In this document: positions 1 to 64,000 of the stretch, piece after piece
Layout of the letters: every line of letters begins with the position of its first letter
Numbering within the stretch: position 1 is the first letter of the stretch
Virus record (IMG/VR): IMGVR_UViG_3300021338_000003
Coordinates: 62,001 to 126,000 of that record
Reading direction: 5' to 3' (one strand)
Length of the DNA: 64,000 nt
Notes under the pieces: generated by a model
What the model was told of the DNA's origin: nothing
Seen by the model: only the letters and a program-made list of their open reading frames with translations
The model's database searches: none
Program-made: the position numbers and the translations under genes

Positions 1-998
1 GGAATGGGGTTGAGGTGGTGGTTATTCCTCGTGTTGACCTTATTCAGAAGCTCCGGTCCATGGGCCTGTCGGATTCTGGTGTATACAAGCTCTTCAGCCG
101 TGGTGTGTCCAAGGTGACCATCGATTCTCAGGAAATCCGAGAGGGGGACAGTGAGGACACATTGCCTGGGGCCTTCCTGTCCACTCCCTATCCAGGAGAG
201 ACAGCCCGAGCCCTGACCGCCGAGATTCGGATGTATCCTGGTGTTGGGGGCCGGCTCAATTCGGGGGTAGAGGTGTATTTGGCCCCTATCTTGGTGTTGG
301 CTCGGGCCATTGATTTGAGTCAGACCTTTGCCAGTCAGGATGTTATGGCCCGCACTTCGACCAAGATAGGGGCCGACGCCCAAGTGGGTCAGGCAGCACT
401 AGCGGCCCAGGAAGTTCAATTCACTCAGATGACTCAGACATTTGGGGCTTTTCAGCAGAGCGCTGACTTCTTCATCGAGCAGGCGGCCCTAGCTGAAGAG
501 ACAGCCGCGTTTTTTGGTGTCGGTGCTGATTGTGGCCGCAATTCGGGTACTGGCGGGTTTGGTGACTTTGATTTTTGGGGTACGGTCTTGTCCGACCTCC
601 AAAGTCAAAGCATCGACAACCTCGTGAAGGAATGGAAAGATGTGGCTACCAACATCAACTTCGGCGGTGACCTCATAAACGACCTCTCTTTCAACATGGT
701 GTCTTTGTCCTGTGAGGCTGTCTCGCTGAATTGCCAGGGACAGAATAACCTCGAAGACCTTGGCGCCGAAGGCGGACCATACGATACCGATGGCGGCACC
801 AACATGGCTCTCGAAGATGTGTCGGACGTGCTCAAGAGCACAGAGCGCATGCTGGAGGCGTTCCAGCAAATAGGGCCCAACCTCTCGTTGGCTTCCATTG
901 GCTTGGGTCAGCTAGAGAGCTTGACTACCGAGCCATGTGAGAGTCCCGCCAACATCTCCTTCCTTCAGTCCATCCGAGGCAACGGGACTCTGGGATGA
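1..998 (+). CDS. hypothetical protein, probably 5'-truncated by the window edge (possibly virion-associated)
   Basis: ORF 15..998; the frame is open back to the window start; no recognisable motif. Confidence 0.6.
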   Translation, partial: NGVEVVVIPRVDLIQKLRSMGLSDSGVYKLFSRGVSKVTIDSQEIREGDSEDTLPGAFLSTPYPGETARALTAEIRMYPGVGGRLNSGVEVYLAPILVLARAIDLSQTFASQDVMARTSTKIGADAQVGQAALAAQEVQFTQMTQTFGAFQQSADFFIEQAALAEETAAFFGVGADCGRNSGTGGFGDFDFWGTVLSDLQSQSIDNLVKEWKDVATNINFGGDLINDLSFNMVSLSCEAVSLNCQGQNNLEDLGAEGGPYDTDGGTNMALEDVSDVLKSTERMLEAFQQIGPNLSLASIGLGQLESLTTEPCESPANISFLQSIRGNGTLG

Positions 999-1014
999 TT
1001 TCGAAGGTAGAAGT

Positions 1015-1043
1015 TTGACGATTGGACTCGGGAGTGATAGGAT
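1015..1043 (+). promoter_or_regulatory. sigma70-like promoter TTGACG-17-TAGGAT with extended -10 TG
   Basis: TTGACG 1015-1020, 17-nt spacer ending TGA, TAGGAT 1038-1043, ATG at 1064. Confidence 0.5.
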
Positions 1044-1063
1044 CCCTTCATCAGGGAACACTT

Positions 1064-2269
1064 ATGACCAAAAGCATCGAAAAAGTAATCAAAGCGGCCA
1101 CTCAATCCCAGATTGTCGAGGCCATTGAAGAATGGCTTCACTGGCCCGAGACCGCCCATGGTGTTGACGTACAGTGGCTTAACCGTTTCTTCACTGGGTT
1201 CTGCCGTGACGTTGCCTACATCGATGGTGTCCGGAAGCATGCCCAGCTCAACAGGGCCGTCAGTCCTGAGGCATGGGATGAAGTCCTAGAGGTTGTTCAG
1301 GACTACACTCTGGCGACCTTTGTGAAGGACTCCTATGTCAAACAGAGAGGCGGAGGTCAGCATCACAGGGATTTTGAGATTCTTATCCAAGGGAGGCGTC
1401 CCTTCAAGGTCCCATCGACCCTCGACAAAAATCAACGCGGAAATCTGTACAGGTATCTCTATGACTTCCTCAAGACCAACCAAGAAATCAAATCCGTCAG
1501 GTCTGGAGTCACCTTCTTCATCCTCACTACCGATACCGCCGCTGACCTTAATAACATAACCAAGAGATGGGTCAAGAAGAATGTTGGCAAGGTCTATAAG
1601 CTTGACAACCTCTTGTACATGTTCGGTTCAGGACCGGGGTTCTTCTCTGCTCATGCCTCTCAAAATACGATAGTGCCAATCCTGATAGAGCGGTTCGGTG
1701 ACCACATCGAGGAGATTGACGGCGGAGGTGGATATATTGAAGGTTACCGCACCAGCAACAGGGAGTTCTATAACCGAGTCAAGCAATGGTACAAGGACTC
1801 CAGGGTTTGGGGTCTGCCCACCAGCGCAAAATGGAGTACCTTCTCCGGCTGGCCACAAGAGGAAATGAGATTGTGGTGGAAAGGGTTGGATGACTCTGAT
1901 GCAAAGGAGATTGAACACCATATCATCGAAGCCATACCCTTCAACGTCATCCCTTCTGCGAGTGGTAAGGCAATCATCGTTGAGAATTGTGGCGACTGGG
2001 ATTTTGTCTCTTTCTACATGGAGCAGCTAGAGACCGTCTTCGACGAGGAGAAAGATGACTTCGTCGTTCCCTTCAAGGAGATCGAAGAGCGTGTCCGTTC
2101 CAACTTCTCGCAGGATTCTATGGTAGGAGCGACTGTCCACAGGGCCTTGGATGCATCCTTGAACCTCAATATAAGGATTGATACCTATCTTACCGACCAA
2201 AATGAAGCAGCCTTGCAAGAGGTGCTTGATGTGCTCATCAAGCACCAGAACGTACTGGGGTTAAAATAA
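1064..2269 (+). CDS. hypothetical protein (~400 aa)
   Basis: long ORF 1022..2269; ATG 1064 chosen because it lies downstream of the promoter. Confidence 0.75.
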   Translation: MTKSIEKVIKAATQSQIVEAIEEWLHWPETAHGVDVQWLNRFFTGFCRDVAYIDGVRKHAQLNRAVSPEAWDEVLEVVQDYTLATFVKDSYVKQRGGGQHHRDFEILIQGRRPFKVPSTLDKNQRGNLYRYLYDFLKTNQEIKSVRSGVTFFILTTDTAADLNNITKRWVKKNVGKVYKLDNLLYMFGSGPGFFSAHASQNTIVPILIERFGDHIEEIDGGGGYIEGYRTSNREFYNRVKQWYKDSRVWGLPTSAKWSTFSGWPQEEMRLWWKGLDDSDAKEIEHHIIEAIPFNVIPSASGKAIIVENCGDWDFVSFYMEQLETVFDEEKDDFVVPFKEIEERVRSNFSQDSMVGATVHRALDASLNLNIRIDTYLTDQNEAALQEVLDVLIKHQNVLGLK

Positions 2270-2793
2270 TGGCTGACCTCACACCAGAGCAGATTCGCGA
2301 AGTCCAGAAAGTCCAGGCTAGCGTGGAACGGCCCACGTACTACTCGGCCATCCTTCGCCAGGATATCCAGATCTCGGAAGATTTCGAGGCTTTCGCTATC
2401 CTAGTCGAGCCTGACCTTCGAGAAGAAATCATCGACCGCCTCGGTCAGGCCAATGAGGGAGACCCAGTCCGTCGCCGGCTATACGAAGAGGCCATCTCTT
2501 TCGAGCAACAGGACGCCCAAGAACGTCTTTTGGTGCTAGAGCGGCAAGTAGCAGGATTCGGTGCTTTTCGCCAAAACGTAATAGCCTCTCCTGCTGGGTC
2601 TAGCCCTGACATCGCACCTCTTATCCAGGACGTCCAGCGCAATATTGGTATTGTGGCTGAAGACCGGGAAAGGATGTACCACCGTCTCCAGGTGGCCCGA
2701 GTACTAGAGTCCCTAAACACTCGCCAAGAAGGTGGCGATAATATACAAAAACAGCGGGACTCATGGGAAGAAGTCCTGTCCACCTATCGATGA
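2269..2793 (+). CDS. hypothetical helical protein
   Basis: ORF coupled to the previous one by TAATG overlap. Confidence 0.7.
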   Translation: MADLTPEQIREVQKVQASVERPTYYSAILRQDIQISEDFEAFAILVEPDLREEIIDRLGQANEGDPVRRRLYEEAISFEQQDAQERLLVLERQVAGFGAFRQNVIASPAGSSPDIAPLIQDVQRNIGIVAEDRERMYHRLQVARVLESLNTRQEGGDNIQKQRDSWEEVLSTYR

Positions 2794-3002
2794 GCGAGGA
2801 CAATATGCCTACGTGGTTTTGTGGCAACATCGAGAAATATCCGCACAGGGATGACAACATCGACCCCTGTGCGGATGCCGAGATTGACTGCTACATTCGA
2901 GACCCCCATGAGAGTCTGAACACCTGCCCGCACTATGGGTTTGATATTGTCGAATATGGTTCCTGGAAGGTTCTAGTATATACGGACTGTTCTCTCTGGT
3001 AA
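2790..3002 (+). CDS. small Cys-containing hypothetical protein
   Basis: ATGA overlap with upstream stop. Confidence 0.5.
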   Translation: MSEDNMPTWFCGNIEKYPHRDDNIDPCADAEIDCYIRDPHESLNTCPHYGFDIVEYGSWKVLVYTDCSLW

Positions 3003-3023
3003 AGAAAGCCAGAGGAGGACAGC

Positions 3024-3341
3024 ATGGGTGTAAAGAAGTGGCCCGAGGAGGGAGGCACGGACCTCTATTTTCGAGGTGCCGAAGAAGGTGAGCACGGCGG
3101 GGTTGTTGTTGGGAGATCAGTGGATTTCCCGGAGGGTATCTGGATTCAGGGTAGTGCCACTCTAGATACGACAATGGCCCGGAAATTGGCTGCGGCCCTT
3201 CTTGCTGGATGCGATGCCCTAGAAGGGACTACTAAGATGGCCAACGGAGATGAGTGCCCGAATCCAGGTTGTGAGGATGGTTGGGACCGCCTATCTGAGT
3301 TGTCCTGCAATGAGCCCAAATGTCCGGCCAGGAGCCTCTGA
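3024..3341 (+). CDS. hypothetical protein with C-terminal Cys cluster
   Basis: GGAGG RBS; CPNPGC...CNEPKC. Confidence 0.6.
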   Translation: MGVKKWPEEGGTDLYFRGAEEGEHGGVVVGRSVDFPEGIWIQGSATLDTTMARKLAAALLAGCDALEGTTKMANGDECPNPGCEDGWDRLSELSCNEPKCPARSL

Positions 3342-3691
3342 TGGGGTCCAACTCCCAATTCTTCTTCATGACTCCTCCTGGTGGGCCTGTCCAGTCTCCG
3401 CAACTTCAAGCGTCCAGCGTCGAGCATGCATATTGGGGGCCTCGCTGCCTTTCCCAGGAAGAGATTGAAACAGCCGTCCATATGTTCAATTGGGCATCTC
3501 GCATGGCGGAGCGGGAGGGGTCTATGAAACTCCTCGACGCGGAATTGAAGGACTTCAACAAGGTCCTGAATGACCATGTCTTCACCCAGATGCGGCGTAA
3601 GTACGATCGCCTCTATCGACCCCACTATACCGCCGCTATGCGTCGTGCTACAGCTCGTCGACGCATGCAGAGAGCCAGGAAGAATCAATGA
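3341..3691 (+). CDS. hypothetical protein
   Basis: ORF 3320..3691; TGATG coupling. Confidence 0.55.
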   Translation: MGSNSQFFFMTPPGGPVQSPQLQASSVEHAYWGPRCLSQEEIETAVHMFNWASRMAEREGSMKLLDAELKDFNKVLNDHVFTQMRRKYDRLYRPHYTAAMRRATARRRMQRARKNQ

Positions 3692-3978
3692 AGGACCAAC
3701 CTGAGGTCATCGTATTCGTCTGTGACCTCCCCTATTGGGAGACCCTGGGTATGTGGCCTTGCCCTCGTTGCCTCCAGCTCACATACTTCGAGCATGGGCC
3801 CGGGTGTGGCCGGACTCCCGAGGAAGTTGAGGAGGACGAAGAGGAAGCCCGTAATGAGAACAGACCTGATGCCGACTATTACGAGGTTGAGGCAATGCTC
3901 GGTCCCTGTCTTATTTCCTTTGAAGACCCAACCGACCTGTATGAAGGTCCGGCCGAAGATGACTGGTACCTCCAATGA
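3688..3978 (+). CDS. small acidic hypothetical protein
   Basis: ATGA overlap; CPRC motif. Confidence 0.55.
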   Translation: MKDQPEVIVFVCDLPYWETLGMWPCPRCLQLTYFEHGPGCGRTPEEVEEDEEEARNENRPDADYYEVEAMLGPCLISFEDPTDLYEGPAEDDWYLQ

Positions 3979-4271
3979 GTGAACCACGTCCCAAAGGTAA
4001 CAGCTGGGCCTTCCAGGGTCAAAAGTCGATGTCCGGATTGAGTGTTTGGAATCACGTCATCCATAACACGACCATTGAGATTGCCAATAACGACCCGTTT
4101 TGGCATTTCCGGGTGTACCCTTCGAATCGTGAACATGCCCGGCGGGCCATGAAGGCTCTCGGGTTTAAGAAAAACCCTCCCATGACTCAACGAGTCAAAT
4201 CTCCGGATGGTGAGTTCATTGAATTCATCAAGCCAATGACCCCTCCCAAGGTAGACGAAGATGTGGATTGA
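3975..4271 (+). CDS. hypothetical protein
   Basis: ATGA overlap. Confidence 0.55.
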   Translation: MSEPRPKGNSWAFQGQKSMSGLSVWNHVIHNTTIEIANNDPFWHFRVYPSNREHARRAMKALGFKKNPPMTQRVKSPDGEFIEFIKPMTPPKVDEDVD

Positions 4272-5055
4272 CCTCGTGGAGTTTCAGTCTTGGACTGAAG
4301 ATGATTTGATGTCTTTTGTGGTTCGCCAGGAATGGTGGAAGTGGGCAGATGGTATCCTCACCAATATGGGCAGCCGCACCATGGGCAGCCCGATCCTTCC
4401 TCTGGTTGATGGTAAGCCCCGGTATACCGACCCGAAGCTTGAAACTGGGACCATTCCTATCTGGCTGGAAGAATACAAAGAAAAGGATGACCCTCTCCCT
4501 GTAGCCAGTGATCCTGTCTTCCTGGCCTGGTTGCGCCATACCGCCAGTGAAATGGTAGGTGGCCCAGTGTCTATCATCTTCTCCGCCGATGGCAAAACGG
4601 TCCGGGCTCGGCACTGTACCCAGGCATCAAACTCCGAGGTGTATGGACCATCCGAAGCCCACGCTCTGGTCGGATTCATCAGCCGCGTGTATGGCTACAC
4701 CGACCGCAAAACTGCCGTGATTTCACTGGATGACCGTTCCAGCTGGGGTAACATCCCTATCTCTGCTGAGCCCAGGGTGGTCAATGGGTTCGAGGTGTAC
4801 AGTGATTGGGTGATGCCCGACCCACCGATTAAGGGGGCCTACGCCTGTTTCCAATTCCACGGGACTGATGGTATCTCCCTGTTTTGGTGGCATCCGGAAT
4901 GGGGAAGGTATGCCAACGAACATTCAGCCTGGACCAGGGCTAAGGAGTTGGGCTTCGATTGCTATATCAATGACAATCCTCTCTGTGACCCCGATTCGGG
5001 GTCCAATTACAAGGCGTGTGAAGATGCCTATCGAGAATTGGGATTCAAAGGATGA
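4261..5055 (+). CDS. hypothetical protein
   Basis: 264-aa ORF in the + strand run. Confidence 0.7.
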   Translation: MWIDLVEFQSWTEDDLMSFVVRQEWWKWADGILTNMGSRTMGSPILPLVDGKPRYTDPKLETGTIPIWLEEYKEKDDPLPVASDPVFLAWLRHTASEMVGGPVSIIFSADGKTVRARHCTQASNSEVYGPSEAHALVGFISRVYGYTDRKTAVISLDDRSSWGNIPISAEPRVVNGFEVYSDWVMPDPPIKGAYACFQFHGTDGISLFWWHPEWGRYANEHSAWTRAKELGFDCYINDNPLCDPDSGSNYKACEDAYRELGFKG

Positions 5056-5360
5056 ATTCCCATCAGCGAAGAATAGCCCGCCGAGCCGCGGCACGTGAGG
5101 GCGAGGCGTTCATTCATCGTCTCACCCTGGAGAAGCGCGAAAAGGCCAGAATCGTGGCCAACCATATATACGACTTGGCCTTATTGGGACATGAGGCCGA
5201 ACTTCGTCCCTGCGAATTCATTGAGACCCCGGTTCAGGGTATGCCCTGGGGCCTGTACGTCTGGCCCGAGGTCATTGAATTCGTCAAGGAAAGGGCCGAG
5301 ACCATCGGGAACTCGACATCATGGAAGAAGGAGCAAGCGACTAATGAAAACCACAAGTGA
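5052..5360 (+). CDS. hypothetical protein
   Basis: ATGA overlap; MNSHQRR start typical of small phage ORFs. Confidence 0.55.
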   Translation: MNSHQRRIARRAAAREGEAFIHRLTLEKREKARIVANHIYDLALLGHEAELRPCEFIETPVQGMPWGLYVWPEVIEFVKERAETIGNSTSWKKEQATNENHK

Positions 5361-5871
5361 GCTGAAAGAAGATGTGAGGAAGACCAGAGAGGACCTAGCC
5401 ACGGCCGCGCTGGCTATGGATACCCACGACTGCGTAGCATCACGTGATCGCTTCAGCCAGGCTGCTGAAGCTGTGCGTAGAGCAGAGAAGGCTCTCAACC
5501 ATCGAGTGTCTATGGTCCCTCAAAGGTCAGGCACGTACTACCTGGCCAATAACAATCCTGTTGTGGTACGGAGACGTGCAGGGCGCCTGGTGGCATGCAT
5601 TATAGAAGGCCCCGACCCGTCTGTGAACAAACTTGCTTGGGCAGGAAAGAGGGTTCCTACTCTTACGGAGTGGACAGACGCTTGTGACCTTCTCAATGAC
5701 GCCCAGAGGGGGTGGGACCATGTTCGTTCTCTAGTGGAGAGGGCAGAGGGGGTCGCCAAGGAGGCACTAATGACCGCTGTGCCTCTACTTGACCATGATG
5801 ACACTCGGGATACTGGAGAGGCCCTGATCGACCTCGCCAACGAAGTGCTTGCTGTATTGAAGGGGGAGTAA
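5344..5871 (+). CDS. hypothetical protein (PxxxGxYY motif)
   Basis: ATG 5344 after GGAG RBS within ORF 5095..5871. Confidence 0.6.
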   Translation: MKTTSELKEDVRKTREDLATAALAMDTHDCVASRDRFSQAAEAVRRAEKALNHRVSMVPQRSGTYYLANNNPVVVRRRAGRLVACIIEGPDPSVNKLAWAGKRVPTLTEWTDACDLLNDAQRGWDHVRSLVERAEGVAKEALMTAVPLLDHDDTRDTGEALIDLANEVLAVLKGE

Positions 5872-6458
5872 TGTCACGTCCTACTAAAGAGGGGCTTAAG
5901 GCCGCAATCAGCAAGTTCCTTGATGAATGGATCGACGACGTACCGGGGAGTATGGAAAGGCTTATTAAGGCCAAGAGGGCTTACCAGAAGTTTGGGAGTC
6001 CCGTGCCGTCAGAGCCTGGACCTTGGTATCTCGCAAGTGGTCAAATCGGGTGGGTGGCCCAGGACAACATGACGGCTACCTATTTCGTGGAGGGAGAGAC
6101 CCAGGTCACGGACAAGCATACCTTGACTTGGGCCACTACTTTGGATGGGGAACCCATAGGGGTACCGGAGCTTGAACGCTGGATAGCAGTGATGAATGCC
6201 CGAGATGGCAACTGGGTCCAAATTTCAGTAGAGCGAAATGAGGCACGTGCTGACCGAAATGCTGCCCAGGCCGAAAATCGTCGACTTCGAGAGTCCATCA
6301 GAGATATAATGGTGGCTATGAATGGGTCCAATGAGTCTCGAATGCGCGCCACACGTTCTAGACTTGACCCCCTCATCCAAGCTCGGAAGGAGGAATGCAC
6401 TCATTGGTTGGGTCATTTGGCGGCTATCCTAGAGGAAGCCGATGATGTGGGTATGTAG
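5871..6458 (+). CDS. hypothetical protein with coiled coil (PxxPGxWY motif)
   Basis: TAATG coupling; RBS. Confidence 0.65.
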   Translation: MSRPTKEGLKAAISKFLDEWIDDVPGSMERLIKAKRAYQKFGSPVPSEPGPWYLASGQIGWVAQDNMTATYFVEGETQVTDKHTLTWATTLDGEPIGVPELERWIAVMNARDGNWVQISVERNEARADRNAAQAENRRLRESIRDIMVAMNGSNESRMRATRSRLDPLIQARKEECTHWLGHLAAILEEADDVGM

Positions 6459-6472
6459 AAGGGAGGTGAAAG

Positions 6473-7279
6473 ATGGGTAAGTGGGCTCTATTATCTGGAG
6501 GCGGAGCATCTCGCGGAGCAGTACAGGTGGCACCACTGGAGACGCTATACGCCGAACATGGGCCCCCATCAATAGCGGTAGGCACTTCTATCGGGGCCGT
6601 TACCGTTTCAGCTCCTCCTAGCATGCTCAGAGAGGCATGGAGCACCGTCGATGGTGCCAAGACTTTCCAGTCACTGTCATGGTCACCATGGCGTGGTCTG
6701 TATACCTTGTCTCGCCTTCGGGCGATGCTTGACCGGTATGACGCGTGTACCGACCTTGTCTGTCCCACCTGGGTCGGCGTATATGATATGAGCCATCAAA
6801 AATATGAGCTGATCGCACTACATGACCTTGGCAACGTAGCGGACCGTCGTGATGCCGTAGTCGCCTCGTGCTCCATCCCTTTGATACACCAAGCGTGGCA
6901 CTTCCGAGGCCGTCCTCTGGCAGATGGAGGTGTTCGGTCGGTACTGGGAAGATTGCCCCGCACCGTAGACCCGACGACTATTGACGCAGTATGTGTGTTG
7001 GCATGTTCTCCGGTTGGTCGCCCCGCTCGCCGCAAAATACGCCCTGAACCAGCGGTTACCAACCTTATCGGTCAGATTGAGGTTTGCTACGAAGAATGGC
7101 AGTCTTCTGTGTCAGCAGCAGACCTCGGATATTTGCGCGAGCTTCCGACTCCAGTATACTTATGGTCACCGGAAACCTGGGAGGATATCGGTCCTTCTTT
7201 CGATGCTTCTGCAGCACGCGTTATGGACCGTCTTAGTCTGGGTGGTCGACTGCGGCCATTGACAGTATCTCGTGGTTGA
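6473..7279 (+). CDS. patatin-like phospholipase
   Basis: oxyanion loop LSGGGASRG, nucleophile elbow GTSIG, ASCSIP and catalytic DGG motifs in the correct order; GGAGG RBS. Confidence 0.9.
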   Translation: MGKWALLSGGGASRGAVQVAPLETLYAEHGPPSIAVGTSIGAVTVSAPPSMLREAWSTVDGAKTFQSLSWSPWRGLYTLSRLRAMLDRYDACTDLVCPTWVGVYDMSHQKYELIALHDLGNVADRRDAVVASCSIPLIHQAWHFRGRPLADGGVRSVLGRLPRTVDPTTIDAVCVLACSPVGRPARRKIRPEPAVTNLIGQIEVCYEEWQSSVSAADLGYLRELPTPVYLWSPETWEDIGPSFDASAARVMDRLSLGGRLRPLTVSRG

Positions 7280-7325
7280 TTCTGAGGTGTAGTCTTATTC
7301 ATAGAAGCGTTGTGGAGTCGCTACT

Positions 7326-7757
7326 GTGTCTAAGACTTTCGCCATCGTTAACGGCGACCTCAACATGTTGTCTACTGGCCAGCCTCAAATGCTTGAGGCA
7401 TATAACAAGCTCCAGCAGGATATCAACCAGGCCCTGGGGACTCCCTATGACGTCGACCGAGATTACGGAAATTCCTTGGTGACGGAGGGGGTCCTTCTAG
7501 CGGCTCGTGTTGCCATTCCGGCCCTGGTTCAACGCGAGGTTGGCCAGGTCATGTCACGCCTACGTCGGTTTCAGTCATATATACCCCGTCAGTATCTCCC
7601 AAGCACAGAAAAGATCGACCGGGTCAAATCGATTATTGTTTCCAGGCAGCAAAATCTCGGGGTAGCCTATCTGGTTACCGTTGCGGTCGTGTCCAAGCAG
7701 ACCCCTGATATCCGGTCCGTCTTCCGGGTGCGCAACGAGCACCTGAAGGAAAGGTGA
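7326..7757 (+). CDS. baseplate wedge protein, gp25/gpW-like
   Basis: size 143 aa, NGDL...KLQQDINQALGTP...DYG pattern, immediately upstream of a baseplate J-like gene. Confidence 0.65.
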   Translation: MSKTFAIVNGDLNMLSTGQPQMLEAYNKLQQDINQALGTPYDVDRDYGNSLVTEGVLLAARVAIPALVQREVGQVMSRLRRFQSYIPRQYLPSTEKIDRVKSIIVSRQQNLGVAYLVTVAVVSKQTPDIRSVFRVRNEHLKER

Positions 7758-7760
7758 TGT

Positions 7761-9158
7761 ATGGCGAGGACTCCCGATGAAGTCGTTTCCGACTTTGAAG
7801 ATGAATACCGTATTATCGACCCCTCGGTGGATGTACAAAAAGGGCCTGTGTACGACTTTGTACTTCGGCCCAACTCGCGTTTCGTTGCCGAATTGGAGGA
7901 AAGCCAGGATCGGACCGACCGACTTTCCAGCGGCGATTTCGCTTCTGCGGCTACGTCAGAAGAACTCATTCGGATGGCCGGGTCTGTGGGCACGGGACCG
8001 CTTTCTGGTAACGCGGCAACGACCACCCAAGTGTTTGGAACATATTCTCGGCCGAAGGCTGGACAGATAATCCCAATTCCTCAAGGAACCTTGGTGTCTT
8101 CCAGTGATGGTCAACTCATATTTCAGACAACCGGACCAGCCCAAATAGACGGCAACTTCTCTGACGTCTACTTCAATCCTTCTCGTCGTACATATGAGGT
8201 TGAAGTACCTATTCAAGCCGTCGCCGCGGGGTCAGTGTATAACCTTCCTCCCTTCCGCATTCGGAGTTTGGTGACGCCTATCAGCGGTATCGACTATACC
8301 GAGAATCGGAAACAAATCGATGATGGCCGCGCAGCGGGTACGGTCGAGGATCTTGTCGACAGAGCCCAGGCGGCTTTCCAAGGTCGGGAGCTTGGGACTA
8401 TTGGCGGACTAGAGCGTGCGGTCAAGGAAGCATTTGAGGGTGTAATCACCGACACTTCGGTGGTTACCTCTGCCGACCAAGTTTTGTTTCGGCGCATCGT
8501 TTCCGGACCTGCCTTGGATATATACTACGTAGGTAGTCGGTCGGTTGACGTATCCACAACCTTCACGGCAGACGGCGGAGAGCTGACTCTTACAATCCCT
8601 CAGAAACCGGTTCTGTCGGTAGAACAACTCTTGGTCAACGGGTCTGCTGTCACCTGGGAGCTTGTGGTTGATACGGACCCGGCCACTCGTGGATCCCTGA
8701 ACGACCAGTCATACATCTTGCTGCAAACGGCTCTTACCACTGGTGATGCTGTTTTCATCCGGTACAAATACGATTCCCTCACAGAGGCTATCAACACTTC
8801 ATTTGCAGGTGACCAGTCCTTGTTTGCAGTGAATACCCTCCCTCGTCGTCCTGTGGTTCAAGCCCCCAAACTTCAGATAGAAGCCAGGGCTATGTCTAAC
8901 TTCAACCCATTCACCCTGCGTTCCAACATCGAGTCCGTCACTGTGGATTTCTTTGTAGACGCCGGACTTGGGGCCTCGTTCTTGCCCACTTCCTTCTTGG
9001 ACTATTTGGAGAAGGAAGTGGTGGGTCTCGCGGGTCGCCCTACCTTGTCTATCTTTCAACTTCCGGCAAGATCCTTCTTGGACATTGAGCCCATATCCTT
9101 GAATGAAAACGAGGTCATAGAAATAGACTTTGACATCATAGACTTGGATGTCCAGTAA
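7761..9158 (+). CDS. baseplate J-like protein (gp6/gpJ family)
   Basis: IPIPQGTLVSS...FQTT, VPIQAVAAGSVYN, ISGIDYTEN...DGRAAGTVEDLVDRA and GTIGG, all typical of Baseplate_J. Confidence 0.85.
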   Translation: MARTPDEVVSDFEDEYRIIDPSVDVQKGPVYDFVLRPNSRFVAELEESQDRTDRLSSGDFASAATSEELIRMAGSVGTGPLSGNAATTTQVFGTYSRPKAGQIIPIPQGTLVSSSDGQLIFQTTGPAQIDGNFSDVYFNPSRRTYEVEVPIQAVAAGSVYNLPPFRIRSLVTPISGIDYTENRKQIDDGRAAGTVEDLVDRAQAAFQGRELGTIGGLERAVKEAFEGVITDTSVVTSADQVLFRRIVSGPALDIYYVGSRSVDVSTTFTADGGELTLTIPQKPVLSVEQLLVNGSAVTWELVVDTDPATRGSLNDQSYILLQTALTTGDAVFIRYKYDSLTEAINTSFAGDQSLFAVNTLPRRPVVQAPKLQIEARAMSNFNPFTLRSNIESVTVDFFVDAGLGASFLPTSFLDYLEKEVVGLAGRPTLSIFQLPARSFLDIEPISLNENEVIEIDFDIIDLDVQ

Positions 9159-9196
9159 GGTTCAATGTGGCAGTTGAGCCACCAAAGGAGCAGAAA

Positions 9197-9409
9197 ATGT
9201 CCAACAAGGCAACCGATTTCAACGACGTCGAGGTCATTCACCGTCGTCGTCCCACCCGGGAAAACAACTCCACTGTTACCGGCCCCGGTGTAGTATATGG
9301 CACTCCTGTTTCTCCCGAGGAGATCGATGAGAATGAGGATGGCGTGACCAACCCTGCCCGCACCCCCCGCACCCCGTTCTCCACCGGTGTTGTAGAGGTT
9401 AAGGGCTGA
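9197..9409 (+). CDS. small hypothetical protein in baseplate module
   Basis: AAGGAG RBS before ATG 9197. Confidence 0.55.
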   Translation: MSNKATDFNDVEVIHRRRPTRENNSTVTGPGVVYGTPVSPEEIDENEDGVTNPARTPRTPFSTGVVEVKG

Positions 9410-10743
9410 TGAGCCTCGAATTCGACCCGGTCCTATATACCGAGAGTTACCAGCGTCTCCTCAACGAGGTGCCGAAGAGTCTTTCGTATCTGGTGTCGGT
9501 GGTCGATATGGTTGTACCTCTCGAATTCCGTGGGGTCGAATTCAGGCTGAAGGTATCCGAACCTGGGATACCAGTGACCATTGTTATCGACCGTCCGGAT
9601 GAGGCAGGACTTGAAAACCCTGTCCCTCCGAAGCGGTTGGTGGTGGTCCCCAAGCAGGAAGTGGAAAACATCCGTGTCCCCCTGGTGTCCGGAGTGAACC
9701 GGATTCGGGCTATCTCGGATGTCGGTGACTCTTCTATGCGCATCGGAGTGGCTCACTGGGCTACCTGGCTTCATCTTTTCTCCAACGGCCTTCGTGGTGT
9801 GGAGATTCGGAATCAGGAACGACAGGATGCCATCCTGTCGTATACCGGGTCCCTGCTCACCGAGCGGTGGTTCCCTGAAGCGGACCTTCTACCCCGATCC
9901 AATTCCCTGCATCGCCTTGGTATGCGGATGATCGTCGATGGTATGCGTCGATCCGGCACCAATATTGGTATCCGGAAGGTGGTGTCTGGACTAACTGGCA
10001 GCTACCCTCACATCGTTAGTCGCCAAGCCCCCAGGATAATCGAGGGGCCTACTACCCCTCTTCCTACGGTGGGAGAGGACGTTGCCGGAGTTGACATCCA
10101 TTTGTGGCTCTTCGATGTTTGCACTATGGGCTTCATCACAGCCGGTCGATACATTGAAAACACCACCGAATACAACGACGTCCTTCAGATGTCCGAGCTT
10201 GCGGTGTCCTATCGGCAAACGGATACCGATACCAACCACGTCATGGTCAACCCAACCAATAGGATATCTTGCTCTACTGAGGACCTTCTTCTATCGGAAG
10301 GGTGCTTTGACTCCATACGCCCTTTCATTCGGGCAACCCGGCGAAAGAAGTTTGTCATTTGTCAAGCTTCGTATATTCTCGATACGGCAGTGGAGATTTG
10401 TTCTCCACTTGGGGCTGTGTACTGGGATTGCGGAGGGTCCCTGACCACCCTCGTCCATGACCCGGACGCGGTGGATGAAGAAGACCCTACTGGAGACGGG
10501 TGGGTAGGCCACGCTCTGGATGGCCGCTTTGACTATCCCTATGGCGGTTCCTTTGACACCTTCGGGGTCATCGAGGGGTTCTTGGCCGATCAATGCCCTT
10601 ATGAGCAGGGCATTGTGGTAACGCCCCTTTTCACTACTGCTACCACTGCCCAGATCGACATCGACATGGTGGCTTTTGGTGAATACGAGATCAACCCGGT
10701 CCCGTCCACTGAAGGCGAAGGCGCCATCCTCACAGCCATCTGA
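9409..10743 (+). CDS. putative baseplate wedge protein (gpI/gp7-like)
   Basis: follows baseplate J; RRSGTNIGIRKVVSGLTG resembles the GT..GI....G motif of tail protein I. Confidence 0.55.
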   Translation: MSLEFDPVLYTESYQRLLNEVPKSLSYLVSVVDMVVPLEFRGVEFRLKVSEPGIPVTIVIDRPDEAGLENPVPPKRLVVVPKQEVENIRVPLVSGVNRIRAISDVGDSSMRIGVAHWATWLHLFSNGLRGVEIRNQERQDAILSYTGSLLTERWFPEADLLPRSNSLHRLGMRMIVDGMRRSGTNIGIRKVVSGLTGSYPHIVSRQAPRIIEGPTTPLPTVGEDVAGVDIHLWLFDVCTMGFITAGRYIENTTEYNDVLQMSELAVSYRQTDTDTNHVMVNPTNRISCSTEDLLLSEGCFDSIRPFIRATRRKKFVICQASYILDTAVEICSPLGAVYWDCGGSLTTLVHDPDAVDEEDPTGDGWVGHALDGRFDYPYGGSFDTFGVIEGFLADQCPYEQGIVVTPLFTTATTAQIDIDMVAFGEYEINPVPSTEGEGAILTAI

Positions 10744-10755
10744 TTGGAGGGGTCC

Positions 10756-12078
10756 GTGCCCTATCGTACAGTCAAAATTCCTGCCAGAGCTTGTCTTGCT
10801 GCCGAGACCCGTGTTGGTCCTCCAGCATATCAGGCCGCGGAGTATACCAAGGTCACAGGCACCAACTTCGACTTTGGACAATGGGCTTTTGACTCGGCTA
10901 CGACCGAAACCATTTTTGTTCAAGTCCAGGTCCCCTCTTACTATTCGGGAGGTGGGCACAAGCTCCGTCTCCGTTGGAAGTCTTCCTTGACTTCCGGCCA
11001 GATATATTTTGGTTGTGGGATTCAGAAGAAGGCTGATACGGATACATATGACACCGCGTTCACTTCTACCGTTTCTGGTCCTTCTACGGCCGCAGGTGTG
11101 GTTGGTGACTTGGTAGAGTTGACCCTGACCCTTCCCGATATCGGAATGGTGGCTGGTGATACTCTCATCATGTCCATATACCGGGACGTTCCCTCCGAGC
11201 CGGGAACCCATGCGGCTGATGCCTTGCTGGTGGACATTGACTGGCTGGTAGACGCCACTGGCCCTGCCTACATTCCTGTGCGACTGGCTACCCCTATTGG
11301 TACCAACATTGCCAATTTCAACGCGACTCCAGACGTTCTGGATGGAAAATCTCTAGCCGTGGGTGATCTTATCCTGGCTTGGCAGCAAACCACAGCATCC
11401 GAGAACGGCATATATCAAGTAGACACGGTGGGTACAGGGTCCAATGGTGTCTGGACCCGATCTCCACTCATGGATGACAGCACCGATGCCGTCCCTGGTA
11501 CGCAGGTGTTCGTGATAGAGGGAGACCAGATGTTCAGGTCTCCAATGTACCTCATTAGCACCGGAACACTGACTATTGGTGTCAGTAACCTCGAATTCCT
11601 TCCCGGGAGGCCCCTCGTGCGCTCTGACCCCGCAGCCATCGCTGGACCCACTGCCGTTGCCCTTACTGACAGCGTCTCTACTACCGGTGGGTCGGGGTGG
11701 ATAGACGTTACTGGCTATACTGATATTGATGTGTACATCAAAGTCGATGCTGGTACCATTACAGGGACTCTGGACGAACTTCAGGCTTTTGCACGAGTTA
11801 GAGATGGGGTTCTGTCTGCCGGGGCTGGCCAGGAGGCATTCGTACACGCTGGTTCTGAATATTCCAACTGGATCGCAGACAACGGGGGAGTAGGAGAGTC
11901 TGCAGACATTATGTCTACAGCTGGTATTTTGTTTAAGACCACCCCCTATTTTGGTACCCTTTTCTATCACTTCAATTTCAAATGCTTCGGAGACCAAATG
12001 CAGGTGTTTGTTGGGACCGATGGGGTTGGACCCCCTACTGTGTCAGTAGACTTTGCATACAAACGGCATGTCCGTTAG
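10756..12078 (+). CDS. tail fibre / baseplate-associated structural protein
   Basis: GTG after GGAGG RBS; DGKSLAVGDLILAWQQTTASENGIY...WTRS...VFVIEG is a common phage fibre domain. Confidence 0.7.
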   Translation: MPYRTVKIPARACLAAETRVGPPAYQAAEYTKVTGTNFDFGQWAFDSATTETIFVQVQVPSYYSGGGHKLRLRWKSSLTSGQIYFGCGIQKKADTDTYDTAFTSTVSGPSTAAGVVGDLVELTLTLPDIGMVAGDTLIMSIYRDVPSEPGTHAADALLVDIDWLVDATGPAYIPVRLATPIGTNIANFNATPDVLDGKSLAVGDLILAWQQTTASENGIYQVDTVGTGSNGVWTRSPLMDDSTDAVPGTQVFVIEGDQMFRSPMYLISTGTLTIGVSNLEFLPGRPLVRSDPAAIAGPTAVALTDSVSTTGGSGWIDVTGYTDIDVYIKVDAGTITGTLDELQAFARVRDGVLSAGAGQEAFVHAGSEYSNWIADNGGVGESADIMSTAGILFKTTPYFGTLFYHFNFKCFGDQMQVFVGTDGVGPPTVSVDFAYKRHVR

Positions 12079-12145
12079 TCTGAATTCAGACACCACAGAT
12101 TCCTATTGTAGCCCAGGGCCGCCCTGGGCTCTCGCGTATGAGAGC
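12078..12145. promoter_or_regulatory. cluster of three inverted repeats in an intergenic gap
   Basis: GTCTGAATTCAGAC perfect palindrome 12078-12091; AGCCCAGGGC-C-GCCCTGGGCT 12110-12130; GCTCTC-N6-GAGAGC 12128-12145. Confidence 0.55.
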
Positions 12146-12150
12146 AAACG

Positions 12151-12588
12151 ATGGCAGTCCAGCTTATTGCGACACTCACAAATACCGCACGTCAAAGGGA
12201 AGCCCAGGGGACAGTCACTGGGAAGTCCTTCAAGATAGTGTCCTTTGAGGTCGGTACCGAGGGTCACGATCCTTCAGACCCATTGGTTGCGCTGCCTCCG
12301 GACCCTACGATCAATGAGCTTCCAGGTCGTGTATTTGGTCCTGAGCCGGTAGACAACCTTGGGTACCTTAGCCCCACATGTCCCTATTGGGAACTCACAA
12401 TCGAGGATGGGGAGGCCAATGGTACTCTCATTTCTAGTATTGCTCTGATTGCCGAGATTGTTAGCAATGGTGACGATGCTGTCGATGAGGTAGGAACCAC
12501 TTTCATATATGCAGTGGCCCACTTCCCCCGTGTTCCTAAGGTGCCCGGTGATACGTTCGAGTACCTAGTCGGAATCCAGGTCGGCTGA
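12151..12588 (+). CDS. tail-collar fibre-like protein (paralogue 1)
   Basis: LTNTARQREA...FKIVSFEVGTEG...ISSIALIA...YAVAHFP resembles the N-terminal tail-collar/fibre attachment domain. Confidence 0.6.
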   Translation: MAVQLIATLTNTARQREAQGTVTGKSFKIVSFEVGTEGHDPSDPLVALPPDPTINELPGRVFGPEPVDNLGYLSPTCPYWELTIEDGEANGTLISSIALIAEIVSNGDDAVDEVGTTFIYAVAHFPRVPKVPGDTFEYLVGIQVG

Positions 12589-12620
12589 AAAACTCTCTTT
12601 CTTTCTCCAGGTGAGCAAAA

Positions 12621-15600
12621 ATGGCCTTCGAGCTTTTCATTCCCTACCGCAGCAACGGCAACGACGCCTCGTTGGACATCATCTCGCGGTTTGCCCGTAT
12701 CTTGCGCAAGGGCTTCGTGAACGCCTGGCAGGACTCGACTCAGAATGTAGTCAGTGAGTCTATCGCCCCTCTCATCGTTCCTCGCTCTGGGTCCCTCAAT
12801 GTGGATGTTACTCCGGGTTCTGGTATCGGGTGGATGGCCCTATCCAACGACGGGATGGTCATCCGAGAGCAGACTAGCACCCATGGGCCTCTCACGGTTG
12901 CAGCAAGCACCAAGAATTACATCGTGCTCCGCGCGTTGTACGCTCCCTCTACTGGCGGTGAGGTTGTTGAGTTTCAGTCCCTGACTGAAGCCGACTACAA
13001 TGCATCTCCAGTTAAGAGCCAACTTATCATTGTCGGGACTTTGACTCTGGGCGCCACCTCGGATGCCTCCACGGGTACGGTGTCCTATGATGAACGGGAC
13101 CGAGTTGAAGGATTCTTCGACACTCCCTGGCGCCCTTCGGTGGACACCTTCGCCAACCTCCCTACTTCCAGCAATGATATCTTGAAGACTGGTGATACTG
13201 TCATTGTTCGGGATTCTTTCACCATGTATGTGTGGAATGGGTCGGCCTGGGTCACCGCTGGCGGTGCTGCATCCCTACATGTGGCCGCTGGCATCACTGA
13301 TGCTTATCGGGTGGACCAAGATCGGGCTGTTCAGGGAAGTGGTATCCTGGCTGGTGGTCTGGATTCAAGCCAGCCTTTTGCTCGTCTCCCCGGCCTCCAG
13401 GTCCATAGCATGGCCGCTGCACGCACTATCGGCCTTGGTGAGATGCGTCTCATCATCAATGGATTTGGGTTCAAAACCAAGCACATCGACTACCAGATGA
13501 CGGCCCCTCCCGGTGTTGGGACCCGGTATGACCTCTTGTACTTGGAGATGTACCGGATGGAGGTCGCCAGCCCCTCGGCCGTGACCTTCGACAATTACAC
13601 CGGGTCCTCTGTGTCTTTGGGTACGGTCATTACCGCCATGGAGAGCCTGTCAGCCAAGAGTGATGAGACCGGAGCATCCATTGATTTTGGGCCCATCGAA
13701 CGGACCGCTGACAACAAATACCTCATCACTGTCTACTCCATTCGTGAGGAGTCGGACCTCTCGGCCAGCACCGTGGCTGACCCCTACGACCTCGCCACCT
13801 ACTCGGTGGCTCCCACCAATTCTGATGGGAATACCTGGTCTTATGGTGCCAACTCCTATGATGACCGTGTGTGGTATGCCACACACTCTTCGGCCTATGG
13901 CACCCATTCCTATGGCATGCCTTTGGTGATGATTAAGCGGGACTCCAGTGAGAGTCTGGGCGTTCTGACCAGCCTGAGTGGAGAGAATCTCATCTTCCCG
14001 ATTCATCCAGTGTGTGATACGGGCGGCTACATTCGTGGGTTGCTGGAAGGTTTGTCCAATGCCCGGAGTTCCTCCCAGGATGCCCGCCTACCCTCCGGTG
14101 TTAAGGAGACCACGCCCTGGAACGGTCCGTCCAGTGGGTACAGTGGTGGTATGAAGCTTTCTATTGCTGGGTACAACCTCGAAGTGACCGAGGCCACTAC
14201 CCGACCCATCAGCACGCCGAGTGCCCCCACTACCGGTGCACGGCGTGACTTGGTGTATGCCACCCTGAACCTCGTGGCCTTCACCGACCCTGCGGGCACC
14301 GGTCGTCAAATCATCCCACTGGGTGAATTTCGTGAGGTTCCCTATTCTAGCACGTATATGAAGGAAGTTTATGCTCAGGTCGAGTTCCACATGGAGGGCG
14401 TGGGTCAGGTAGAGGATGTTGATGACGCTTTTGCTGCCCTGGGGTATTCCCGCATACCTGGGGACCCGGGACTATTTGGTATCGCAGATGTCAGCTTCGA
14501 CCCACGTCTCAACTTTGACCAGGTGACGTATGCCATCCCGATCGCAGTGGTTGAGCGTCGCAACACTGGTACTTGGGATGCCTCTACTAACCCCAATGGC
14601 GGTGCCTCTCGTCCTGACTCCCTCACGACTTCCATTGTGAATAAGGACATCACCAGTTGGTCCCACTTGGTGGGTCTGGATCGCCATGACATAGAACAAC
14701 TCCTACACCGTTCGACGGATTCCCTCTTGCGTGGGGATCTTCCTACGAACATTGTGAGGCATCCGACTCACTCTGGAGTGGCTGGCCGACGTTTCCTGAT
14801 GACGGAGGCTATTGGTGTAACCTCGGCTGGATATCGGGAGCTTCCCGCTGCACCTGATGGTTTCCGGACGGCCTGGTCCGATGCCGTGGAACTCCGTCCT
14901 TTTGGTACCTCGTTTCTGGTTCACACCGGGTCCTTCTCTGGTCCTATCTTCTCATATGACTCGGGTACAGGCCAGCTGGACATCGTCATGCCTACAGGGA
15001 TGTCGATATACATCACCGCTACGGATCCGACGGCCTTCCACTTTGTGGGATACGAAAGTGCTGGGCCGCCTTCTCTTCCGAAGGTTAGCACCGCAGGCTG
15101 GAATACCGTCGGGTCTGAGTCTGGAGCAGTCACCGGTATTTCCGGATTCACCATCAACAATACGGATTCCTTTGGGTATCCGACTGATGTGACGTGTACC
15201 CTGACTTTCACTGGTACAGGATTGGTACGGTTCTTCTTCTGGGCCATTATGCAGAGGTCGGACACCGACGTACAGCATCAAGACAATGGCGGCCTCCTCC
15301 TGCCTCCGGATGATATCATCCAGATCGAAACCGGTGGTGGGTTCACCACGCCCATCTCCACCACTCCGTTGGTGGCATCCTTGGAAGCCACCCTCTCTGG
15401 TGACACGGCAACCTTCGACCTGGCCAACCTCACCGCGGCCATTGATACCCCTGGAACCCCGACGTACTTGGGCGTGATGGCTGCCTCTGTGGAAAATGTC
15501 TCTCGGTCTGGTTATTCCTACACGGCCACAATCAACGATGCTCAGACCGAGGCTGTCGTAACCCTGTCTACGGCTGCTCATACCGGTGAGACGTGTCGAA

Positions 15601-17030
15601 TCATGGTGGCCTACGAGACTAGCACCGTAACCCAGTGGCTAGAGTTCTCCCGGTCTGCCAAATCTGTGATTGGTCCTTTCCAGTGGTCCGAATATACCTG
15701 GACTGACCAGACCACTGCCCGGAAGGTGATGGGTGTCCCGCAGGCCAAGAGTCAGGGGATGATGGGCGGCTGCTTGATGTGGCGAACCACCTCTACCTCC
15801 AACGATTGGGAGATCTCGAACAGCCCCGAGTTCAACCGCTGGCAAATCGATGAGGGTTCTGCCCAAATAGAGCTGCGGGATATATCCGGAGCAGCCTTGA
15901 ACACCGGTATTGATCTCAAGGCGGTATTCGTGACCCTGGAGCCTTTTGAGGCGGCCGATGAGATTCGGATATACTACGAGGCGACCCCCTATATGGGCAT
16001 CTCCGGTCTCCAGAGTGCTGCATCCAAGCGAGCAGCTATTGTGGACCGCCTGCAGGGTGAGGTTCTCCTGCCCGGCAAGGTGTTCGTCACCTCGGGTGGA
16101 TATGCTCCTTACTACGTGTTTCCAACTGATGTATCCGAGGCCGCCCCTGCCCGTTCCGGATATGATCAGGATTTCATGAGTAATCACCCCAACCGGGCCC
16201 TGGCCTTCATTCAAGCAGGCTCCGGTTTCCGTCGCTACCGTGACCCCAACGTCCCGGATGTGACCAACGAAGAGGTGGGTAATTACTCGATGGTCATGCA
16301 CATTCCTAAGAATGGAATGGACGCTCTGCCCGAGCGTCTGCCTTGGCCGGATTATGCCAATATGTCCGTGACTGTGAACACTTCTACCGACTGGGAAGCC
16401 GGCACTGTCGAGGCTTGGGAACTCACGTATGAGCCTTTCACCGCTGCGAACAATGGCAACATTGGCGGAGGGTACTTCTATTGGTGTGATGACCGTAATA
16501 TCGCCGAGGAAATTAGCGGTCGACGCCCGACTCCCGGCCTGGAAATAGGGTATGGTGACCTGACCAACGCCCAGAAGAACTCCTTGGAATCGGTGTTCAT
16601 GGTGGATGGTGATCGAGGTGTGGCCACCACCATGCTGGCCTATGATCTCACCAATACTACGGCGGACACCTTCATCAGCACCGGAGTTGCCTTCCTGGCT
16701 CCTGGCAGTGTTGAGGGACTACTTACCAGTGAGATGGACCAGGGCCACATAGGCTACCTGATCCCCCAGACGCTGCCTACCTTCCTCTCTGTGGGTACTG
16801 GATTCCGTATCTCCGGGTCCGGAACGACCGTCAATTACTATGGCGGTCATTCTACCTTCATTCGGGCCACTACTGGCACCCAGGAGGGCGTGATCCATAT
16901 GCAGGTCTCTGGTTCTCCGCGTAAGGTTTCGCAGGCGCCCCCTGCCGGTCCTTACGCTGTACAGGTGGGAGGTGTATACGACGCCTTCTGGCCCCTCTAC
17001 CGACCCCTCTTGCCCGTGCGCAAGGTCTGA
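12621..17030 (+). CDS. large structural protein (tail fibre/baseplate), 1469 aa
   Basis: Ser/Thr/Gly-rich with beta-strand character; internal repeat APPGVGTRYDLLYL / APTTGARRDLVYA; position in tail module. Confidence 0.7.
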   Translation: MAFELFIPYRSNGNDASLDIISRFARILRKGFVNAWQDSTQNVVSESIAPLIVPRSGSLNVDVTPGSGIGWMALSNDGMVIREQTSTHGPLTVAASTKNYIVLRALYAPSTGGEVVEFQSLTEADYNASPVKSQLIIVGTLTLGATSDASTGTVSYDERDRVEGFFDTPWRPSVDTFANLPTSSNDILKTGDTVIVRDSFTMYVWNGSAWVTAGGAASLHVAAGITDAYRVDQDRAVQGSGILAGGLDSSQPFARLPGLQVHSMAAARTIGLGEMRLIINGFGFKTKHIDYQMTAPPGVGTRYDLLYLEMYRMEVASPSAVTFDNYTGSSVSLGTVITAMESLSAKSDETGASIDFGPIERTADNKYLITVYSIREESDLSASTVADPYDLATYSVAPTNSDGNTWSYGANSYDDRVWYATHSSAYGTHSYGMPLVMIKRDSSESLGVLTSLSGENLIFPIHPVCDTGGYIRGLLEGLSNARSSSQDARLPSGVKETTPWNGPSSGYSGGMKLSIAGYNLEVTEATTRPISTPSAPTTGARRDLVYATLNLVAFTDPAGTGRQIIPLGEFREVPYSSTYMKEVYAQVEFHMEGVGQVEDVDDAFAALGYSRIPGDPGLFGIADVSFDPRLNFDQVTYAIPIAVVERRNTGTWDASTNPNGGASRPDSLTTSIVNKDITSWSHLVGLDRHDIEQLLHRSTDSLLRGDLPTNIVRHPTHSGVAGRRFLMTEAIGVTSAGYRELPAAPDGFRTAWSDAVELRPFGTSFLVHTGSFSGPIFSYDSGTGQLDIVMPTGMSIYITATDPTAFHFVGYESAGPPSLPKVSTAGWNTVGSESGAVTGISGFTINNTDSFGYPTDVTCTLTFTGTGLVRFFFWAIMQRSDTDVQHQDNGGLLLPPDDIIQIETGGGFTTPISTTPLVASLEATLSGDTATFDLANLTAAIDTPGTPTYLGVMAASVENVSRSGYSYTATINDAQTEAVVTLSTAAHTGETCRIMVAYETSTVTQWLEFSRSAKSVIGPFQWSEYTWTDQTTARKVMGVPQAKSQGMMGGCLMWRTTSTSNDWEISNSPEFNRWQIDEGSAQIELRDISGAALNTGIDLKAVFVTLEPFEAADEIRIYYEATPYMGISGLQSAASKRAAIVDRLQGEVLLPGKVFVTSGGYAPYYVFPTDVSEAAPARSGYDQDFMSNHPNRALAFIQAGSGFRRYRDPNVPDVTNEEVGNYSMVMHIPKNGMDALPERLPWPDYANMSVTVNTSTDWEAGTVEAWELTYEPFTAANNGNIGGGYFYWCDDRNIAEEISGRRPTPGLEIGYGDLTNAQKNSLESVFMVDGDRGVATTMLAYDLTNTTADTFISTGVAFLAPGSVEGLLTSEMDQGHIGYLIPQTLPTFLSVGTGFRISGSGTTVNYYGGHSTFIRATTGTQEGVIHMQVSGSPRKVSQAPPAGPYAVQVGGVYDAFWPLYRPLLPVRKV

Positions 17031-17051
17031 AGCGAATAGGAGACTCTCACA

Positions 17052-17966
17052 ATGGCCGACTACAGCCGCACTGGCACTAGTGTTGCCTCCCTTCAGGATA
17101 TCATCGATACCATGGTGTCCTTCCTAACCGCAAGTGGACCCGGGCCTACCTGGGTCCAGGATGCTACTTTCACGGCAGCCTCCAATGCAGGAAATCTCTT
17201 CCTGCAGACCGCTGGTGCTACCACCATGTATGTGTCATTCAAGGCAATCACAGTTGACTCCGAGGATATACTGTTCTGCCATTGGAATCCCGGGACTTCC
17301 AATGGGTATGGGGGTGGGGCTGGTCCTACTGCTGCTCGCACCGCATTTGGTTCGTCGTTTCGCATGGACCCCGTCAACGAGACATATCAGCTCCACCTGT
17401 TTGCCGATGACGAGCGGTGTGTGGCCGTCCTCGAAGGTACCCCCAAGCTCGGCACTGTGACCGCCGGGATTCGTCCTCGGTCCTCAGCCCAAATCCTGTA
17501 CTTTGGGGAATACACTCCCCATGCAGGTGCAGCGGATGATCCATATCCTCTTATCATCGCTGGTAATAGTCGTTACTTCCAGGCAGACCCTGTCACTGGT
17601 CTGCAGCTTGGGCATTGGCCCGAGACTGTCTTCAAGACGGCTGGCCCGGACGATAAGTTCTTCGACCGGGACGAAGGTATGGGATGGCGCAAACTGTATG
17701 GGCCCTCTTTCGACCCACCCCGGAATTCTCGTGGTAGTGAGGGGTTTGTGTACCAGCAGGACATCTATCTGGATGGTCCAGGTCTAGAGGAATCTCTTTC
17801 TCTAATTGGGTGCCTGGTAGGCAACAAGGACCATGGCATCTACCAGACGATCACCATCTCCGCCAACGACTATCTGACTGTTCCCAGCATTCTATATGTC
17901 ACACCCGAACCGGGGACTGACACCAGTGGTCATGTCTACCTGTTCCCGATCGGAGTGGCCATCTGA
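17052..17966 (+). CDS. putative virion/tail protein
   Basis: AGGAG RBS; MADYSRTGT...LQDIIDTMVSFLT...W start typical of virion structural proteins. Confidence 0.55.
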   Translation: MADYSRTGTSVASLQDIIDTMVSFLTASGPGPTWVQDATFTAASNAGNLFLQTAGATTMYVSFKAITVDSEDILFCHWNPGTSNGYGGGAGPTAARTAFGSSFRMDPVNETYQLHLFADDERCVAVLEGTPKLGTVTAGIRPRSSAQILYFGEYTPHAGAADDPYPLIIAGNSRYFQADPVTGLQLGHWPETVFKTAGPDDKFFDRDEGMGWRKLYGPSFDPPRNSRGSEGFVYQQDIYLDGPGLEESLSLIGCLVGNKDHGIYQTITISANDYLTVPSILYVTPEPGTDTSGHVYLFPIGVAI

Positions 17967-18568
17967 TGCCACTGGTTTCTACGCCAGGAGTGCCCGGGGG
18001 GTCCTTGGGGTCGAGCATGGGGATTACCTCCTCGTCTACCCCCTCGGTCAGCACACTGCCCTCTACGGGAGTCTATCTTATCACAGCTGGTCTGGTTGCC
18101 CAGAACCTTCTACCAGTGGGTGGGGTGCCGAATACTGTCCTCGTTGCATTGACTGATGTTGGGGCTATTCTTATTGCTCGGCGTCTGGTTGAGGGGCTTG
18201 GGTTCAAGATTGTTGGGTTTCGGGTTGGCTCTACTGGGTATGACCCAAATGACCCGACCCAGGCTGCCCCACTGAACCCTGCTGACACGGCCCTTGGGAA
18301 CACAGTGTTCCCGACACATCTTCTACCTCCAGAGGCCATCGACCGGTACGAGTCCCCTAATGACTATGGGATATCCTTCTTGTGCCGCGTTGCTTCTGGG
18401 GAGGCTATATCGGGTATTGGAGAGATTGGCATCTTTGCGCAGATCACTTCTAGCCCATTGAACCCATCTGAAGTAGGAACATACGTTCTCTTTGCTCACG
18501 CTCACCGTCCCCTCTTCGGGAAGACGACCAATGACGTTATGGTGTGGAGAATGGTGTGCCAGTGGTGA
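17966..18568 (+). CDS. tail-collar fibre-like protein (paralogue 2)
   Basis: LTDVGAILIA...FKIVGFRVGSTGYDPNDP...IGEIGIFA...LFAHAHRP aligns by eye with 12151..12588. Confidence 0.6.
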   Translation: MPLVSTPGVPGGSLGSSMGITSSSTPSVSTLPSTGVYLITAGLVAQNLLPVGGVPNTVLVALTDVGAILIARRLVEGLGFKIVGFRVGSTGYDPNDPTQAAPLNPADTALGNTVFPTHLLPPEAIDRYESPNDYGISFLCRVASGEAISGIGEIGIFAQITSSPLNPSEVGTYVLFAHAHRPLFGKTTNDVMVWRMVCQW

Positions 18569-18572
18569 ACAA

Positions 18573-19736
18573 ATGACCAGTATCGCAAACAAAGAAATCC
18601 TCCTAGCAGAGCATACCCTTGGGCTATCGACCAGGGAAACCGTAACCGCTGTAGCCCTCATGAGTCGGGGTGGTGTTGAAGTAGCAGCCCGTGCATTCCC
18701 GAACAAGAGGGAAGAGATTCTGGCTGTGGCCAGTGACCTTCATTCCCGCAGGGTTATCGAGATCTCTGACCTGGGTGGACAGACGGTTGACCTCCAGGGT
18801 TGCAAGGTCCAGGTCAGCTCCCCCTGCAATTTTGAGTCTTTCAACCTTGTGTTTCGGGATTTCTCCCCGACCCGCACCAAGGTAACCATTCGGTTTGTGT
18901 CTGAGGATACGGCTCTGGTGGTTGGTTCGTCCCTGGATGAGCATGCGGCCATGAAACCTCGGAATGTTATCTCCAATCCGGTTCTACGTCTGGCCGTCGC
19001 CAATAGCCTGACTGCTCTGGGAGGTGTCTACCTCAAGCGTGCCCTTCAGAATCGCGAGGGGATCTCAGGTCATTTCCTGCGCCATCTGGACCGGATATGC
19101 AAAACGGTTATGGACCCCAACAACATCCTTCCGGGCATTCACCTGACCATGACTCCGGTGCCCACCAAGAAGGGAACTCCTAGAAAGTTCACTCTCACGG
19201 CCCAGTTGAGCCTGAGCTTCGAACTTCATATGTATGGTCCCTCAGACCATATTAAGAACTTTGTCAACGTGATCAAGGACCCGGCCTACTTCGAGTTGAC
19301 CGGTGTGGCTAAGGTTTTGGAAGGCGTCAAGGATGAGCCCGAGGCGGCCGACCTTCTTCGTCAGATCCAGGCCCTGGCCCCTGCTGCTCGTCACCACCGT
19401 TCTCGGAGGCTCAAGGAAGAGCCCCAACAGAACCCACCCATCACCGAGGTGATTCACATGGTCGGGGATGATGCCGAAGAGGACCCCATTGCAGTTGAGG
19501 TCGTTGAGCTTGATGAGGATGTGGTTCTGGCAGTCAAGAACCACACCGAGCCTTATCGTGATGTGGATGACGGCTCTCACTCCATTGCTACTGCTGGTAC
19601 CATGGTCTCGGATGTCATCCCTGATATCTCAACTTCGGCTGCTCGTTATGCCGCTGCCTCCTTGATGCTCCAGCTGGTCGACGCTCCGCTCGATTACATC
19701 ATGGCTGGCATTGAGAAACAAGCCAAGGTCTCTTGA
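18573..19736 (+). CDS. hypothetical protein (~387 aa)
   Basis: ORF 18492..19736; ATG 18573 lies just after the upstream stop. Confidence 0.7.
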   Translation: MTSIANKEILLAEHTLGLSTRETVTAVALMSRGGVEVAARAFPNKREEILAVASDLHSRRVIEISDLGGQTVDLQGCKVQVSSPCNFESFNLVFRDFSPTRTKVTIRFVSEDTALVVGSSLDEHAAMKPRNVISNPVLRLAVANSLTALGGVYLKRALQNREGISGHFLRHLDRICKTVMDPNNILPGIHLTMTPVPTKKGTPRKFTLTAQLSLSFELHMYGPSDHIKNFVNVIKDPAYFELTGVAKVLEGVKDEPEAADLLRQIQALAPAARHHRSRRLKEEPQQNPPITEVIHMVGDDAEEDPIAVEVVELDEDVVLAVKNHTEPYRDVDDGSHSIATAGTMVSDVIPDISTSAARYAAASLMLQLVDAPLDYIMAGIEKQAKVS

Positions 19737-19816
19737 TGGGACGTGCTCTGGCCTGTCTCTGTTCTGTCGTTGGGTACGATCGATGCCCACACCATCAACA
19801 CAAAAAGGAAATCGAA

Positions 19817-20260
19817 ATGTCCCGTACCCTGAAGGTAGGCCGCATCATGACGCCTGGCCCCCGTATTCTCCCTTGCGTCAAGGCCGGAGAGCCTGACCTT
19901 GATCCTGAGGCTGCTGATCCTGAGGCTGCTGATCCTGAGGCTGCTGATCCTGAGGCTGCTGATCCTGAGGCTGCTGATCCTGAGGCTGCTGATCCTGAGG
20001 ACGAGGAGGACTCGGATGAGGAGGACTCGGATGAGGAGGACTCGGATGAGGAGGACGAGGAGGAGGACGAGGAGGAGGACGAGGAGGAGGACGAGGAGGA
20101 GGACGAGGAGGAGGACGATTTCAACATCGATACCCTCTCTAGTCTAGCCGATGAGAGCAATGGTAAGCCTCTCCGGGCCTACATGGTGAAGCACGGTCTC
20201 ATCGAAAAGGGTTCCAGCATCACCGACGCTCGTGAAGCCGCCAAGGAACTCCTCTCATGA
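19817..20260 (+). CDS. highly acidic low-complexity protein
   Basis: AAGGA RBS; (DPEAA)6-(DEEDS)3-(DEEE)5 tract followed by a short folded-looking C-terminus. Confidence 0.7.
   Translation: MSRTLKVGRIMTPGPRILPCVKAGEPDLDPEAADPEAADPEAADPEAADPEAADPEAADPEDEEDSDEEDSDEEDSDEEDEEEDEEEDEEEDEEEDEEEDDFNIDTLSSLADESNGKPLRAYMVKHGLIEKGSSITDAREAAKELLS
19901..20113 (+). repeat. compound coding tandem repeat
   Basis: GATCCTGAGGCTGCT x6 (19901-19990), GAYGAGGAGGACTCG x3 (20000-20044), GACGAGGAGGAG x5 (20054-20113). Confidence 0.95.
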
Positions 20261-20730
20261 GTGTTCTCCAACATCTGCGAAGGGTCCACCAACGACTTGA
20301 AGCCATTGTGGCCAAGTACACCGCGTGCTACCCTTCCATTGTTGGAAAGGCCGACACCAAACCCTACCCGAAGAGAAGTCCCATGAACGCTATTCAAAAA
20401 GCCATCCTTGCATCCACAGGCGATTCCTATCCCGACTTCGATAGAGTTGACGCCCGTTTTTTTGGTCATCTCGAAGTCGGCAATGTCTATGACATTGAGG
20501 ATGATACCACCGGGCCTCATGAATTCATCAACTGGGTTGACATCGATGGAAATACCACTTTCAGTGACGATCCTGAGGTGGTCTATTTGAAGTTTCACCC
20601 AGTCAACGATTCTCGCGGTCCCCGGTCTGAATGGATGGCATATTGGGATGAACTCGACAATCAATATGTTTTTGGAACTTCGGCCCAGCCACTGAACGTC
20701 CGCGAGTCGGCGGAAAATTACCAGCCATGA
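20257..20730 (+). CDS. hypothetical protein
   Basis: ATGA overlap; alternative start at 20383. Confidence 0.55.
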   Translation: MSVLQHLRRVHQRLEAIVAKYTACYPSIVGKADTKPYPKRSPMNAIQKAILASTGDSYPDFDRVDARFFGHLEVGNVYDIEDDTTGPHEFINWVDIDGNTTFSDDPEVVYLKFHPVNDSRGPRSEWMAYWDELDNQYVFGTSAQPLNVRESAENYQP

Positions 20731-21212
20731 ATCTTCGTATCAAAGCAATCACCGAGCAGTATGGGGTCGAGGGACACCCCCTCTCCGACCTTGTGGGCCT
20801 GCTTCATGCTCTTCGTCTCTTCTACTATTCGCTGCATTGGCAGTCTACCGAGTATGACAAGCACCTTCTCTTTCAGCGCCTATATGGGTGTTCGGATGAC
20901 TCGGCTGTGGACCTTGACGGAAATATTGATACTCTGGCCGAGAAGGTCATGTCCGACTTCAGTCCGAATATGGTCAATGAAATGGTCGTTGTGCAAGGGA
21001 TGTCCTCCTGGCTCTCAAAGTGGGCTACCGGAGAGGATAGTCTCCAGCGAGCCCTAGCGGCCGAGGACGATGTCCAGTCTGTCATCCGAACGGCCTACGA
21101 TTCCTTGAAGGCCGAGGGCACTCTCTCCCTTGGTATGGATGACTTTCTGATGGCTATGGCCAACGCCCATGAGAACCATCAGTATCTTCTTCGTCAATAC
21201 ATCCAGGGTTAA
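20727..21212 (+). CDS. Dps/ferritin-like protein
   Basis: HWQ...DKHLLFQRLY...IDTLAEK ferroxidase-type motif and C-terminal HENHQYLL; 161-aa four-helix size. Confidence 0.8.
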   Translation: MNLRIKAITEQYGVEGHPLSDLVGLLHALRLFYYSLHWQSTEYDKHLLFQRLYGCSDDSAVDLDGNIDTLAEKVMSDFSPNMVNEMVVVQGMSSWLSKWATGEDSLQRALAAEDDVQSVIRTAYDSLKAEGTLSLGMDDFLMAMANAHENHQYLLRQYIQG

Positions 21213-21217
21213 GCTCC

Positions 21218-21244
21218 GAGCCCGGTTCATTGCGATCCGGGCTC
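21218..21244 (+). terminator. stem-loop after the Dps gene (possible terminator)
   Basis: GAGCCCGG...CCGGGCTC 8-bp stem with only a weak U-tail; directly precedes a promoter. Confidence 0.35.
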
Positions 21245-21252
21245 ATCTGTAT

Positions 21253-21281
21253 TTGCGTTCTCCGACGTGCCGTGCTAAAAT
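21253..21281 (+). promoter_or_regulatory. sigma70-like promoter, TGCCRTGY family
   Basis: TTGCGT-17-TAAAAT with TGCCGTGC before the -10; GGAGG RBS and ATG 21299. Confidence 0.75.
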
Positions 21282-21298
21282 GGTTTCGGAGGTACGAA

Positions 21299-21808
21299 AT
21301 GGCAACCATCGAAATCCAGGTAGAGAAGGGCTGGAAGCTCACGGCTGACCAGCTCCCCGAGCATCCTCATATGAAGGCAGCGGTGGGGGCATTCCACCAG
21401 GCCATGGAGGCGTTCCATCACCCGGAGGTCATGTTTGGTGAGTACTACAACGCCCACTTTGACATCAAGAGGTTTGCTCGGGAAGCCTTCAACAAGTCCT
21501 GTCTCAAGAATGATGTCCCGATGTTCGTCATGGGCCAGGGAGACAAGCTGACGTTCCGCTATTTCCCGCAGCCAGACCCTGATCGCTTCTTCTTTCGGGA
21601 GGTGTTCAGCCATATGAACGGGGCGCCAGAAGTCGAGGTCCTGCCTCGCGGGGCAAACATCGACGACCCCGATGGTAGCCCGGATGCCGTTTTGGTTTTC
21701 GAATCGCGGGGCGACGGGTGGAGCATCGGGCTCCCAGGAGGGGAGATCTTTGACACTCTCGATGAGGCCAAGGGCCTAATTCGCAACATCATGGGAATTG
21801 AGCCATGA
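21299..21808 (+). CDS. hypothetical protein
   Basis: promoter plus GGAGG RBS. Confidence 0.7.
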   Translation: MATIEIQVEKGWKLTADQLPEHPHMKAAVGAFHQAMEAFHHPEVMFGEYYNAHFDIKRFAREAFNKSCLKNDVPMFVMGQGDKLTFRYFPQPDPDRFFFREVFSHMNGAPEVEVLPRGANIDDPDGSPDAVLVFESRGDGWSIGLPGGEIFDTLDEAKGLIRNIMGIEP

Positions 21809-22350
21809 ACTCCGAGATCAAGCAGAAGTGGATTGATGCTCTCCGATCTGGGAAGTACGTCCAAGGCGAGGGGTCCCTTCACGACGCCAAGATGACTGGC
21901 ATGCGACCGGACCAGAAGTGCTGTTGCGTGCTCGGAGTTCTCAACGACATCAGTGGACTTGGGGATTGGGAAGACAACACCTACTTCATCCGAGATATGG
22001 ACTTCGACCAGTACATCGATGTCTGGGCATGGGAGAACACTGTCAGGGACAGCGAGCACCTGTCTTCGAAGTACAAGGTTTCCAGCCACCCCGATGCCGG
22101 GCGCAACACGATGGCCCGGACGCCCACTCCGAAGGACGTGGAAGATGACCCCGTTGTCAAGGAAGCGTTCCTCAGCTGCTTCATGGGCGAGGAGGAGTGT
22201 CTACACAAAAAAGTCGCCAGGTGGGCCGGATTGGATGACCAGGCGGTCACCATCAAGTACAGGGGCAAGTACAAGACCCTCTACGAGCTGAATGACGAAG
22301 AACACCTGAGTTTCGAGGAACTCGCAACCATCATCGAAGAATCGTTGTAA
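21805..22350 (+). CDS. conserved phage hypothetical protein
   Basis: KWIDALRSGKYVQG...CCCVLGVL...LND...SFEELATIIE, a pattern recurrent in phage genomes. Confidence 0.75.
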   Translation: MNSEIKQKWIDALRSGKYVQGEGSLHDAKMTGMRPDQKCCCVLGVLNDISGLGDWEDNTYFIRDMDFDQYIDVWAWENTVRDSEHLSSKYKVSSHPDAGRNTMARTPTPKDVEDDPVVKEAFLSCFMGEEECLHKKVARWAGLDDQAVTIKYRGKYKTLYELNDEEHLSFEELATIIEESL

Positions 22351-22371
22351 GGGACGACAAGGAGGACCATT

Positions 22372-22743
22372 ATGGCAACCGTAACCAACACCCCCAATTT
22401 CACTCCCGTCCAGCTGGAGGCTCTGGGTCACATGTACTCCGGCGTTCGGGTGTCCTACAACTCCAACACCGGAATGGCTGCGGCCATCATCCACGCGAAG
22501 GATGGGGATGTGCCCATGCACAGCAAAACCCTCAACTCCCTCACCAAAAAGGGGATGGTCGAACAGGTGACCATTGGAAGTGACGAGCGCCTTGTCCTGA
22601 CCCGGGAGGGCATTCAGGTCTGCAAGACGCTGACCGCCACTCCGGAGGTGGAACCCAAGCCCGAGCCGGAGTCCAAGAAGAAGAAGGGCGTCGAGCATCG
22701 CTACCGGGGCCCTTCCTGGTTCCTGCTGGCCGAGATCGGCTGA
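22372..22743 (+). CDS. putative winged-helix DNA-binding protein
   Basis: TPVQLEAL...TLNSLTKKGMVE...LVLTREG matches the wHTH wing pattern; AGGAGG RBS. Confidence 0.5.
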   Translation: MATVTNTPNFTPVQLEALGHMYSGVRVSYNSNTGMAAAIIHAKDGDVPMHSKTLNSLTKKGMVEQVTIGSDERLVLTREGIQVCKTLTATPEVEPKPEPESKKKKGVEHRYRGPSWFLLAEIG

Positions 22744-22949
22744 TGATCAGTCTCGACCTTCTCAAGGCAGCCACCGATAGCCCATACTGTCCCGAGTGCG
22801 GTGAGGTGGCTGCCCAAGGCAGTGGTACCCATCACTTCTGCCCCAACCATGACGAGCCCGTCGACTTCGAGTGGGACCCGGAAACGGGCAATTACTTGAG
22901 GCCCAAAACGTTCGAGCCTGTCATCAATCCCAAAGATTCGGTGTTCTGA
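22743..22949 (+). CDS. small zinc-ribbon-like protein
   Basis: CPECG...HFCPNH. Confidence 0.5.
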   Translation: MISLDLLKAATDSPYCPECGEVAAQGSGTHHFCPNHDEPVDFEWDPETGNYLRPKTFEPVINPKDSVF

Positions 22950-23449
22950 TGTCTGAACTCAGTGAAGCGGATACGATTCTTCTCGAAGTTGCCAACAACG
23001 CCATGGAGCTTTTTTTGGACGGAAGTAACGGTGCCCCCGTTCATTTCACGGCAGGACGCCTTGAGGCCCAGCTAGGGGCTGCCAATTCCAAGAGAGCTGT
23101 CAGGCTTCTTGCTGTCCATCGGGAGAGTTGCACCCACTCCCTTCGGGCACGATGTGAGGGGTGCTACGATTTCACTCTGAACGTTGGTACCGTTCAGAGT
23201 CCTCGTCCCCTACCTGATTGGGGTATGTGCGAAGTGTGTGGGACCGAAATGGAATTCCACGAAGAGGATGTATTCGTGGACATCTGGGAGAACGATCCCA
23301 AGCGGGCGTATGTGCATCTTCGAGATGACGCGTCGAACCTTGCTCGAAAGCTTCGGGACCAAGGAATGGCTGATGTTGCAATCAAAGCTGAAGTCATCAG
23401 TGAAGAACTTCACCAATTGGCTTTTCCTGTAGAGGATACCAGTGTCTGA
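22949..23449 (+). CDS. hypothetical protein with CxxC pairs
   Basis: CEGC...CEVCG; TGATG coupling. Confidence 0.6.
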   Translation: MSELSEADTILLEVANNAMELFLDGSNGAPVHFTAGRLEAQLGAANSKRAVRLLAVHRESCTHSLRARCEGCYDFTLNVGTVQSPRPLPDWGMCEVCGTEMEFHEEDVFVDIWENDPKRAYVHLRDDASNLARKLRDQGMADVAIKAEVISEELHQLAFPVEDTSV

Positions 23450-23481
23450 CTACGATTTCACGACCCACGATCGATGGAAAG

Positions 23482-23784
23482 GTGGCTCGATGTGTGCCCC
23501 CGGAACCCGGTGTGGCAGAAATCAACATGGGGTCCCAGAAGCTCATAGACTATGCCCACAAGCTTGCCAAGCTTATCGACTGTGAACTCGATACTGAACA
23601 TGGGCCAGTCTGGGAGAGGGTCTGTGATTCGTATGGTCCTGGGTGGCTCTTGAACACTGACGCTGGCCAACTTCGTTTTGGGTCCCATGAAGATGACGAT
23701 TACGTCACCCTAGGCATTGGGCTCACAAGAGACCCCGTGACGGCCATGACAGTGGCTATTGACCACTGGAGTAACAAGAAATGA
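23482..23784 (+). CDS. hypothetical protein
   Basis: ORF in + strand run; start uncertain. Confidence 0.45.
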   Translation: MARCVPPEPGVAEINMGSQKLIDYAHKLAKLIDCELDTEHGPVWERVCDSYGPGWLLNTDAGQLRFGSHEDDDYVTLGIGLTRDPVTAMTVAIDHWSNKK

Positions 23785-24017
23785 GCGACGCCCGCATCTG
23801 CTGCTATTGTCACGCTATTGTCGAAGAGGAATTGCCCACCACCTGCAGTGGGTGCGGGTCCAAACTCACCGTTCCCTGGAGCATGGACCCCGACTCCGAG
23901 TCCTCGGACGTTGACCTTCGCACATTGATGCAGGCTGCCCAGTCCAACGGATATCGACTCAACATCCGATTTGTTGACGATGAAGAGGTCATTGAAGAAA
24001 TGGCCAAAGAGGAATGA
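23781..24017 (+). CDS. small zinc-ribbon protein
   Basis: CCYC...CSGCG. Confidence 0.55.
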   Translation: MSDARICCYCHAIVEEELPTTCSGCGSKLTVPWSMDPDSESSDVDLRTLMQAAQSNGYRLNIRFVDDEEVIEEMAKEE

Positions 24018-24021
24018 TGAA

Positions 24022-24690
24022 ATGAAATACGGAGGGCCCGGTTCGCGGCTAGACCAATCACAACTCAGATTCAATAAGACTCTGGATCAACTTGCACAAC
24101 ACCTCAAGGAAGAACGCAACATGACCGAGATGATGACCACCGAAGGACTGCGGGTTTGTTTCCGCAACCGCTTTTTCACCTTTATTGCCTCCTGCTCGGT
24201 GATCGAGGGTGTTCCCCAAACTTTGTGCCCCAATGAAATTGCCGTCATTGTTCAGGAAAAGTTGGACACCCATTACCAACGTTGTTTGGCACAGGGGGAG
24301 AACGACCTTTTCCGCAAAAAATCGACCCGGTTCTGGCTGGAGCTGGCCGCCCTGGTGGTTCAGAATTCCAAGTGGACCGAAACTCGAATGCGAGAGGCTG
24401 CCGATCTCTTCACCCAGAAGCGCATCGACTATGGCCACCAGAACATCACGTCCTTTGGGCAGGTGGGTATCTGCGTTCGGGCCACCGATAAGACCCACCG
24501 CATTTCCAACATCGTTGCCCGCGACGGGTATTCGGCCGTCGGAGAGGGCCTTGAGGATGCCCTCAGTGACATCGTCGGGTATTCGGCTGTGGCCTTCCTC
24601 TACCTCAATGACCAGATGAGCGATGAGAGCGTCCGCCAGGTGATGCGAAATATGGTCACCGGTGTCACCGGAGGTTCCAATGGAGAGTGA
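24022..24690 (+). CDS. nucleotide modification associated domain 1 (Nmad1/DUF1599-like; all-alpha MazG-like NTP pyrophosphatase fold)
   Basis: LFTQKRIDYG...GICVRATDKTHRISN...EGLEDALSDIVGYSAV matches the K..DYG / DK..R..N / E...D...D..GY signature. Confidence 0.7.
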   Translation: MKYGGPGSRLDQSQLRFNKTLDQLAQHLKEERNMTEMMTTEGLRVCFRNRFFTFIASCSVIEGVPQTLCPNEIAVIVQEKLDTHYQRCLAQGENDLFRKKSTRFWLELAALVVQNSKWTETRMREAADLFTQKRIDYGHQNITSFGQVGICVRATDKTHRISNIVARDGYSAVGEGLEDALSDIVGYSAVAFLYLNDQMSDESVRQVMRNMVTGVTGGSNGE

Positions 24691-25072
24691 TTTCGAACGG
24701 CTCTTGGACCGGATCAGTATGGAACTTTCCCTTCGTGCTGGAGGGTGTGGTCTCCACAACTCGATTCGTACTGTTGTCTCCGCCGAGGCAGATCGAGGTG
24801 ACTTTCACATAACCGTCTACCCAAGGAGGTCGCCATCGGACAACGAACCAGAGTGTGAATTCGTCTTTTTGGCAGGGAATGGTCCGCTCTCCCACCGATC
24901 CCGTCGGTGCCTGCCAAAGTGCTCTCTGGAGCTTCGGGAGGAATTCCTCAGTCGGAAGATTTGGGACCACGCCGCGATCCAAATCAATATGGAGTCCGAA
25001 AAGGAATCTGGGTTTCGTTCGCGGGTTCAAGCCCTTCTTCAGAGCCGACCAATCTTGGAGTCCAAGTCATGA
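24680..25072 (+). CDS. hypothetical protein
   Basis: GGAGG RBS before ATG 24680. Confidence 0.55.
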   Translation: MESDFERLLDRISMELSLRAGGCGLHNSIRTVVSAEADRGDFHITVYPRRSPSDNEPECEFVFLAGNGPLSHRSRRCLPKCSLELREEFLSRKIWDHAAIQINMESEKESGFRSRVQALLQSRPILESKS

Positions 25073-25455
25073 ATCGAGAAGAACTCATCAAGGTACTTGT
25101 AGCGTATATCTCCTCGGATCCGAGCGTAGTACCTGACGTGCTGAATGCCGTCAGTGAAGGGATGGTCGCTTGGGGGAATAGGGTCAGGGCCAGCCTGGAC
25201 TCGGCGGCCGACTGGGGCATCTCGGCGGCCCTGAATATGCCTACTGACTCTCGATATTGGAACGTCAAGAAGCATGGTTCCACAGCCCGAATGGTGGCCG
25301 TGGGCTGGAACCTTGGACGTCGAAACAACCTCTCGCAGGAAGAAAAGGAACTCCTTGCTTTTGTCCGTAGGGCAGACCTGGATGACCCTGAAAGCGCATT
25401 GGGTCACTATCGAATTTTGGATGCTGAGCCCATGCCGCAGGAGATATCATCGTGA
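25069..25455 (+). CDS. hypothetical protein
   Basis: ATGA overlap within ORF 24907..25455. Confidence 0.55.
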   Translation: MNREELIKVLVAYISSDPSVVPDVLNAVSEGMVAWGNRVRASLDSAADWGISAALNMPTDSRYWNVKKHGSTARMVAVGWNLGRRNNLSQEEKELLAFVRRADLDDPESALGHYRILDAEPMPQEISS

Positions 25456-25814
25456 AGCGTTGGGAATACAAGGTTTTGGAAGGTGACCCCCTTCAGTATG
25501 AAGTTGACCTAGACTCAGAGGGGGCCCTAGGTTGGGAACTCGTTTCTATCCAAAGTAGACCCGATGGGTCTATAAGTTCTACCACCTTCAAACGTGAGGT
25601 GGTCGAGCCCACCGTAGACTTCCGGTTGTTGTTGATGAAATATGTAGCCCATGTGTCCGACCAAGAGGGTATCGACTTCATTAACCGTCTTAAGAATGAG
25701 TGCCCCTGGATGTCTGATCATGAATGGAAGGCTCTGGTTGAGGTGTCTGATGGGTACAGCAAGTATCTTAATACAAACAACCAGATCTATGACTTCACGG
25801 ACTACAAAGAGTGA
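25452..25814 (+). CDS. DUF4177-like N-terminal domain protein
   Basis: KRWEYKVL...LDSEGALGWELVSI...FKR. Confidence 0.65.
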   Translation: MKRWEYKVLEGDPLQYEVDLDSEGALGWELVSIQSRPDGSISSTTFKREVVEPTVDFRLLLMKYVAHVSDQEGIDFINRLKNECPWMSDHEWKALVEVSDGYSKYLNTNNQIYDFTDYKE

Positions 25815-25953
25815 TTGACCTTGAGTCTGAGGTCGTTCAGGGGTGGTTTGTAACATGGATAGACCTGTGCGGCATTTCTTTTGGTCTATTTGTGGCCCTA
25901 CCTTTGACTCTCTTCTTCTTGTGGGCTACTGATCCTGATAGAGGAGCCCAAAA

Positions 25954-26529
25954 GTGAGACTGATGGTGACCGGCCACCGGCCTGGAAGGGTCGGTCACCA
26001 CAATGAAGAGTGGGTCAGGTCTCGATTCAGGGTCATACTTCGTCGGGGCCTGAAGTTTTTTGGGCCTGACTTAAAGGCTGCATCAGGCATGGCCCTGGGA
26101 ACGGACCAGTGGTGGGCTGGTGAGGCCATTGAGTTAGGCATTCCAGTATGTGCTTACCTCCCACTGGAACCCAAGGGGTGGTCATCCTGGTGGTCGAAGT
26201 CCCAGGCCGCTCACTTTTTTGACCTCCTTGACGGGTGTTCGGAGGTCAAGCTTCTGCACGACGGTCATTGGACCTCGAATGCTGATAACATCCATTTCTT
26301 TAGACGCAATGTGACCATGTGCCAAGAATCGGATGACCAGGTGACGGTTTGGGATGGCCAACGGTCCGGTGGGACATGGCATGCTCTCAAATGGTGGCAT
26401 GAGAATATCAAAAGACGATACATCTGGGTGCATCCGGAAAAACGCTTCGTCCGATGGACGGAAACGATTCGGGCCGTGAAGAAGACGCCCCCTCTTCGCC
26501 CTGGCGTCCAATCCTTATTCGGTGATTGA
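25954..26529 (+). CDS. YspA-like SLOG family protein (DUF1273-like)
   Basis: VTGHRP, SGMALGTDQW, RRN..M and VWDG..SGGT motifs. Confidence 0.85.
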   Translation: MRLMVTGHRPGRVGHHNEEWVRSRFRVILRRGLKFFGPDLKAASGMALGTDQWWAGEAIELGIPVCAYLPLEPKGWSSWWSKSQAAHFFDLLDGCSEVKLLHDGHWTSNADNIHFFRRNVTMCQESDDQVTVWDGQRSGGTWHALKWWHENIKRRYIWVHPEKRFVRWTETIRAVKKTPPLRPGVQSLFGD

Positions 26530-26554
26530 CACCTTAGACGTGCCATGTTAAAAT
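26526..26554 (+). promoter_or_regulatory. sigma70-like promoter, TGCCRTGY family
   Basis: TTGACA-17-TAAAAT with TGCCATGT; GGAGG RBS, ATG 26571. Confidence 0.85.
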
Positions 26555-26570
26555 GGTAGTGGAGGTGTCA

Positions 26571-26867
26571 ATGATTTCCTTCATCCGAAGGCTCCTGAAT
26601 TGGGTCAGTGCTGAGCCCAAGAGGCTCAGCACGTTCTGGATTGATCTTCTGCCTGAAGAAGGAGGGGAAAGTACGCGCATTGTAATTGATGCTCGGTGCG
26701 TCAACATAGCATATATTCAACACCAAGAAAATGACCATGAGCAGCTTGCTGTGGTCATCGAAGCAGTCCATCGACCACGTGCGAATCTTTCGATTCGAGT
26801 TCCAAATGTGGAGGCAGGCATGAACCTCATCGACCGCATTATGGGTATCAAGGAGGAATACACATGA
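26571..26867 (+). CDS. hypothetical protein
   Basis: promoter plus RBS. Confidence 0.6.
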   Translation: MISFIRRLLNWVSAEPKRLSTFWIDLLPEEGGESTRIVIDARCVNIAYIQHQENDHEQLAVVIEAVHRPRANLSIRVPNVEAGMNLIDRIMGIKEEYT

Positions 26868-27037
26868 ACAAGTTCCTTTCCGAATTCGTCCGCAAGTACA
26901 GAAAGAAGCTGACTCATCGCTGGATAAGTGACGATTCCTTGGAAACCCAATTCATGGTCCCTCGTGAAGAACTCGTCCAACTTTTGGACGCCATCGAATC
27001 AATCGATACCACTACCGAACAGAAGGAGCAGCCATGA
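26864..27037 (+). CDS. small hypothetical protein (57 aa, MNKFLSEF...)
   Basis: ATGA overlaps at both ends; GGAGG RBS; below the ORF-track cutoff. Confidence 0.5.
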   Translation: MNKFLSEFVRKYRKKLTHRWISDDSLETQFMVPREELVQLLDAIESIDTTTEQKEQP

Positions 27038-27567
27038 ACGCCGGAACCGTGCTGAGTATGATGAACCAGGCCATCGAGGAGCGACCCAATCTTCGGTTGT
27101 ACACAGTCATCGTTCTGACCGAACGGTACCTCAAAGAGGGTGACCTGCACCGGGCCGTGCGCTGTGTCGAAACGGACCTGGACAAGCTCAGGTCCTATGA
27201 TGACACTCCCAAGTCGAAGGAGTTGTATGACTTCTTCATGATGGCCTCCGATTGCCTTCGGGCAGCTCGAATCATCCATGCTCAGAACCTGGAAACGAAT
27301 GTGCCCCGAGGTTCGATGACTGCGAAGACCATCATCTCGTATCTCGATCGGTTCGATCTAGAATCCGCGAAGGCGGTATACCGGAACGATGGAGACAAGG
27401 TATACCAATACCCAAAGCTCAAGACGGCCATCGAGTCTACGGTGATCGGGTGCCGAGATCATGGCATTTGTTGTTGCTATCATTGCAATTGGATGAAGGA
27501 AGGGGATGATCTGTCCCCTCCCTGGACACATGCTCACAATTCCTATCTTCCACCCAAGGGGAAGTAA
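27034..27567 (+). CDS. hypothetical protein with internal duplication and Cys-rich tail
   Basis: ETDLDKLRSY / RNDGDKVYQY repeat; CRDHGICCCYHC. Confidence 0.6.
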   Translation: MNAGTVLSMMNQAIEERPNLRLYTVIVLTERYLKEGDLHRAVRCVETDLDKLRSYDDTPKSKELYDFFMMASDCLRAARIIHAQNLETNVPRGSMTAKTIISYLDRFDLESAKAVYRNDGDKVYQYPKLKTAIESTVIGCRDHGICCCYHCNWMKEGDDLSPPWTHAHNSYLPPKGK

Positions 27568-27569
27568 CC

Positions 27570-27839
27570 ATGTACCGTCGTTTGGCCGTTGTTGTCTTTG
27601 TATCCCTGGTAATTGGGGTGATTCTTGCCAAAGGGTACAGAGCCATTCAGGATTACAAGGACTTGAATGCATGTAAGTCCGACTGTTCCGAACGTGATGG
27701 TTGGGTTGAGATGACCGTCTACCAATTCTATGAAGTAGAACCCTCCCATGTATTTCACCGCCCTGAAGCAGTGCTCCGTGATGACATTTGTTACTGCACC
27801 AATCTTTGGGGTGTTCAAGTTCGTGAGACCCCTCTGTAA
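27570..27839 (+). CDS. small membrane-anchored Cys-containing protein
   Basis: N-terminal hydrophobic helix, four Cys. Confidence 0.55.
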   Translation: MYRRLAVVVFVSLVIGVILAKGYRAIQDYKDLNACKSDCSERDGWVEMTVYQFYEVEPSHVFHRPEAVLRDDICYCTNLWGVQVRETPL

Positions 27840-27850
27840 TCACATCATAG

Positions 27851-27879
27851 TTGTATTCTAAGACTGTCCCCCATATACA
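27851..27879 (+). promoter_or_regulatory. sigma70-like promoter of the two-gene cassette
   Basis: TTGTAT-17-TATACA; GAGGAG RBS; ATG 27903. Confidence 0.5.
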
Positions 27880-27902
27880 AACGGCAGTCGAGGAGATATA
27901 CT

Positions 27903-28286
27903 ATGACGAAGTTTACTCGACGGGCTTTGTCCGTCGTAATGCTCGCCAGCGTACCGATGCTGCTCGCCGCAGAAGGCAGCAGCTGTACCCCATGCCCTAC
28001 GGGCACCTGGTGTGGGCCCCAGCTGGTCATCCCTGCCGAGTCGAAGTGCGGGGACGGCGCCACGGCCGAGCAGAACAACAAAGCGGACAAGACGTGCGAA
28101 GAGCAGCACGAGTGCCCCGAAGGGGAAGTCGGTTACTGCCCGCACGATCGCACCATGCCGAATGGCAAGGACGAGAATTGCTATACCTTCTGTGTCCAGT
28201 GCGCTTGCAAGCTCCAGGGCTTCACTGACCCGAGCCTCACCGACGACAAGTGGATCGAAACCATGTCTTCCCCGTCCACCTGGTAG
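27903..28286 (+). CDS. secreted cysteine-rich protein
   Basis: signal peptide MTKFTRRALSVVMLASVPMLLA; about ten Cys. Confidence 0.7.
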   Translation: MTKFTRRALSVVMLASVPMLLAAEGSSCTPCPTGTWCGPQLVIPAESKCGDGATAEQNNKADKTCEEQHECPEGEVGYCPHDRTMPNGKDENCYTFCVQCACKLQGFTDPSLTDDKWIETMSSPSTW

Positions 28287-28295
28287 GAGCAACCA

Positions 28296-28973
28296 ATGTT
28301 CGCTTTCCTTTTCATGCTGCTGTCGCTGGCACAGGCGACTACGTACAACGCCAAGATCTCATTCGAGATCCCGCTCAACCCCCCTCCTGCCGCCCTCGGC
28401 GACACCACGTACACGTACGTGGTCGGAAACGGTGTGGTAGATGACACCACCTTCTCTACCGACATCGTCGTCACTTCCACGTGGAGCAAGCTGAAGTGTC
28501 ACATCACCGAAGATGGTCTTCCGGTGATTGCCATCACGGGCAACAACTCCACGTGGCCGACTTCCGTTCCGGGAACCAACCCGACGTGCACCCACACGTA
28601 CAACGGAGACACCTTCGTCCTGACGATCGTACTCACCGAAGGTGATGACCACTACTGGCTCCCCCAGAAGTTCGACTGGACCAACGGCTGGGAGATCGAC
28701 GGTCCGGAGGGCTACTACCGTACGTGGCGTCCTCTTCCGGTGGAAACCGGAGGCTGGACGTACAAGTTGGGCCACTGGCCTGCAGTCAAGTCGGGCAACC
28801 CCTGGGACGGTGTGTGGTGCGAGGTGCAGGAGGTCGACAGCGGGACCCACCACTGGCTCATCATGCGCGCTCTGGTCGGTACTGCCGCACCCGAAGGTAC
28901 CGGCCACTGCGTCATCCAGCGCATCGGAACCACCAACGCACAGGTCGATATCGACATCGACGAGCTTCCCTAG
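28296..28973 (+). CDS. secreted beta-rich protein
   Basis: signal peptide MFAFLFMLLSLAQA; AGGAG RBS; Thr/Trp-rich. Confidence 0.7.
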   Translation: MFAFLFMLLSLAQATTYNAKISFEIPLNPPPAALGDTTYTYVVGNGVVDDTTFSTDIVVTSTWSKLKCHITEDGLPVIAITGNNSTWPTSVPGTNPTCTHTYNGDTFVLTIVLTEGDDHYWLPQKFDWTNGWEIDGPEGYYRTWRPLPVETGGWTYKLGHWPAVKSGNPWDGVWCEVQEVDSGTHHWLIMRALVGTAAPEGTGHCVIQRIGTTNAQVDIDIDELP

Positions 28974-29001
28974 AGAATACAGCTGATTAACTGATTAAAC
29001 G

Positions 29002-29037
29002 CGCCCCACTAACCGATCGGTTAGTGGGGCGTTTTTG
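29002..29037 (+). terminator. intrinsic terminator
   Basis: perfect 30-bp palindrome CGCCCCACTAACCGATCGGTTAGTGGGGCG followed by TTTTTG; preceded by CTGATTAA x2. Confidence 0.85.
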
Positions 29038-29043
29038 TATTAA

Positions 29044-29263
29044 ATGCTCATCGTGAAATTGATATGTCAAGTTTTCGGTCATAAAATGGTTCGATGCGGT
29101 CCATGCGGTCGAAGTATATGTTCGACATCCTGCAGACCCTACTGACGACGAGTACAGGCTAGGAGTATTCGACGAAAAGATGTGTACTCGATGTGGTCAA
29201 CAATCGAGGATTCTTAAAAAGGTCCTAGAACGCTGGTATTCTGACCTTGAAGGAGATTGGTAA
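29044..29263 (+). pseudogene. frameshifted DUF1660-like small zinc-binding gene
   Basis: KLICQVFGHK in one frame; removing one A at 29083-29086 gives FGHKW...CTRCG in a continuous frame ending at TAA 29261-29263. Confidence 0.5.
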
Positions 29264-29265
29264 CC

Positions 29266-29601
29266 ATGGCAAAAATTGTGTACATCTCAGGTCCACCTCG
29301 ATCCAGAAAGACCACCATTCTGCTTTCTGTCATGTGGTGGTCTTCAAAGGAAGAGGAAAAGCATGCCTACCTGTCCCCCTTCCCTGACTACGTGGACACT
29401 CCTTCCTATGTGACCAACATCCGGTTGGGGGTTGACGACGGTTTGGCCAACGTGGTGCATAAGTTGAAGTCGAGAGGTATCGAAAATCTCTTCGTCGATG
29501 AGATGGATTCGGTTTTCACTCGCTATCGACAGGCCGAGATTCTACAAACCCTTCAAGAGGTCAAGACGATCAAGCACATCTATTGGGTCCGCTATGAGTA
29601 G
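29266..29601 (+). CDS. small degenerate P-loop NTPase-like protein
   Basis: YISGPPRSRKTT (Walker A-like, G to R changes) and LFVDE (Walker B-like). Confidence 0.5.
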   Translation: MAKIVYISGPPRSRKTTILLSVMWWSSKEEEKHAYLSPFPDYVDTPSYVTNIRLGVDDGLANVVHKLKSRGIENLFVDEMDSVFTRYRQAEILQTLQEVKTIKHIYWVRYE

Positions 29602-29953
29602 ACCCTGGGTCAATCAATACCGACAGCCCATCGGCTTTGACCCCTCTCATTCGGGCGGGTTCACTCCTCCTGTCCAACATCGGACATTTGAAGTCAAGAT
29701 CGGATTCAGTATCCATTTGTGGGAGGGGTTTGTATTCGTGAGAAACCCTCCGCCCGGTATCCTTCGGCAGTGGCTCAAGACGGACCGTCTCTGGACGAAC
29801 AAAAAGATTCGGAAGACACCCCTGTCGGCCATTCGTCGTATATGGCGCAACGAGGTGTATAGGCACCCTGTGTCAGCTAGGGACATCACTACTTCCATTA
29901 CCAAAGACATGGATGAAAGAATCATGGTGTCTATCCTCGGAGGCAATGCCTAA
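29594..29953 (+). CDS. hypothetical protein
   Basis: ORF 29498..29953; ATG overlaps the upstream gene end. Confidence 0.5.
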   Translation: MSRPWVNQYRQPIGFDPSHSGGFTPPVQHRTFEVKIGFSIHLWEGFVFVRNPPPGILRQWLKTDRLWTNKKIRKTPLSAIRRIWRNEVYRHPVSARDITTSITKDMDERIMVSILGGNA

Positions 29954-29982
29954 ATCCGGTGTTCCAACCTGGAGACTCTCAA

Positions 29983-31131
29983 ATGCAGCACGGCAAGTTC
30001 AACATCTTCCTCGACAGCCAACACGGTAGCAGCGGGAAGGGTCTCATGACCCCTTTTCTGGCTGACCGGTATGAGTCCCGGTGTGTCAGCACTGCCAACT
30101 TCCCCAACGCCGGCCACGTCACCCGTCGTGCCGATGGGTCTGTGTTCATGGCCAAGGCCATTGCTACGGCAGCGTTCCTGAACCGGTATGGACAGACCGT
30201 GGACGCCTACATCTCCCCTGGTTCGGGGTTCTACCCCGAACGGTTCCTCTTCGAGTGGAACGAGTGCGGACGGCCCGATGTCTACATCCACGGCCGCGCT
30301 TCTGTGGTCACCGAAGACCATGCTGCTCGGGAGCGGGAAGGCAAGCAGTCCACCAAGCATATCGCGTCCACCATGCAGGGGTCTGGGGTTGCCATCTCCG
30401 ATAAGGTGATGCGGGGTCAGGGTATCCTTCTGGCTCGGAACATCGATTGGGAGCTTGAGGCCAAGAAGGTTGGCATCGATGGCGACCTTTCCTCTATCCA
30501 CGTTCTGTCTGCCCAGGACTTCCGAAACCGGGTATTTGAGGAAATCCCCAAGACTACGTGGCTTCACGAGGGTAGTCAGGGGTATGCCCTATCCATTGAC
30601 CACGGAAGCCACTACCCCCAGTGTACCTCGCGCAACTGTTCTGCCCAGGCAGCCATGGACTACATGGCCATCCCCCCGAAGATGGTCGGGGATGTCTACT
30701 TGAACGTTCGCACTTTTCCAATCCGGGTTGGCAACGTCAAGGATGACGATGGCAATGTCCTGGGATATTCTGGAGACTTCTACCCTGACCAGACCGAAAT
30801 CACCTGGGACAAAATTGCCGATGACGCCGGATTCCCCCCGGAGGCCAAGGCCGAGCTGTTCAAGAAGGAACATACCTCGGTCACCAAGCGCCTGCGCCGG
30901 GTCAGCACCCTATCCTATTCGGCGCTCCGCGACGCTGTCCGAGTCAATGGTTGCACGAAGCTTGCTTTGAACTTCGTGCACTACAACGACTACAAGGACC
31001 TTGGAGTGACCGAGTTCGCCAAGCTTTCCCAGAAGACTAGAGAGATGGTTGACCGCTTGGAAGATGAGACCGGCGTTCGAGTGGCTCTCATTGGTACCAG
31101 CGCCTTCCACGAGACGGTAATCCTACGGTAG
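29983..31131 (+). CDS. purZ: N6-succino-2-amino-2'-deoxyadenylate synthase PurZ (adenylosuccinate synthetase paralogue)
   Basis: DSQHGSSGKG (Ser at the PurA catalytic Asp), PNAGH, IASTMQG, EGSQG, YPQCTSR, PIRVG, SGDFYPDQTEITW, TSVTKRLRR, and LNF in place of the PurA TKLD GTP motif; GGAGA RBS before ATG 29983. Confidence 0.85.
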   Translation: MQHGKFNIFLDSQHGSSGKGLMTPFLADRYESRCVSTANFPNAGHVTRRADGSVFMAKAIATAAFLNRYGQTVDAYISPGSGFYPERFLFEWNECGRPDVYIHGRASVVTEDHAAREREGKQSTKHIASTMQGSGVAISDKVMRGQGILLARNIDWELEAKKVGIDGDLSSIHVLSAQDFRNRVFEEIPKTTWLHEGSQGYALSIDHGSHYPQCTSRNCSAQAAMDYMAIPPKMVGDVYLNVRTFPIRVGNVKDDDGNVLGYSGDFYPDQTEITWDKIADDAGFPPEAKAELFKKEHTSVTKRLRRVSTLSYSALRDAVRVNGCTKLALNFVHYNDYKDLGVTEFAKLSQKTREMVDRLEDETGVRVALIGTSAFHETVILR

Positions 31132-31141
31132 TGGAGAAAGC

Positions 31142-31477
31142 ATGGACAATGGTACCCGGTTTGTCACTCTCAATGGTGGCAAGCATACCCTGGCTCTCAT
31201 CGAGAGCCTGGACATCATCGCCAAGAACACTGGTGAGGTGGTCAAGTCGCTGAAGAATTTGGAGAAGAACAGCCTTGCCTCTTCTCTAGAGAAATCAGTA
31301 CATGATGAGAAGCAGGAAAAACTTCAAGCCGATGCTGAAGAGCTTGAATGCGTTCGGATGTACCTGGATAGTATAGACGCCCCACTATGGGGCGAAGATG
31401 ACCATGGCAACACTGTGAAGTTGACCACTGTAGGCCGCGTCATGAACGCCATTCGAGCGGTTAAGGAGGGGAGGTGA
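31142..31477 (+). CDS. hypothetical protein
   Basis: GGAG RBS. Confidence 0.6.
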   Translation: MDNGTRFVTLNGGKHTLALIESLDIIAKNTGEVVKSLKNLEKNSLASSLEKSVHDEKQEKLQADAEELECVRMYLDSIDAPLWGEDDHGNTVKLTTVGRVMNAIRAVKEGR

Positions 31478-31929
31478 TTAAACTCCTCAACAGGATTCTT
31501 GCGCGGGTAGGATACGAACTTCGTAGCACTAGTGAAGAGTGGTGGCCAGCCTGGGAAGGTTTGCCGGAGCTTCCACCAACACCGTACGATACTCTACCGA
31601 ATTTTCGGGGAGCAGATGACGAGGCTTTGGCTTTGCTTATGCTCCACGAAGTGGTGATGGTCAGCCCAAGGGGAAAGTTGTTTGTTCTGGCAAGCGATAC
31701 GTTCTACTGGGCTTGTGCGGATGCAGAGGATCTTCCAACATGGCCTGAGATGGAGGACGGTTCGCCGTTGTGGAATCTCTATGACCTCTTCCGTGCACAT
31801 GGTCATTCAGGGGTTACGATATGGCTTGTGCAGCAACGCAAGCAACGACCCATTGCTCCTATTGTAGAGCGTCTCAAAGCAAATGGGCTGTGGTCAGATG
31901 AAATGGATACCTATCCGGAGGCGTCATAG
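31474..31929 (+). CDS. hypothetical protein
   Basis: GTGA overlap; SDTFYWACADAEDL motif seen in other phage hypotheticals. Confidence 0.65.
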   Translation: MIKLLNRILARVGYELRSTSEEWWPAWEGLPELPPTPYDTLPNFRGADDEALALLMLHEVVMVSPRGKLFVLASDTFYWACADAEDLPTWPEMEDGSPLWNLYDLFRAHGHSGVTIWLVQQRKQRPIAPIVERLKANGLWSDEMDTYPEAS

Positions 31930-31930
31930 G

Positions 31931-32170
31931 ATGTTTGAATATATCGTCAAAGAACGGATGTATGAGGCTGGGGTTATGCTTGTGGTATTGTCTGCCGTGT
32001 GGATGATCACAGTGGCTTCTATAGCCACCACTCTCCAAAACGTATATGGCAAGGTAGACCCATGCCCGGTTACTCCATACCGGTGCTCCTCGGGGTGCAA
32101 GCCCCTGACCATGAGCAACAACACCTGCACTGAATGTCAGTGCGGAGACCAGTTTGTAATCTCTGAATAG
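31931..32170 (+). CDS. small membrane protein with Cys-rich C-terminus
   Basis: hydrophobic helix plus six Cys. Confidence 0.5.
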   Translation: MFEYIVKERMYEAGVMLVVLSAVWMITVASIATTLQNVYGKVDPCPVTPYRCSSGCKPLTMSNNTCTECQCGDQFVISE

Positions 32171-32182
32171 GAGGTCCAGAAA

Positions 32183-32374
32183 GTGGGCAAGCGAAAGAAG
32201 CCATCCACCCAGTACCACATGCAAGTCAACCAACTCATTCTTGCCGGGTGGAAGATGAAGAACCACAAGGCTCGGTGTTTCAATACCCGAGGTGCCATCC
32301 TCGCTAGGGATGGCAGCCAGAAGTTCGTAGCCTGGAATGGGAACGTGTCTGATGTTCAGGAGGCTATGACATGA
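32183..32374 (+). CDS. small basic hypothetical protein
   Basis: AGGAGG RBS. Confidence 0.5.
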   Translation: MGKRKKPSTQYHMQVNQLILAGWKMKNHKARCFNTRGAILARDGSQKFVAWNGNVSDVQEAMT

Positions 32375-32727
32375 TGGACCCGCCCTCGGCCCCCGAAGAG
32401 ATGGCCACTCAAGAGGATTTCGATATCTTTCAGGCTCAAGCATCTTTCCCGGATGCCAAGAAAGCCCGCGCCATGACCTTGGAAGTCACTCTTATTGATG
32501 GACGAATACTGCGGTGTGATAATACCCAAATGAACAGAAATAACTTGTGCAATTATGGATGGTCCACGGCATATGGTCTGTTCATTGACGTCAAGGAAGT
32601 GGTAGACTGGAAGTTCTGTCACACCGACAAGTTGACCGATGGGGATATCGCCGGGAACATGCGGGACCAGAGAAGAGGCGCTTTTCCTTTCGGGGGTGAG
32701 TCTGACACACTATTTTGTCCGAGTTAG
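32371..32727 (+). CDS. hypothetical protein
   Basis: ATGA overlap. Confidence 0.55.
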   Translation: MMDPPSAPEEMATQEDFDIFQAQASFPDAKKARAMTLEVTLIDGRILRCDNTQMNRNNLCNYGWSTAYGLFIDVKEVVDWKFCHTDKLTDGDIAGNMRDQRRGAFPFGGESDTLFCPS

Positions 32728-32966
32728 AACATGTACTGGGTCTCCCTCCTAATGTGGGCATTTTGGAGTGGGCCAGTAAGACGGCCAACCTTGCTAATCT
32801 GGCCGAAGCCAAGTATGTTGGCCACACGTACAGGACTGGTTTTGATAGCCGCAGTAGCCTTCACAAGGCGGCGGATGACCGGGATCAACTGCGGATTCCC
32901 GCAGTTGAGGTGAACCAGACTTACGTATGGCCCAATCCCGAGTGGCCGACTCCAGACGAGGGCTGA
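32715..32966 (+). CDS. hypothetical protein
   Basis: ORF fills the gap before a promoter. Confidence 0.45.
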   Translation: MSELEHVLGLPPNVGILEWASKTANLANLAEAKYVGHTYRTGFDSRSSLHKAADDRDQLRIPAVEVNQTYVWPNPEWPTPDEG

Positions 32967-32978
32967 CGATCTTTGCAC

Positions 32979-33007
32979 TTGCGCCTCCTTGTGTGCCATG
33001 TTATAAT
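32979..33007 (+). promoter_or_regulatory. sigma70-like promoter, TGCCRTGY family
   Basis: TTGCGC-17-TATAAT with TGCCATGT; AAGGAGG RBS, ATG 33027. Confidence 0.85.
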
Positions 33008-33026
33008 GACTACACAAGGAGGCAAA

Positions 33027-33446
33027 ATGCACAACGAAGCATTCGACCACATCCTCGAAGAGATCGTATCCCTGGAGCGTCGCTCCGCTGAGTGTCGTAA
33101 GATGTACGACGAGAGTCCCAAGGCCGACGCTGTCCGGAACGCTCGCCTGAGTGGGAAGCGGATGGCCTACGACCACTCGGCGAGCCTGATGCGCAACGCC
33201 CTGGGTCGTGCCGAGTCCATTGAGGCCGCCGCCCAGAATGAAGACGTCGGCCGGCACCAGGAAGCCATCCTTCTGCTGCGCCGCATCCTGGAATGGGCTG
33301 AGGATAGCGGCGAAATGCAAATGCAAGTGACCGCTGACAAGATCCGAGAGTTCCTGGACAACGAGAAGATCAGCCAGGCGACTCAGGACCACAAGCTGAT
33401 GAACGGACTCCGAAACCTCGGACTCGTTCGGGAGACACCCAAGTGA
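33027..33446 (+). CDS. hypothetical helical protein
   Basis: promoter plus strong RBS. Confidence 0.7.
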   Translation: MHNEAFDHILEEIVSLERRSAECRKMYDESPKADAVRNARLSGKRMAYDHSASLMRNALGRAESIEAAAQNEDVGRHQEAILLLRRILEWAEDSGEMQMQVTADKIREFLDNEKISQATQDHKLMNGLRNLGLVRETPK

Positions 33447-33562
33447 TGACCAGTGACGCCGAAACCGATCGTGCGTTGGAGAAGGACTGGGACGACCTGG
33501 CCACCTCAATGCCGATGCGCGACGACGCACTTCCTGATGACATTCCCTTCTAGGAGTCAAGC

Positions 33563-34153
33563 ATGTTCACCAATACTGTTGTGTACGCCGGAATCGGAGA
33601 GGGCAAGGGCAACTGGGTCAAGGCTCAGGTCAAGGCTCACCTCGACTTTCACCCCGACAACAACGCCATCGTCTTCGACGTGGAAGGGAATTGGCAGCCA
33701 TCGGACGAGATGATCCAGATGTTTGGCCAGCGGGAAAACCAACGTCTATTCGTCCTCTTGGGCATCCGGTCTGCCCAAGGAATCATGAACAACATCGAGG
33801 AGCACATCCGAGTCCCTCTCTGCAACGAGACCGAGGGGATGCTGGTCGTGGTCACGAGTGTTGAGGCCATCCGGGTATCCCCGGACTACGGGAACATCGG
33901 TGGGTTCATCAGGTGTCTTCATGCTGACGACCGATTCAGCACCCTGGTCACCCGCTTCGTGGTCAAAAACCCTCCCTTCATCAAGGACCTCGGTGTCAGG
34001 AGCTTCGCCCACACCTATGCCCTCGGCAATCACATCCCTTCCTCCGAGGTGAGCACCAGGGTGTTCCTTGAGAAGGAGAATGAGTCCACCGGAGCAGGTG
34101 CGAAGGCCCTGGCCTACTTCCCCCAGGATACCTGCACCGATCGGGATGAATGA
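33563..34153 (+). CDS. hypothetical protein
   Basis: AGGAG RBS. Confidence 0.7.
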   Translation: MFTNTVVYAGIGEGKGNWVKAQVKAHLDFHPDNNAIVFDVEGNWQPSDEMIQMFGQRENQRLFVLLGIRSAQGIMNNIEEHIRVPLCNETEGMLVVVTSVEAIRVSPDYGNIGGFIRCLHADDRFSTLVTRFVVKNPPFIKDLGVRSFAHTYALGNHIPSSEVSTRVFLEKENESTGAGAKALAYFPQDTCTDRDE

Positions 34154-34154
34154 C

Positions 34155-34340
34155 ATGAAGCTCAAGAACAGGGTCACCAAGCTTCAGGCTGAGTTAGATG
34201 AGGCAAGGTCTCATCTGAAGGATATGGAGGAGAGTCTCTATATCCTCGTCACCGAAAGTCCCCTAGCCAACAACAAAATTGCCCTCGGTGTCATCCGAGG
34301 ATGCTTTCTGACCTCTCTGAAGAAGATGGAGAACCCATGA
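34155..34340 (+). CDS. small coiled-coil hypothetical protein
   Basis: part of ORF 34068..34340. Confidence 0.45.
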   Translation: MKLKNRVTKLQAELDEARSHLKDMEESLYILVTESPLANNKIALGVIRGCFLTSLKKMENP

Positions 34341-34885
34341 ATGCTCTCGAACAGGCCCTCCGGAAGAAGGGTTTCAAGAACTCCTGTGATGCCCACGAGG
34401 GCTGGCTGTACATGGATTTGCAGTTCTCTTACCCCCGCCGGCTGCCCCATGGTGATGGTCCTCCCTGTAGGAGCATCCATTCTGGAGGTGTACATGTCAG
34501 TTTCGCTACCAATGAGGAGGTAGAGGTCAACGCACTTCTCATGGCCGAGAAGTGCGTTGATAAGGCCCTGACATTGGCTTGTGCCAATAACGGATGGGAG
34601 TATGCCCATGCATACTCCTACCCAGACGGGTCCCTTTACCAGTATGTCCGGGTACCCTTCGATGAATCTCGGACTGAGGCCAAGGTATACGAGGAAGTTC
34701 AACATGAAGTTGGCAGCCTCGTTCGCAGTCTGTCTCTTCATGAGGTCAGTCAGGGCCAGGAGGACGACCCTCGCGGAATCGACCCTGAATGGGTGATTGA
34801 TGTGGTCAAGGTATTCCCTGTAGACCCGAGTGATAAGGTCAACAACCTAGACAACAAGAGTTGGCATGGGAGTTCCAATGTCTGA
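34337..34885 (+). CDS. hypothetical protein
   Basis: ATGA overlap, GGAG RBS. Confidence 0.6.
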   Translation: MNALEQALRKKGFKNSCDAHEGWLYMDLQFSYPRRLPHGDGPPCRSIHSGGVHVSFATNEEVEVNALLMAEKCVDKALTLACANNGWEYAHAYSYPDGSLYQYVRVPFDESRTEAKVYEEVQHEVGSLVRSLSLHEVSQGQEDDPRGIDPEWVIDVVKVFPVDPSDKVNNLDNKSWHGSSNV

Positions 34886-35195
34886 TTCTGAACTCGATCC
34901 TGGCAAGGAGTGGTCGACCGGAGAGCCTATCACCTTCATGAAGCCCCAGGGTGATGAATCCGAATCCGATGGGTGGGTGGTCTGGCATATTTGTGACATG
35001 ACATATGTGCTCCTCTGTGAGGATGGGGCTATCACTACCGACCCCACCATGTGCAAGGTGTTCGACACCCATGAAGAGGCGAATGAACTTGTCAACAAGG
35101 TGCGTGAGTCCTGGCCCAAGGCCGACGATTTCGGAATCGGCGTATCGGGCCTCACCGATCGCCAGGGATTCTTGAGCGCCGGGGAAACGTGGTAG
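34878..35195 (+). CDS. hypothetical protein
   Basis: ORF 34866..35195. Confidence 0.55.
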   Translation: MSDSELDPGKEWSTGEPITFMKPQGDESESDGWVVWHICDMTYVLLCEDGAITTDPTMCKVFDTHEEANELVNKVRESWPKADDFGIGVSGLTDRQGFLSAGETW

Positions 35196-35244
35196 GGTTC
35201 CTGGGCTAAACAGGACCCATTCACCTGATTGAGAGGCTCCAAAA

Positions 35245-37143
35245 ATGGCCAAGAGCAAGGAATATAACAAGGACTCCATTCGCCAGCTCCAAGGGCTGGA
35301 ACCCATCCGCCTGCGCCCCGGCATGTATGTGGGTGGTTCGGGCAAGGGAGGATTCCACCATATCCTATGGGAGGTCATCGACAACTCGGTCGATGAATTC
35401 CTGGCCAATCACTGCACCAAGATTCGGGTTCGGATCGATACCAAGCGCAACGTGGCTTCTGTCGAGGACGACGGACGAGGCATTCCTACCGAGACTCACG
35501 CCCAGACTGGCGAACCCACTATCGTATCGATCTTCACCAAACTTCACATGGGCGGGAAGTTCGAACGAGGTGAGGCGTATGCCCTATCCGGCGGTCTCCA
35601 TGGTGTTGGTGCCAAGGCCACCTGTGCCCTATCCGATCGGATGACCGTTTGGTCCTTCCGGGGTAAGAGGGTATACCGGGCTGATTTCTCGAAGGGAAAG
35701 ACTGTCAAGCATGGTCCTGACAAGAAGTCCAAGCCTCGGCCACATGGAACCAAGGTCATGTTCCACCCAGACCCTGAGATCTTCCGAAAGATCAAGTTCG
35801 ACGTGGACCTCATCCGGAATCGAATCCGGTCTACCTCTCACCTCTGCCCAGGTCTCACCATTCTGTTGGTGATCGATGGTAACAAACCCGAGGTATTCAA
35901 GTCCTCTGAGGGTCTGTCCGGTCTTCTGCGGGAGCACTTGGGCAAAGAAGAGCCCCTGTTCGATGAGCCTCTTACCTTCAACCTCCATGACTCGGAGACC
36001 AAAGAGGGCATCGAGGTCTCCATGTGGTGGACCGATGGTGATGGGGAGAAGTGGTACACCTTCGTCAATATGATTGACATCGAAGGTGGGTCCTATGAGC
36101 CTGGTGCTAAGTCCGCAATCACCAGGGAACTCAAGAAATTCTGCAAGGCCGACAAGGTGTCGGGTGATGATTTCCGAGACGGTATGCGGGTGGCCTGTCA
36201 CATCAAGCTCCGGGACCCCCAGTTCGAGGGCCAGACCAAGAACAAGCTCAACAACCCGGAGATGTCCAGTATTGCGGAAAGGGTGTTTGGGGCGCGGCTC
36301 CGAAACTTCCTATCGAAGAACCCGGCCATTACCAAGAAGATCATTACCCGTGCCACTGAGCTTGCCAAGGCCCGGGCAGCCTACAAGGCCAGCCGGAAGA
36401 TCGCCACCCAGACAGCCTATGCCAAGGACCCATCCTCTCGTCGAGGGCTGCCGATGAAGCTCACGGCTGCGCTGGGATGCAAGGCCGAAGACCGCGAACT
36501 CTTCATTGTTGAGGGTGGGTCGGCTGGTGGCTCCGCTATCCGCGGTCGCGACGGAAAGTGTCAAGAGGTTTTGGCACTTCGGGGAAAGATCCCCAATGTC
36601 ACTCCCATCACTGACATGGTGAAGCTTTCGAAGGTGTTCGAGAATGAGGAGATCGACGCCATTATTCGGTCCGTAGGGGCAGGACACGACCTGGAGATGC
36701 CTGGTGAGTCCTGTGACCCCGAGAAGGCACGGGTAGGCAAGGTGGTTCTCTTGACCGATGCCGATGCCGATGGTGGCCACATCGATGCCCTCCTCCTAGG
36801 TTTCATGCTTCGATTCATGTACCCACTGGTGGAGAAGGGTATGGTGTGGGTGGCCCGTCCTCCCCTTTTCGTGGCCAAGTGGGGCAACAACCGGGTATAT
36901 GGTGACTCCCGGGAGGAGGTCATCGGTCTGGCTCAGAAGAAGGGCGTGAAGAAGCCCCAGGTAAGCCGGTTCAAGGGTCTAGGTGAGATGAATGCAGCCG
37001 AGTTGGCCGAAACCAGCATGAGCCACAAGACCCGCCGTCTACAGCAAATCACCGCCGATCGGTCTAGCATTCAGAAGGTCATTGACCTGATGGGGTCGGA
37101 CTCGACCGCCCGTAAGCAACTCTTGCTGGGGGATGACGCGTGA
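35245..37143 (+). CDS. gyrB: type IIA DNA topoisomerase subunit B (GyrB/ParE-like)
   Basis: LQGLEPIRLRPGMYVG, EVIDNSVDE, DDGRGIP, GGLHGVG (GHKL ATPase); FEGQTK; ELFIVEGGSAGG, LRGKI, TDADADGGHI, RFKGLGEMN (TOPRIM). Confidence 0.95.
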   Translation: MAKSKEYNKDSIRQLQGLEPIRLRPGMYVGGSGKGGFHHILWEVIDNSVDEFLANHCTKIRVRIDTKRNVASVEDDGRGIPTETHAQTGEPTIVSIFTKLHMGGKFERGEAYALSGGLHGVGAKATCALSDRMTVWSFRGKRVYRADFSKGKTVKHGPDKKSKPRPHGTKVMFHPDPEIFRKIKFDVDLIRNRIRSTSHLCPGLTILLVIDGNKPEVFKSSEGLSGLLREHLGKEEPLFDEPLTFNLHDSETKEGIEVSMWWTDGDGEKWYTFVNMIDIEGGSYEPGAKSAITRELKKFCKADKVSGDDFRDGMRVACHIKLRDPQFEGQTKNKLNNPEMSSIAERVFGARLRNFLSKNPAITKKIITRATELAKARAAYKASRKIATQTAYAKDPSSRRGLPMKLTAALGCKAEDRELFIVEGGSAGGSAIRGRDGKCQEVLALRGKIPNVTPITDMVKLSKVFENEEIDAIIRSVGAGHDLEMPGESCDPEKARVGKVVLLTDADADGGHIDALLLGFMLRFMYPLVEKGMVWVARPPLFVAKWGNNRVYGDSREEVIGLAQKKGVKKPQVSRFKGLGEMNAAELAETSMSHKTRRLQQITADRSSIQKVIDLMGSDSTARKQLLLGDDA

Positions 37144-37385
37144 AAAAGGTCAAAGTAACCATCGAATTTGACTACAGTGGAGATTCCTTCCGGCATAACG
37201 ATGAATTTCACGTTGTCATGGACCAGGCCATTGACAAGGCTCTGAACGTCATCTTGGACCGACAACCACACCCCTTCAGTCCCGCTACTCTCATCGGGAG
37301 AGGCCCGGAATTGAAGGACAGCCATGGAAATATGGTCGGACGGGTCGAGGTAACGAAGTATACCAAGGCCACGGATGAAACATGA
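37140..37385 (+). CDS. hypothetical protein
   Basis: GTGA overlap; LKDSHGNMVG. Confidence 0.55.
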   Translation: MKKVKVTIEFDYSGDSFRHNDEFHVVMDQAIDKALNVILDRQPHPFSPATLIGRGPELKDSHGNMVGRVEVTKYTKATDET

Positions 37386-37669
37386 GACTTCCCACTTTCC
37401 TCCTAATGGCTTTGGCATCTTTGGACTCGGAGGAAATCAAGTCGCTTCCAAGTTCACCTTTGCCTCCGACTCCCCCAGATGGGGATCAGGACCGGGATTG
37501 GACGGCAGACCCAGTTCTGGACGCCTGGCTGCGAGGGCTTCTGCGCCCTAAGAAGAGGGATAACCGGCCACCCAAGGACTCGGAGGAGGGATCTCGTAAG
37601 ATGAGTGCTGCTGAGGCCAAAAGGGAGCGAAGAAGACAGAGAAGACAGAAGAACATGAAGAAGAAATGA
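37382..37669 (+). CDS. hypothetical protein with basic tail
   Basis: ATGA overlap; AAEAKRERRRQRR. Confidence 0.55.
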   Translation: MRLPTFLLMALASLDSEEIKSLPSSPLPPTPPDGDQDRDWTADPVLDAWLRGLLRPKKRDNRPPKDSEEGSRKMSAAEAKRERRRQRRQKNMKKK

Positions 37670-37796
37670 CCGCATTTCTGTATATTGTAAGTCTTCTTTT
37701 CCGGTCAAAATAAGCAACTCCCTGACGGGTCATGGAAACTGGAGTAAGTACGATGGTTTCTCTCACTCCCTTCGAAACTCCACCCAGGAATGAAAA

Positions 37797-38039
37797 ATGA
37801 ATGACATACCAATGGATCAAATATTCCCAAAAACCCTCCCACTGGATATGAACATTCTAGACAAGGCTCTGTCTGATGGCCTCCCCAAATATGAGACGGT
37901 CGAATATGAGACGTTTGGTAACATGACCATTTTCGACCTCCAGAACATTGGTGCAGAGGGATGGCGCCCTGCCTGTCTTCAGTTCGATAGACGTGGTATG
38001 ACCTGGTCCGGGCTCTTCTACCGGGTTTCTTTCCAGTAG
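37797..38039 (+). CDS. small DUF4177-like protein
   Basis: KYETVE...LQNIGAEGW...LFYR. Confidence 0.45.
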   Translation: MNDIPMDQIFPKTLPLDMNILDKALSDGLPKYETVEYETFGNMTIFDLQNIGAEGWRPACLQFDRRGMTWSGLFYRVSFQ

Positions 38040-38041
38040 AC

Positions 38042-38070
38042 TTGCACCCTTCCTCCTGCCGTGCTAAAAT
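38042..38070 (+). promoter_or_regulatory. sigma70-like promoter, TGCCRTGY family
   Basis: TTGCAC-17-TAAAAT with TGCCGTGC; AGGAGG RBS, ATG 38087. Confidence 0.8.
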
Positions 38071-38086
38071 AGTGTAGGAGGTAACG

Positions 38087-38581
38087 ATGGAAGACAAGAT
38101 TCTGGTTATTGCTACCGAGGGACTCTTGGTAGACGAGGATGGGGTCAAGACTCTGCCGGTCAATGATCGGCATAATGGTTGGTCTGGAGTTACACTGGGA
38201 GGGTGTGGTATCCTCGCCGATGAGGATGGTGTGTCCTGCTACTTCCCAGACCAATATGGGGCCGCGAGGATGGGCATCGATGAGCTGTGTGTCAACGTCC
38301 GGATCGCGGAGGTCCGTGACCGTATGATGCGAGCCATCTACAACCAACTCATCAATGAGGGTGTAGAGGTCTGGGAGATGGAAGGGGTGGATGGCTACTT
38401 CAATTACTTTGCTGATGCGGCTGCAGAAAGCCGCATGGGGAAGTATTCGGAGAAGGTCAATGACCTTCTCCCCTGGGGTGGTAGGAAAGCCCGAGAGACA
38501 GTCCTGCCGGGTGGCTCTGCTACCCTACAGGATGTGTTGGCGCTCCAAGCAGTCTGGAAGCTGATGTTCGAGGAGGAGTGA
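38087..38581 (+). CDS. hypothetical protein
   Basis: promoter plus RBS. Confidence 0.7.
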   Translation: MEDKILVIATEGLLVDEDGVKTLPVNDRHNGWSGVTLGGCGILADEDGVSCYFPDQYGAARMGIDELCVNVRIAEVRDRMMRAIYNQLINEGVEVWEMEGVDGYFNYFADAAAESRMGKYSEKVNDLLPWGGRKARETVLPGGSATLQDVLALQAVWKLMFEEE

Positions 38582-39081
38582 TGTTTCCCTGGTCGGCCGA
38601 CCCGTTGGATGATGACCCGGACCCATTCCCTGAGTGGGTCTGGACTCTGAAGTTTGATGTCAAAATCAAGAAGATTCGGCTCATCGTGTTTCGGGAACTC
38701 CTGTACAACATGGACAGTCGGATCCGAGTGAAGTGGTTCTGCGGCAGCACCGAAATGGAAACGCTGGTCACTCGCGAAGAGGCTGACCAAATGCAAAACT
38801 TCGAGTATGCTCAAGAATTTTGGGTGGCCCGATGGGAAAAGACTGTCCAAGACAGTCGAGTCATCTTCGAAGAAGACCTTGCAGCTGCAGAGCAAGCTCT
38901 GCTCACGGCTCAGGCTAATCTTCAAGAGTGTCATAGACACCTCGAAGTTCAAAAGCTTAATGAGAGGGATCTCCCCTTGGTTGCTCAAGCAATCAGGAAC
39001 CTTCCAACCCAAGCCCCCCGAGGGGGAGAGGTGTCTATGGTGCCTATCGTTCCTTCCTCATTGGCAGTGGTAGAAGAATGA
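38578..39081 (+). CDS. hypothetical coiled-coil protein
   Basis: GTGATG overlap. Confidence 0.6.
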   Translation: MMFPWSADPLDDDPDPFPEWVWTLKFDVKIKKIRLIVFRELLYNMDSRIRVKWFCGSTEMETLVTREEADQMQNFEYAQEFWVARWEKTVQDSRVIFEEDLAAAEQALLTAQANLQECHRHLEVQKLNERDLPLVAQAIRNLPTQAPRGGEVSMVPIVPSSLAVVEE

Positions 39082-39647
39082 ATCACCCGGCAAATGAAGT
39101 TTGTGGCGATCCGTGGGAAAGAGCCAAGCTGGTGACCACCCGGGAAATTTGGGACCCCTACGATCGCGGTATTCTATTCGCTGCTCCCGGTGACACAGCT
39201 GTCGTAGTATATGTGGATGGTTTTCTGCACCTTCACGTCGACGGAGATGTTCGCCATATCGAGGGGTTTGATTTCTCTGATTGGGTACTGGACCTTTCTG
39301 ACCCACTCAGTTTTGCTGGATTGAAGATCAGGCTGACAAGTCGTCTTGGTCTTGACAGCGTTGACCAAGCCGATAAGGTCATACGCCTGATGCCTTATAT
39401 TCCCGACTACATGCAGGACGGGTCGTTCAAGGCTATCGTGTCCTGGCTTGCCAGCTATTTTTCTCTCATCGACCAAGTATGTAAGAAATTTGACGTCTTC
39501 CTCGGGCCTAGTGAAGCACCCAGTATAGAACGACATCCACGTGGGTATTGGTACATGCGTACCAACCGGTCCACTATGTTTTTGGGTCATGCTGGCTTGG
39601 ACACCATTGATACACTCACCGCTTTGCGGCAGGCGGTTAAGGCATGA
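39078..39647 (+). CDS. hypothetical protein (distant member of local paralogue family)
   Basis: WVLDLSDP motif shared with downstream paralogues. Confidence 0.6.
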   Translation: MNHPANEVCGDPWERAKLVTTREIWDPYDRGILFAAPGDTAVVVYVDGFLHLHVDGDVRHIEGFDFSDWVLDLSDPLSFAGLKIRLTSRLGLDSVDQADKVIRLMPYIPDYMQDGSFKAIVSWLASYFSLIDQVCKKFDVFLGPSEAPSIERHPRGYWYMRTNRSTMFLGHAGLDTIDTLTALRQAVKA

Positions 39648-39886
39648 ACAAGCACGAAAAGAAGCAATTCGATACAGTGGTTGTCATCGTCAGCCTGGTA
39701 TTTGTCCTAACTGTTGGGATGCTGGCCCGGGCTGGGGCATACCTGATTGGGCTGGACCCCAACTTCCTTCAAACCGTGGTGATGACCTTGCTGTGCTGGC
39801 TCATGACTATGGGGTCCATCCAAGCCGAGGCCAATGATAAGGCAATCAACGCCGATAGTCAGAGCGATGGGGGCCAAAGTGAGTGA
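39644..39886 (+). CDS. small two-TM membrane protein
   Basis: two hydrophobic helices. Confidence 0.55.
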   Translation: MNKHEKKQFDTVVVIVSLVFVLTVGMLARAGAYLIGLDPNFLQTVVMTLLCWLMTMGSIQAEANDKAINADSQSDGGQSE

Positions 39887-40523
39887 CAGGTATGTTCCCT
39901 TCAAGGAAGTGATCGGGGGTATCCCCAACAATCCACCATGCCCTGTCGTTGTCCACGGCCATGGGTTTGGGTCCTTGATTCGCGCCGAGAGCAAAACGGC
40001 ATGGGTGATGCACGAGGATGGGGTTGACCTCTATTGCACCTCTACCGACTTGGTGTTTCTCCGTGCCGACACTCTGGAGGGGGTCTTTGCCCTAGCCGGC
40101 CAGATTGCCGAACGGGTTGGAGATTCTAGGCAGGATACCCTATACGTGGGTGTGCTAGAACTGACTGACTGGCTCCAAAAGCAACCCTGGTATGATGGCC
40201 CCCAGGGGTTCATGAAGGATGGGACTGTTGTGGCCTGGGTATCTCGATATACAGCTTTGTCTGATCGTCTCTGTCACCTCTTGGGGTTCACCATCGAGGA
40301 TTTCGATGTAGCCACCCTGGAGGTCGACCCCTCCGACCAGGACCATCCCTGCTGGTGGTTCTCAACCGAAAACCAATCCGTCAACATCTGCACCAAGCCC
40401 AAGGACCCAAATGAACACAGCAGGCACCTTCACGTGCCCCATCTGGAGAAGGATACCCCATGCCTGGATGTCATGAGGCATGCTATCAACGTTCTTGAGG
40501 CCCAGGCCGAGGGGGCCAAGTGA
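39879..40523 (+). CDS. hypothetical protein (distant paralogue)
   Basis: ORF 39834..40523; PCPVVV and HLHVPHL motifs. Confidence 0.6.
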   Translation: MSDRYVPFKEVIGGIPNNPPCPVVVHGHGFGSLIRAESKTAWVMHEDGVDLYCTSTDLVFLRADTLEGVFALAGQIAERVGDSRQDTLYVGVLELTDWLQKQPWYDGPQGFMKDGTVVAWVSRYTALSDRLCHLLGFTIEDFDVATLEVDPSDQDHPCWWFSTENQSVNICTKPKDPNEHSRHLHVPHLEKDTPCLDVMRHAINVLEAQAEGAK

Positions 40524-40747
40524 AGTTCACATTCATCCTCGATGCCAAACCTGGCCAGTTGCTCAAGCTGTCGAACAAGATATATGAAGCCGGGTGTGAT
40601 GACGTTCTGGTAGGAAAGGCTGATGGTGAGGTATACGTGGACTTTGATACTGATGATTTCAAAGTAGCGGGGGATATGCTTAACCGCGTTGAAACAGCCT
40701 GTGGCGTGAAGGTTACCGGAGGAATTTTCTTCAGGGAGAAGCAATGA
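40520..40747 (+). CDS. small HicB-like (EAGCDD family) protein
   Basis: FTFIL...IYEAGCDDVLVG...VYVDF. Confidence 0.5.
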   Translation: MKFTFILDAKPGQLLKLSNKIYEAGCDDVLVGKADGEVYVDFDTDDFKVAGDMLNRVETACGVKVTGGIFFREKQ

Positions 40748-41187
40748 CCAAGCCGTTACTGATTCCGGCCGGAGACGAGACCATCGGGAAGTGGGAGGGC
40801 CGTGTAGTCCTGCACTGGTTCGATGGTAACATCGAACAATCCGTATTGCGCGGGTCCAAGGTGTGGTCCGACGATGCATGCCAGTGGATTTCTGTGGAAG
40901 ACAACGATGACCTGACGGTATATCTGGACCTTCGATACTTGGAAGTCCAAGACCATCTCGGGAGAGTGTGGTGGGATCGCAGCCATGTCTGGCTAGGAGG
41001 TCATCACCTGGCTTCTACTGGTATCACGCTTCATGCTTCCATCACTGTAGTGGCCAGGCAAGTTCCTACATTTGATGAACTTGGACGCCCGAGAAATGGT
41101 GCCATTGTACCGGCTCTAGCCGATCTGCCACCCAACGATCCAGTAGCCTGGGCTATGTGGGAATACTGGCGATCCGAGAAGGCTTGA
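40744..41187 (+). CDS. hypothetical protein, local paralogue family
   Basis: WEGRVV...YLDLRYLE...VPALADLP...AWAMWEYW. Confidence 0.65.
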   Translation: MTKPLLIPAGDETIGKWEGRVVLHWFDGNIEQSVLRGSKVWSDDACQWISVEDNDDLTVYLDLRYLEVQDHLGRVWWDRSHVWLGGHHLASTGITLHASITVVARQVPTFDELGRPRNGAIVPALADLPPNDPVAWAMWEYWRSEKA

Positions 41188-41212
41188 CGTCTTCCTAGTG
41201 CCATGTTAAAAT
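41184..41212 (+). promoter_or_regulatory. sigma70-like promoter, TGCCRTGY family
   Basis: TTGACG-17-TAAAAT with TGCCATGT; GGAGG RBS, ATG 41233. Confidence 0.85.
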
Positions 41213-41232
41213 GGTGTTGGAGGTATACACCG

Positions 41233-41709
41233 ATGCCATTTCTCCCCCTTCCGAAGCCCCCCGGTCCCCCACCCCGCCCCGGGACCACCACTGCCCAATC
41301 CGAGGTGGTCTGTCCCTACTGCGATGCTACCGAGCCGTTGCCTGGCGACCAAACCTGCGGGTGTGGTGCTACCACCTTCCCCAAGCCGCCCTTGCTGAAG
41401 CCGGCCCGCCGGGACCTCCGAGAGTCGGACTACTGCAACGCCAACATCACCGGCAGTGACCTCAGCAATGCTGCCCTCTCGGGTTCGGACTTCACGAACG
41501 CTCAGGTCCTGCATGTCGATTTTCGTGGTTCCGACCTCACCGGCGTCGACTTCACGAACGCCAACCTCGTTCGATGTCGCTTCAATGGTGCAAACCTGAA
41601 TGGCGTCGACTTCACGAACGCCACCTTGAGGTTCTGCAACCTGGACGACACTTCGATGCGAGGCGTCGATTTCACCAATGCCACCCGCATCAAGTGCACT
41701 GGAGTCTAG
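41233..41709 (+). CDS. pentapeptide-repeat protein with Pro-rich and zinc-ribbon N-terminus
   Basis: RDLRE-SDYCN-ANITG-SDLSN-AALSG-SDFTN... A(D/N)LXX-type repeats; CPYC...CGCG; DNA repeat GGCGTCGACTTCACGAACGCCA. Confidence 0.9.
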   Translation: MPFLPLPKPPGPPPRPGTTTAQSEVVCPYCDATEPLPGDQTCGCGATTFPKPPLLKPARRDLRESDYCNANITGSDLSNAALSGSDFTNAQVLHVDFRGSDLTGVDFTNANLVRCRFNGANLNGVDFTNATLRFCNLDDTSMRGVDFTNATRIKCTGV

Positions 41710-41710
41710 T

Positions 41711-42004
41711 ATGTCCGCGCCCAAGCATAGCAATCGGGAATACCTGGAGTTCATTAAGGCCGTCGATGAGGCCATGACTCGGATTGAGGGTATCTTGGTT
41801 ACTCACGACCAACTGGAAGAAGTCAAGAACTCTCGCCAGGTGTACTACACGCTTGCGAGCAGGTTGGGGGGTGAAAGCGTTCAGGTGGATTCCCGGTCCG
41901 TATCGGAATCCCTGGAACGCACTCTGGGTTTGTGGAAGACCAGAGCGGGCGAAAGCCTGAAGACCATCCGCAGGATGCTCGACGCCCTCGAAGAGGAGGA
42001 CTAG
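41711..42004 (+). CDS. hypothetical protein
   Basis: ATG directly after the upstream stop. Confidence 0.55.
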   Translation: MSAPKHSNREYLEFIKAVDEAMTRIEGILVTHDQLEEVKNSRQVYYTLASRLGGESVQVDSRSVSESLERTLGLWKTRAGESLKTIRRMLDALEEED

Positions 42005-42006
42005 CC

Positions 42007-42354
42007 ATGGCACAGGAAGTTGGATATTTGGAAGATGATGTGGTCTTCACCGAGGGTCCGTTCGTCTACGTGTATGCCCATGGGTATCGTATCGAATGCG
42101 AATACCGCCCGGGCCCTGGTCAGGTCGCGCCGAAGTGCAATGCGGTGTTTCCGCATGCATCCATCTATCGGCTCCGGCAGGCCGAATGGCCTGAATGGCC
42201 GGGCGGCAAGACTGATGACAAAGACCTTGCAGAGAAGACGTGCGATTGGCTGAACAGCCTGGTCAATGCGGACCGTATTGTTCTGCTGAAGGGGCGCCGA
42301 TGGGTGTGCCCCGAGTACATGGAGGACACGGAGAGGGAGAGGTACAATGTCTGA
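42007..42354 (+). CDS. hypothetical protein
   Basis: GGAGG RBS. Confidence 0.55.
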   Translation: MAQEVGYLEDDVVFTEGPFVYVYAHGYRIECEYRPGPGQVAPKCNAVFPHASIYRLRQAEWPEWPGGKTDDKDLAEKTCDWLNSLVNADRIVLLKGRRWVCPEYMEDTERERYNV

Positions 42355-44080
42355 CTTCATCACACAGGGCACCTGGATTCGAGGCTGTCCCATCGAGCCC
42401 GGAAAGTATTGGGTTACCGCCGAAGATCAGGGTGGTCATCCCGGAACGTACAAGATGGTCATCTATATGGGCCCTCAGCCGGGACCTCAGCCCAAGACCA
42501 TGGCCGAACTCCGTGAGGCCAACAAGAACCTCCGGAAGATGGCGGTGGTCAATGATGGCACCCCCGTCCCGTTCGGGGAGATTCGGAGGGTGTCGGCCTG
42601 GATGCCCTACACGGAGCCGACGCCGTTCAATGGAAAGACCACCCCTGTCGACCCCTGGGAGACCGACGACGAGGCTCAAACCCTATGGGGAGAAGCCCCT
42701 CTGTACCATGTAGGCAACCTCTCTCTGCTGGCTTGGTCTACTCTTCCAGTGGTCATCTTCTCCTCCGAGCGAGGGGCCTACTACCGAGGTGTCCATATGT
42801 TCGATGGGTATGTCTGTACCTTCGGACAGGCTCCTCTCAAGTGGGAAGACACCTTCTTGGATGATGAGTTGTTCATCGACTTCAGTGACCCAGAGATTGC
42901 TGCCTTCATTCGAGCCGAGATCGCCAATTTCTTCGATATGGACTATACCAAGGGTGTCCAACTGGTCAGGTGGTGTGGTCCCGAGGACCCTGGTCCTACT
43001 GTGTATATGCTCCGTGGTGACACGGATATCCCCTTCTCTTCTGATCCGGCCTTCTACGGAGACAGTGCTGGGGTACACGTTCCGGAGCTTGCCAACCTCC
43101 CCGGAGAGAACACCGACGCATGGGCTCTGCTGCGCATCTGGCAGAATGTGTATTCCGACCGCACTATCAGGGAATTGGAGGAGGTCGGGTCTCTGTCCCG
43201 CCTCCTTCAGGAAAAGGAGGCTGAGGAAAATAGGAAAGCACTGGAGGATGAGCAAGAGGCTCGGACTATGGGGGAGGTCACTCAAGCCATGAAGGACCTC
43301 ATCCCAGAAGGTAGCACGATGGTCCGTTGCGATCATTGTAAGATGGTCGGAATTGGTGTCCCCGGTGAAGTGCATCCCCAAGACGACCTGTCTCCTTTTT
43401 GCAAGGGGCGGTGGGTGGATGCTTCTGCCGCCTTCTCTATCCCTATTGACCCTGAACCCAATCTTTTGAAGTCGTGGGGTGACCTCAGCCGTATGTCCAC
43501 CACCTTCCATCATCAGGCGGATATGGCCTGGCGTCTGTCCCCGAAGGTCATCCCCACTTTGGAAGACGTTGAGGTGATGAACGTCATCCAGGATTCTATG
43601 GTCATCCATGTCAAGGATCGAGAACCCAAAAGTCAGGAAGGGCTATACTGGTCCCTTCCCGAGCACTTGGTTCCAAGCCAGTCCCTAGTGGAAGGAAAGC
43701 CGGCCGAATCTCCTCCTCGTCGCTCGGGCTACGATCTTGAGGACTTCAAGAAGGTGTGCCCCACCCCTGAAGGCCATGACGAGGTTGAAACCGACCCGCC
43801 TCGTCTCGTTTGTAGGAATTGTGGTTTCGATGAGGCGGATGAATTGGCCTTAGAAGGTGATGGGGACACCCTCAATGGGGCATCCTGCCGGTTCTGCAAA
43901 GTTGGAGTCATGCGACCTGTTGGGGTTGGGCACAAATGTCCCGATCGTACCTCCTGCACGAACCCGTTCGGGTGTCGTAGTAAGGGGTCATGCTGGAAGG
44001 TGAGTCACACTAACCTCAACTGGCCCAAGTACACCATCGCTGCGCATCCTAACCGTTGGGACGATAAGGAGGACGAGTGA
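42347..44080 (+). CDS. multidomain hypothetical protein (PxxPGxYW domain + paralogue-family domain + Cys-rich zinc-binding segments)
   Basis: CPIEPGKYWV; FIDFSDPE...HVPELANLP...AWALLRIW; CDHC, CRNC, CRFC. Confidence 0.75.
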   Translation: MSDFITQGTWIRGCPIEPGKYWVTAEDQGGHPGTYKMVIYMGPQPGPQPKTMAELREANKNLRKMAVVNDGTPVPFGEIRRVSAWMPYTEPTPFNGKTTPVDPWETDDEAQTLWGEAPLYHVGNLSLLAWSTLPVVIFSSERGAYYRGVHMFDGYVCTFGQAPLKWEDTFLDDELFIDFSDPEIAAFIRAEIANFFDMDYTKGVQLVRWCGPEDPGPTVYMLRGDTDIPFSSDPAFYGDSAGVHVPELANLPGENTDAWALLRIWQNVYSDRTIRELEEVGSLSRLLQEKEAEENRKALEDEQEARTMGEVTQAMKDLIPEGSTMVRCDHCKMVGIGVPGEVHPQDDLSPFCKGRWVDASAAFSIPIDPEPNLLKSWGDLSRMSTTFHHQADMAWRLSPKVIPTLEDVEVMNVIQDSMVIHVKDREPKSQEGLYWSLPEHLVPSQSLVEGKPAESPPRRSGYDLEDFKKVCPTPEGHDEVETDPPRLVCRNCGFDEADELALEGDGDTLNGASCRFCKVGVMRPVGVGHKCPDRTSCTNPFGCRSKGSCWKVSHTNLNWPKYTIAAHPNRWDDKEDE

Positions 44081-44823
44081 CTTTCAACCACCTGTACCCA
44101 TGGATTGTTCAGATGGATGGTCCTCCTGCTAGGACCGTGGCCGTCCTCTGTGAAACCCAGGAGAGGGCCATCCATGCGGCATGTCTATACCAGGCCATGG
44201 AGGACACCGTGCCCCATGACAGCAACGCTCCACATACTGCGGCGACTGACCCTGCCGGAGTGTCATCCGCCGTACTGCTGTCCGAAGTCATGAGCAGCCG
44301 TGGTATCCTTAACAAGGAAATCGCCCTTCAAGGTTGGGCGAAAAGCGGATATGTCATCCTTGATGCCCGAGACCACCTCTCGCAGGCGGATATCGATATG
44401 GATACCGAGGTAGACAAGGCCCTACTTGATGGTATCATCGATGTTCTGGGTGTTCCTAAACATTGCAAGCCTATCTATTGGGCTAAGGAGTGCAGAAAAG
44501 CAGCAGAATGTTGCCTGACTGCGTTTCTTAGTAGTAGCAGTGTCATCCCAGATGCCACTACTATCGGTCAAACCCTTCATAAAATGACCAAAGTCCCCTA
44601 CCCTCAGAAGTCTGGATGGTATTGGCTTAGAAGACATGTTACCGTAAGTGGTAGAGTGTACGACAAAATTCCGGCCAATGTAGAGAAGGGTAGAGGCGGC
44701 TTCTATGTCTCCACCATTGTAGGTACCCCTGTCGTCGAGGACTGTGAGTGGTATCTCTTACCTGATGGAACTCCCGAGCCCTGTCGAAGGTATGACCCTC
44801 CCGAATTGGATGATTTCAAATGA
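44077..44823 (+). CDS. hypothetical protein (C-terminal PQKSGWYW domain)
   Basis: GTGA overlap. Confidence 0.65.
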   Translation: MTFNHLYPWIVQMDGPPARTVAVLCETQERAIHAACLYQAMEDTVPHDSNAPHTAATDPAGVSSAVLLSEVMSSRGILNKEIALQGWAKSGYVILDARDHLSQADIDMDTEVDKALLDGIIDVLGVPKHCKPIYWAKECRKAAECCLTAFLSSSSVIPDATTIGQTLHKMTKVPYPQKSGWYWLRRHVTVSGRVYDKIPANVEKGRGGFYVSTIVGTPVVEDCEWYLLPDGTPEPCRRYDPPELDDFK

Positions 44824-45362
44824 CCAAAGAACTTCCCCTCATCCATGCAGAGCAAAACCTCTTACACGGGTGGCGTGGTCCTGTACTCTGGGATAATATG
44901 CCAGCCGTGGTTCTCAATGCATCGGGTATGTGCGGCGAGTTCGGTCCTGTGGCAACCATCCAGCTCATATCGGCAGGACAAGTTCCAGTCCCTGTATCCT
45001 TGCTCCGTATGAATCTCCTCCTACCCGAAGTCACGGACCAAGTATCCCGAATTTGGTTCGGTCGTTCGGGGGTAACCTTGTCTTGTGGGTCCCGAGGCTG
45101 GCACTTGAATGTCCCAAGCATGGGTGGGTACAAATGCGTTGCCATGCAGCAGGAACCAAGAGAAGGGAAGGAACTTACAGACGGACGGCTGCACGTTCCT
45201 TTTCTCGCAAAAATTCCTTGCGACCTTCCTGGAAGCTTTGAGCATAGCAATGAGGCCACCTCTTGGGCCTTGTGGCGCTACTGGATGGCCAGTGGTGGTC
45301 CAAAGCGCGTCATTGAATCGGCCAGAAGTGGACAACCCCCACTTGTCCTGGAGGTCGGGTAA
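44820..45362 (+). CDS. hypothetical protein, local paralogue family
   Basis: WRGPVL...NLLLPEV...HVPFLAKIP...SWALWRYW. Confidence 0.65.
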   Translation: MTKELPLIHAEQNLLHGWRGPVLWDNMPAVVLNASGMCGEFGPVATIQLISAGQVPVPVSLLRMNLLLPEVTDQVSRIWFGRSGVTLSCGSRGWHLNVPSMGGYKCVAMQQEPREGKELTDGRLHVPFLAKIPCDLPGSFEHSNEATSWALWRYWMASGGPKRVIESARSGQPPLVLEVG

Positions 45363-45772
45363 TGAATGTGCCGCTAGTCACTTCTACGGCAGAAATGCTC
45401 AATAACTGGTGTGGCCCGTTGGTTCTAGCTGACGGTGCCCTCGGAATGCTGTGGCATGATGGTCAACTTTGGGTTGACGATGATGGCCCATACTCCTTGG
45501 GGTTCCCAGATTATACCAGTGTTTTCCTCGACCTCCGCATTCCCGAGGCCCGATGGCGCTTTTGTGACGTGATGTTTGGGAGCCCTATTGCCTATCTCGT
45601 GAAGTACCCAGCGGGGACAGGTCTGGTGATCGGAGACCGCCTAGTGGCAGTGTCGTGGAAACGCGTCGACCTGGGTGGTGCTCCGACTGTCCCTACCCTC
45701 GCCACTCTTCCAGAGGAACATCAACTAGCGTGGGCCCTTTGGGAATTTTGGCGAAACAGGAGCGGACAATGA
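45362..45772 (+). CDS. hypothetical protein, local paralogue family
   Basis: WCGPLV...FLDLRIPE...VPTLATLP...AWALWEFW. Confidence 0.65.
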   Translation: MNVPLVTSTAEMLNNWCGPLVLADGALGMLWHDGQLWVDDDGPYSLGFPDYTSVFLDLRIPEARWRFCDVMFGSPIAYLVKYPAGTGLVIGDRLVAVSWKRVDLGGAPTVPTLATLPEEHQLAWALWEFWRNRSGQ

Positions 45773-45951
45773 AGGACGTACTACGAGGCGTGCTACCAGT
45801 GAGAACAGCGAAACCCGGTCAGTGCCGGCGACGTCTTCGCATTCGTTGGCTCAAAGCAGTCATCAACACAGAAAAGAAGAAAGTATTTCCGGATTGGATT
45901 TGGATCACCGAGATGGAGGTCCGAATCTCCAGCCTTTCAAGGAGCATGTGA
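45769..45951 (+). CDS. small hypothetical protein
   Basis: ATGA overlap; FPDWIW resembles FPEWVW in 38578..39081. Confidence 0.45.
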   Translation: MKDVLRGVLPVRTAKPGQCRRRLRIRWLKAVINTEKKKVFPDWIWITEMEVRISSLSRSM

Positions 45952-46050
45952 TGGACGTCAACGACAAGGTCAAGGCACTGCATACCATCAAAAGCATCAT
46001 GGGGTGGGACCACGAGAAATTTTGATAGGATCCTTTGGAAAGGGGGTCCT

Positions 46051-46386
46051 ATGATCATTGTTGCGCCAAGACTCGTCAAACTTTTGTCCATCGTCATCGA
46101 TGCATACGCCATAACCATCTGGCCTATCATCCTGACCTCGGCCCCACTGTCCGAGTCCGGGGAGAACCATGAACGCATTCATCTGCGCCAGCAGACCGAG
46201 CTTCTTGTTCTAGGCTTCTACGTCCTGTACGTATATGACTTCATCGTAGGCAAGATGCAAGGTATGTCCGGCCCGGACGCCTATATGGCTATTCGATTCG
46301 AGAAAGAAGCCTACGAGAATGAGGATGATCCTTCGTATCTTGCTTATCGCCCATTTTGGGCCTGGCGGGAGTACAACCAAGGATGA
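46051..46386 (+). CDS. HExxH zincin-like small protein
   Basis: NHERIHLRQQ...FYVLY...AY..IRFEKEAY. Confidence 0.65.
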   Translation: MIIVAPRLVKLLSIVIDAYAITIWPIILTSAPLSESGENHERIHLRQQTELLVLGFYVLYVYDFIVGKMQGMSGPDAYMAIRFEKEAYENEDDPSYLAYRPFWAWREYNQG

Positions 46387-46691
46387 AGTGCAAAGGCCAC
46401 AACCCTATGCCAACCCATAGGGAGGGTGGGCACACCCGACTGCCATATGGTCATTTTCAGTGGTGTGACCCCCTTCCTCCTGAGCGGAAGTGGATACGAT
46501 TCAACGATCCTCGGGATTCCCTATATCTTGAATGGGTAGAGTACACTCGCCCTGGTTCCGCATGCTCCTCAATGGGCCTAAACGAGTGCTGGACCGGGCA
46601 AGAGGAGTCCCAGAATGATCGACAGCAATATATCCATGATGCTCTGTGGAGCTGGTTTCACTTTCTTCGCGATGCATTCCGAGCGTGGTGA
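46383..46691 (+). CDS. hypothetical protein
   Basis: ATGA overlap; overlaps the next ORF, so uncertain. Confidence 0.35.
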   Translation: MKCKGHNPMPTHREGGHTRLPYGHFQWCDPLPPERKWIRFNDPRDSLYLEWVEYTRPGSACSSMGLNECWTGQEESQNDRQQYIHDALWSWFHFLRDAFRAW

Positions 46692-47244
46692 GTTTATTCG
46701 CCGATTCTTGTTTCGGCTGGAATACTTCGAGCGGATGTTCGCTTGTGCCTTCTGCACCGGATACTGGGTTGGGCTTTTGTTCAGCCTGTTCTACCACGTA
46801 TTGGTGATGCATCCTGACGGATGGCCCCAGGATGTTCACCATGCAGTCTGGATTCTGGTGGATTGTGTTGCCATGGGTATGGGCACTGGGATCGTAGCCA
46901 TCTTCATCGACAAGGTTCTCGACATTGGAGATGCCGCCATACATGGCGTGAGCCTGGCCCAGAGCCTGGTTCCGGCGGACGACATCTCTTCCCTTGATGC
47001 CCTCGAATCCCTAGTAGAGAATACACAGCCGGTCAGTGAACAAACCTTTGCCTCTGTGGTACAGGGCACTTCCATATCAACGTTGAAAGAAGAGGTAGTG
47101 AAGGCCGCTCGGCAGTGGAATGAAGGTGGAGAGACAGAGGCAGAAGACCGGGCAAACTGCCAAGAGCTTCAATGGGCCGTTGAAGCGCTAGAAAAGGCCG
47201 AAAGAGCCAATGAAGAGAAGGCCCGGGCTCGTGACCAAGACTGA
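46615..47244 (+). CDS. membrane protein, DUF1360-like
   Basis: MFACAFCTGYWVG CxxC motif between hydrophobic helices. Confidence 0.55.
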   Translation: MIDSNISMMLCGAGFTFFAMHSERGEFIRRFLFRLEYFERMFACAFCTGYWVGLLFSLFYHVLVMHPDGWPQDVHHAVWILVDCVAMGMGTGIVAIFIDKVLDIGDAAIHGVSLAQSLVPADDISSLDALESLVENTQPVSEQTFASVVQGTSISTLKEEVVKAARQWNEGGETEAEDRANCQELQWAVEALEKAERANEEKARARDQD

Positions 47245-47497
47245 CATCAAAGTTGTTGTGCACGAAGGTGGACCACCAGAAGGCGGTACTTACGGTAAGC
47301 CACCAATAGTGGTTGACGAATCATATGACTGCCCAGAATGTGGAAAGGTTCATCTTTTGGAAGCCTGCGCTGAGTGTGGGTCCAATGATATCCACTATGA
47401 CTTTGGGCTTGGTGGTGGCCCTGGGTACGGGTTCTACAAGCAGTGCCTTGACTGTGGACATTCATACAAAGAGATGCTTCCTCATGACCAAGAATGA
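47231..47497 (+). CDS. small zinc-ribbon protein
   Basis: CPECG, CAECG, CLDCG. Confidence 0.55.
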   Translation: MTKTDIKVVVHEGGPPEGGTYGKPPIVVDESYDCPECGKVHLLEACAECGSNDIHYDFGLGGGPGYGFYKQCLDCGHSYKEMLPHDQE

Positions 47498-48116
47498 CAG
47501 TGATGAACTCTGGAAAAGTCTCAGTGACGTTGATGAGGCTATGAAGAAGTTCAATGAACGACTAGAAGCTCCTCCCACCCTCAGTCTCAAGGAGCCAGGG
47601 TTTGAGGTTGTTGAAGGTCCCAAGGGGGTGTGCCCCACCCAGGCTTTCGGGACAATCGACGGGAAATGTTGGTACTTCAGGGCCCGACATGGAACCTGGA
47701 GTATCTGCGTGGGCCCCGCCGACCAAAAAATGCCCCATTATGTCAGCCTAACGGAGTGGGCCATAGAGGGCAATGACTCGTCCTGCGGGTGGATGACCAA
47801 GGATGAGGCTCTGTGGTGCATCGGTATTGCTTTGGGCCGATATAGGGAGGACATGGCGTTGTCGAAGAGGGATGGATATTCCAAAGCCGTTTTGTGGGCT
47901 CTCAATCAGGGTGCCGAGAAATTCACCACCCAGGAGTTTGCTGATGGGCTAGACCTGAAGAGCATTAGCCATGCCAGCAAACTCCTCATGAGGCTCCGAG
48001 ACTCCGGCCTAGTCATCGATGTCGGATATCGTATATCCCCTATCACCAAGCGGGCCTCGAACGTCTACGAGTCGGCCATCGCCTGGAGGCGAAACCTTGG
48101 TGCAGGTCTATCCTGA
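47484..48116 (+). CDS. hypothetical protein with C-terminal winged HTH
   Basis: FTTQEFADGLDLKSISHASKLLMRLRDSGLV; CPTQAFGTIDGKCWYFRARH N-terminal domain. Confidence 0.6.
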   Translation: MTKNDSDELWKSLSDVDEAMKKFNERLEAPPTLSLKEPGFEVVEGPKGVCPTQAFGTIDGKCWYFRARHGTWSICVGPADQKMPHYVSLTEWAIEGNDSSCGWMTKDEALWCIGIALGRYREDMALSKRDGYSKAVLWALNQGAEKFTTQEFADGLDLKSISHASKLLMRLRDSGLVIDVGYRISPITKRASNVYESAIAWRRNLGAGLS

Positions 48117-48136
48117 ACACCACCAAGGATTTCTAG

Positions 48137-49594
48137 ATGAGCCAAAACCGCCTCCAAAGACTGGCCCGGGTCATCGAACGGCAGATGCCGCGTCACGTGG
48201 CTGGGACTATCATTCCTCGCGGATATGCCGTCCCTCTAGACAAGTTCATGTCCGGGTTCCAGAGGTTCTCACGGCCTATTGGGTCCGTGTTCCCCGTTTT
48301 GACCCCCTACAACACCATGCGGACCACCTCCGCCGTCCGCCGTGGGTCGAGCATTCTTGAAGTTGACCGCATGCTACCCTCCATCCCTCTGGGGTCCATT
48401 GTCGTCATCAACAACTCCGAGAAGCACTTTGTATCCGATATCGATCGTGTCACTGGGACTATCACCCTGACCGGCGAGATTTTGGTAGGCGGAGATGTTG
48501 GGTCTCTGGTGAGTCTCCACGCGGTGCCGGTCACAGTGGAGCTTGCTGCGGCCGAAGGTGATACGACAATCAATGTCTCGACCCCCTTCATCATGGTCCA
48601 TGGAGACGTGCTGGCCGAGGTGCTCAACCCGAATTCGGGTGGCTCCACTGTGGAAGTCCCCACTGGCAGCCTGGATATCATTCAGGAGGACGAGGTTGCA
48701 GGCAACGTCTATACCCTTGGATTGGAGAAGGCTCTAGCCCTATCTTATGGGGTCGGAGATACTATATACCTCCGGGCCTATCCGGCATACAAGAGTCGGA
48801 AGATCCCTCTCCCCACCCAGCCTACGACGTCCTTGGTGGACAACATCGGCCCATTGGTGTGGGACTATATTGAAGGTCGGTTGCATGATGGAGTCATCGA
48901 TGCCTCTACCAATCGCCCAGACCCTGACGTCACGTATGCAGTCCAGACGTACAGCCCGGCCTTGACCCTTGTGAGTGCGATGGCTCCCATAGAGCATAAT
49001 ACCTTTTCTTTCGGTGGGTCTCTGGACTCCCAGATGTTTTTGTTCTGGGACATTCATGAGGGTACCGCTGAATACCAGGGTCGCAACACGGTGCTCAAAC
49101 CCAATGAGGATGGGGATTTTCTCATCGGGTCTGCCCTTGAGCCTAACTGGCCTGCCAATGTCACATACTATGCTGGATTTGAGTCTAGCACCGATGCCGA
49201 GCTGGTCATAGGGTTCCGCTCCGCTGTACGGCGCCCATTTGGGTATAGTCCACCATCCGGATATTCCTGGGACTTCAACACTCAGACAGCATACCGGTCC
49301 ATGTCTCTGGCAGCTGGGGTCCGCGTCGGGGCTGGAACTCTTAAGATCGAGCCTCCGTTTGACTATGACCATATCAGCATCGGTGGGTATTCTGAAGACC
49401 CGGCTTGTGAATTGACGTTGTTTGACTGGAGCCCCGAAGCCGGGGTCCTTTCATGGGTAGAGTACAGTATCCTGGCCCGGGCCGAGGGCGAATATAGCTG
49501 GGGTGGTTCGGGCCTGGTCGTGAAGAATTTCTTCCGATCCAGGGCAGATCTTCAAAGGGCTGGTGTGGTGGACGGTCCGTTGGCTGCCTTCTAG
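48137..49594 (+). CDS. putative virion structural protein
   Basis: 485 aa, beta-rich, next to other large structural-type ORFs. Confidence 0.55.
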   Translation: MSQNRLQRLARVIERQMPRHVAGTIIPRGYAVPLDKFMSGFQRFSRPIGSVFPVLTPYNTMRTTSAVRRGSSILEVDRMLPSIPLGSIVVINNSEKHFVSDIDRVTGTITLTGEILVGGDVGSLVSLHAVPVTVELAAAEGDTTINVSTPFIMVHGDVLAEVLNPNSGGSTVEVPTGSLDIIQEDEVAGNVYTLGLEKALALSYGVGDTIYLRAYPAYKSRKIPLPTQPTTSLVDNIGPLVWDYIEGRLHDGVIDASTNRPDPDVTYAVQTYSPALTLVSAMAPIEHNTFSFGGSLDSQMFLFWDIHEGTAEYQGRNTVLKPNEDGDFLIGSALEPNWPANVTYYAGFESSTDAELVIGFRSAVRRPFGYSPPSGYSWDFNTQTAYRSMSLAAGVRVGAGTLKIEPPFDYDHISIGGYSEDPACELTLFDWSPEAGVLSWVEYSILARAEGEYSWGGSGLVVKNFFRSRADLQRAGVVDGPLAAF

Positions 49595-49606
49595 CAGTTC
49601 CGGTGT

Positions 49607-50530
49607 ATGAAACCACTCCACCAAGTTGTAGCCCAAGTGGGCACTTCGAGTCTGCCGCCTGTTTGGGTCATTCGAGACCTTCTACAGGTAGAGGACAAGG
49701 TGAGGACCGAGAGTGAGGGGAAGAGCCCCCTCACTGTCCTGGACCTCACTATACGAGCCCTCTTGGTCTCGAACCCTACTTTGCCTCCTGAACACCTGCA
49801 CCAGTGCGCTGCCATTATGGTGTGGCGTCTTGGGCTGTACGAGAATTGCAAGGCATATGAATGCATCTTGCGATACAATGACCCTCAAGACCAAAAGGTG
49901 GAGTCGAAGCTCGGTCACCGATACTTGGTAATGGGTCAGGAGATCATTGATCCTTTCTTCGACATTCTTACAGAGCGGAGATACGAGCCGTCTCGGCATT
50001 CGGTATTCCGGGTATCAATGATTCCCTCCCAGTATATTTCCCATATGGTCAACAGAGCTGACCTCCATCGGTATGAGGACGAGCGCCGAGAAATCAGTGG
50101 CCTTCCTGCCCGATACGCTCGGGTGTGTTGGCATATCGCTCGCAGCCTGAACCTCCCTCCCAATTGGTGGGCGAGTAAGGACCACCGGACCGTGGCCCAG
50201 CGAATTGACTTCGAGGGTATTCTCAGGAAGTATGTCTACGACGACCTTGTCGACGAAGATCCCGATTGGGGCAACAATATAGTCCGAGCCATCCGGTCTC
50301 TGTGGCCTGCTTGGCCCGAGGAATCCGTAAGGTTCTTGGTCAAGAGAATTCGTCGCCCATTTGGGCCGTCTGTCCCGAAGGGTTATCAACTGACGCCCAT
50401 CGAGAAAATCAATGTGAAGTACCCCAATTTCCAACAGCAGGGCATCCCGCTCTTCCTTGAAAACAATGGGGCTATCGGCTTTGGCGCTGGCCTACACATC
50501 CCCGGAGTGAGCAACAATGTCTACTATTGA
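49607..50530 (+). CDS. hypothetical protein
   Basis: 307-aa ORF. Confidence 0.7.
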   Translation: MKPLHQVVAQVGTSSLPPVWVIRDLLQVEDKVRTESEGKSPLTVLDLTIRALLVSNPTLPPEHLHQCAAIMVWRLGLYENCKAYECILRYNDPQDQKVESKLGHRYLVMGQEIIDPFFDILTERRYEPSRHSVFRVSMIPSQYISHMVNRADLHRYEDERREISGLPARYARVCWHIARSLNLPPNWWASKDHRTVAQRIDFEGILRKYVYDDLVDEDPDWGNNIVRAIRSLWPAWPEESVRFLVKRIRRPFGPSVPKGYQLTPIEKINVKYPNFQQQGIPLFLENNGAIGFGAGLHIPGVSNNVYY

Positions 50531-53500
50531 CGACAAGATCCCGGGCGCAAACTGGAAGGTTCCCCTCAACTCGGATAACCTCAAGTTCGCCGCGGACCAG
50601 GCGGAGAAGGCTGTCTACGACACCCGCAAGCTCATGGCCGGGTCCTTCACCTCTTTGGCTTCTCCGGGTATCGTCACGGACACGGACCCTGCGTCCCTGA
50701 CTTCCGGTGAGACTTCTGAACCCCTTTTTGTTCAGTTGGACCCGGATAACCAAGCCCAGGTTATCATATACCCGGGCTCCGCGGTCAACTCCCTGAACCA
50801 GCTCATTGAGATTTCTGAACAGCAGACGGTGGATGTTCGTACGCCAGGGACTGTGGGTTCCCAGACCGTTGTGTACGTCCAATATGGGAACCAAGAAACC
50901 ACGCCTGTCCCTACCCGGACCCGTATTGGTGATGTCAAATCCCGGTTTGAGGTCAATGCTGAAGAAGATATGTGTTTCAGCAGCACCCTGAGTGCTTATG
51001 AAGCCCTGTCTGAGGAGACCAAGAAGCGGACGGTGGTGATCGGGTTGGTGACTGTGCAAGAACAGTCCGATGGCAGTACCCTACCCGTTGTGGACCTCTC
51101 CCAGGGGACCCTATCTTACAACCGTCCCTGGTATTCGGTGGTTGATGTTTCCCACCGTTCTATGGTAGGCACCGGATCTTCGACTTCGAAGAACCCTCAT
51201 GGAATCTCCCTCAATGAGGTATCCGTTGCTGGGGACCTTTCCCTATACCATGCCCTGATTGGTCGGGGCATCCTCATTTGCCCGGCCAACTCTCTCCCTG
51301 GTGTCCCAGGCACCCTATGTGAAGAAGAAATTCCCGGGAGCCGCTGGCAAGTGGACACCACCGGTGATATCACAGGTCTGGCTAATAGCCAGTATGTGGA
51401 ACTCTTGGGCTATCCCATTGCCCTGGGCGCCTGCTATGTGGTCGATGGTAATGAGGATACGGATCAGGTCGACCTTTTGGCCCCTGAACTCATCACCAAC
51501 CGCACGTCTATTGGATTCCCCACACGGGGACGCAGCAACATCATTGCGGTTGGTCCGAATGTGACCATCGATTCAGGGGAGACATACAGGCTCCGCTACA
51601 CCTGCGCTTCTATCCTGGAGCCGCCCGCGGCCTACGACTCGGACCAGACTCTGACCTTTGGTTCTCCTAAGGGGCAAGAGGTCGTCATTAGTGATGGCCT
51701 GGCCTTCAACACGGTCGAGGACCCGGAGCTTTCCACCGAGGGCCTCGGGACCATCCCTCGCAACATTTGGGCCGTCTTCGACGATGACCTGGGTCTGGTC
51801 CATGTTCCTCAAGTTCTCGTTCCCTTCACCCGGCTGCGGGACCTTTCCTCAGACCTCATCACCATCTCGGCCACTCCATATGGTGGCGGTCGTATCCGGG
51901 TGTGGATGACGGATGCCATTGCTAACGCCTCCCTCGAAGTCAGCATGTCCATCCAAGGTACCGATGAGTCTGGTGGCCTCATCACCGAGACCATCACTTT
52001 TGATGATACTTGGGTAGACAATCCTGCCCCCTCGGATGTCGAGGAGCCGGCCCAGTGTATTGTGCTGGATTCTACCTTTGCTAACGCTGACCAAATCACC
52101 ATCTCAACCAGGAACAACGATGGCCCAAACACCGCCATCCTAGTCGAGATGATTCCCGACTCGGTGACCACCAGCGGCAACTTCAACCACCCGTTTCTGG
52201 TGTCATCCATCTTCTGGGATGGCTACCGGGCTGCTCGCCTCACCGATGAGCGGGAAGTCACCATTTCCCTCCACAAGCAGGGTCGTCCTCGTGCCGAGGC
52301 CATCGGTGAGGCGGTTCTTACCACTCATGCCTTGAACCCCGAGGTGGGATCGAACATCGTACTTATTGCATCCGAAGATGCAGATCAGATGCTCCACTCG
52401 GACATGCTTCTTACTCAAAGGTGGGCACTCCGGGGCGACAAGGGAATGGAGGACCCGGCACTACCAGCCAGCTCCACTTCGGGGCGCAATTCCTACTACT
52501 ATTCCCGGGCTCTGCGTGCCGCCAATGAAGGGACGGTATGGATTTCGGTTACCCTCCTGGGGATGGCTCGACACTTCAACACCGGAGACACGGCTGAATA
52601 CCGTGTAGCCCGGTCCTCGGACCCCAACACCTGGACTGATTGGCGAAGTTTTGACACCGCCGATATTACCCGCGTCGGAAATCAGGCCAATATATCTTCC
52701 TTCCCTATCACCTTCTACTCATATCTTCCAGAAGCAATCGGTGGTTTTGCATCCGACGATGAGGTGTACAAGTTCCAATTCCGATTCCTGGGGGACTGGT
52801 CATCCTACGTCGTACTTCTTGCTGATGCCGACCTCCGCGAAGGGGCAGGGGACAGCGCGGGGTTGCTCAATCTGAACACAGCCTTCAAGGTTGAGCACTA
52901 TGAATATGGAGCCGGTGCTTCCCTTCGGGGTCTCCACCGCAAAGTGACTGTGGAGCCGCCCTCTGCTGGCGCTGGACTTCTGGCTCCTGATACCGAATAC
53001 CGTGTCCATCTCAAAGCTCATGCATCGGGTGATGGGTATGGGCACCCGATGGTTGTTATCGATGGGCAAGACCCCCTGGGTGCCCCTCTTGATGGTACCA
53101 TCACCTTGCTCAACTCGGGCTATATCATTGCTAGTGGCGGAATCATTGCCGGTGCCAATGGGTCCCTGTCCACTCCTGGAGGGTCCCTTTCGGCCGCTGG
53201 TGTGTTCACTGGAACCTCGGCTTCAATCTCCGGGACTACGACATCGGCCATTTTTGCCTATGCGGCCGAGATGAATGCTATTGAGGTTCTATCCCTGGCG
53301 GAATTCCGAGCGGTTATTGACCAGGCGGATGGGGATTTGGTCCAGGATTGGAACTGGACCAAAGCTTCCGTTGCTTTCCCTGGGGCGGCTCCAGACTTTT
53401 TCGGTCCCACCTCTATTTCCTCGGGGTCCTACATCTGCGTACCCCTGGACGGATCAATCCGTCATGGAACGAAACTCCGGTCCATTGCTCTATGGGTACA

Positions 53501-53789
53501 GCGAGAAGCTGCAGGGGCTGCTCTGACTCTTACTTTGCGGCTACAGCGGGCCGACATTACTGGGAGTGGAACCACATGGACCAACGTAGCCTCCGGCAGT
53601 GAGTCCATTCCGATTGCGGCTGGTCGTCAGGTGTTTGAAGTTTCGATGGGCGACCCAATTGCTGACGTTCAGAACAACCTGTACCGTCTTCGAATCGAGG
53701 CTGATGCCAACGTCAATGCCATGATCGCCCAAATCGGGCTTCTATGGCGTGAAGATGACACGGCAGCCCAACTCAATAAGTTCCCATGA
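50517..53789 (+). CDS. large putative baseplate/tail structural protein (1090 aa)
   Basis: PGIV...VIIYPGSAVNSLNQLIEI...VVYVQY (tail-fibre-base pattern); NPHG motif; Ser/Thr/Gly-rich. Confidence 0.65.
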   Translation: MSTIDDKIPGANWKVPLNSDNLKFAADQAEKAVYDTRKLMAGSFTSLASPGIVTDTDPASLTSGETSEPLFVQLDPDNQAQVIIYPGSAVNSLNQLIEISEQQTVDVRTPGTVGSQTVVYVQYGNQETTPVPTRTRIGDVKSRFEVNAEEDMCFSSTLSAYEALSEETKKRTVVIGLVTVQEQSDGSTLPVVDLSQGTLSYNRPWYSVVDVSHRSMVGTGSSTSKNPHGISLNEVSVAGDLSLYHALIGRGILICPANSLPGVPGTLCEEEIPGSRWQVDTTGDITGLANSQYVELLGYPIALGACYVVDGNEDTDQVDLLAPELITNRTSIGFPTRGRSNIIAVGPNVTIDSGETYRLRYTCASILEPPAAYDSDQTLTFGSPKGQEVVISDGLAFNTVEDPELSTEGLGTIPRNIWAVFDDDLGLVHVPQVLVPFTRLRDLSSDLITISATPYGGGRIRVWMTDAIANASLEVSMSIQGTDESGGLITETITFDDTWVDNPAPSDVEEPAQCIVLDSTFANADQITISTRNNDGPNTAILVEMIPDSVTTSGNFNHPFLVSSIFWDGYRAARLTDEREVTISLHKQGRPRAEAIGEAVLTTHALNPEVGSNIVLIASEDADQMLHSDMLLTQRWALRGDKGMEDPALPASSTSGRNSYYYSRALRAANEGTVWISVTLLGMARHFNTGDTAEYRVARSSDPNTWTDWRSFDTADITRVGNQANISSFPITFYSYLPEAIGGFASDDEVYKFQFRFLGDWSSYVVLLADADLREGAGDSAGLLNLNTAFKVEHYEYGAGASLRGLHRKVTVEPPSAGAGLLAPDTEYRVHLKAHASGDGYGHPMVVIDGQDPLGAPLDGTITLLNSGYIIASGGIIAGANGSLSTPGGSLSAAGVFTGTSASISGTTTSAIFAYAAEMNAIEVLSLAEFRAVIDQADGDLVQDWNWTKASVAFPGAAPDFFGPTSISSGSYICVPLDGSIRHGTKLRSIALWVQREAAGAALTLTLRLQRADITGSGTTWTNVASGSESIPIAAGRQVFEVSMGDPIADVQNNLYRLRIEADANVNAMIAQIGLLWREDDTAAQLNKFP

Positions 53790-53803
53790 TAGAGGTCTGA
53801 CCA

Positions 53804-54778
53804 ATGGGTGAGCAGCGCTACTTTGACTTTGGACGTCTATACAAGGCTGAGGATCAGAACGAGGTCCAGAAGTCGTTTGCGGATGCCTGTGTGCTGGAAG
53901 GATTTGACCTGGGTGTCAGCACTGATGGGCTCCTGCTAACCATCAGTACCGGTCGAGCCATCACTCCAGAAGGTGTCATTATTACCAATGACAATGACCG
54001 AGAGTTCACCTTTGACCGCACGGCGGATGCAAAGAAGTATACTGTATCTTTGGTCCACACCTTCTCTGCGGTCCAGAATGGTCGAATTTCCACGGTGGAA
54101 CTCCGTGAAGTCACAGACTCCGGCGGTAGTCCCATTTTCAGTGGCACTGTGAATGATTTGGATGGTAACCTAGAAGGGACTGTTCTGGGGTGGGTTGATT
54201 ACCCTGGCGGGTCAATCGATCTTTCGATTGACCACATCTACAACGCCGCCAGACGCCAGGCTCTCCCTCCTACTTCAAATCTTACCTCTAGCCCTTCCCC
54301 GGAGGATGGGTACGTACCGGTCAGTGTAAACGCACCCTACATCTCTTCTCCGGGTCTGGTTGTAGACAGCGACACCCTGACCCCTACTCAGGCGGTGGAT
54401 GGGGATGGGTTTCCCTATACTACCTGGACCAACTCCACCGGATCGGACAAAACCATCCTCTTGACCTTCGTGCCTACCAAGCCTACATACCACAGGCCCA
54501 AAGCAATAGAGCACGACCTCCTCATTTCCGGGTTGGGAGATTCAGTGACCCAATTTCAGGTGACGGCCCCCGGATATAGCGGGTGGAGTGTCTCCAGTAC
54601 CGGGGACATTGCTGCTGGAGACAAGGTCATCAACATTTCGGGCACTACTTTTCCGGTGGCTCCGAATCTTGTGTCCGGGTTCAAGTGGATTGCCCGGCTT
54701 CAGGTGACTCTGAAGCCCAGCTCCTCTATGCGCCTGACATATTTCCGGGTCAAGGCTGGGCCCATACCTCTGCACTAG
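53804..54778 (+). CDS. putative tail/baseplate structural protein
   Basis: VLEGFDL...LTISTGRAITPEGVII resembles the N-termini of 12621..17030 and 50517..53789. Confidence 0.55.
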   Translation: MGEQRYFDFGRLYKAEDQNEVQKSFADACVLEGFDLGVSTDGLLLTISTGRAITPEGVIITNDNDREFTFDRTADAKKYTVSLVHTFSAVQNGRISTVELREVTDSGGSPIFSGTVNDLDGNLEGTVLGWVDYPGGSIDLSIDHIYNAARRQALPPTSNLTSSPSPEDGYVPVSVNAPYISSPGLVVDSDTLTPTQAVDGDGFPYTTWTNSTGSDKTILLTFVPTKPTYHRPKAIEHDLLISGLGDSVTQFQVTAPGYSGWSVSSTGDIAAGDKVINISGTTFPVAPNLVSGFKWIARLQVTLKPSSSMRLTYFRVKAGPIPLH

Positions 54779-54786
54779 TGAGAACA

Positions 54787-55362
54787 ATGGATCCTCTGTA
54801 CGATAGAATGGTCACTCTAGTCAAATTTCGAGACCGGAGCAAGAGCATCAAAAAAGTCGAAAAGGTGCGCAAGGGTGTAGCCCCCCACCTTCTCACTCGC
54901 ACGTGCATGAAGATTGGTGTAGTGGACCAAAATTGGCTTCCCCCTTCAGGCATGGAAATTCCGAACCCCGGCGAATGGTGGTTTGTTCACATTGTTCGTG
55001 AGACCCATCCGGGCCAAAACCATGGTGTTCTAATTCTGCGTCCTATTCAGAAGGTCGAGCAGAACTCAATGAACATTTTGGTGCCAGGATTTTTCGAAAC
55101 GGAACGCCCTAATGAGGGCACCCTAGTCATCACTCCCAAGAATGACCCTCATGGCCATTGGTATCTCCCTCTTCGCCTCAAGAATGAGATGATGGCCCGC
55201 AGGGGCCTTTCTGTCATCGTAGTAAATCTTGGTGGTGGGTATTGGAGTAGCTGTGGCCAAGAAGATGGAAAGTCATGTGGGGCAGATGGCGACGTCTCTG
55301 ATAAGAGCGCCGTTGAAAGTGTCCTCCGCACTCATTTGTCGCAGGCCCTGTCAAAGATGTAG
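54787..55362 (+). CDS. hypothetical protein
   Basis: ATG 54787 within ORF 54583..55362. Confidence 0.65.
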   Translation: MDPLYDRMVTLVKFRDRSKSIKKVEKVRKGVAPHLLTRTCMKIGVVDQNWLPPSGMEIPNPGEWWFVHIVRETHPGQNHGVLILRPIQKVEQNSMNILVPGFFETERPNEGTLVITPKNDPHGHWYLPLRLKNEMMARRGLSVIVVNLGGGYWSSCGQEDGKSCGADGDVSDKSAVESVLRTHLSQALSKM

Positions 55363-55687
55363 CGGAGGGGGCTGCGACCACTGTGATGATGGCGTGGAAT
55401 CCTTTGACCCTGCCTCATACCCGCCCTATGTGGCCGAAGCCCTTGTGTTGATGGGCAAGGCGTTCCCGAATGAAAGGGTATACGCCAAGCTCAAGCATTG
55501 GCACGATTCAGGAGAGCCATACTGGAGAGTAGCTGCAAAGACATCCTTGGACGTTGACGCAGCCATGGACCGGATGGACGAATTCGTGCATGGAAAGGCC
55601 CCTGGGGACAAGGAAGGGGAACCACCAATAGTGTATTGCTTTGATGTGGTACAGCGCATATCAACCGAAAAGGTGGAAAATGAATAA
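55229..55687 (+). CDS. hypothetical protein with CxxCxGxGCxxC motif
   Basis: CQRCSGGGCDHC; start uncertain. Confidence 0.5.
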   Translation: MVVGIGVAVAKKMESHVGQMATSLIRAPLKVSSALICRRPCQRCSGGGCDHCDDGVESFDPASYPPYVAEALVLMGKAFPNERVYAKLKHWHDSGEPYWRVAAKTSLDVDAAMDRMDEFVHGKAPGDKEGEPPIVYCFDVVQRISTEKVENE

Positions 55688-55955
55688 AACCATCAAAGTA
55701 TTGGTCGGAAATGAAGAGGTAGGAACCCTACAAAGGTTTGAAGAAAGAGAACGAGGAAGGTTTCAACAGATTCTGCCTCTAGTTGAGAAACTTCCTATAT
55801 CTTTTCAAGGGACTACTACACACACTATTGGTGTATCAGAAGTGCGTGTGTATGATGCTATGCATGATATCGAGCGTGATTTTGCTCCCCAGCGACAGTG
55901 TTTTCCTCCTTCTCATTCGACCTTTTCAAGACGACCATGGAGAGACCGTGATTGA
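55680..55955 (+). CDS. hypothetical protein in AT-richer patch
   Basis: ATG overlaps the upstream gene end. Confidence 0.45.
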   Translation: MNKTIKVLVGNEEVGTLQRFEERERGRFQQILPLVEKLPISFQGTTTHTIGVSEVRVYDAMHDIERDFAPQRQCFPPSHSTFSRRPWRDRD

Positions 55956-56349
55956 TCAACAACGACACTGGTGTTTTCTCACCCCTTTCGGATTCAAGAG
56001 TGGGTCTGGCAATCGGTCAGACCTGAATGCTGCTTTCAATCAATTTCTAGTTGACTGGACTTATGACCAAGACGCTATTCCTGAGGTGAAAGGTGACCAA
56101 ATTCCGGAAAATACGTTTTGTATTTTCAACTTTCTAAGCCATGGGCATACCGATAATATACCGAAGGGATATATAGGGCATCAACTTCGTGTTGTTAACC
56201 TCGGGTCAAATCCCAACCCCAACAGGATGAGGGGTCGAATATGTGTTGGATGGATCTCTGACACAGGATTCAATGATGAGGTAGAAGACTTGATGAGACC
56301 CGCTATGACGCCTGTTTCTGTTTCCATTGAGAAGGTGTTGGCATCGTGA
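55948..56349 (+). CDS. hypothetical protein in AT-richer patch
   Basis: GGAG RBS before GTG within ORF 55783..56349. Confidence 0.5.
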   Translation: MIDQQRHWCFLTPFGFKSGSGNRSDLNAAFNQFLVDWTYDQDAIPEVKGDQIPENTFCIFNFLSHGHTDNIPKGYIGHQLRVVNLGSNPNPNRMRGRICVGWISDTGFNDEVEDLMRPAMTPVSVSIEKVLAS

Positions 56350-56684
56350 GCTGTTGTCGTCGCAAGCCTATCCGTCGATACCGCCCGTTCATGACTGTCC
56401 GGACAGGTGAACCTGTTCTGGACCCTCGTGCGGAGGAGGAGCAGGGTTCTGCATGTTCCGAGGGTAAGAATCTTACCCTCGGTGTTGTTCGGGACACTCT
56501 CGTTGTTGTTCGAGAAGGGTCAAAATACGAGTTCAGAGCTTACCTCCGGTCCCAAGGATGCTCCTTTGATTGGTCGGATTCTTTGTTCGCCAAGTGGAAC
56601 TCTCTAGGGGCCAATGAGAAAAAAGCCGTAGCTGCTCAATTGGGCCAGACGTTCACGGCCGCCCAGTTGGAGAGCGTGCTGTAA
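56346..56684 (+). CDS. hypothetical protein
   Basis: GTGA overlap. Confidence 0.55.
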   Translation: MSCCRRKPIRRYRPFMTVRTGEPVLDPRAEEEQGSACSEGKNLTLGVVRDTLVVVREGSKYEFRAYLRSQGCSFDWSDSLFAKWNSLGANEKKAVAAQLGQTFTAAQLESVL

Positions 56685-56707
56685 TAGGGGCACCAGGAGG
56701 CCAATAC

Positions 56708-59700
56708 ATGGACTCGTTGCCGAGAAAGCCCCGCAAGAAGTCGTGCCTGGGATGCCCTCTGAAAGGTCAAAGGAACTCCGAATGGTTGCTTCCTACGGTA
56801 TACACCCCTGACCCCGAGGGACACGTAGACATCCTCTTCGTCTTGGACTCACCTGACTATCAGGCCAATGAGACGAAGAGCCTGAAGAATCATAGTCATG
56901 TGGCTTTCATTAACAAGTGGCTTAAGAAGGGTCTATCCCGTCGGGGGAAGGTCAGAAAGCTAGGACGAGGCATTGCGTTTACCTCGGCGACCCGATGCAT
57001 CCCTTTGGATAAGAAGAAGTCCAAGAGAAAGCCCGAAAGTGAGGAGCTGAACCGATGCATTGACTACACCACTCGGGATATGGCGGAATTGGCCCCAAAG
57101 TTGACGGTTCTATTGGGGTCCTCGGCTATCCACTCGATGTTCCCTCATGCTGGTGGAGCCACTGCATCTGCCGGAACCGTTGAAGAAGACCCCCTAGGCA
57201 ACCTCATCTTCTTTGCTTATAGCCCTGCTTTCGTTGAACTTTCGAATGACCCCGAAGTTCTTCGGGAATGGAAGAAGCAAGTCATCCGGATTCTTGAGCT
57301 GGCCGGCTGGGTCAAGGATAAGCACGCCCCCAAGAGCCGCGGTGTTGTCATCGAAGTGGGCGACGATTTCGAGGTATCTGGGGACTACCCTACCTGTGCC
57401 GAAGAGGTCAAATCCATCTACATCGACGATGTAGAGAAGGTGTTCAAGCTGGCCAAGAAGATGCAAAGTCTGCCTAAGGGCGCGGTCATATGCTCTGATA
57501 CCGAGGCCAACAACCTCTTTCGGGCATTTGATAACAAAATGCTATCCGTTCAGTTCGGATGGGATGGAAAGTCGGGATATGTAGTCCCCTACCACCACCG
57601 GAAGAGTCCCTTCAATGCCGATGACAAGAAAGCCATCTATGACTGCATGCAAGACCTTTTCACGACCCGCACCAAGAACGGCGGGTTGTGGTGTTTTGCC
57701 AATGCAGCATATGATATGCATCAATTTCGACGGGAGTTTGAGTGTGAACTCCTCTCTATGGACAATGTAGACGTTTCCCAGGTTGCCCACCTGTTGGACG
57801 AGAACAGGCTCCAAGGGACCCGGGACCCTGAGTGCTACTACCAAGGAAAGCGAGGTCTGTCTCTAGCCGTCCTATCCGAAGTGTACCTCGGGGTTGTCCT
57901 CTCTTCTGAAGATAAGAGAGAGCGTGCGTCCATCCGCCGTTGGCCTATGAAGCGTTTCGTCCCCTACGCCGCTGGGGATGTTGTGTGGCCCTGGCAAATC
58001 CTCCAGAAACAGCTCCTACAAGCTGATGACCAGGATTACCGGCGGCCTCTGCTCCGCCTAATTCGATTTCTTCTGTCTCCCGCCAACCTCTTGGTGGTTG
58101 AGATGGAACAGAATGGATTTCCGGTCGATCTGGAGCACACTCGGAGAATTCGCGGTGCTGCTAGCCCCCTGATTGCCGAGAAAAAGCGCCTGATGGGCCT
58201 TCTATCCAAGACGCGGGGCGGGAAGAAGGCCAACAAAATTATCAATGGTCGGGCAGCCCGGGGTAATCACTATCTCTTCGGAGAGCCCCCATTCAGTCTC
58301 AAGCCATCCAAGGCCAACCACCGGGAGACATTGTTCCTCGACGTTCTGCGGTACAAGCCACTCACCTTCACCGAGCAGGGTGCACCCCAAATCAACTCCG
58401 AGTTCTACAAAGAATATGGAGTGTGGGATGATAATGATGAACCCCAGAATGAAGCGGCCATCATATCAGATTGGGTCGGGGTCGACAAGCTCCTGTCCTC
58501 GTTTGTCAAGAACTTCTACGCTTTGGTTGACCCCGACCGTGGGCATCCAGACATGGTGTGGGATTGCCGCGTCCGTCCGTCTATTCGTCTGGCTGCCACT
58601 ACATCGGGCCGCCCTGCTATCAAAAACCCAGCCATGCAGCAAATCCCTCGGGCCACCGATTCCTACCGGAAGGACGTCAAGGACATGTTTGTGTCCGAAG
58701 AGGGGAAGGTCCTCATCCTGGCAGACCTCAAGGCCAACGAGGTCCGATGGGGTGCCATCAATGCCCAGGCCAAGATTCTAGGAAACCTGTTTCAGGACGG
58801 TCTCAAGGCAGTCAAGAGATTCCGGAAGTTTGCCGATTCCCTGGAAGGCACGGACAAGAGGGCATATCAGGAGTGGCTGCGTCTCGCTGAGGTCAAGGAG
58901 TTGTCTGGCAAGCAGAAGCGGACCAAGATCAAGATCGAGAGACGGCCGAAGATGAAAAAGCTCTTGAAGCTTGCCGAAGAGGCGTCCCTTCGAGGAGACA
59001 TCCACAAGCAGACCGCCTCTACCTTCTATTCGGTGCCCCTCAAGGAAGTCAGTAAGGGGCTTCGTCAGGATACCAAGGCGGTCATTTTCGGTCATATCGC
59101 TGCTCGTGGACCCAAGGCCATTTCCGAGCAGATTGGAAAGAGCATTGACGAAACAAAGGCACTCCTCCGTGATTTTGACCGCAAGTTCCCGGGCCTTGCC
59201 AAACACCTCAATGATAATGCCCGTCTGGCCGAGTCCCGAGGGTATACCGAAGGACCTCAGGGTCGTCGACGTCGGTTCGCTCGGGCTGTTTGGTCAGACC
59301 CTGAAGAGTGGGTGCAGGCCAAGGCCCGGCGCCAGGCCCGGAACAACGGCATCCAGGGCTCGGCATCTGATGCCTGTCTGGTGGCCGGATTCCAGCTCTT
59401 GGACTACATCCGGAAGAATGACAAGAGCTGGAAGCTCCTGAATATGGTGCATGATGCCCTGTATATCGAAGTCCCTGTTTCCGAACTTCCGGCCGCCCTG
59501 GAGGCCGTCGAGCTATCTTTGACCGATTGGACCATGGAGTGGATGTCCGAGAAGTTTGGAATCAACTTCGTGGCTCCTCTTGAGGCTGATGTGGATGCTG
59601 GTCTATCCTGGGGAACATACGTGACCTGGAACGGCACCCAACCTCATATCGATGTGGTCATGGAGTGGGTCAAAGCCCAGCACACCAAGAAATGGGGTTG

Positions 59701-59764
59701 GGACGGTGTCGATGAATCCATGAGGCCCGATCGAAGTGGCGAGGTCCAGTCTGTCATGCTATAA
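56708..59764 (+). CDS. polA: family A DNA polymerase with N-terminal family-4 uracil-DNA-glycosylase-like domain and 3'-5' exonuclease
   Basis: UDG-like CLGCPL, TRCIP, ELNRC, LLGSSA; exonuclease DTE, NAAYD, YAAGD; polymerase TSGR...PAMQQIPR, motif A DLKANEVR, motif B RQDTKAVIFG, NNGIQG, motif C VHD; AGGAGG RBS. Confidence 0.92.
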   Translation: MDSLPRKPRKKSCLGCPLKGQRNSEWLLPTVYTPDPEGHVDILFVLDSPDYQANETKSLKNHSHVAFINKWLKKGLSRRGKVRKLGRGIAFTSATRCIPLDKKKSKRKPESEELNRCIDYTTRDMAELAPKLTVLLGSSAIHSMFPHAGGATASAGTVEEDPLGNLIFFAYSPAFVELSNDPEVLREWKKQVIRILELAGWVKDKHAPKSRGVVIEVGDDFEVSGDYPTCAEEVKSIYIDDVEKVFKLAKKMQSLPKGAVICSDTEANNLFRAFDNKMLSVQFGWDGKSGYVVPYHHRKSPFNADDKKAIYDCMQDLFTTRTKNGGLWCFANAAYDMHQFRREFECELLSMDNVDVSQVAHLLDENRLQGTRDPECYYQGKRGLSLAVLSEVYLGVVLSSEDKRERASIRRWPMKRFVPYAAGDVVWPWQILQKQLLQADDQDYRRPLLRLIRFLLSPANLLVVEMEQNGFPVDLEHTRRIRGAASPLIAEKKRLMGLLSKTRGGKKANKIINGRAARGNHYLFGEPPFSLKPSKANHRETLFLDVLRYKPLTFTEQGAPQINSEFYKEYGVWDDNDEPQNEAAIISDWVGVDKLLSSFVKNFYALVDPDRGHPDMVWDCRVRPSIRLAATTSGRPAIKNPAMQQIPRATDSYRKDVKDMFVSEEGKVLILADLKANEVRWGAINAQAKILGNLFQDGLKAVKRFRKFADSLEGTDKRAYQEWLRLAEVKELSGKQKRTKIKIERRPKMKKLLKLAEEASLRGDIHKQTASTFYSVPLKEVSKGLRQDTKAVIFGHIAARGPKAISEQIGKSIDETKALLRDFDRKFPGLAKHLNDNARLAESRGYTEGPQGRRRRFARAVWSDPEEWVQAKARRQARNNGIQGSASDACLVAGFQLLDYIRKNDKSWKLLNMVHDALYIEVPVSELPAALEAVELSLTDWTMEWMSEKFGINFVAPLEADVDAGLSWGTYVTWNGTQPHIDVVMEWVKAQHTKKWGWDGVDESMRPDRSGEVQSVML

Positions 59765-59765
59765 T
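59737..59765 (+). promoter_or_regulatory. extended -10 promoter, TGCCRTGY-like family
   Basis: TGTCATGC-TATAAT (59752-59765) overlapping the polA stop; weak -35; AGGAGG RBS, ATG 59783. Confidence 0.6.
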
Positions 59766-59782
59766 GGAATCCAGGAGGTTTC

Positions 59783-60544
59783 ATGAACGCTGCTGACTTC
59801 AACCAGAACGACCACTTCAAGGTGTGGTGTCTCATTCCACCTGGGGTAGTAGACAAGGATGAGACTGAGAAAATCCTCCCATCACTCATCCACTTTCTCG
59901 GCAACCGACCAGCTGGGACTCCAGAATACGTCGGGGTGGCTGCCAAGACTGCAGAAGATGCTGTGGCCTACTATCGTCACGAGAATCCCGAGTGGGCCCA
60001 CCTGGAATGGGACGTTCGCCTGTACTTCAGTGCAGCTAGGGAGGATGTCACCGAGGAAGATATCATTGTGACGCAGGTGGCCCCTCGACGGGGACCAGCA
60101 GTGTCGGCCAACATGTTGTATTCTCTGGACCGAGAGGACTCATATGACCTCTACGACTGTGGTCTCGATGACTTCTTCTGTGACGTACGTATGTACGACC
60201 TTCCCAACCATGCCCACGAGACCCAGAAGCGAGTGTCAACCCGAGGGGTTGTCACCTACTGGCAAGACTCGGACCGGTCACACTCCATCGTCACGGTATG
60301 GTTCGATGGCAAGCCTATTGGAGTCCTCCAGACAGGAGGCCGAGGGGCCAGCGACCACCTGGAATACTGGGTCACCGACATCGAGGGGTACAGGAATGCT
60401 GAAACCTTCCTTCGATCTCTAGTGGAGGAAGATGAGGAGTACGCCCCTATCGTCCAAGACCCCGATGAGAAACTGCAGGACTTCACTTCCTTCTACGGAA
60501 TGCATCTCATCATTCCCGAGTTTGGGGAGGTCAACAATGACTAG
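59783..60544 (+). CDS. hypothetical protein
   Basis: promoter plus RBS; VWFDGKPIGVLQTGGR. Confidence 0.7.
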   Translation: MNAADFNQNDHFKVWCLIPPGVVDKDETEKILPSLIHFLGNRPAGTPEYVGVAAKTAEDAVAYYRHENPEWAHLEWDVRLYFSAAREDVTEEDIIVTQVAPRRGPAVSANMLYSLDREDSYDLYDCGLDDFFCDVRMYDLPNHAHETQKRVSTRGVVTYWQDSDRSHSIVTVWFDGKPIGVLQTGGRGASDHLEYWVTDIEGYRNAETFLRSLVEEDEEYAPIVQDPDEKLQDFTSFYGMHLIIPEFGEVNND

Positions 60545-60932
60545 GCGTTGTGAAGTCGAAAAGCTCATTACCTTGGCCGAGGAGATCAGGGACTCACCCT
60601 GGGCTGACCGTCTTGTTCACGTGTTGGCAATGAATGACACTATCATCCGTGACCCCTCCCTATCAGACGAGGAAGAGGTCCTTGACCTCATCGTCAATGG
60701 AGGGTGGGTCCGAGAAGCCGCTCTTCGTCACCTATTAGCCGAACTGACTGAGGCCCCTGTGTCCGTGATGTACATCCACGAGGATGACACATGGTTTGCC
60801 GCATGTGCAGACCCGAGAAAGAAGTTCGGAGACGAAGAGCTTGAGAGCGACGTACACGGCACAGAGCTTGAAGCTTTGAAGGATCTGATCGACGAAGTGT
60901 GGAGATCAATTCCAAGGGAGGACCGGCCATGA
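60537..60932 (+). CDS. hypothetical protein
   Basis: GGAGG RBS. Confidence 0.6.
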   Translation: MTRRCEVEKLITLAEEIRDSPWADRLVHVLAMNDTIIRDPSLSDEEEVLDLIVNGGWVREAALRHLLAELTEAPVSVMYIHEDDTWFAACADPRKKFGDEELESDVHGTELEALKDLIDEVWRSIPREDRP

Positions 60933-61210
60933 ATGACCGACGACGCGTGTTCACATTTCAAATCGAGTATTACCGAAAGTCCGGCAAATACTATTCCGAT
61001 GGTGAGGTCAATCTGGAAGTCAAGGTTCTTGGGGGTGGCAAAGGATTTCCCCATATGACCGAAGCTGTGAACGCTATCATGGCTTTGGAAAAAATGCCGG
61101 GATTGACTGGGAGTGGGTGGGATGGCCCCGTTCGAATCACGTGTGACGAAGGATACCCTTGCCTAGTCATGGAAGGAATTCCTAGAAAGGGGATGAACGA
61201 TGTCTTTTGA
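60929..61210 (+). CDS. conserved small phage protein
   Basis: YYRKSGKYYS...MPGL...GYPCL pattern. Confidence 0.6.
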   Translation: MNDRRRVFTFQIEYYRKSGKYYSDGEVNLEVKVLGGGKGFPHMTEAVNAIMALEKMPGLTGSGWDGPVRITCDEGYPCLVMEGIPRKGMNDVF

Positions 61211-61721
61211 CAAAGACGATCAGCTGGAACGTGACGGGGCATATAACCAGGACTGGACTTTCCGAGTCGGTGACAAAGAATGGTACGTTAAGAACGGATA
61301 TAATCCTCCCAAAGAGAAGGAGGACGATCGCCGAGGAATCGTCGCCTCAGCAATGGTCGAGGCAGCTGCCGAGGCGCAGTGGGAAGCCATTTGCGATGCG
61401 CAGGAGGCCGACGAGGACGTCTACAATTGGATGACCCATGGGGCCCTGAAACCCACACCTATCAGGGGCAACGACGCATACAACAGGCGGCTACAAGAGC
61501 TATTGGAGGATAGTCCACAAGCCGAGGTGGTTAGCCTTAGGCACCTTCAGTGGTCCCGAGTGTTCACTGATGGGGCTGAACCTCCTCGGGACTACCACAG
61601 CATGACCAATGATGAAGTCATTGCATCCTTGCGGGCTGTGGTCAAGGGGTCGGACATGTCCGACCCTCTTACTATCCTGATGGACGTTGTTGCGGACCGA
61701 TTGGAGGCCAAGAATGGCTAA
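61200..61721 (+). CDS. hypothetical protein
   Basis: 173-aa ORF. Confidence 0.6.
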   Translation: MSFDKDDQLERDGAYNQDWTFRVGDKEWYVKNGYNPPKEKEDDRRGIVASAMVEAAAEAQWEAICDAQEADEDVYNWMTHGALKPTPIRGNDAYNRRLQELLEDSPQAEVVSLRHLQWSRVFTDGAEPPRDYHSMTNDEVIASLRAVVKGSDMSDPLTILMDVVADRLEAKNG

Positions 61722-62592
61722 CTCGAAAAAGCCAAGCACTCGCCCCGGAGAATGGAGTTGGGCAGTCAAATTCACGTCCTGGTTCAGGAAGCAGGAGGTA
61801 GTCCCTGAAGAAGTCGCCGTTGCCTCTGATGAACTTCAAGACCTTCTCACAGAATGGAAGGAATGGGACGACCAGAGAGTCAAGGAACTGAAGGAGCGGT
61901 TTGAGGACCCCTTGAAAGACCTCTTGGTGGATGTCAAGGGTGGGTTGTTCACTATGTTCCCTGATGCCATCTGGCTCGAAGAAGACATCACCATGGGGAG
62001 CAAAAATCCCACCGCCTTCAAGGATTCCAAATGGTCCAGGTATACCAGTGGGGGTTTCCCCAAATATATGGTAAGATACCGGTCTGGAGGGCTGGATGAG
62101 GAAGGGGCTGACTATACTCTAGACCAAGCTTTGACTCTATCTAAGAAGCACACGGCTGCTCTATACTACGCCAAAAGGGCTCAGAACAGAGTCAAGCATT
62201 CTGCCAAGAAAATGGCCAGGTATGCCCGAGATGTTGACTTCCTTCAGGAGGCGTATCGCACCAGTATTGCACAAGGCGGAGAACTTTCACTGGCTGAAGG
62301 TGATGGCAGTGTGTCACTGGCCGAACACAACAAAGTATTGGCCGAGTTGGACAAGGTTCAGCAAGAGTCTTTGGCGGTTCAAGGCATCAAGGGACCTGAC
62401 GGATGGGAGTGGAATTCGGGGTCCTGCATGTGGATCTCTCACAGCGGGCCCTATGTGCTAGCGGTCGCCGCCAGTGGAAGTTGGTTTGTGAGACACCACG
62501 CTGAATCCCGCCGGGTTGCCCGGGGCACCTGCGAGTCTCTTCTCGGGCAGTACGGAGCTTTCCATGACTGTAAGGTGGCGGTACCCTCTTAG
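61714..62592 (+). CDS. hypothetical protein
   Basis: GGAGG RBS before ATG 61714. Confidence 0.65.
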   Translation: MANSKKPSTRPGEWSWAVKFTSWFRKQEVVPEEVAVASDELQDLLTEWKEWDDQRVKELKERFEDPLKDLLVDVKGGLFTMFPDAIWLEEDITMGSKNPTAFKDSKWSRYTSGGFPKYMVRYRSGGLDEEGADYTLDQALTLSKKHTAALYYAKRAQNRVKHSAKKMARYARDVDFLQEAYRTSIAQGGELSLAEGDGSVSLAEHNKVLAELDKVQQESLAVQGIKGPDGWEWNSGSCMWISHSGPYVLAVAASGSWFVRHHAESRRVARGTCESLLGQYGAFHDCKVAVPS

Positions 62593-62604
62593 GAGATAAC
62601 AGCT

Positions 62605-62928
62605 ATGAACGAGTTGTATATCAAGGTTAAGCTCACCGACCTGGTGTTTGACCAGTATGGGTGTGAAATTCTGGACCAGACTATGGATATTGACGCTAAC
62701 AATATCCTTGATGTCTGTAGAAACCTGGGTATGGAAACACATCCTGATGGACACAACGAAACACTGATTGGGACCCCCCAACAGATACTGAGGGTCATGA
62801 AAGGGCTGGTAGCAGCAATAGAGAAGGCCAGAGAAGACCAAGCAATTGCAGAATTGGCCGCTGTCATTCCCTCTTCTGAGACGCAGGTGGCGTTCTCTGA
62901 TAACCACCTTGCTGAGGACCCGTTCTGA
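62605..62928 (+). CDS. hypothetical protein
   Basis: AGGAG RBS. Confidence 0.6.
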   Translation: MNELYIKVKLTDLVFDQYGCEILDQTMDIDANNILDVCRNLGMETHPDGHNETLIGTPQQILRVMKGLVAAIEKAREDQAIAELAAVIPSSETQVAFSDNHLAEDPF

Positions 62929-63746
62929 TGTGGCACTTCGTTGACCTCTGCTGTGGGTCCGGCGCCATTACGTTGCATCTTCTGGGTGCCCGGAAGGCCA
63001 TTCTACCCTACCAGGGGTCGAAGTGGAAGCTTCGGGGGCATATTGCCTCATACTGTCCGGGAGGGGCACCCCAGACCGTAACCCTAGTGGACCCAAGTCC
63101 CTGGTCCGAAACCCTAGGTGTTGTTATAAACCCCAAGAAGCGAGAACAACTAGTATCGTACCTGGAATGTCTTGCAGCAAAAGACCCCCGGGAAGTGTAC
63201 GACTCTTTGCAGGGCCATTCGGTTCCAGAAGACCTCATTGAAAGGGCTGGTCAACACCTGTTCCTTCAGCGTCTTGCATTTTCTGGGAAAGCGGTAGGGG
63301 TTAACAGAGGCAATTGGAGCAGCCCGGGGTTCAATGGTAGTAGTGCCTATGGTATTCCGGCTACGGATAAGTTTGGGGCCATCAATCCTATGATTCCGTC
63401 CCTCATCAAAACATTGAAGAGTTACAACCTGGAACCCACCCTGGTTAGAACGCGTCGAGGCAGAGCCGCGGTTCCAGAAAAGGTTCCGCCCAACACCTTT
63501 GTGTACATTGACCCTCCATACCAGTTAGCCACACCATACCCGGATGGTTCTCTGGGCCGCGATGAGGTTATCTGGTTGGCTCAACAATGGAGGGAGAGGG
63601 GGGCTAGCGTCCTAATCTCTGAAAGGGAGCCGATTGTCATCCCTGGCGGAGGTTGGTGGGTCAAGAATATTACAGCCGGGCGAGATATTGACTCCCCGTT
63701 CGTCGGAAAGCATAGTGAGTGGCTAACTGGGAGCAACGACTTATGA
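62928..63746 (+). CDS. Dam-like (D12 class) amino-DNA methyltransferase with rearranged motif order
   Basis: FVDLCCGSGA (SAM motif I), LPYQGSK (motif X), AFSG, FVYIDPPY (catalytic motif IV), VLISE, EWL. Confidence 0.8.
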   Translation: MWHFVDLCCGSGAITLHLLGARKAILPYQGSKWKLRGHIASYCPGGAPQTVTLVDPSPWSETLGVVINPKKREQLVSYLECLAAKDPREVYDSLQGHSVPEDLIERAGQHLFLQRLAFSGKAVGVNRGNWSSPGFNGSSAYGIPATDKFGAINPMIPSLIKTLKSYNLEPTLVRTRRGRAAVPEKVPPNTFVYIDPPYQLATPYPDGSLGRDEVIWLAQQWRERGASVLISEREPIVIPGGGWWVKNITAGRDIDSPFVGKHSEWLTGSNDL

Positions 63747-64000
63747 GTGCCCGAGACTTTGAAAATCTCGTGAGGGCCCCTATGCTGACTCGAAAGGGAA
63801 AGGTAACCATCGTTATCTACACCATCTGCGTCTTGGTGATACTTGTGATGGCTACCAAAAAGGCTGTTGACCATCTTAACACCAAGGCCGGGTTCTATGG
63901 CGCCTGCGTTGAGGTCAATGACCCCTACCGGTCCAAAGTGATTGATGGAACGTGCTTCCGTCGCAGCGAGGATGGGTGGGTTGAAATAAACATTCCCAAA
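63743..64000 (+). CDS. membrane-anchored small protein, 3'-truncated
   Basis: ATGA overlap; hydrophobic helix VTIVIYTICVLVILVMA; frame open to the window end. Confidence 0.5.
   Translation, partial: MSARDFENLVRAPMLTRKGKVTIVIYTICVLVILVMATKKAVDHLNTKAGFYGACVEVNDPYRSKVIDGTCFRRSEDGWVEINIPK

Follow-up and report, generated by a model that had tools for sequence, protein, structure and literature searches.

The 2-aminoadenine (Z) biosynthesis pathways of bacteriophages have been described in two layouts, one consisting of PurZ, DatZ and MazZ/DUF550 (PurZ goes with DatZ plus MazZ-2 or DUF550), and the other of PurZ0, DutZ and DmtZ. The first is represented by the phages phiVC8/VP2, S-2L and Acinetobacter phage SH-Ab 15497 (NCBIfam NF038379; PDB entries 6fm1, 6fko and 7odx), with genomes of 38-67 kb and purZ clustered with datZ, mazZ and dpoZ, and the second by actinophages such as Wayne, Ghobes and their relatives (PDB entry 7vf6; PMC12884076), where the Dut-family gene lies within about 2 kb of the synthetase gene. 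Characterised DutZ proteins hydrolyse dATP and dGTP (and dUTP) to the monophosphates (PMC12884076) and have so far been tied to PurZ0 phages. In a collection of 50,697 phage records, all isolates with a PurZ or PurZ0 homologue have genomes of 38-83 kb, and no record above 83 kb has a PurZ homologue. The papers that could be searched describe seven groups of Z-phages without mentioning jumbo phages, and searches for PurZ together with jumbo, huge or Myoviridae phages found nothing relevant, although one paper states that over 2,000 viruses have been predicted to carry dZ-DNA from PurZ homology (PMC13128860), so that contigs like the one described here may already sit uncommented in such lists.

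The window analysed here (64,000 nucleotides, bases 62,001-126,000 of a 250,817-nt contig that was also assembled independently at 250,454 nt) contains an ORF on the + strand at 29959/29983..31131, which in public gene calls on two independent assemblies starts from the ATG at 29983, with a GGAG-like site upstream, and encodes a 382-aa homologue of adenylosuccinate synthetase. The observation made in the preliminary description, namely that this protein carries the motifs DSQHGSSGKG, TSVTKRLRR and LNFVHY, is confirmed, with the motifs located at residues 11-20, 298-306 and 329-334, respectively. The protein matches Pfam PF00709 (E=7.8e-25) and PHROG 1211, "2-aminooxy adenylosuccinate synthetase" (E=6e-50), so this is not a chance ORF. 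Among solved structures, the best sequence matches are PurZ of S-2L (7odx, E=1.5e-26) and of phiVC8 (6fm1/6fko, E=4e-24), followed by PurA of Pyrococcus (E=4e-22) and PurZ0 (7vf6, E=6e-11). The best hit among curated models is the NCBIfam PurZ model, but the score is 178 bits (178.2), below the 300-bit cut-off, whereas the positive controls SH-Ab 15497 and Bm1 reach 421 (421.5) and 320 bits. The archaeal-type PurA model scores nearly as well, at 149 bits, all curated PurA models score far below their cut-offs, and homologues on huge contigs behave the same way. The curated PurZ model misses this clade, so automated annotation calls these genes plain adenylosuccinate synthetase.

A full HMMER scan of 1.84 billion cluster representatives detects 1,652 clusters (at 50% identity) at E<=1e-3 and 155 at E<=1e-30, so that the clade is large and the uncharacterised diversity of this enzyme exceeds the characterised part. 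Every one of the 132 representatives with a detectable P-loop, among those of the nearest 150 clusters, has the G-S-x-GKG motif, with Ser in the position of Asp13 of PurA, and 118 of 120 close homologues also have this Ser. Two trees, one of 146 sequences and a more careful maximum likelihood tree of 64 sequences, both rooted on E. coli PurA alone, without an archaeal PurA outgroup, agree in that PurZ0 is monophyletic (support 99/86) and splits first, and everything else, including the window protein and all six canonical PurZ, forms the PurZ side (100/99). Within the PurZ side, the window protein belongs to a clade of 26 rows (100/99) that contains no characterised enzyme, and to an 8-row "large-contig" clade (98/96), separate from the clade that holds Bm1, VP2, ZP6, S-2L, SH-Ab 15497 and PMBT28.

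Of the 12 positions published as discriminating PurZ from PurA (bioRxiv 10.1101/2025.10.22.683976), nine are PurZ-like, namely (phiVC8 numbering) S14, T262, P233, Y244, W252, S/T273, N294, F295 and Y298. In particular, the GSSGKG P-loop has Ser16 in place of the PurA catalytic Asp, and T298, N330, F331 and Y334 match T262, N294, F295 and Y298 of phiVC8 PurZ, the last three forming the N-F-x-x-Y pocket of the ATP/dATP type. The Asp that specifies guanine and is kept by PurA and PurZ0 is His here (H333) and Gln in the clade, so that N-F-V-H takes the place of T-K-L-D. Like every characterised PurZ and PurZ0, the protein has a hydrophobic residue within the Arg-rich segment T-x-V-T-K-R-x-R-R. By contrast, position F12, which is said to help accommodate the 2-amino group, is His in this protein and Trp in most of the clade, as in E. 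coli PurA.

An AlphaFold model built from a 64-sequence alignment has a pLDDT of 97.1, and a Foldseek search started with this model identifies PurZ of phiVC8 (6fm1, 7e-27, TM 0.86) and S-2L (7odx, 1e-26, TM 0.85) as the best hits. However, the predicted fold is about equally close to the short archaeal-type PurA of Pyrococcus horikoshii (PDB entries 5k7x/2d7u, NCBIfam NF003295; TM 0.90, rmsd 2.4 A), with PurZ0 behind (TM 0.79) and bacterial PurA structures ranking below PurZ. The protein shares with the archaeal enzyme the C-terminal segment (the PDB match covers residues 285-379), but the latter has the catalytic Asp and the GTP-specific motif. Compared to the canonical PurZ, to which it is only 29-36% identical, the window protein carries a 13-residue insertion after W275, a clade-specific feature, and retains the long C-terminal segment that canonical PurZ has shortened and that resembles the one in PurZ0. 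Thus, on present evidence, this is a PurZ-side enzyme with an ATP-type pocket, rather than PurA or PurZ0, in an uncharacterised clade.

The preliminary description also placed the gene in a large genome with baseplate J, gp25 and a type II topoisomerase of its own, and most of these statements hold. The contig comes from samples recorded as JGI 3300021338, ENA ERZ650668 and SRR7054529. By walking, bases 55,024-211,683 and 225,804-250,817 of the contig were recovered (181.7 kb, or 72%), with no mismatch in the overlaps checked. The Baseplate J (baseplate wedge) gene at 7761-9158 (+), indicative of a contractile-tail-type virion, is confirmed (PHROG 6, E=1.4e-20; Pfam Baseplate_J, E=4.5e-10), as is the GyrB-like large subunit of type II topoisomerase at 35245-37143 (+) (PHROG 543, E=1.7e-127; Pfam HATPase_c, DNA_gyraseB, Toprim and DNA_gyraseB_C), the partner subunit of which (DNA_topoisoIV) is encoded outside the window. 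The gp25 assignment could not be confirmed because 7326-7757 has no family hit. The contig also encodes a sigma factor, a class II RNR with an intein, RecA, a primase and an SNF2 helicase. The family-A DNA polymerase at 56708-59764 (+) (1018 aa) combines an N-terminal UDG-superfamily domain with a 3'-5' exonuclease and is closest, at about 25% identity, to the polymerases of jumbo myophages with genomes of 227-313 kb, namely Dickeya phages JA29 and AD1, Erwinia phage Yoloswag, and Pseudomonas phages PaBG and Lu11. These phages have a similar genome size and a T4-type split topoisomerase II, but a search of isolates detects no nucleotide-level relative of the contig. The polymerase is not DpoZ-like, given that the match to DpoZ of SH-Ab 15497 is weak and spans only 60 residues and that the nearest isolates are not Z-phages, and, unlike in the PurZ0 pathway of actinophages, it is not of the DpoZ-1 type. 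The contrast drawn in the preliminary description with small sipho- and podoviruses is slightly too strong, as Burkholderia phage Bm1 (67.5 kb) has a baseplate-wedge gene together with a canonical polA-purZ-datZ cluster.

The statement that neither datZ nor mazZ lies beside purZ is correct, as no HD, MazG, DUF550, dUTPase or NDT domain is detectable anywhere in the 64-kb window. In the 181.7 kb recovered, BLAST, phmmer and Pfam searches found no HD_3/DatZ, MazZ (MazG), DUF550, DUF5664, NDT/DmtZ or DpoZ; tblastn and phmmer searches with DatZ, MazZ, DUF550 and NDT references from SH-Ab 15497, S-2L, VP2, Bm1, ZP6, PMBT28, Sapo, DrRobert and Galactica yielded nothing except a dUTPase. The only HD protein found, at contig positions 238,822-239,337, was considered as a candidate DatZ but rejected because its PDB matches are Rel/SpoT hydrolase domains, MESH1 and small alarmone hydrolases.

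The dUTPase, a 144-aa protein of the trimeric type encoded at contig positions 143,375-143,806, 50 kb downstream of purZ and 17 kb past the right end of the window, is the only other gene found that appears specific to the pathway. It is 45-48% identical to DutZ of Sapo, DrRobert and Galactica, compared to 32% identity with E. coli Dut. Of the 484 matching phage records, the first ~135 are all PurZ0-group phages (100-139 bits), after which the scores break to 86 bits or less, including those for non-Z actinophages. In a phylogenetic tree, this protein falls in a clade (100/93) with four DutZ references that excludes six non-Z dUTPases. A 13-kb contig from a true relative of this phage (topoisomerase subunits 63% identical) keeps the same dUTPase at 69% identity, and in another uncultured phage contig, a DutZ-like gene directly follows a PurZ0-like gene. 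Nevertheless, dUTPase is a common phage gene and DutZ of Wayne still prefers dUTP, so that membership in the DutZ clade does not prove a role in the Z pathway; furthermore, no large PurZ-bearing contig appeared among the 81 database relatives of the dUTPase. The 347-aa gene abutting the dUTPase gene, and conserved with it in a relative, was considered as a DmtZ/NDT candidate but rejected given that its model (pLDDT 69) resembles tail-tube or tail-terminator proteins with an Ig-like domain.

These observations appear best compatible, with moderate confidence, with a dispersed, hybrid pathway in a jumbo, myophage-like genome. In this scenario, the synthetase would condense dGMP with aspartate, using ATP or dATP as the phosphate donor, to give N6-succino-2-amino-2'-deoxyadenylate, which host PurB and host kinases would convert to dZTP; the DutZ-like enzyme would remove the competitor dATP and supply the PurZ substrate dGMP; and the UDG-exo-PolA polymerase of the phage would incorporate dZTP opposite T. 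The homology, clade placement, diagnostic residues, predicted fold, genome size and gene positions, as well as the DutZ-clade membership of the dUTPase, rest on direct analysis, whereas the activities and substrate specificities of both enzymes, the use of host PurB and kinases, the acceptance of dZTP by the polymerase, and the presence of Z in the DNA and the degree of A-to-Z replacement are inferred. The interpretation offered in the preliminary description, a large myophage lineage that partly or fully replaces A with Z through a dispersed, non-canonical pathway, is therefore supported only in part: the PurZ type of the enzyme, the jumbo genome with myophage-like relatives and, through the distant DutZ-clade gene, the dispersed layout gain support, but the score falls below the curated cut-off, the clade lacks a characterised member, 28% of the contig lies outside the search, and Z in the DNA remains an inference. 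What differs from the published layouts is the pairing of a PurZ-side, ATP-type synthetase with a DutZ-like dNTPase; in this view, parts of the two pathways are exchangeable modules, and a 250-kb genome that replaces adenine would need several-fold more dZTP per virion, produced with a differently assembled toolkit.

Among the alternatives, it is possible, although less likely, that the enzyme is a genuine dGMP-using PurZ but Z substitution is only partial or conditional, or that dZTP/dZMP serves another purpose, such as perturbing the nucleotide pool or host replication, the reason being that the phage would lack a dedicated dATP triphosphohydrolase and a Z-selective polymerase. The absence of DatZ and DpoZ from the recovered sequence is compatible with this possibility, and S-2L and the engineered E. 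coli systems described in the literature rely on dATP removal for full replacement (PMC8342488). In addition, the window encodes a D12-class N6-adenine DNA methyltransferase-like protein at 62928-63746 (+) (PF02086, 24.5 bits against a cut-off of 22, E=2.7e-5; PHROG 56), which bears on whether adenine persists in the DNA that it targets and would be odd if no adenine remained, although it could act on host DNA. However, a DutZ-clade enzyme is present, DutZ enzymes remove dATP efficiently (kcat about 13 per second for Ghobes), S-2L achieves full substitution with a non-selective PrimPol polymerase (PMC8065100), and the recovered sequence covers only 72% of the contig. It is still less likely that the protein acts on a different substrate, such as another 2-substituted purine nucleotide or a ribo- rather than deoxyribonucleotide, in which case the clade would not be a Z-DNA marker at all. 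The score below the PurZ cut-off and the nearly equal score against the archaeal PurA model, the His/Trp at position 12, the clade-specific insertion and long C-terminal segment, the lack of a characterised clade member, and the location of relatives on other huge contigs beside ThyX, RNR, NT5C and clamp-loader genes rather than Z-cluster genes are compatible with this reading, but Ser at the Asp13 position, T262 and the hydrophobic residue in the Arg-rich segment are shared with every characterised PurZ and PurZ0, the clade nests inside the PurZ side, and a DutZ-clade enzyme is encoded in the same genome. An ordinary PurA-like auxiliary metabolic gene that boosts AMP synthesis from IMP, Asp and GTP during infection is very unlikely: although phages do carry PurA paralogues (of 481 PF00709 proteins in NCBI viruses, only about 147 are PurZ/PurZ0; PMC12884076), the catalytic Asp13, 99% conserved in true PurA, is Ser here, the guanine-binding K and D of the (S/T)KxD motif are replaced by F and H, and the profile and fold comparisons described above argue against it.

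A broader hypothesis, which is tentative, is that a large, previously unrecognised clade of PurZ-side synthetases marks jumbo and huge phages (200-436 kb contigs, several unrelated lineages) that build Z-substituted genomes without DatZ, MazZ or DpoZ, with a DutZ-type dNTPase borrowed from the PurZ0 pathway working, in this lineage, with an ordinary UDG-exo-PolA replicase. If so, these would be by far the largest genomes with a wholesale non-canonical base, and the pathway would have a third layout. Close homologues of the synthetase (50-58% identity) are encoded on contigs of 197-436 kb. Three of these large-contig relatives are syntenic with each other, sharing a clamp loader, ThyX, a sigma-like gene and a conserved neighbour of ~230 aa, but have no gene other than the synthetase in common with this phage, and the DutZ-like gene was not seen on the other large PurZ-bearing contigs. 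The synthetase gene is therefore spread across unrelated large-phage lineages. Finally, a search of the first 32 kb of the window yields a weak hit to DUF1599, "nucleotide modification associated domain 1" (E=1.1e-4), for which nine candidate ORFs tested negative.

Several cluster representatives of the PurZ-like clade (protein ids P0122, P0123, P0124, P0128, P0130, P0133, P0136, P0138, P0146 and P0151) are 750-1200 aa long and match the 382-aa query in 2-3 separate stretches; they look like intein-interrupted purZ-like genes. In three large-contig relatives, a conserved protein of about 230-264 aa with no family assignment stays next to, or near, the PurZ-like gene (positions 13435-14163 on the minus strand of contig L006, 8889-9593 of L018 and 9162-9956 of L019). 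These proteins are 53-58% identical to each other, and the family is a candidate functional partner of the PurZ-like gene in those lineages but is absent from the window phage. In an approximately 59 kb contig (ENA ERZ18631488 scaffold_105, here L038), a PurZ0-like gene (GSEGKG; Asp retained in "TFMDY") is located directly upstream of a DutZ-like gene, with guaA- and guaB-like genes nearby; this contig also carries RF-1, OmpA and ABC-transporter genes.

In the window phage, the gene that abuts the dUTPase start codon (L022:10418-11458, a locus of the recovered sequence corresponding to contig positions 142,335-143,375) encodes a 347-aa protein and is conserved together with the dUTPase in a relative (51% identity). 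The structural model of this protein resembles tail-tube or tail-terminator proteins with an Ig-like C-terminal domain, which makes it an odd neighbour for a dUTPase. A 172-aa HD_4 protein with an LHDVVEDT motif is encoded at contig positions 238,822-239,337 (L029:13019-13534). Its nearest solved structures are Rel/SpoT hydrolase domains, MESH1 and small alarmone hydrolases; this protein is probably a (p)ppGpp-type hydrolase. A 279-aa protein encoded at contig positions 205,880-206,716 (L039:15211-16047) contains a strong InPase domain (PF18823, inorganic pyrophosphatase, E=4e-39) and could pull pyrophosphate-releasing dNTP hydrolysis forward.

Within the window, one ORF in the 1-32000 region gives a weak Pfam hit to DUF1599, "Nucleotide modification associated domain 1" (E=1.1e-4), which could be relevant to nucleotide metabolism; however, nine candidate ORFs tested negative. 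The gene at 62928-63746 is similar to D12-class N6-adenine DNA methyltransferases, with a score just above the Pfam cut-off (24.5 vs 22 bits), and the target of the predicted enzyme would be unclear if the phage DNA lacks adenine. The family-A DNA polymerase encoded at 56708-59764 carries an N-terminal UDG-superfamily domain ahead of the 3'-5' exonuclease and polymerase domains.

The virion-structure block also includes a gene for a patatin-like phospholipase (6473-7279, E=1.6e-12), which is located two genes upstream of the Baseplate_J gene. A pentapeptide-repeat protein (Pfam Pentapeptide, E=3e-24) is encoded in the right half of the window (32000-64000). Beyond the window, in the gene set from contig positions 165,000-201,684 and 225,804-250,817, the families include both a class II (B12-dependent) ribonucleotide reductase and an intein splicing domain, along with RecA, an SNF2 helicase, a DnaG-type primase, GH46, Metallophos and two GNAT acetyltransferases.

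Follow-up and report, generated by a model that had tools for sequence, protein, structure and literature searches.

A phage family A DNA polymerase lacking the conserved O-helix tyrosine-glycine pair: an unproven candidate for a new Z-favouring polymerase

Fusions of a family-4 UDG domain, a 3'-5' exonuclease and a family A polymerase (PolA) are known as UDG-PolA polymerases, and include the N4-like cluster 17 and the unclassified enzymes of the SPO1, SP-10 and SP-15 type (Czernecki et al. 2023, PMC10201439). Conserved UDG catalytic motifs are present in only some members. SPO1, SP-10 and SP-15 are phages with modified uracil in place of thymine (PMC10201439). Cultured relatives of the enzyme analyzed here are the PolAs of the jumbo phages PaBG, Yoloswag and Motura. 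In phages with the alternative base 2-aminoadenine (Z), the DpoZ polymerases form two clades, the phiVC8-like cluster 18 (PDB 7PBK, as cited in PMC10201439) and the Wayne-like cluster 19. The helix-O Tyr is the only residue changed (to Phe) in both DpoZ clades, and it is thought that DpoZ senses pair stability rather than the 2-amino group; however, ordinary polymerases accept dZTP and no single residue explains DpoZ specificity (PMC8599892). This Tyr (Y766 in the Klenow fragment of E. coli) has been described as universally conserved in family A (PMC3715850). The Klenow mutant Y766A is a mutator with weak dNTP binding at A and T templates, which binds and closes poorly on A-dTTP and T-dATP but behaves like wild type on G-dCTP (PMC3715850). 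The Dut enzymes of PurZ0 phages have been reported as a monophyletic group (PMC12884076).

The 64,000-nucleotide stretch analyzed here (the window; positions 62,001 to 126,000 of IMG/VR record IMGVR_UViG_3300021338_000003) derives from a 250.8-kb marine jumbo phage genome, estimated to be 91% complete, and encodes a UDG-PolA fusion (P0001). Its features are listed in the table. A single PolA locus was found in the genome, and searches for PolB, DnaE and PrimPol were negative, making this the only recognizable DNA polymerase of the phage. An AlphaFold2 model (pLDDT 90.2) superposed on Klenow fragment (1kfs) with a TM-score of 0.84, normalised to the target, and placed the O helix at residues 783-797, indicating that the motif B alignment is structurally sound. 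The catalytic residues D673, D916, R786 and K790 are invariant in an 82-sequence family alignment.

Table. Features of the polymerase gene and of the PurZ-like gene in the window (nucleotide positions of the window)
Feature	Position	Strand	Residues	Observations
UDG-PolA fusion (P0001)	56708..59764	+	1-1018	Open frame without stops; Pfam PF03167, PF01612 and PF00476 (151.8 bits); PHROG 17, DNA polymerase (6.9e-85)
Family-4 UDG-like domain	56864..57241	+	53-178	PF03167 at 35.1 bits (cut-off 24.3); C13, C16, C97 and C117 kept; family motifs PF-G-G, N-x-V-R-C and HP read SHVAFINK, TSATRC and YSP (column comparison with 81 relatives); probably not an active glycosylase
3'-5' proofreading exonuclease domain	57434..58006	+	243-433	PF01612; D264, E266, Y420 and D424 invariant
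Motif A	58724..58747	+		DLKANEVR; catalytic D673 and E678 retained; Leu in place of Tyr shared with Tyr-Gly clade members P0006-P0010, P0017 and L092
Basic insertion at the fingers tip	58802..58996	+	699-763	65 aa between LFQDG and DIH; 21 K/R, 9 D/E, net charge +12; predicted with confidence as a helical hairpin; shared by all 7 clade members (65-80 aa, net +5 to +15)
Motif B / O helix	59063..59110	+		RQDTKAVIFGHIAARG; R786, K790 and F794 kept
Ala-Ala at the Klenow Y766-G767 position	59099..59104	+	798-799	Replaces the Tyr-Gly of other family A polymerases
Asn in ARNNGIQG	59345..59347	+	880	Klenow A846 position, next to N845, by alignment of the Klenow motif; Ser or Ala in the family; Asn co-occurs with Ala-Ala in all three Ala-Ala-bearing sequences
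Motif C	59447..59458	+		VHDA; catalytic D916; HDA or HDS in 152 of 154 family sequences
PurZ-like 2-aminoadenylosuccinate synthetase candidate	29959..31131	+	390 aa	PF00709 at 87.7 bits; best solved relatives S-2L PurZ 7ODX (1.4e-26) and phiVC8 PurZ 6FKO; P-loop QHGSSGKG, with Ser where PurA has the catalytic Asp; T-S-V-T-K where PurA has T-G-R

The initial annotation had noted the altered motifs A, B and C, the replacement of Tyr-Gly by Ala-Ala, the exchange of N and L for I and H in motif B, a Lys/Arg-rich insert of roughly 60 aa and the retention of the catalytic Asp, Arg and Lys, and these observations, with their coordinates, were confirmed. The Ala-Ala codons are not an assembly artefact, since a contig from a different seawater run covers positions 59066-59216 with zero differences, and the sequence is identical in three seawater runs. 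Public runs hold this phage only as Logan contigs, from which no inference on base modification can be drawn. Ala-Ala is rare: it occurs in 3 of 154 family sequences (P0001, P0002 and P0034), while the other 151 have Tyr or Phe. A scan with the degenerate DNA pattern for R..[TAS]K..xFGx[ILMV]AARG found no other polymerase in IMG/VR or the JGI metagenome collection; apart from the contig of the window itself, the 17 other matches were chance hits in unrelated or non-coding frames. A word-index search seeded with P0034 also found no further Ala-Ala relatives. Single-protein scans of IMG/VR for close relatives of the polymerase and of the PurZ-like protein found nothing, and relatives were recovered only with alignment queries.

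It was further proposed in the initial annotation that these changes may adapt the enzyme to Z:T pairs, independently of the known DpoZ clades; this interpretation was found to be partly supported. The genome does carry a PurZ-like gene, the polymerase is phylogenetically independent of DpoZ, and the motif B Tyr is truly lost while relatives without purZ keep it. The last point had been named beforehand as a check: all 16 IMG/VR records with related UDG-PolAs lack any PurA/PurZ hit and keep Tyr or Phe. However, four of the five features offered as Z adaptations (motif A DL, the N to I and L to H exchanges, VHDA and the basic insertion) are traits of a large metagenomic UDG-PolA family or of a 7-member clade within it, where the motif B Asn is replaced by I, V or T and motif C reads VHDA or VHDS. 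They occur in relatives with Tyr-Gly and no purZ, for example L092, which has DL, VHDA and a 78-aa insertion. Only the change of Tyr-Gly to Ala-Ala, together with a Ser to Asn change at residue 880 that had gone unnoticed in the initial annotation, is specific to this lineage.

Phylogenetic analysis showed that the trio of Ala-Ala and N880 arose twice independently. P0001/P0002 and P0034 sit in separate clades, each with 100% SH-aLRT support, and the tree requires 2 changes of state. The AU test, performed on 25 rows of the 92-row tree and without the mixture model, rejected a single clade (dlnL 313.7, p 5e-52). No recombination signal was detected, and only 1 of 805 comparable control trios shares 3 or more rare residues. 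Together these data argue for selection rather than decay, and the variant is probably adaptive. The spatial closeness of residue 880 to residues 798/799 is inferred from homology to Klenow A846/N845 and not from a measurement.

The identity of the PurZ-like gene as a candidate rests on sequence. The Ser-for-Asp and TVTK signature residues are those named in bioRxiv 10.1101/2025.10.22.683976; the second motif reads H-T-S-V-T-K-R, and GSSGKG is invariant in 31 subfamily members, whereas the PurA chain of P. horikoshii has GDEGKG and TVTGRRRR in the same alignment. The subfamily is only 30-35% identical to characterised PurZ. The dUTPase of the phage has its best phage matches (50-52% identity) among the Dut genes of PurZ0 Z-genome actinophages, at least 12 of the top 15 being phages that also appear in the PurZ0 list, as judged by pairwise similarity rather than from a tree; its identity to the Duts of polymerase relatives is only 32-36%. 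No DatZ, MazZ or DUF550-DUF5664 homologue was found in the genome by phmmer with seeds from S-2L, phiVC8 and SH-Ab 15497. Pfam searches for MazG, DUF550, DUF5664 and NDT were also negative, although the DUF550 and DUF5664 controls gave no signal anywhere and these two negatives are weak. The single HD-domain protein is a Mesh1/SpoT-type small alarmone hydrolase and not DatZ. A D12-class N6-adenine methyltransferase, odd for DNA without adenine, is encoded 3 kb downstream of the polymerase. Pfam gave no function for 10 neighbouring ORFs of the replication region, nor for the ORFs flanking the PurZ-like gene.

The explanation favoured here, though only tentatively, is that the nascent-base-pair pocket of this sole replicative polymerase was remodelled in its lineage as an adaptation to Z. 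Removal of the Tyr ring would weaken fingers closure on two-hydrogen-bond A:T pairs far more than on three-hydrogen-bond pairs, as measured for Klenow Y766A. The enzyme would then extend efficiently when dZTP pairs with T, or T with template Z, and poorly with dATP, while the PurZ-like enzyme would supply dZTP and the DutZ-like dUTPase would deplete dATP and feed dGMP. In this view the basic fingers hairpin, motif A Leu and motif C Ala are older clade traits unrelated to Z. The domain architecture, the intact catalytic residues, the high-confidence Klenow-like fold of the model, the absence of a second detectable polymerase, the reality and double origin of the Ala-Ala/Asn trio and the presence of the PurZ-like and Dut genes were established by the present analysis, and the behaviour of Klenow Y766A and the Tyr to Phe change of DpoZ come from the literature, but the mechanism, the preference for dZTP, the conversion of dGMP and Asp to N6-succino-2-amino-dAMP by the PurZ-like protein and the activity of the dUTPase are inferred. 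Ala-Ala and purZ are seen together in a single genome only. The other two Ala-Ala-bearing genes lie on contigs of 6 kb and 23 kb with no purZ or dut, and in the 23-kb contig the dut slot that is syntenic with the genome of the window is empty. No purZ was found in the +/-10 kb flanks, the only parts checked, of the contigs carrying P0002, P0006, P0007 and P0034. Furthermore, at least 10 jumbo-phage records with the same PurZ-like subfamily (49-56% identity) use PolAs with canonical NFAFIYGGG/VHDE, so Z synthesis, if they perform it, does not need Ala-Ala. As Klenow Y766A is a mutator, the change could also simply alter fidelity.

An alternative that is nearly as possible is a compensated active-site variant without any link to Z, copying ordinary or Z DNA alike, in which Ala-Ala plus Asn is another way of building the pocket, perhaps tuning fidelity, speed or tolerance of damaged templates, and in which the presence of purZ is coincidence. 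In agreement with this, the one other Ala-Ala lineage with usable context (P0034) shows no purZ or dut in 22 kb, the position after the Tyr is already variable in the family (YD, YQ, FQ, FD, YK in 29 of 154), other purZ-like jumbo phages keep Tyr-Gly and the co-occurrence rests on one case. On the other hand, the aromatic residue itself is kept in 151 of 154 relatives, the same three changes recur independently, and the one Ala-Ala genome that could be inspected as a whole has both PurZ-like and DutZ-like genes while the records of 16 of 16 Tyr/Phe relatives have no purZ. Adaptation to another template or nucleotide modification, in which loss of the bulky Tyr opens the pre-insertion and insertion site for a modified base such as hypermodified thymine, 5hmU as in SPO1-type UDG-PolA phages, or N6-methylated purines, is unlikely. 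The modified uracil of the SPO1, SP-10 and SP-15 phages and the nearby D12 methyltransferase speak for it, but the genome has no ThyA-family hydroxymethylase and no ThyX, the UDG domain has lost the catalytic motifs of the family, and the only base-modification genes identified are the PurZ-like and DutZ-like ones. A crippled or deliberately error-prone polymerase, either a natural mutator allele or a decaying gene in an environmental contig, is suggested by the mutator phenotype of Klenow Y766A but is very unlikely, because the frame is open for 1018 codons with all catalytic and exonuclease residues intact, it is the only polymerase in the genome, its sequence is identical in three seawater runs, and the change is conserved between P0001 and P0002 at only 46-49% identity and recurs in P0034.

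A more far-reaching possibility, less likely than not but not excluded, is a third, independently evolved kind of Z-selective replicative polymerase, which would discriminate Z from A by deleting the supposedly universal O-helix Tyr, as a natural Y766A with a compensating Asn, so that only three-hydrogen-bond pairs close the fingers efficiently. It would operate in the first jumbo phage proposed to have a 2-aminoadenine genome, with PurZ-like and DutZ-like genes recruited separately, and would extend Z genomes to jumbo phages. A natural replicative enzyme lacking a residue that is treated as invariant, through a change that evolved twice with the same partner substitution, would be informative on whether base-pair strength can be read out by fingers closure and on how Z-genome phages exclude adenine when DatZ is absent. 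If the enzyme prefers dZTP, a three-residue swap could become an engineering handle for making Z-DNA.

Compared with the PurZ/PurZ0 systems of the Z-genome phages S-2L, phiVC8, SH-Ab 15497, Wayne and Ghobes, the phage shares a PurA-like enzyme with Ser at the catalytic-Asp position and the TVTK motif, as well as a Dut with best phage matches to PurZ0 phages. The PurZ-like protein, however, belongs to a separate, large and uncharacterised subfamily found mostly on contigs of 100-436 kb, DatZ, MazZ, DUF550 and NDT were not found, and the genes are dispersed rather than clustered. With DpoZ the enzyme has in common that it is a PolA with a proofreading domain, encoded by a phage carrying a PurZ-type gene, and that the helix-O Tyr is changed, but to Ala, with the Gly changed as well, while Phe was seen here for phiVC8, SH-Ab 15497 and Theresita. 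There is no specific relationship with DpoZ: phmmer scores are 17.3 and 13.4 bits, DpoZ lies outside the UDG-PolA clade, and no DpoZ chain is among the best 60 of 64 PDB sequence hits. The gene is 27 kb from purZ and not adjacent to it, and the phage is a jumbo phage of 251 kb and not a siphovirus or podovirus of 38-67 kb. Like the laboratory mutant Klenow Y766A, the enzyme has Ala at this O-helix position and retains the partner residues E710 (E678 here) and F762 (F794 here), but it is natural, sits in a replicative context and has a second Ala plus a nearby Asn that may compensate. The UDG-PolA polymerases share the three-domain architecture, and the enzyme falls inside an 83-row clade (SH-aLRT 97) that contains PaBG, Yoloswag and Motura, with the family-wide HDS/HDA motif C, V/I/T at the Klenow N761 position and an insertion of about 22 aa or more before DIH. 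Its identity to any cultured phage enzyme is only about 25%, and it differs from this family in its Ala-Ala and Asn880, its long fingers hairpin and its degenerate UDG motifs.

The polymerase gene lies in a 250,817-bp IMG/VR virus record (G000), rated 91% complete by CheckV, of which the window comprises bases 62001-126000. Public runs label the source as seawater metagenome, and nearly all genes in the window are located on the + strand. The ORF encodes a protein of 1018 aa (P0001), in which Pfam finds a UDG-superfamily domain, a 3'-5' exonuclease domain and a DNA_pol_A domain, while PHROG 17 (DNA polymerase) matches residues 41-995 at 6.9e-85. The observation made in the initial annotation holds, as every motif reported there was found at its position. 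An AlphaFold2 model built on 82 relatives has a mean pLDDT of 90.2, places the O helix at residues 783-797 and folds the fingers insertion into a confident helical hairpin. The model superposes on Klenow fragment with a TM-score of 0.84-0.85 normalised to the target, and A798-A799 therefore really occupy the Klenow Y766-G767 position. A contig from a different seawater run covers the AA codons without any difference, showing that these are not an assembly error.

Coordinates of the polymerase, its domains and motifs, and of other genes in the genome (G000) and in related loci
Feature	Coordinates	Description
UDG-PolA ORF (P0001)	window 56708-59764	1018 aa
UDG-superfamily domain	P0001 residues 53-178	Pfam
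N-terminal region with the UDG-like domain	window 56708-57307 (residues 1-200)	four Cys kept; PF.G..G, N.VRC and HP motifs lost
3'-5' exonuclease domain	P0001 residues 243-433	Pfam
DNA_pol_A domain	P0001 residues 758-969 (best stretch)	151.8 bits
Motif A	window 58724-58747	DLKANEVR
Fingers insertion	window 58802-58996	65 aa, 21 Lys/Arg
Motif B	window 59063-59110	RQDTKAVIFGHIAARG
Motif C	window 59447-59458	VHDA
PurZ-like gene	window 29959-31131	390 aa
GyrB-type topoisomerase subunit	window 35245-37143	632 aa
ORF upstream of polA	window 50517-53789	1090 aa, no Pfam match
ORF upstream of polA	window 53804-54778	324 aa, no Pfam match
D12-class N6-adenine DNA methyltransferase (weak match)	window 62928-63746	272 aa; 24.5 bits against a cut-off of 22
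dUTPase (outside the window)	G000:143375-143809 (L086:1459-1893)	144 aa
HD-domain protein	G000:238822-239340 (L005:1375-1893)	172 aa
IS605 OrfB/TnpB (Cas12f-like) gene	L011:3252-4439	in the relative carrying P0006
Neighbourhood of purZ-like gene with ThyX	L013:3820-5121	and equivalents in 11 loci

An exhaustive profile-free search of 1.84 billion representative proteins yielded 388 relatives at E <= 1e-30, of which the best 150 were aligned together with the hits of a word-index search, 154 sequences in all. The pair at the Y766-G767 position is YG in 104 of these, FG in 18, YD in 16, FQ in 5, YQ in 4, FD in 3, YK in 1 and AA in 3. The residue at the Klenow N761 position is V, T, I or S in most sequences and N in only 5, motif C is HDS in 120 and HDA in 32, and almost all have about 22 extra residues before DIH. 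The motif A Leu and the long basic hairpin (65-80 aa, net charge +5 to +15) are shared by a 7-member clade comprising P0001, P0002 and P0006-P0010. Thus, four of the five features that the initial annotation had put forward as adaptations to 2-aminoadenine (Z) are inherited family or clade traits. Only the YG to AA change is specific, occurring in P0001, in its sister P0002 (46-49% identity) and in P0034. P0002 has a YAcAr (PF10686) domain in place of the UDG domain. Many family members, among which P0144, P0146, P0152 and other relatives of 1300-1870 aa, carry intein-like insertions inside motif A (after the catalytic Asp and the residue that follows it) or inside motif B.

A maximum-likelihood tree was built from 92 exonuclease-plus-polymerase regions, with the motif B and insertion columns removed. 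P0001 and P0002 are sisters (100% SH-aLRT support) inside the 7-member clade (also 100), whereas P0034 sits in a different 4-member clade (100) with the Tyr-Gly proteins P0003, P0027 and P0044. The AA state needs two changes on this tree, and an AU test on a 25-row subset, with the tested group defined after the tree had been seen, rejects a single AA clade (dlnL 313.7, p 5e-52). A scan for residues shared by the three AA proteins but rare elsewhere found exactly three strong columns: 798, 799 and 880. Residue 880 is Asn in ARN-N-GIQG, which by alignment with the Klenow motif RAAINAPMQG is the A846 position next to N845, and is Ser or Ala in 75 of 79 other sequences. Of 805 comparable trios, each a sister pair plus a distant third, only 1 shares three or more such residues. 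P0034 is more similar to its own clade than to P0001 on both sides of these sites, and recombination is therefore not the explanation. The same three-residue remodelling arose twice, which argues for selection.

The genome harbours one PolA locus, and no family B polymerase, DnaE-type polymerase or PrimPol was found in it. Upstream of polA, homologues of the 1090-aa ORF (29-40% identity) and of the 324-aa ORF (25-33%) are kept in the same order in the relatives L010, L011 and L012, suggesting that they probably form part of the replication module. In L011 the IS605 OrfB/TnpB gene lies about 5.5 kb upstream of the polymerase gene, within the replication gene cluster. The homologue of the GyrB-type subunit in L012 lies downstream of polA, so the region is rearranged between relatives.

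The PurA-like protein has S-2L PurZ (1.4e-26) and phiVC8 PurZ (2.7e-24) as its best solved relatives, ahead of archaeal PurA. It carries the two signatures named for PurZ, Ser where PurA has the catalytic Asp (QHGSSGKG) and TSVTK where PurA has TGR, while a profile alignment shows P. horikoshii PurA with GDEGKG and TVTGRRRR at those positions. No DatZ, MazZ, DUF550, DUF5664 or NDT homologue was found in the genome. The single HD-domain protein matches Mesh1/SpoT-type (p)ppGpp hydrolases, making it a small alarmone hydrolase and not DatZ. The best matches of the dUTPase among 1364 phage records, at 50-52% identity, are Dut genes of Microbacterium, Micrococcus and Arthrobacter phages, and at least 12 of the top 15 are phages that also encode PurZ0. 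In Theresita, one of these PurZ0 Z-genome actinophages, the gene order is DpoZ, PurZ0, two ORFs, then Dut. Such Dut-like enzymes hydrolyse dATP and dGTP (PMC12884076), and the dUTPase is a candidate DutZ-type dATP/dGTP diphosphatase. Duts in records of the relatives of the polymerase are only 32-36% identical. The weak match of one ORF to a D12-class N6-adenine methyltransferase would be unexpected if the genome had no adenine. Observed-to-expected counts of palindromes in the whole genome, from which no conclusion is drawn in the absence of a dinucleotide-corrected control, were 0.33 for GCGC, 0.27 for CGCG, 0.25 for TTAA and 0.44 for CTAG, against 1.8 for GAATTC, 1.48 for AAGCTT and 1.6 for TCGA.

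Sixteen IMG/VR records carry UDG-PolA relatives, including the clade member L092 (37% identity, 177 kb) and four records rated at least 96% complete. None of these has a PurA/PurZ hit and all keep Tyr or Phe, which is the outcome that the initial annotation had asked of purZ-negative relatives. L092 also has DL, VHDA and a 78-aa insertion. However, the comparison has little power in the other direction, since P0002 lies on a 6-kb contig, and P0034 on a 23-kb contig with no purZ or dut, in which the dut slot syntenic with the genome of the window is empty. The PurZ-like protein itself belongs to a large subfamily of 966 proteins at E <= 1e-20, the best 120 at 50-58% identity, with an invariant GSSGKG P-loop. 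Several lie on contigs of 200-436 kb, including complete IMG/VR jumbo-phage records (loci L013-L053). In the literature searched, this subfamily appears unstudied, and no paper linking PurZ or 2-aminoadenine to jumbo phages was found. In many other purZ-like jumbo phages the gene sits next to a ThyX thymidylate synthase and two conserved ORFs without a Pfam match, none of which is present beside purZ in the window. Of 30 IMG/VR records with a PurZ-like protein of this subfamily, 12 have a PolA match over the Pfam cut-off. The 10 clear PolAs read have a canonical Tyr-Gly (NFAFIYGGG, NFAILYGKG or NFAKLYGGG), nine of them with VHDE, and an eleventh, divergent one has YL at that position. If that subfamily makes Z, Z replication does not require AA.

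The proposal of the initial annotation, that the active-site changes adapt the enzyme to Z:T pairs independently of known DpoZ clades, is partly supported. The rarity and convergence of the Tyr-Gly to Ala-Ala change with Ser to Asn, and its occurrence in a genome with PurZ-like and DutZ-like genes, come from the analysis itself, whereas a preference of the enzyme for Z, a contribution of N880 to the pocket, and the activities of the PurZ-like and DutZ-like proteins are inferred from sequence and from published work on other enzymes. A Z-favouring function is tentatively preferred, although it is held to be less likely than not. A compensated variant unrelated to Z remains possible and is only slightly less favoured. 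An adaptation to another modification or a mutator role is considered unlikely, and a 5hmU or 5hmC pathway is not indicated, as no ThyA-family or ThyX gene is present in the genome.

Two published results make the Z hypothesis more than a guess. In DpoZ, the helix-O Tyr to Phe change is the only substitution shared by both clades, and the authors conclude that the enzyme senses the stability of Z:T versus A:T rather than the 2-amino group (PMC8599892). In Klenow fragment, Y766A binds and closes poorly on A-dTTP and T-dATP but behaves like wild type on G-dCTP, while Y766F is nearly wild type (PMC3715850). By inference, a natural Ala at this position could therefore penalise two-hydrogen-bond pairs and spare three-hydrogen-bond Z:T pairs, and N880 would partly rebuild the pocket. 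By descent, the enzyme is a member of the UDG-PolA family, and its basic insertion and most of its motif changes are ordinary for its clade. This family, including the enzymes of the cultured jumbo phages PaBG, Yoloswag and Motura, forms an 83-row clade (97% SH-aLRT support) in the tree. The enzyme is not a DpoZ: the DpoZ enzymes of phiVC8 and SH-Ab 15497 lie outside this clade and match P0001 at only 17 and 13 bits.

What the first reader, a model, noticed from the sequence alone, without database searches (positions are those of the whole stretch)
62928..63746. Dam-like methyltransferase with swapped motif order, in a genome that may lack adenine
Seen: SAM-binding motif I (FVDLCCGSGA) is at the extreme N-terminus, before the PYQGSK motif X. 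The stretch after motif X runs straight into a motif-II-like VTLVD. Known: Dam/D12 enzymes have the order X-I-II...IV (DPPY). This looks like a local permutation. An N6-adenine-type enzyme is also paradoxical if A is replaced by Z. Inference: it may methylate Z (giving a doubly modified base), residual A, N4-cytosine or host DNA.
Basis: partly seen in the sequence, partly recalled or inferred. Interest (0 to 1): 0.62.

Follow-up and report, generated by a model that had tools for sequence, protein, structure and literature searches.

The report
Dam-like methyltransferase with rewired N-terminus
A marine jumbo phage carries an intact Dam-type DNA methyltransferase whose cofactor-binding motifs sit in an unusual but conserved order; the oddity is real, but it belongs to a mostly bacterial enzyme family and is not tied to the phage's adenine-replacement (PurZ) gene.

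Summary
The ORF at 62928..63746 (+, 272 aa) is real, and its motif order is as reported: motif I (res 4-13), then the Dam "motif X" loop YQGSK plus helix (res 24-40), then motif II (res 50-60), and DPPY at 195-198. All recognisable members among 120 homologues keep this order. An AlphaFold model (pLDDT 92) has a complete 7-stranded methyltransferase core. Dam, DpnM, T4 Dam and M.CbeI superpose from residue 21 on, while generic Rossmann methyltransferases align from residue 1. The nearest named relatives (Vibrio phage vB_CoeS_P1, Bacillus phage BUCT083) share the same motifs in the canonical X-I-II order. So the X module has been transposed, not circularly permuted.

The link to a Z genome is not supported. 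Six of seven contexts examined are bacterial chromosomes. MAGs carrying the gene have only one PurA-like gene. Two known Z phages lack any D12 enzyme, and none of 173 PurZ phage records has a homologue.

The phage does encode a PurZ-type synthetase (Asp13 to Ser). No DatZ or MazZ was found, but a dUTPase and an NDT-like gene are present. Published work reports that Dam and M.EcoRI methylate Z in vitro, so the "paradox" is weak.

Verdict: a new topological variant of a known enzyme kind. Target base and motif are unknown.

The parts
62928..63746 (+). Complete ORF (272 aa plus stop) of the D12/Dam-like DNA methyltransferase with I-X-II-...-IV motif order
62937..62966 (+). Motif I (res 4-13, FVDLCCGSGA): strand beta1 plus the glycine loop that binds AdoMet, at the extreme N-terminus
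   Evidence: Strand 3-6 in the model. It aligns to motif I of the canonical-order relatives. Generic Rossmann methyltransferases align from residue 1.
62997..63047 (+). Transposed motif X module (res 24-40, loop LPYQGSK plus helix), lying between helix A and strand beta2
   Evidence: Y28, Q29, G30, K32, W33 and R36 are invariant. The segment is a 23-25 residue insertion relative to P0122 and P0123, which carry YQGGK plus helix in front of motif I. Dam-family structures align from model residue 21 to Dam residue 3.
63075..63107 (+). Motif II (res 50-60, VTLVDPSPWSE): strand beta2 ending in the invariant acidic D55
   Evidence: Strand 50-55 in the model. D55 is invariant. It aligns to IIMLDKSPWG and ITMVDKSEWG of the relatives.
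63258..63290 (+). D12 signature block (res 111-121, LFLQRLAFSGK) at the start of the target-recognition region
   Evidence: It aligns to the LYLNRYGYNG block of Dam and DpnM. L111, L113, Q114, R115, L116, G120 and K121 are invariant.
63510..63521 (+). Catalytic motif IV, DPPY (res 195-198), directly after strand beta4
62605..62928 (+). Upstream 107-aa ORF of unknown function; its stop overlaps the methyltransferase ATG (TGATG), suggesting translational coupling
   Evidence: no Pfam or PHROG hit
56708..59764 (+). Family A DNA polymerase with 3'-5' exonuclease and an N-terminal UDG-superfamily domain, on the same strand 3 kb upstream. This places the methyltransferase in a replication gene block.
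29959..31131 (+). PurZ-type adenylosuccinate-synthetase homologue (390 aa, GSSGKG in place of the GDEGKG of PurA). This is the basis for the 'may lack adenine' premise. It lies 32 kb from the methyltransferase.
   Evidence: criterion from PMC12884076

Best explanation
The ORF encodes an intact AdoMet-dependent DNA amino-methyltransferase of the Dam/D12 (alpha-class) fold. It belongs to a family that no curated model covers.

In this family the 'motif X loop plus helix' module normally precedes strand beta1. Here it has been moved to lie between helix A and strand beta2. The chain therefore runs beta1/motif I, helix A, X loop, X helix, beta2/motif II, target-recognition region, then beta4/DPPY and the rest of the core. 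The parts appear to occupy their usual places in space, and only the wiring differs (inferred from structural alignment ranges).

The family is found mostly as solitary genes, with no restriction partner recognised, scattered patchily in chromosomes of large marine Myxococcota-like bacteria. A few copies sit in jumbo phages.

In this phage the gene lies in a block with the DNA polymerase and an NDT-like nucleotide-metabolism gene. It most likely methylates a short, still unknown motif in replicating phage DNA. The target atom is probably the exocyclic N6 of adenine, or of 2-aminoadenine if the genome is Z-substituted. The likely roles are to blunt host restriction or to copy a host mark.

Shown here: the ORF, the motifs, their order, family-wide conservation, the fold, and the lack of linkage to purZ. 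Inferred: activity, target base, target motif and biological role.
For: ORF and start codon.

Superfamily:
- PF02086 scores 24.5 bits against a cut-off of 22, covering residues 73-200 only.
- phrog_56 'DNA methyltransferase' gives 9e-14.
- A family profile hits DpnM and Dam chains in the PDB.
- The AF2 model has pLDDT 92.3 and pTM 0.90, with seven core strands at 3-6, 50-55, 172-177, 190-194, 227-232, 244-249 and 264-268.
- Foldseek E-values run from 5e-10 to 3e-5 to Dam, DpnM, M.CbeI and T4 Dam.
- VIA Z is 12-16 over 204-222 residues.

Rewiring:
- Dam-family chains align from model residue 21 to Dam residue 3, whereas KsgA, RsmD and other Rossmann enzymes align from residue 1.
- ESM Atlas structural matches to D12 clusters also begin at residues 19-22.
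- BLASTP and hhalign (probability 98.4%) against the canonical-order relatives align motif I to motif I and motif II to motif II. Residues ~21-45 are left as an insertion, while the relatives carry YQGGK plus helix upstream of motif I.
- The Dam NCBIfam profile aligns the N-terminus of P0122 (residues 7-53 to profile positions 2-47) but not that of P0001.

Conservation: 34 columns are invariant, including the X module, D55 and DPPY. All recognisable members have the order I-X-II-IV. The permuted family is one clade against canonical outgroups, with SH-aLRT 100.

Distribution:
- Contexts are housekeeping genes in six bacterial contigs.
- One context is a 199-kb phage-like contig, next to rIIA/rIIB-like genes.
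- Six loci lie in MAGs titled Myxococcales, MYXO or Deltaproteobacteria.
- Six of 121 sampled genomes of that order have a match.

No link to purZ.

Z as a possible substrate: PMC8342488.
Against: - No activity, target base or recognition motif has been measured.
- DPPY does not settle adenine against cytosine, because M.CbeI (7M6B, the top VIA match) is an alpha-class N4-cytosine enzyme with DPPY.
- I could not read model coordinates. That the X loop reaches the AdoMet pocket is therefore inferred from alignment ranges and conservation, not seen.
- The self-protection role is a guess. The genome avoids several restriction sites outright, which shows that methylation does not cover all threats. 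Unannotated neighbours in the bacterial loci could hide a restriction partner.
- P0001 sits on a long branch (1.5 changes per column), so relaxed constraint cannot be excluded. All family-invariant residues are nevertheless kept.
Confidence: 0.7

Rival explanations
1. Z-specialised enzyme: the permuted N-terminus is an adaptation that goes with purZ, and the enzyme's natural job is to methylate 2-aminoadenine, giving a doubly modified base.
For: The phage has a PurZ-type gene with the Asp13-to-Ser hallmark. It also has an NDT-like gene two genes downstream of the methyltransferase and a dUTPase. This resembles the accessory set that PMC12884076 describes for PurZ0 phages. N6 of Z is chemically available, and Dam and M.EcoRI accept Z in vitro (PMC8342488).
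Against: - The same permuted architecture is conserved in bacterial chromosomes that hold only a single PurA-like gene, and in a PurZ-less viral contig.
- No homologue appears in 173 PurZ phage records.
- Z phages SH-Ab 15497 and Bm1 have no D12 enzyme.
- P0001 differs from the family consensus at only a few mostly conservative positions, none in motif IV or the X loop.
Confidence: 0.07
2. It is an N4-cytosine methyltransferase of the alpha class, like M.CbeI. This would sidestep any question about adenine in a Z genome.
For: M.CbeI (7M6B) is the top VIA match, at Z 15.8 with rmsd 2.8 over 211 residues. It carries DPPY yet makes m4C (PMC8616854, PMC3425538).
Against: The Z-score is tied with Dam (14.8) within the tool's stated tolerance. 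From my own knowledge, nearly all characterised D12 enzymes make m6A, and M.CbeI was published as 'unique'. Sequence similarity to 7M6B is negligible (E 0.27).
Confidence: 0.12
3. The enzyme acts mainly on host DNA or has a regulatory role (for example timing of replication or packaging, or host takeover), rather than protecting phage DNA from restriction.
For: Bacterial family members appear to be orphans with no restriction partner recognised, as is typical of regulatory methyltransferases. The phage relies on outright site avoidance for at least three hexamers.
Against: There is no direct evidence either way. The gene sits with replication genes on the same strand, which fits action on nascent phage DNA. 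The family is patchy in the bacterial order sampled (6 of 121), unlike lineage-wide regulators such as Dam or CcrM.
Confidence: 0.12
4. The unusual order is an artefact (wrong start, frameshift or assembly error), or the protein is a decayed, inactive remnant.
For: The Pfam match is marginal and partial. P0001 sits on a long branch in the tree.
Against: The order is conserved in more than 100 independent sequences from NCBI, JGI, ENA and Logan assemblies. The start is fixed by the TGATG overlap. All invariant residues are kept. The model is confident with a complete seven-strand core.
Confidence: 0.03

Closest known systems
Dam / DpnM / T4 Dam (D12 class, alpha-group N6-adenine DNA methyltransferases; Pfam PF02086)
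   Same: Same fold (VIA Z 12-15). Same catalytic DPPY after beta4. Same LxLxRxxFxG block opening a target-recognition region that lies between the cofactor half and the catalytic half. Same kinds of cofactor motifs: X loop with G-x-K, glycine loop, and an acidic residue at the end of beta2.
   Different: The order of the first two modules is I-X-II instead of X-I-II. Sequence similarity is marginal (PF02086 24.5 bits over residues 73-200 only; TIGR00571 20.6 bits against a cut-off of 114.85). The recognition hairpin differs, so GATC specificity cannot be assumed.
Unnamed canonical-order sister group: 'DNA methyltransferase' of Vibrio phage vB_CoeS_P1 (XTP71313.1) and a hypothetical protein of Bacillus phage BUCT083 (UOX38255.1)
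   Same: It shares the distinctive spellings DLCCGSG (motif I), D-K/P-S-P/E-W-G (motif II), Q..SFG.K, VNPM.P and DPPY, and a YQGGK X loop. hhalign probability is 98.4%, E 5e-15.
   Different: These proteins have X loop plus helix in front of motif I, and only about 20 residues between the glycine loop and motif II. The family studied here lacks the N-terminal segment and has the X module inserted between them. Identity is about 24%.
M.CbeI of Caldicellulosiruptor bescii (PDB 7M6B), alpha-class N4-cytosine methyltransferase
   Same: Best structural match (Z 15.8), with a DPPY motif and alpha-class layout.
   Different: The VIA alignment pairs model residue 21 with M.CbeI residue 1, as for the canonical-order Dam chains. 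Its motif order was not read here. It makes m4C at GGCC. There is no significant sequence similarity.
Known permuted DNA methyltransferase classes (beta, gamma, zeta and others; Malone 1995, Jeltsch 1999, Bujnicki 2002; recalled from my own knowledge, the Bujnicki paper is not held in the library)
   Same: They show that the methyltransferase fold tolerates re-ordering of its sequence blocks while keeping the same three-dimensional arrangement.
   Different: Those classes differ by circular permutation or by the position of whole blocks (cofactor half, catalytic half, recognition domain). Here two small adjacent modules inside the cofactor half have changed places. This is a non-circular swap, and I found no description of it in two literature searches.

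Membership tests
D12 class / alpha-group amino-DNA methyltransferases (Pfam PF02086) | Significant match to the family profile | tested here: met
   PF02086 scores 24.5 bits against a cut-off of 22, E 2.7e-5, but covers only residues 73-200 of the protein. A family profile hits DpnM at E 1.8e-4.
D12 class / alpha-group amino-DNA methyltransferases (Pfam PF02086) | Dam-like three-dimensional fold with the recognition region between the cofactor half and the catalytic half | tested here: met
   The AF2 model has pLDDT 92.3. Foldseek E-values to Dam, DpnM, M.CbeI and T4 Dam run from 5e-10 to 3e-5. VIA Z is 12-16.
D12 class / alpha-group amino-DNA methyltransferases (Pfam PF02086) | Catalytic motif IV (D/N/S)PP(Y/F) after strand beta4 | tested here: met
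   DPPY at 195-198 directly follows strand 190-194. D195, P196 and Y198 are invariant in the family.
D12 class / alpha-group amino-DNA methyltransferases (Pfam PF02086) | Linear motif order X - I - II - III - recognition region - IV-VIII | tested here: not met
   The order is I (4-13), X (27-32), II (50-60), then IV (195-198). It is conserved in the family. E. coli Dam, P0122 and P0123 have X before I.
D12 class / alpha-group amino-DNA methyltransferases (Pfam PF02086) | Transfers methyl from AdoMet to N6 of adenine in DNA | not testable with these tools
   This needs an enzyme assay or methylome data. M.CbeI shows that the fold plus DPPY can also give m4C.
Dam proper (GATC-specific; NCBIfam TIGR00571) | Score over the curated cut-off of the Dam subfamily model | tested here: not met
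   20.6 bits against a cut-off of 114.85. GATC is under-represented in the genome (observed/expected 0.57), which gives no support for GATC as the protected site.
Type II restriction-modification system (methyltransferase with cognate nuclease) | A restriction endonuclease gene next to the methyltransferase | tested here: inconclusive
   No nuclease family was recorded among neighbours in the phage or in seven other loci. Several neighbours have no annotation, and restriction enzymes are often missed by profiles.
Z-genome (PurZ) gene set | Co-occurrence of the methyltransferase family with purZ across genomes | tested here: not met
   Four MAGs with the gene hold one PurA-like gene each and no match to the phage PurZ. 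Viral contig G005 has none. No homologue appears in the PurZ-bearing phage records. SH-Ab 15497 and Bm1 have PurZ but no D12 enzyme.
Z-genome (PurZ) gene set | This phage has PurZ with Ser in place of the catalytic Asp13 of PurA | tested here: met
   The motif is QHGSSGKG, against QWGDEGKG in E. coli PurA and QFGSTGKG / QYGSTGKG in the PurZ of SH-Ab 15497 and Bm1. The criterion comes from PMC12884076.
Z-genome (PurZ) gene set | dATP-removing partners DatZ (PF12917/PF13023) and MazZ-type (PF03819, PF04447, PF18909) | tested here: not met
   There is no match in the 250,817-bp record, which is estimated 91% complete. Two of these searches (PF04447, PF18909) had no positive control. A dUTPase and an NDT-like protein are present instead.

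The most novel reading that the evidence does not exclude
In this PurZ-bearing jumbo phage, the rewired Dam-like enzyme methylates N6 of 2-aminoadenine in vivo, so the virion DNA carries a doubly modified purine (N6-methyl-2-aminoadenine) at a specific motif. Separately, the I-X-II wiring would be a previously undescribed non-circular permutation class of DNA methyltransferases.
Probability: 0.2. Interest if true: 0.75.

Novelty: new variant of a known kind. Interest (0 to 1): 0.42.

Why it matters
DNA methyltransferases are the textbook case of one fold surviving sequence permutation, and the accepted classes are defined by the order of their blocks. A conserved family in which two small neighbouring modules of the cofactor-binding half have changed places would add a non-circular kind of rewiring to that picture.

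It also explains why Pfam and NCBIfam models barely see these proteins: most members carry no precomputed Pfam domain, and the few that are named are mostly "hypothetical protein". That matters for methylome annotation in marine Myxococcota-like bacteria and their large phages.

For Z-genome biology the result is mostly negative but useful. This enzyme family is not part of the Z toolkit. A PurZ phage that also carries two methyltransferases is still a good natural test of whether Z gets methylated in vivo.

Tried and rejected
- Near-identity DNA search of the phage collection found nothing.
- tblastn of the Z-cluster proteins of SH-Ab 15497 and Bm1 against the whole phage genome found only PurZ and a weak polymerase match.
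- The PF01966 HD hit turned out to be a SpoT-like HD_4 protein, not DatZ.
- I first took the phrog_1211 label as proof of PurZ. I dropped that because the profile scores bacterial PurA at about 430 bits. I relied instead on the Asp13-to-Ser criterion and an alignment.
- My greedy ORF caller picked a 300-aa antisense ORF over the methyltransferase. I rejected this as a high-GC artefact, given the homology evidence.
- I looked for intermediates with two X modules, which a duplication-then-loss route would predict. None was found among 120 homologues.
- I looked for phage-specific substitutions near the active site that might signal adaptation to Z. None was convincing.
- The tree did not resolve whether the two phage copies share one origin (quick search only, P0001 on a long branch).
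- Bujnicki 2002 could not be read because it is not held.
- The dZ restriction paper's main text does not mention SacI or StuI, and mentions XhoI only as a cloning site.
- The large representative-protein search, read laying, complex prediction and a second fold were not used. No claim here rests on absence of relatives or on binding.
Full report
**What is there**

The window is part of a 250,817-bp IMG/VR virus record, at positions 62001-126000, with estimated completeness 91%. The same DNA is held by three seawater metagenome runs. The ORF at 62928..63746 (+) gives 272 residues. Its ATG shares one base with the stop of the upstream ORF (TGATG), and no in-frame start lies further upstream, so the N-terminus is fixed.

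- FVDLCCGSGA at residues 4-13
- PYQGSK at residues 27-32
- VTLVDPSPW at residues 50-58
- DPPY at residues 195-198

**Is it a Dam-like enzyme?**

Yes, but a remote one.
- Pfam PF02086 scores 24.5 bits against a cut-off of 22 and covers only residues 73-200.
- PHROG 56 "DNA methyltransferase" gives 9e-14.
- The NCBIfam Dam model reaches only 20.6 bits against a cut-off of 114.85, and no curated NCBIfam model covers the protein.
- A word-based search found 167 homologues, mostly metagenomic. The 120 listed are 41-52% identical, and few carry a name.
- A profile of 37 of them hits DpnM and E. coli Dam among solved structures, aligned from about residue 78 onward.
- An AlphaFold2 model built on that alignment is confident (mean pLDDT 92.3, pTM 0.90). 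It has seven core strands at 3-6, 50-55, 172-177, 190-194, 227-232, 244-249 and 264-268, plus a helical and hairpin region at 59-165.
- Foldseek finds Dam, DpnM, M.CbeI and T4 Dam at E-values from 5e-10 to 3e-5.
- VIA-align gives Z 12-16 over 204-222 residues.

**Is the motif order really swapped?**

Three independent lines say yes.

1. The order is conserved in the family. Y28, Q29, G30, K32, W33, R36, D55 and D195/P196/Y198 are invariant in the 37-sequence alignment.
   - A pattern test on 120 homologues gives I-X-II-IV in 94.
   - The other 26 failed at least one of my motif patterns.
   - Thirteen of those were read at the N-terminus. Seven are gene calls that begin inside helix A, including the one apparent X-I case (P0118). 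Six carry motif I in a spelling my pattern missed.
   - The other 13 missed only the motif II or motif IV pattern.
   - None has two X motifs.
2. The structural alignment ranges point the same way. Dam-family chains align from model residue 21 to Dam residue 3. Generic Rossmann methyltransferases (KsgA, RsmD and others) align from model residue 1. ESM Atlas structural matches to D12 clusters likewise start at residues 19-22. With seven strands in all, strand 3-6 must be beta1 and strand 50-55 must be beta2.
3. The nearest named relatives have the canonical order, and this is the most telling line.
   - The relatives are a "DNA methyltransferase" of Vibrio phage vB_CoeS_P1 and a hypothetical protein of Bacillus phage BUCT083.
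   - They share the family's distinctive spellings (DLCCGSG, D-K-S-P/E-W-G, Q..SFG.K, VNPM.P, DPPY) and a YQGGK loop, but in the canonical order X-helix-I-II.
   - BLASTP and hhalign (probability 98.4%) pair motif I with motif I and motif II with motif II.
   - That leaves residues ~21-45 of the phage protein as an insertion. The relatives instead have about 33 extra residues, bearing YQGGK plus a helix, in front of motif I.
   - The Dam NCBIfam profile aligns the N-terminus of the Vibrio-phage protein (X to I) but not that of P0001.

So the X loop-plus-helix module has been transposed from before beta1 to between helix A and beta2. This is a swap of two adjacent small modules, not a circular permutation.

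In a quick tree the permuted family is one clade against the two canonical outgroups, with SH-aLRT 100. Canonical order is the rule in Dam and its relatives, so the permuted order is most simply the derived state (inference). A duplication of the N-terminal segment followed by two losses would produce it, but I found no intermediates.

**How it most likely works**

All cofactor and catalytic elements are intact, and every family-invariant residue is kept in the phage copy. I therefore expect an active AdoMet-dependent enzyme that flips its target base into the DPPY pocket, as Dam does (inference from the family).

I infer, from alignment ranges and conservation, that the X loop still reaches the cofactor pocket from its new position.

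The target base is most likely adenine N6, on the prior for this class. However, the top VIA match, M.CbeI (7M6B), is an alpha-class N4-cytosine enzyme that also carries DPPY. Cytosine N4 therefore cannot be excluded. The recognition motif cannot be read from the sequence.

**Link to a Z genome**

The phage does have a PurZ-type gene at 29959..31131.
- It has the Asp13-to-Ser change (QHGSSGKG against QWGDEGKG in E. coli PurA) and shares indels with the PurZ of SH-Ab 15497 and Bm1. PMC12884076 reports this change in 100% of phage PurZ sequences, against 99% Asp in PurA.
- Its best matches in the phage collection are PurZ of known Z phages, at 30-35% identity.
- The PHROG label by itself is not diagnostic, because that profile scores bacterial PurA far higher.

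I did not find DatZ (PF12917, PF13023), MazG (PF03819), DUF550 (PF04447) or DUF5664 (PF18909) in the record. Two of those searches had no positive control. There is a dUTPase. There is also an NDT-like DUF7768 protein two genes downstream of the methyltransferase. This recalls the DutZ/DmtZ set that PMC12884076 describes for PurZ0 phages. Z substitution is therefore plausible but unproven.

The methyltransferase family itself is not tied to purZ.
- Six of seven genomic contexts examined are bacterial chromosomal neighbourhoods with kinases, sulfatases, HemB, malate synthase and the like. No restriction enzyme family is recorded.
- The seventh context is a 199-kb phage-like contig, where the gene follows rIIA/rIIB-like genes.
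- Genome-collection loci fall in MAGs titled Myxococcales, "MYXO" or Deltaproteobacteria.
- Four such genomes of 6.6-9.8 Mb each contain exactly one PurA-like gene (436-444 aa in three of them) and no match to the phage PurZ.
- Within that bacterial order, 6 of 121 sampled genomes have a match at E 1e-10 or better, four of them over most of the profile and two only in fragments. The gene is therefore patchy and not lineage-wide.
- A 75-kb viral contig with a 40%-identical member has no PurA/PurZ.
- tblastn of the enzyme against 50,697 phage records found only the two canonical-order relatives. None of the 173 PurZ-bearing records was hit.
- SH-Ab 15497 and Bm1 have PurZ but no D12 enzyme. The two canonical-order sister phages have the enzyme but no PurA/PurZ.
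- The phage copy shows no striking departures from the family consensus near the catalytic or cofactor motifs.

The supposed paradox is also soft. PMC8342488 cites older enzymology showing that E. coli Dam and M.EcoRI methylate 2-aminoadenine-containing sites in vitro, at least tenfold less efficiently, and that 6-methyl-2-aminoadenine blocks a nuclease.

**Comparison with what is known, and novelty**

The enzyme works like a Dam/D12 alpha-class amino-methyltransferase and passes the tests for fold, motif IV and profile match. It fails the defining linear order X-I-II.

Known permuted classes of DNA methyltransferases differ by circular permutation or by the placement of whole blocks. That statement rests on my own knowledge of Malone 1995, Jeltsch 1999 and Bujnicki 2002, because the last could not be read here. 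Two literature searches found no description of an I-X-II arrangement. That is weak evidence of novelty, not proof.

I rate it a new variant of a known kind.

**Verdict**

The "local permutation" reading is supported. The Z-genome reading is not supported at the family level, and it remains an open, testable side question for this one phage.

Confidence that this is an intact D12-fold DNA methyltransferase with a transposed X module, unlinked to purZ, is high. Confidence in the N6 target and a restriction-shielding role is moderate to low.

Noticed in passing
Whole genome G000 (250,817 bp), of which the window is 62001-126000: AGGCCT, CTCGAG and GAGCTC have zero copies, against 56-78 expected from a Markov model. 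GATC is at 0.57 of expectation. This is strong restriction-site avoidance. It is notable in a genome that may also use Z and that carries two methyltransferases.
   Followed up: partly
window 29959..31131 (+); genome 143417-143803; L006:2364-2852 (genome 126013-126501, just past the window end): A PurZ-type gene (Ser for Asp13) occurs without detectable DatZ, MazG, DUF550 or DUF5664. A dUTPase and an NDT-like DUF7768 protein (phrog_355, nucleoside 2-deoxyribosyltransferase) are present instead. This matches the accessory set reported for PurZ0 phages. If it is real, this would be a Z-type pathway in a 250-kb jumbo phage from seawater.
   Followed up: partly
window 56708..59764 (+): A 1018-aa family A DNA polymerase carries a 3'-5' exonuclease domain and an N-terminal uracil-DNA-glycosylase-superfamily domain. 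A 2025 preprint lists UDG among the Pfam domains associated with dZ contigs.
   Followed up: no
L028:1172-1807 (genome 54171-54806, outside the window): This is a second, small (211 aa) DNA methyltransferase candidate with YPTP and GNPPF motifs (phrog_799, 9e-31). The phage therefore probably makes more than one methyl mark.
   Followed up: partly
L005:1375-1893 (genome 238822-239340): A SpoT/RelA-type HD_4 domain protein (172 aa) is a possible (p)ppGpp hydrolase. It is not DatZ.
   Followed up: partly
PHROG phrog_1211, as used: The profile labelled '2-aminooxy adenylosuccinate synthetase' scores ordinary bacterial PurA at about 420-440 bits, and this phage's PurZ at 160-170 bits. It also rings in all 14 control genomes. 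The label alone should not be used to call PurZ.
   Followed up: yes
L022:6271-10867 (Logan contig of 199,292 bp): Another large phage-like contig carries a 48%-identical permuted methyltransferase directly after rIIA-like (HATPase_c_3) and rIIB genes. This is a different neighbourhood from the one in this phage.
   Followed up: no
window 35245..37143 (+): A topoisomerase II large-subunit homologue (phrog_543, 1.7e-127) lies 4 kb downstream of PurZ.
   Followed up: no
window 63719..64000 and on (L006:2070-2354): A 94-aa ORF with one predicted hydrophobic helix overlaps the last 28 bases of the methyltransferase gene. It has no family match.
   Followed up: no
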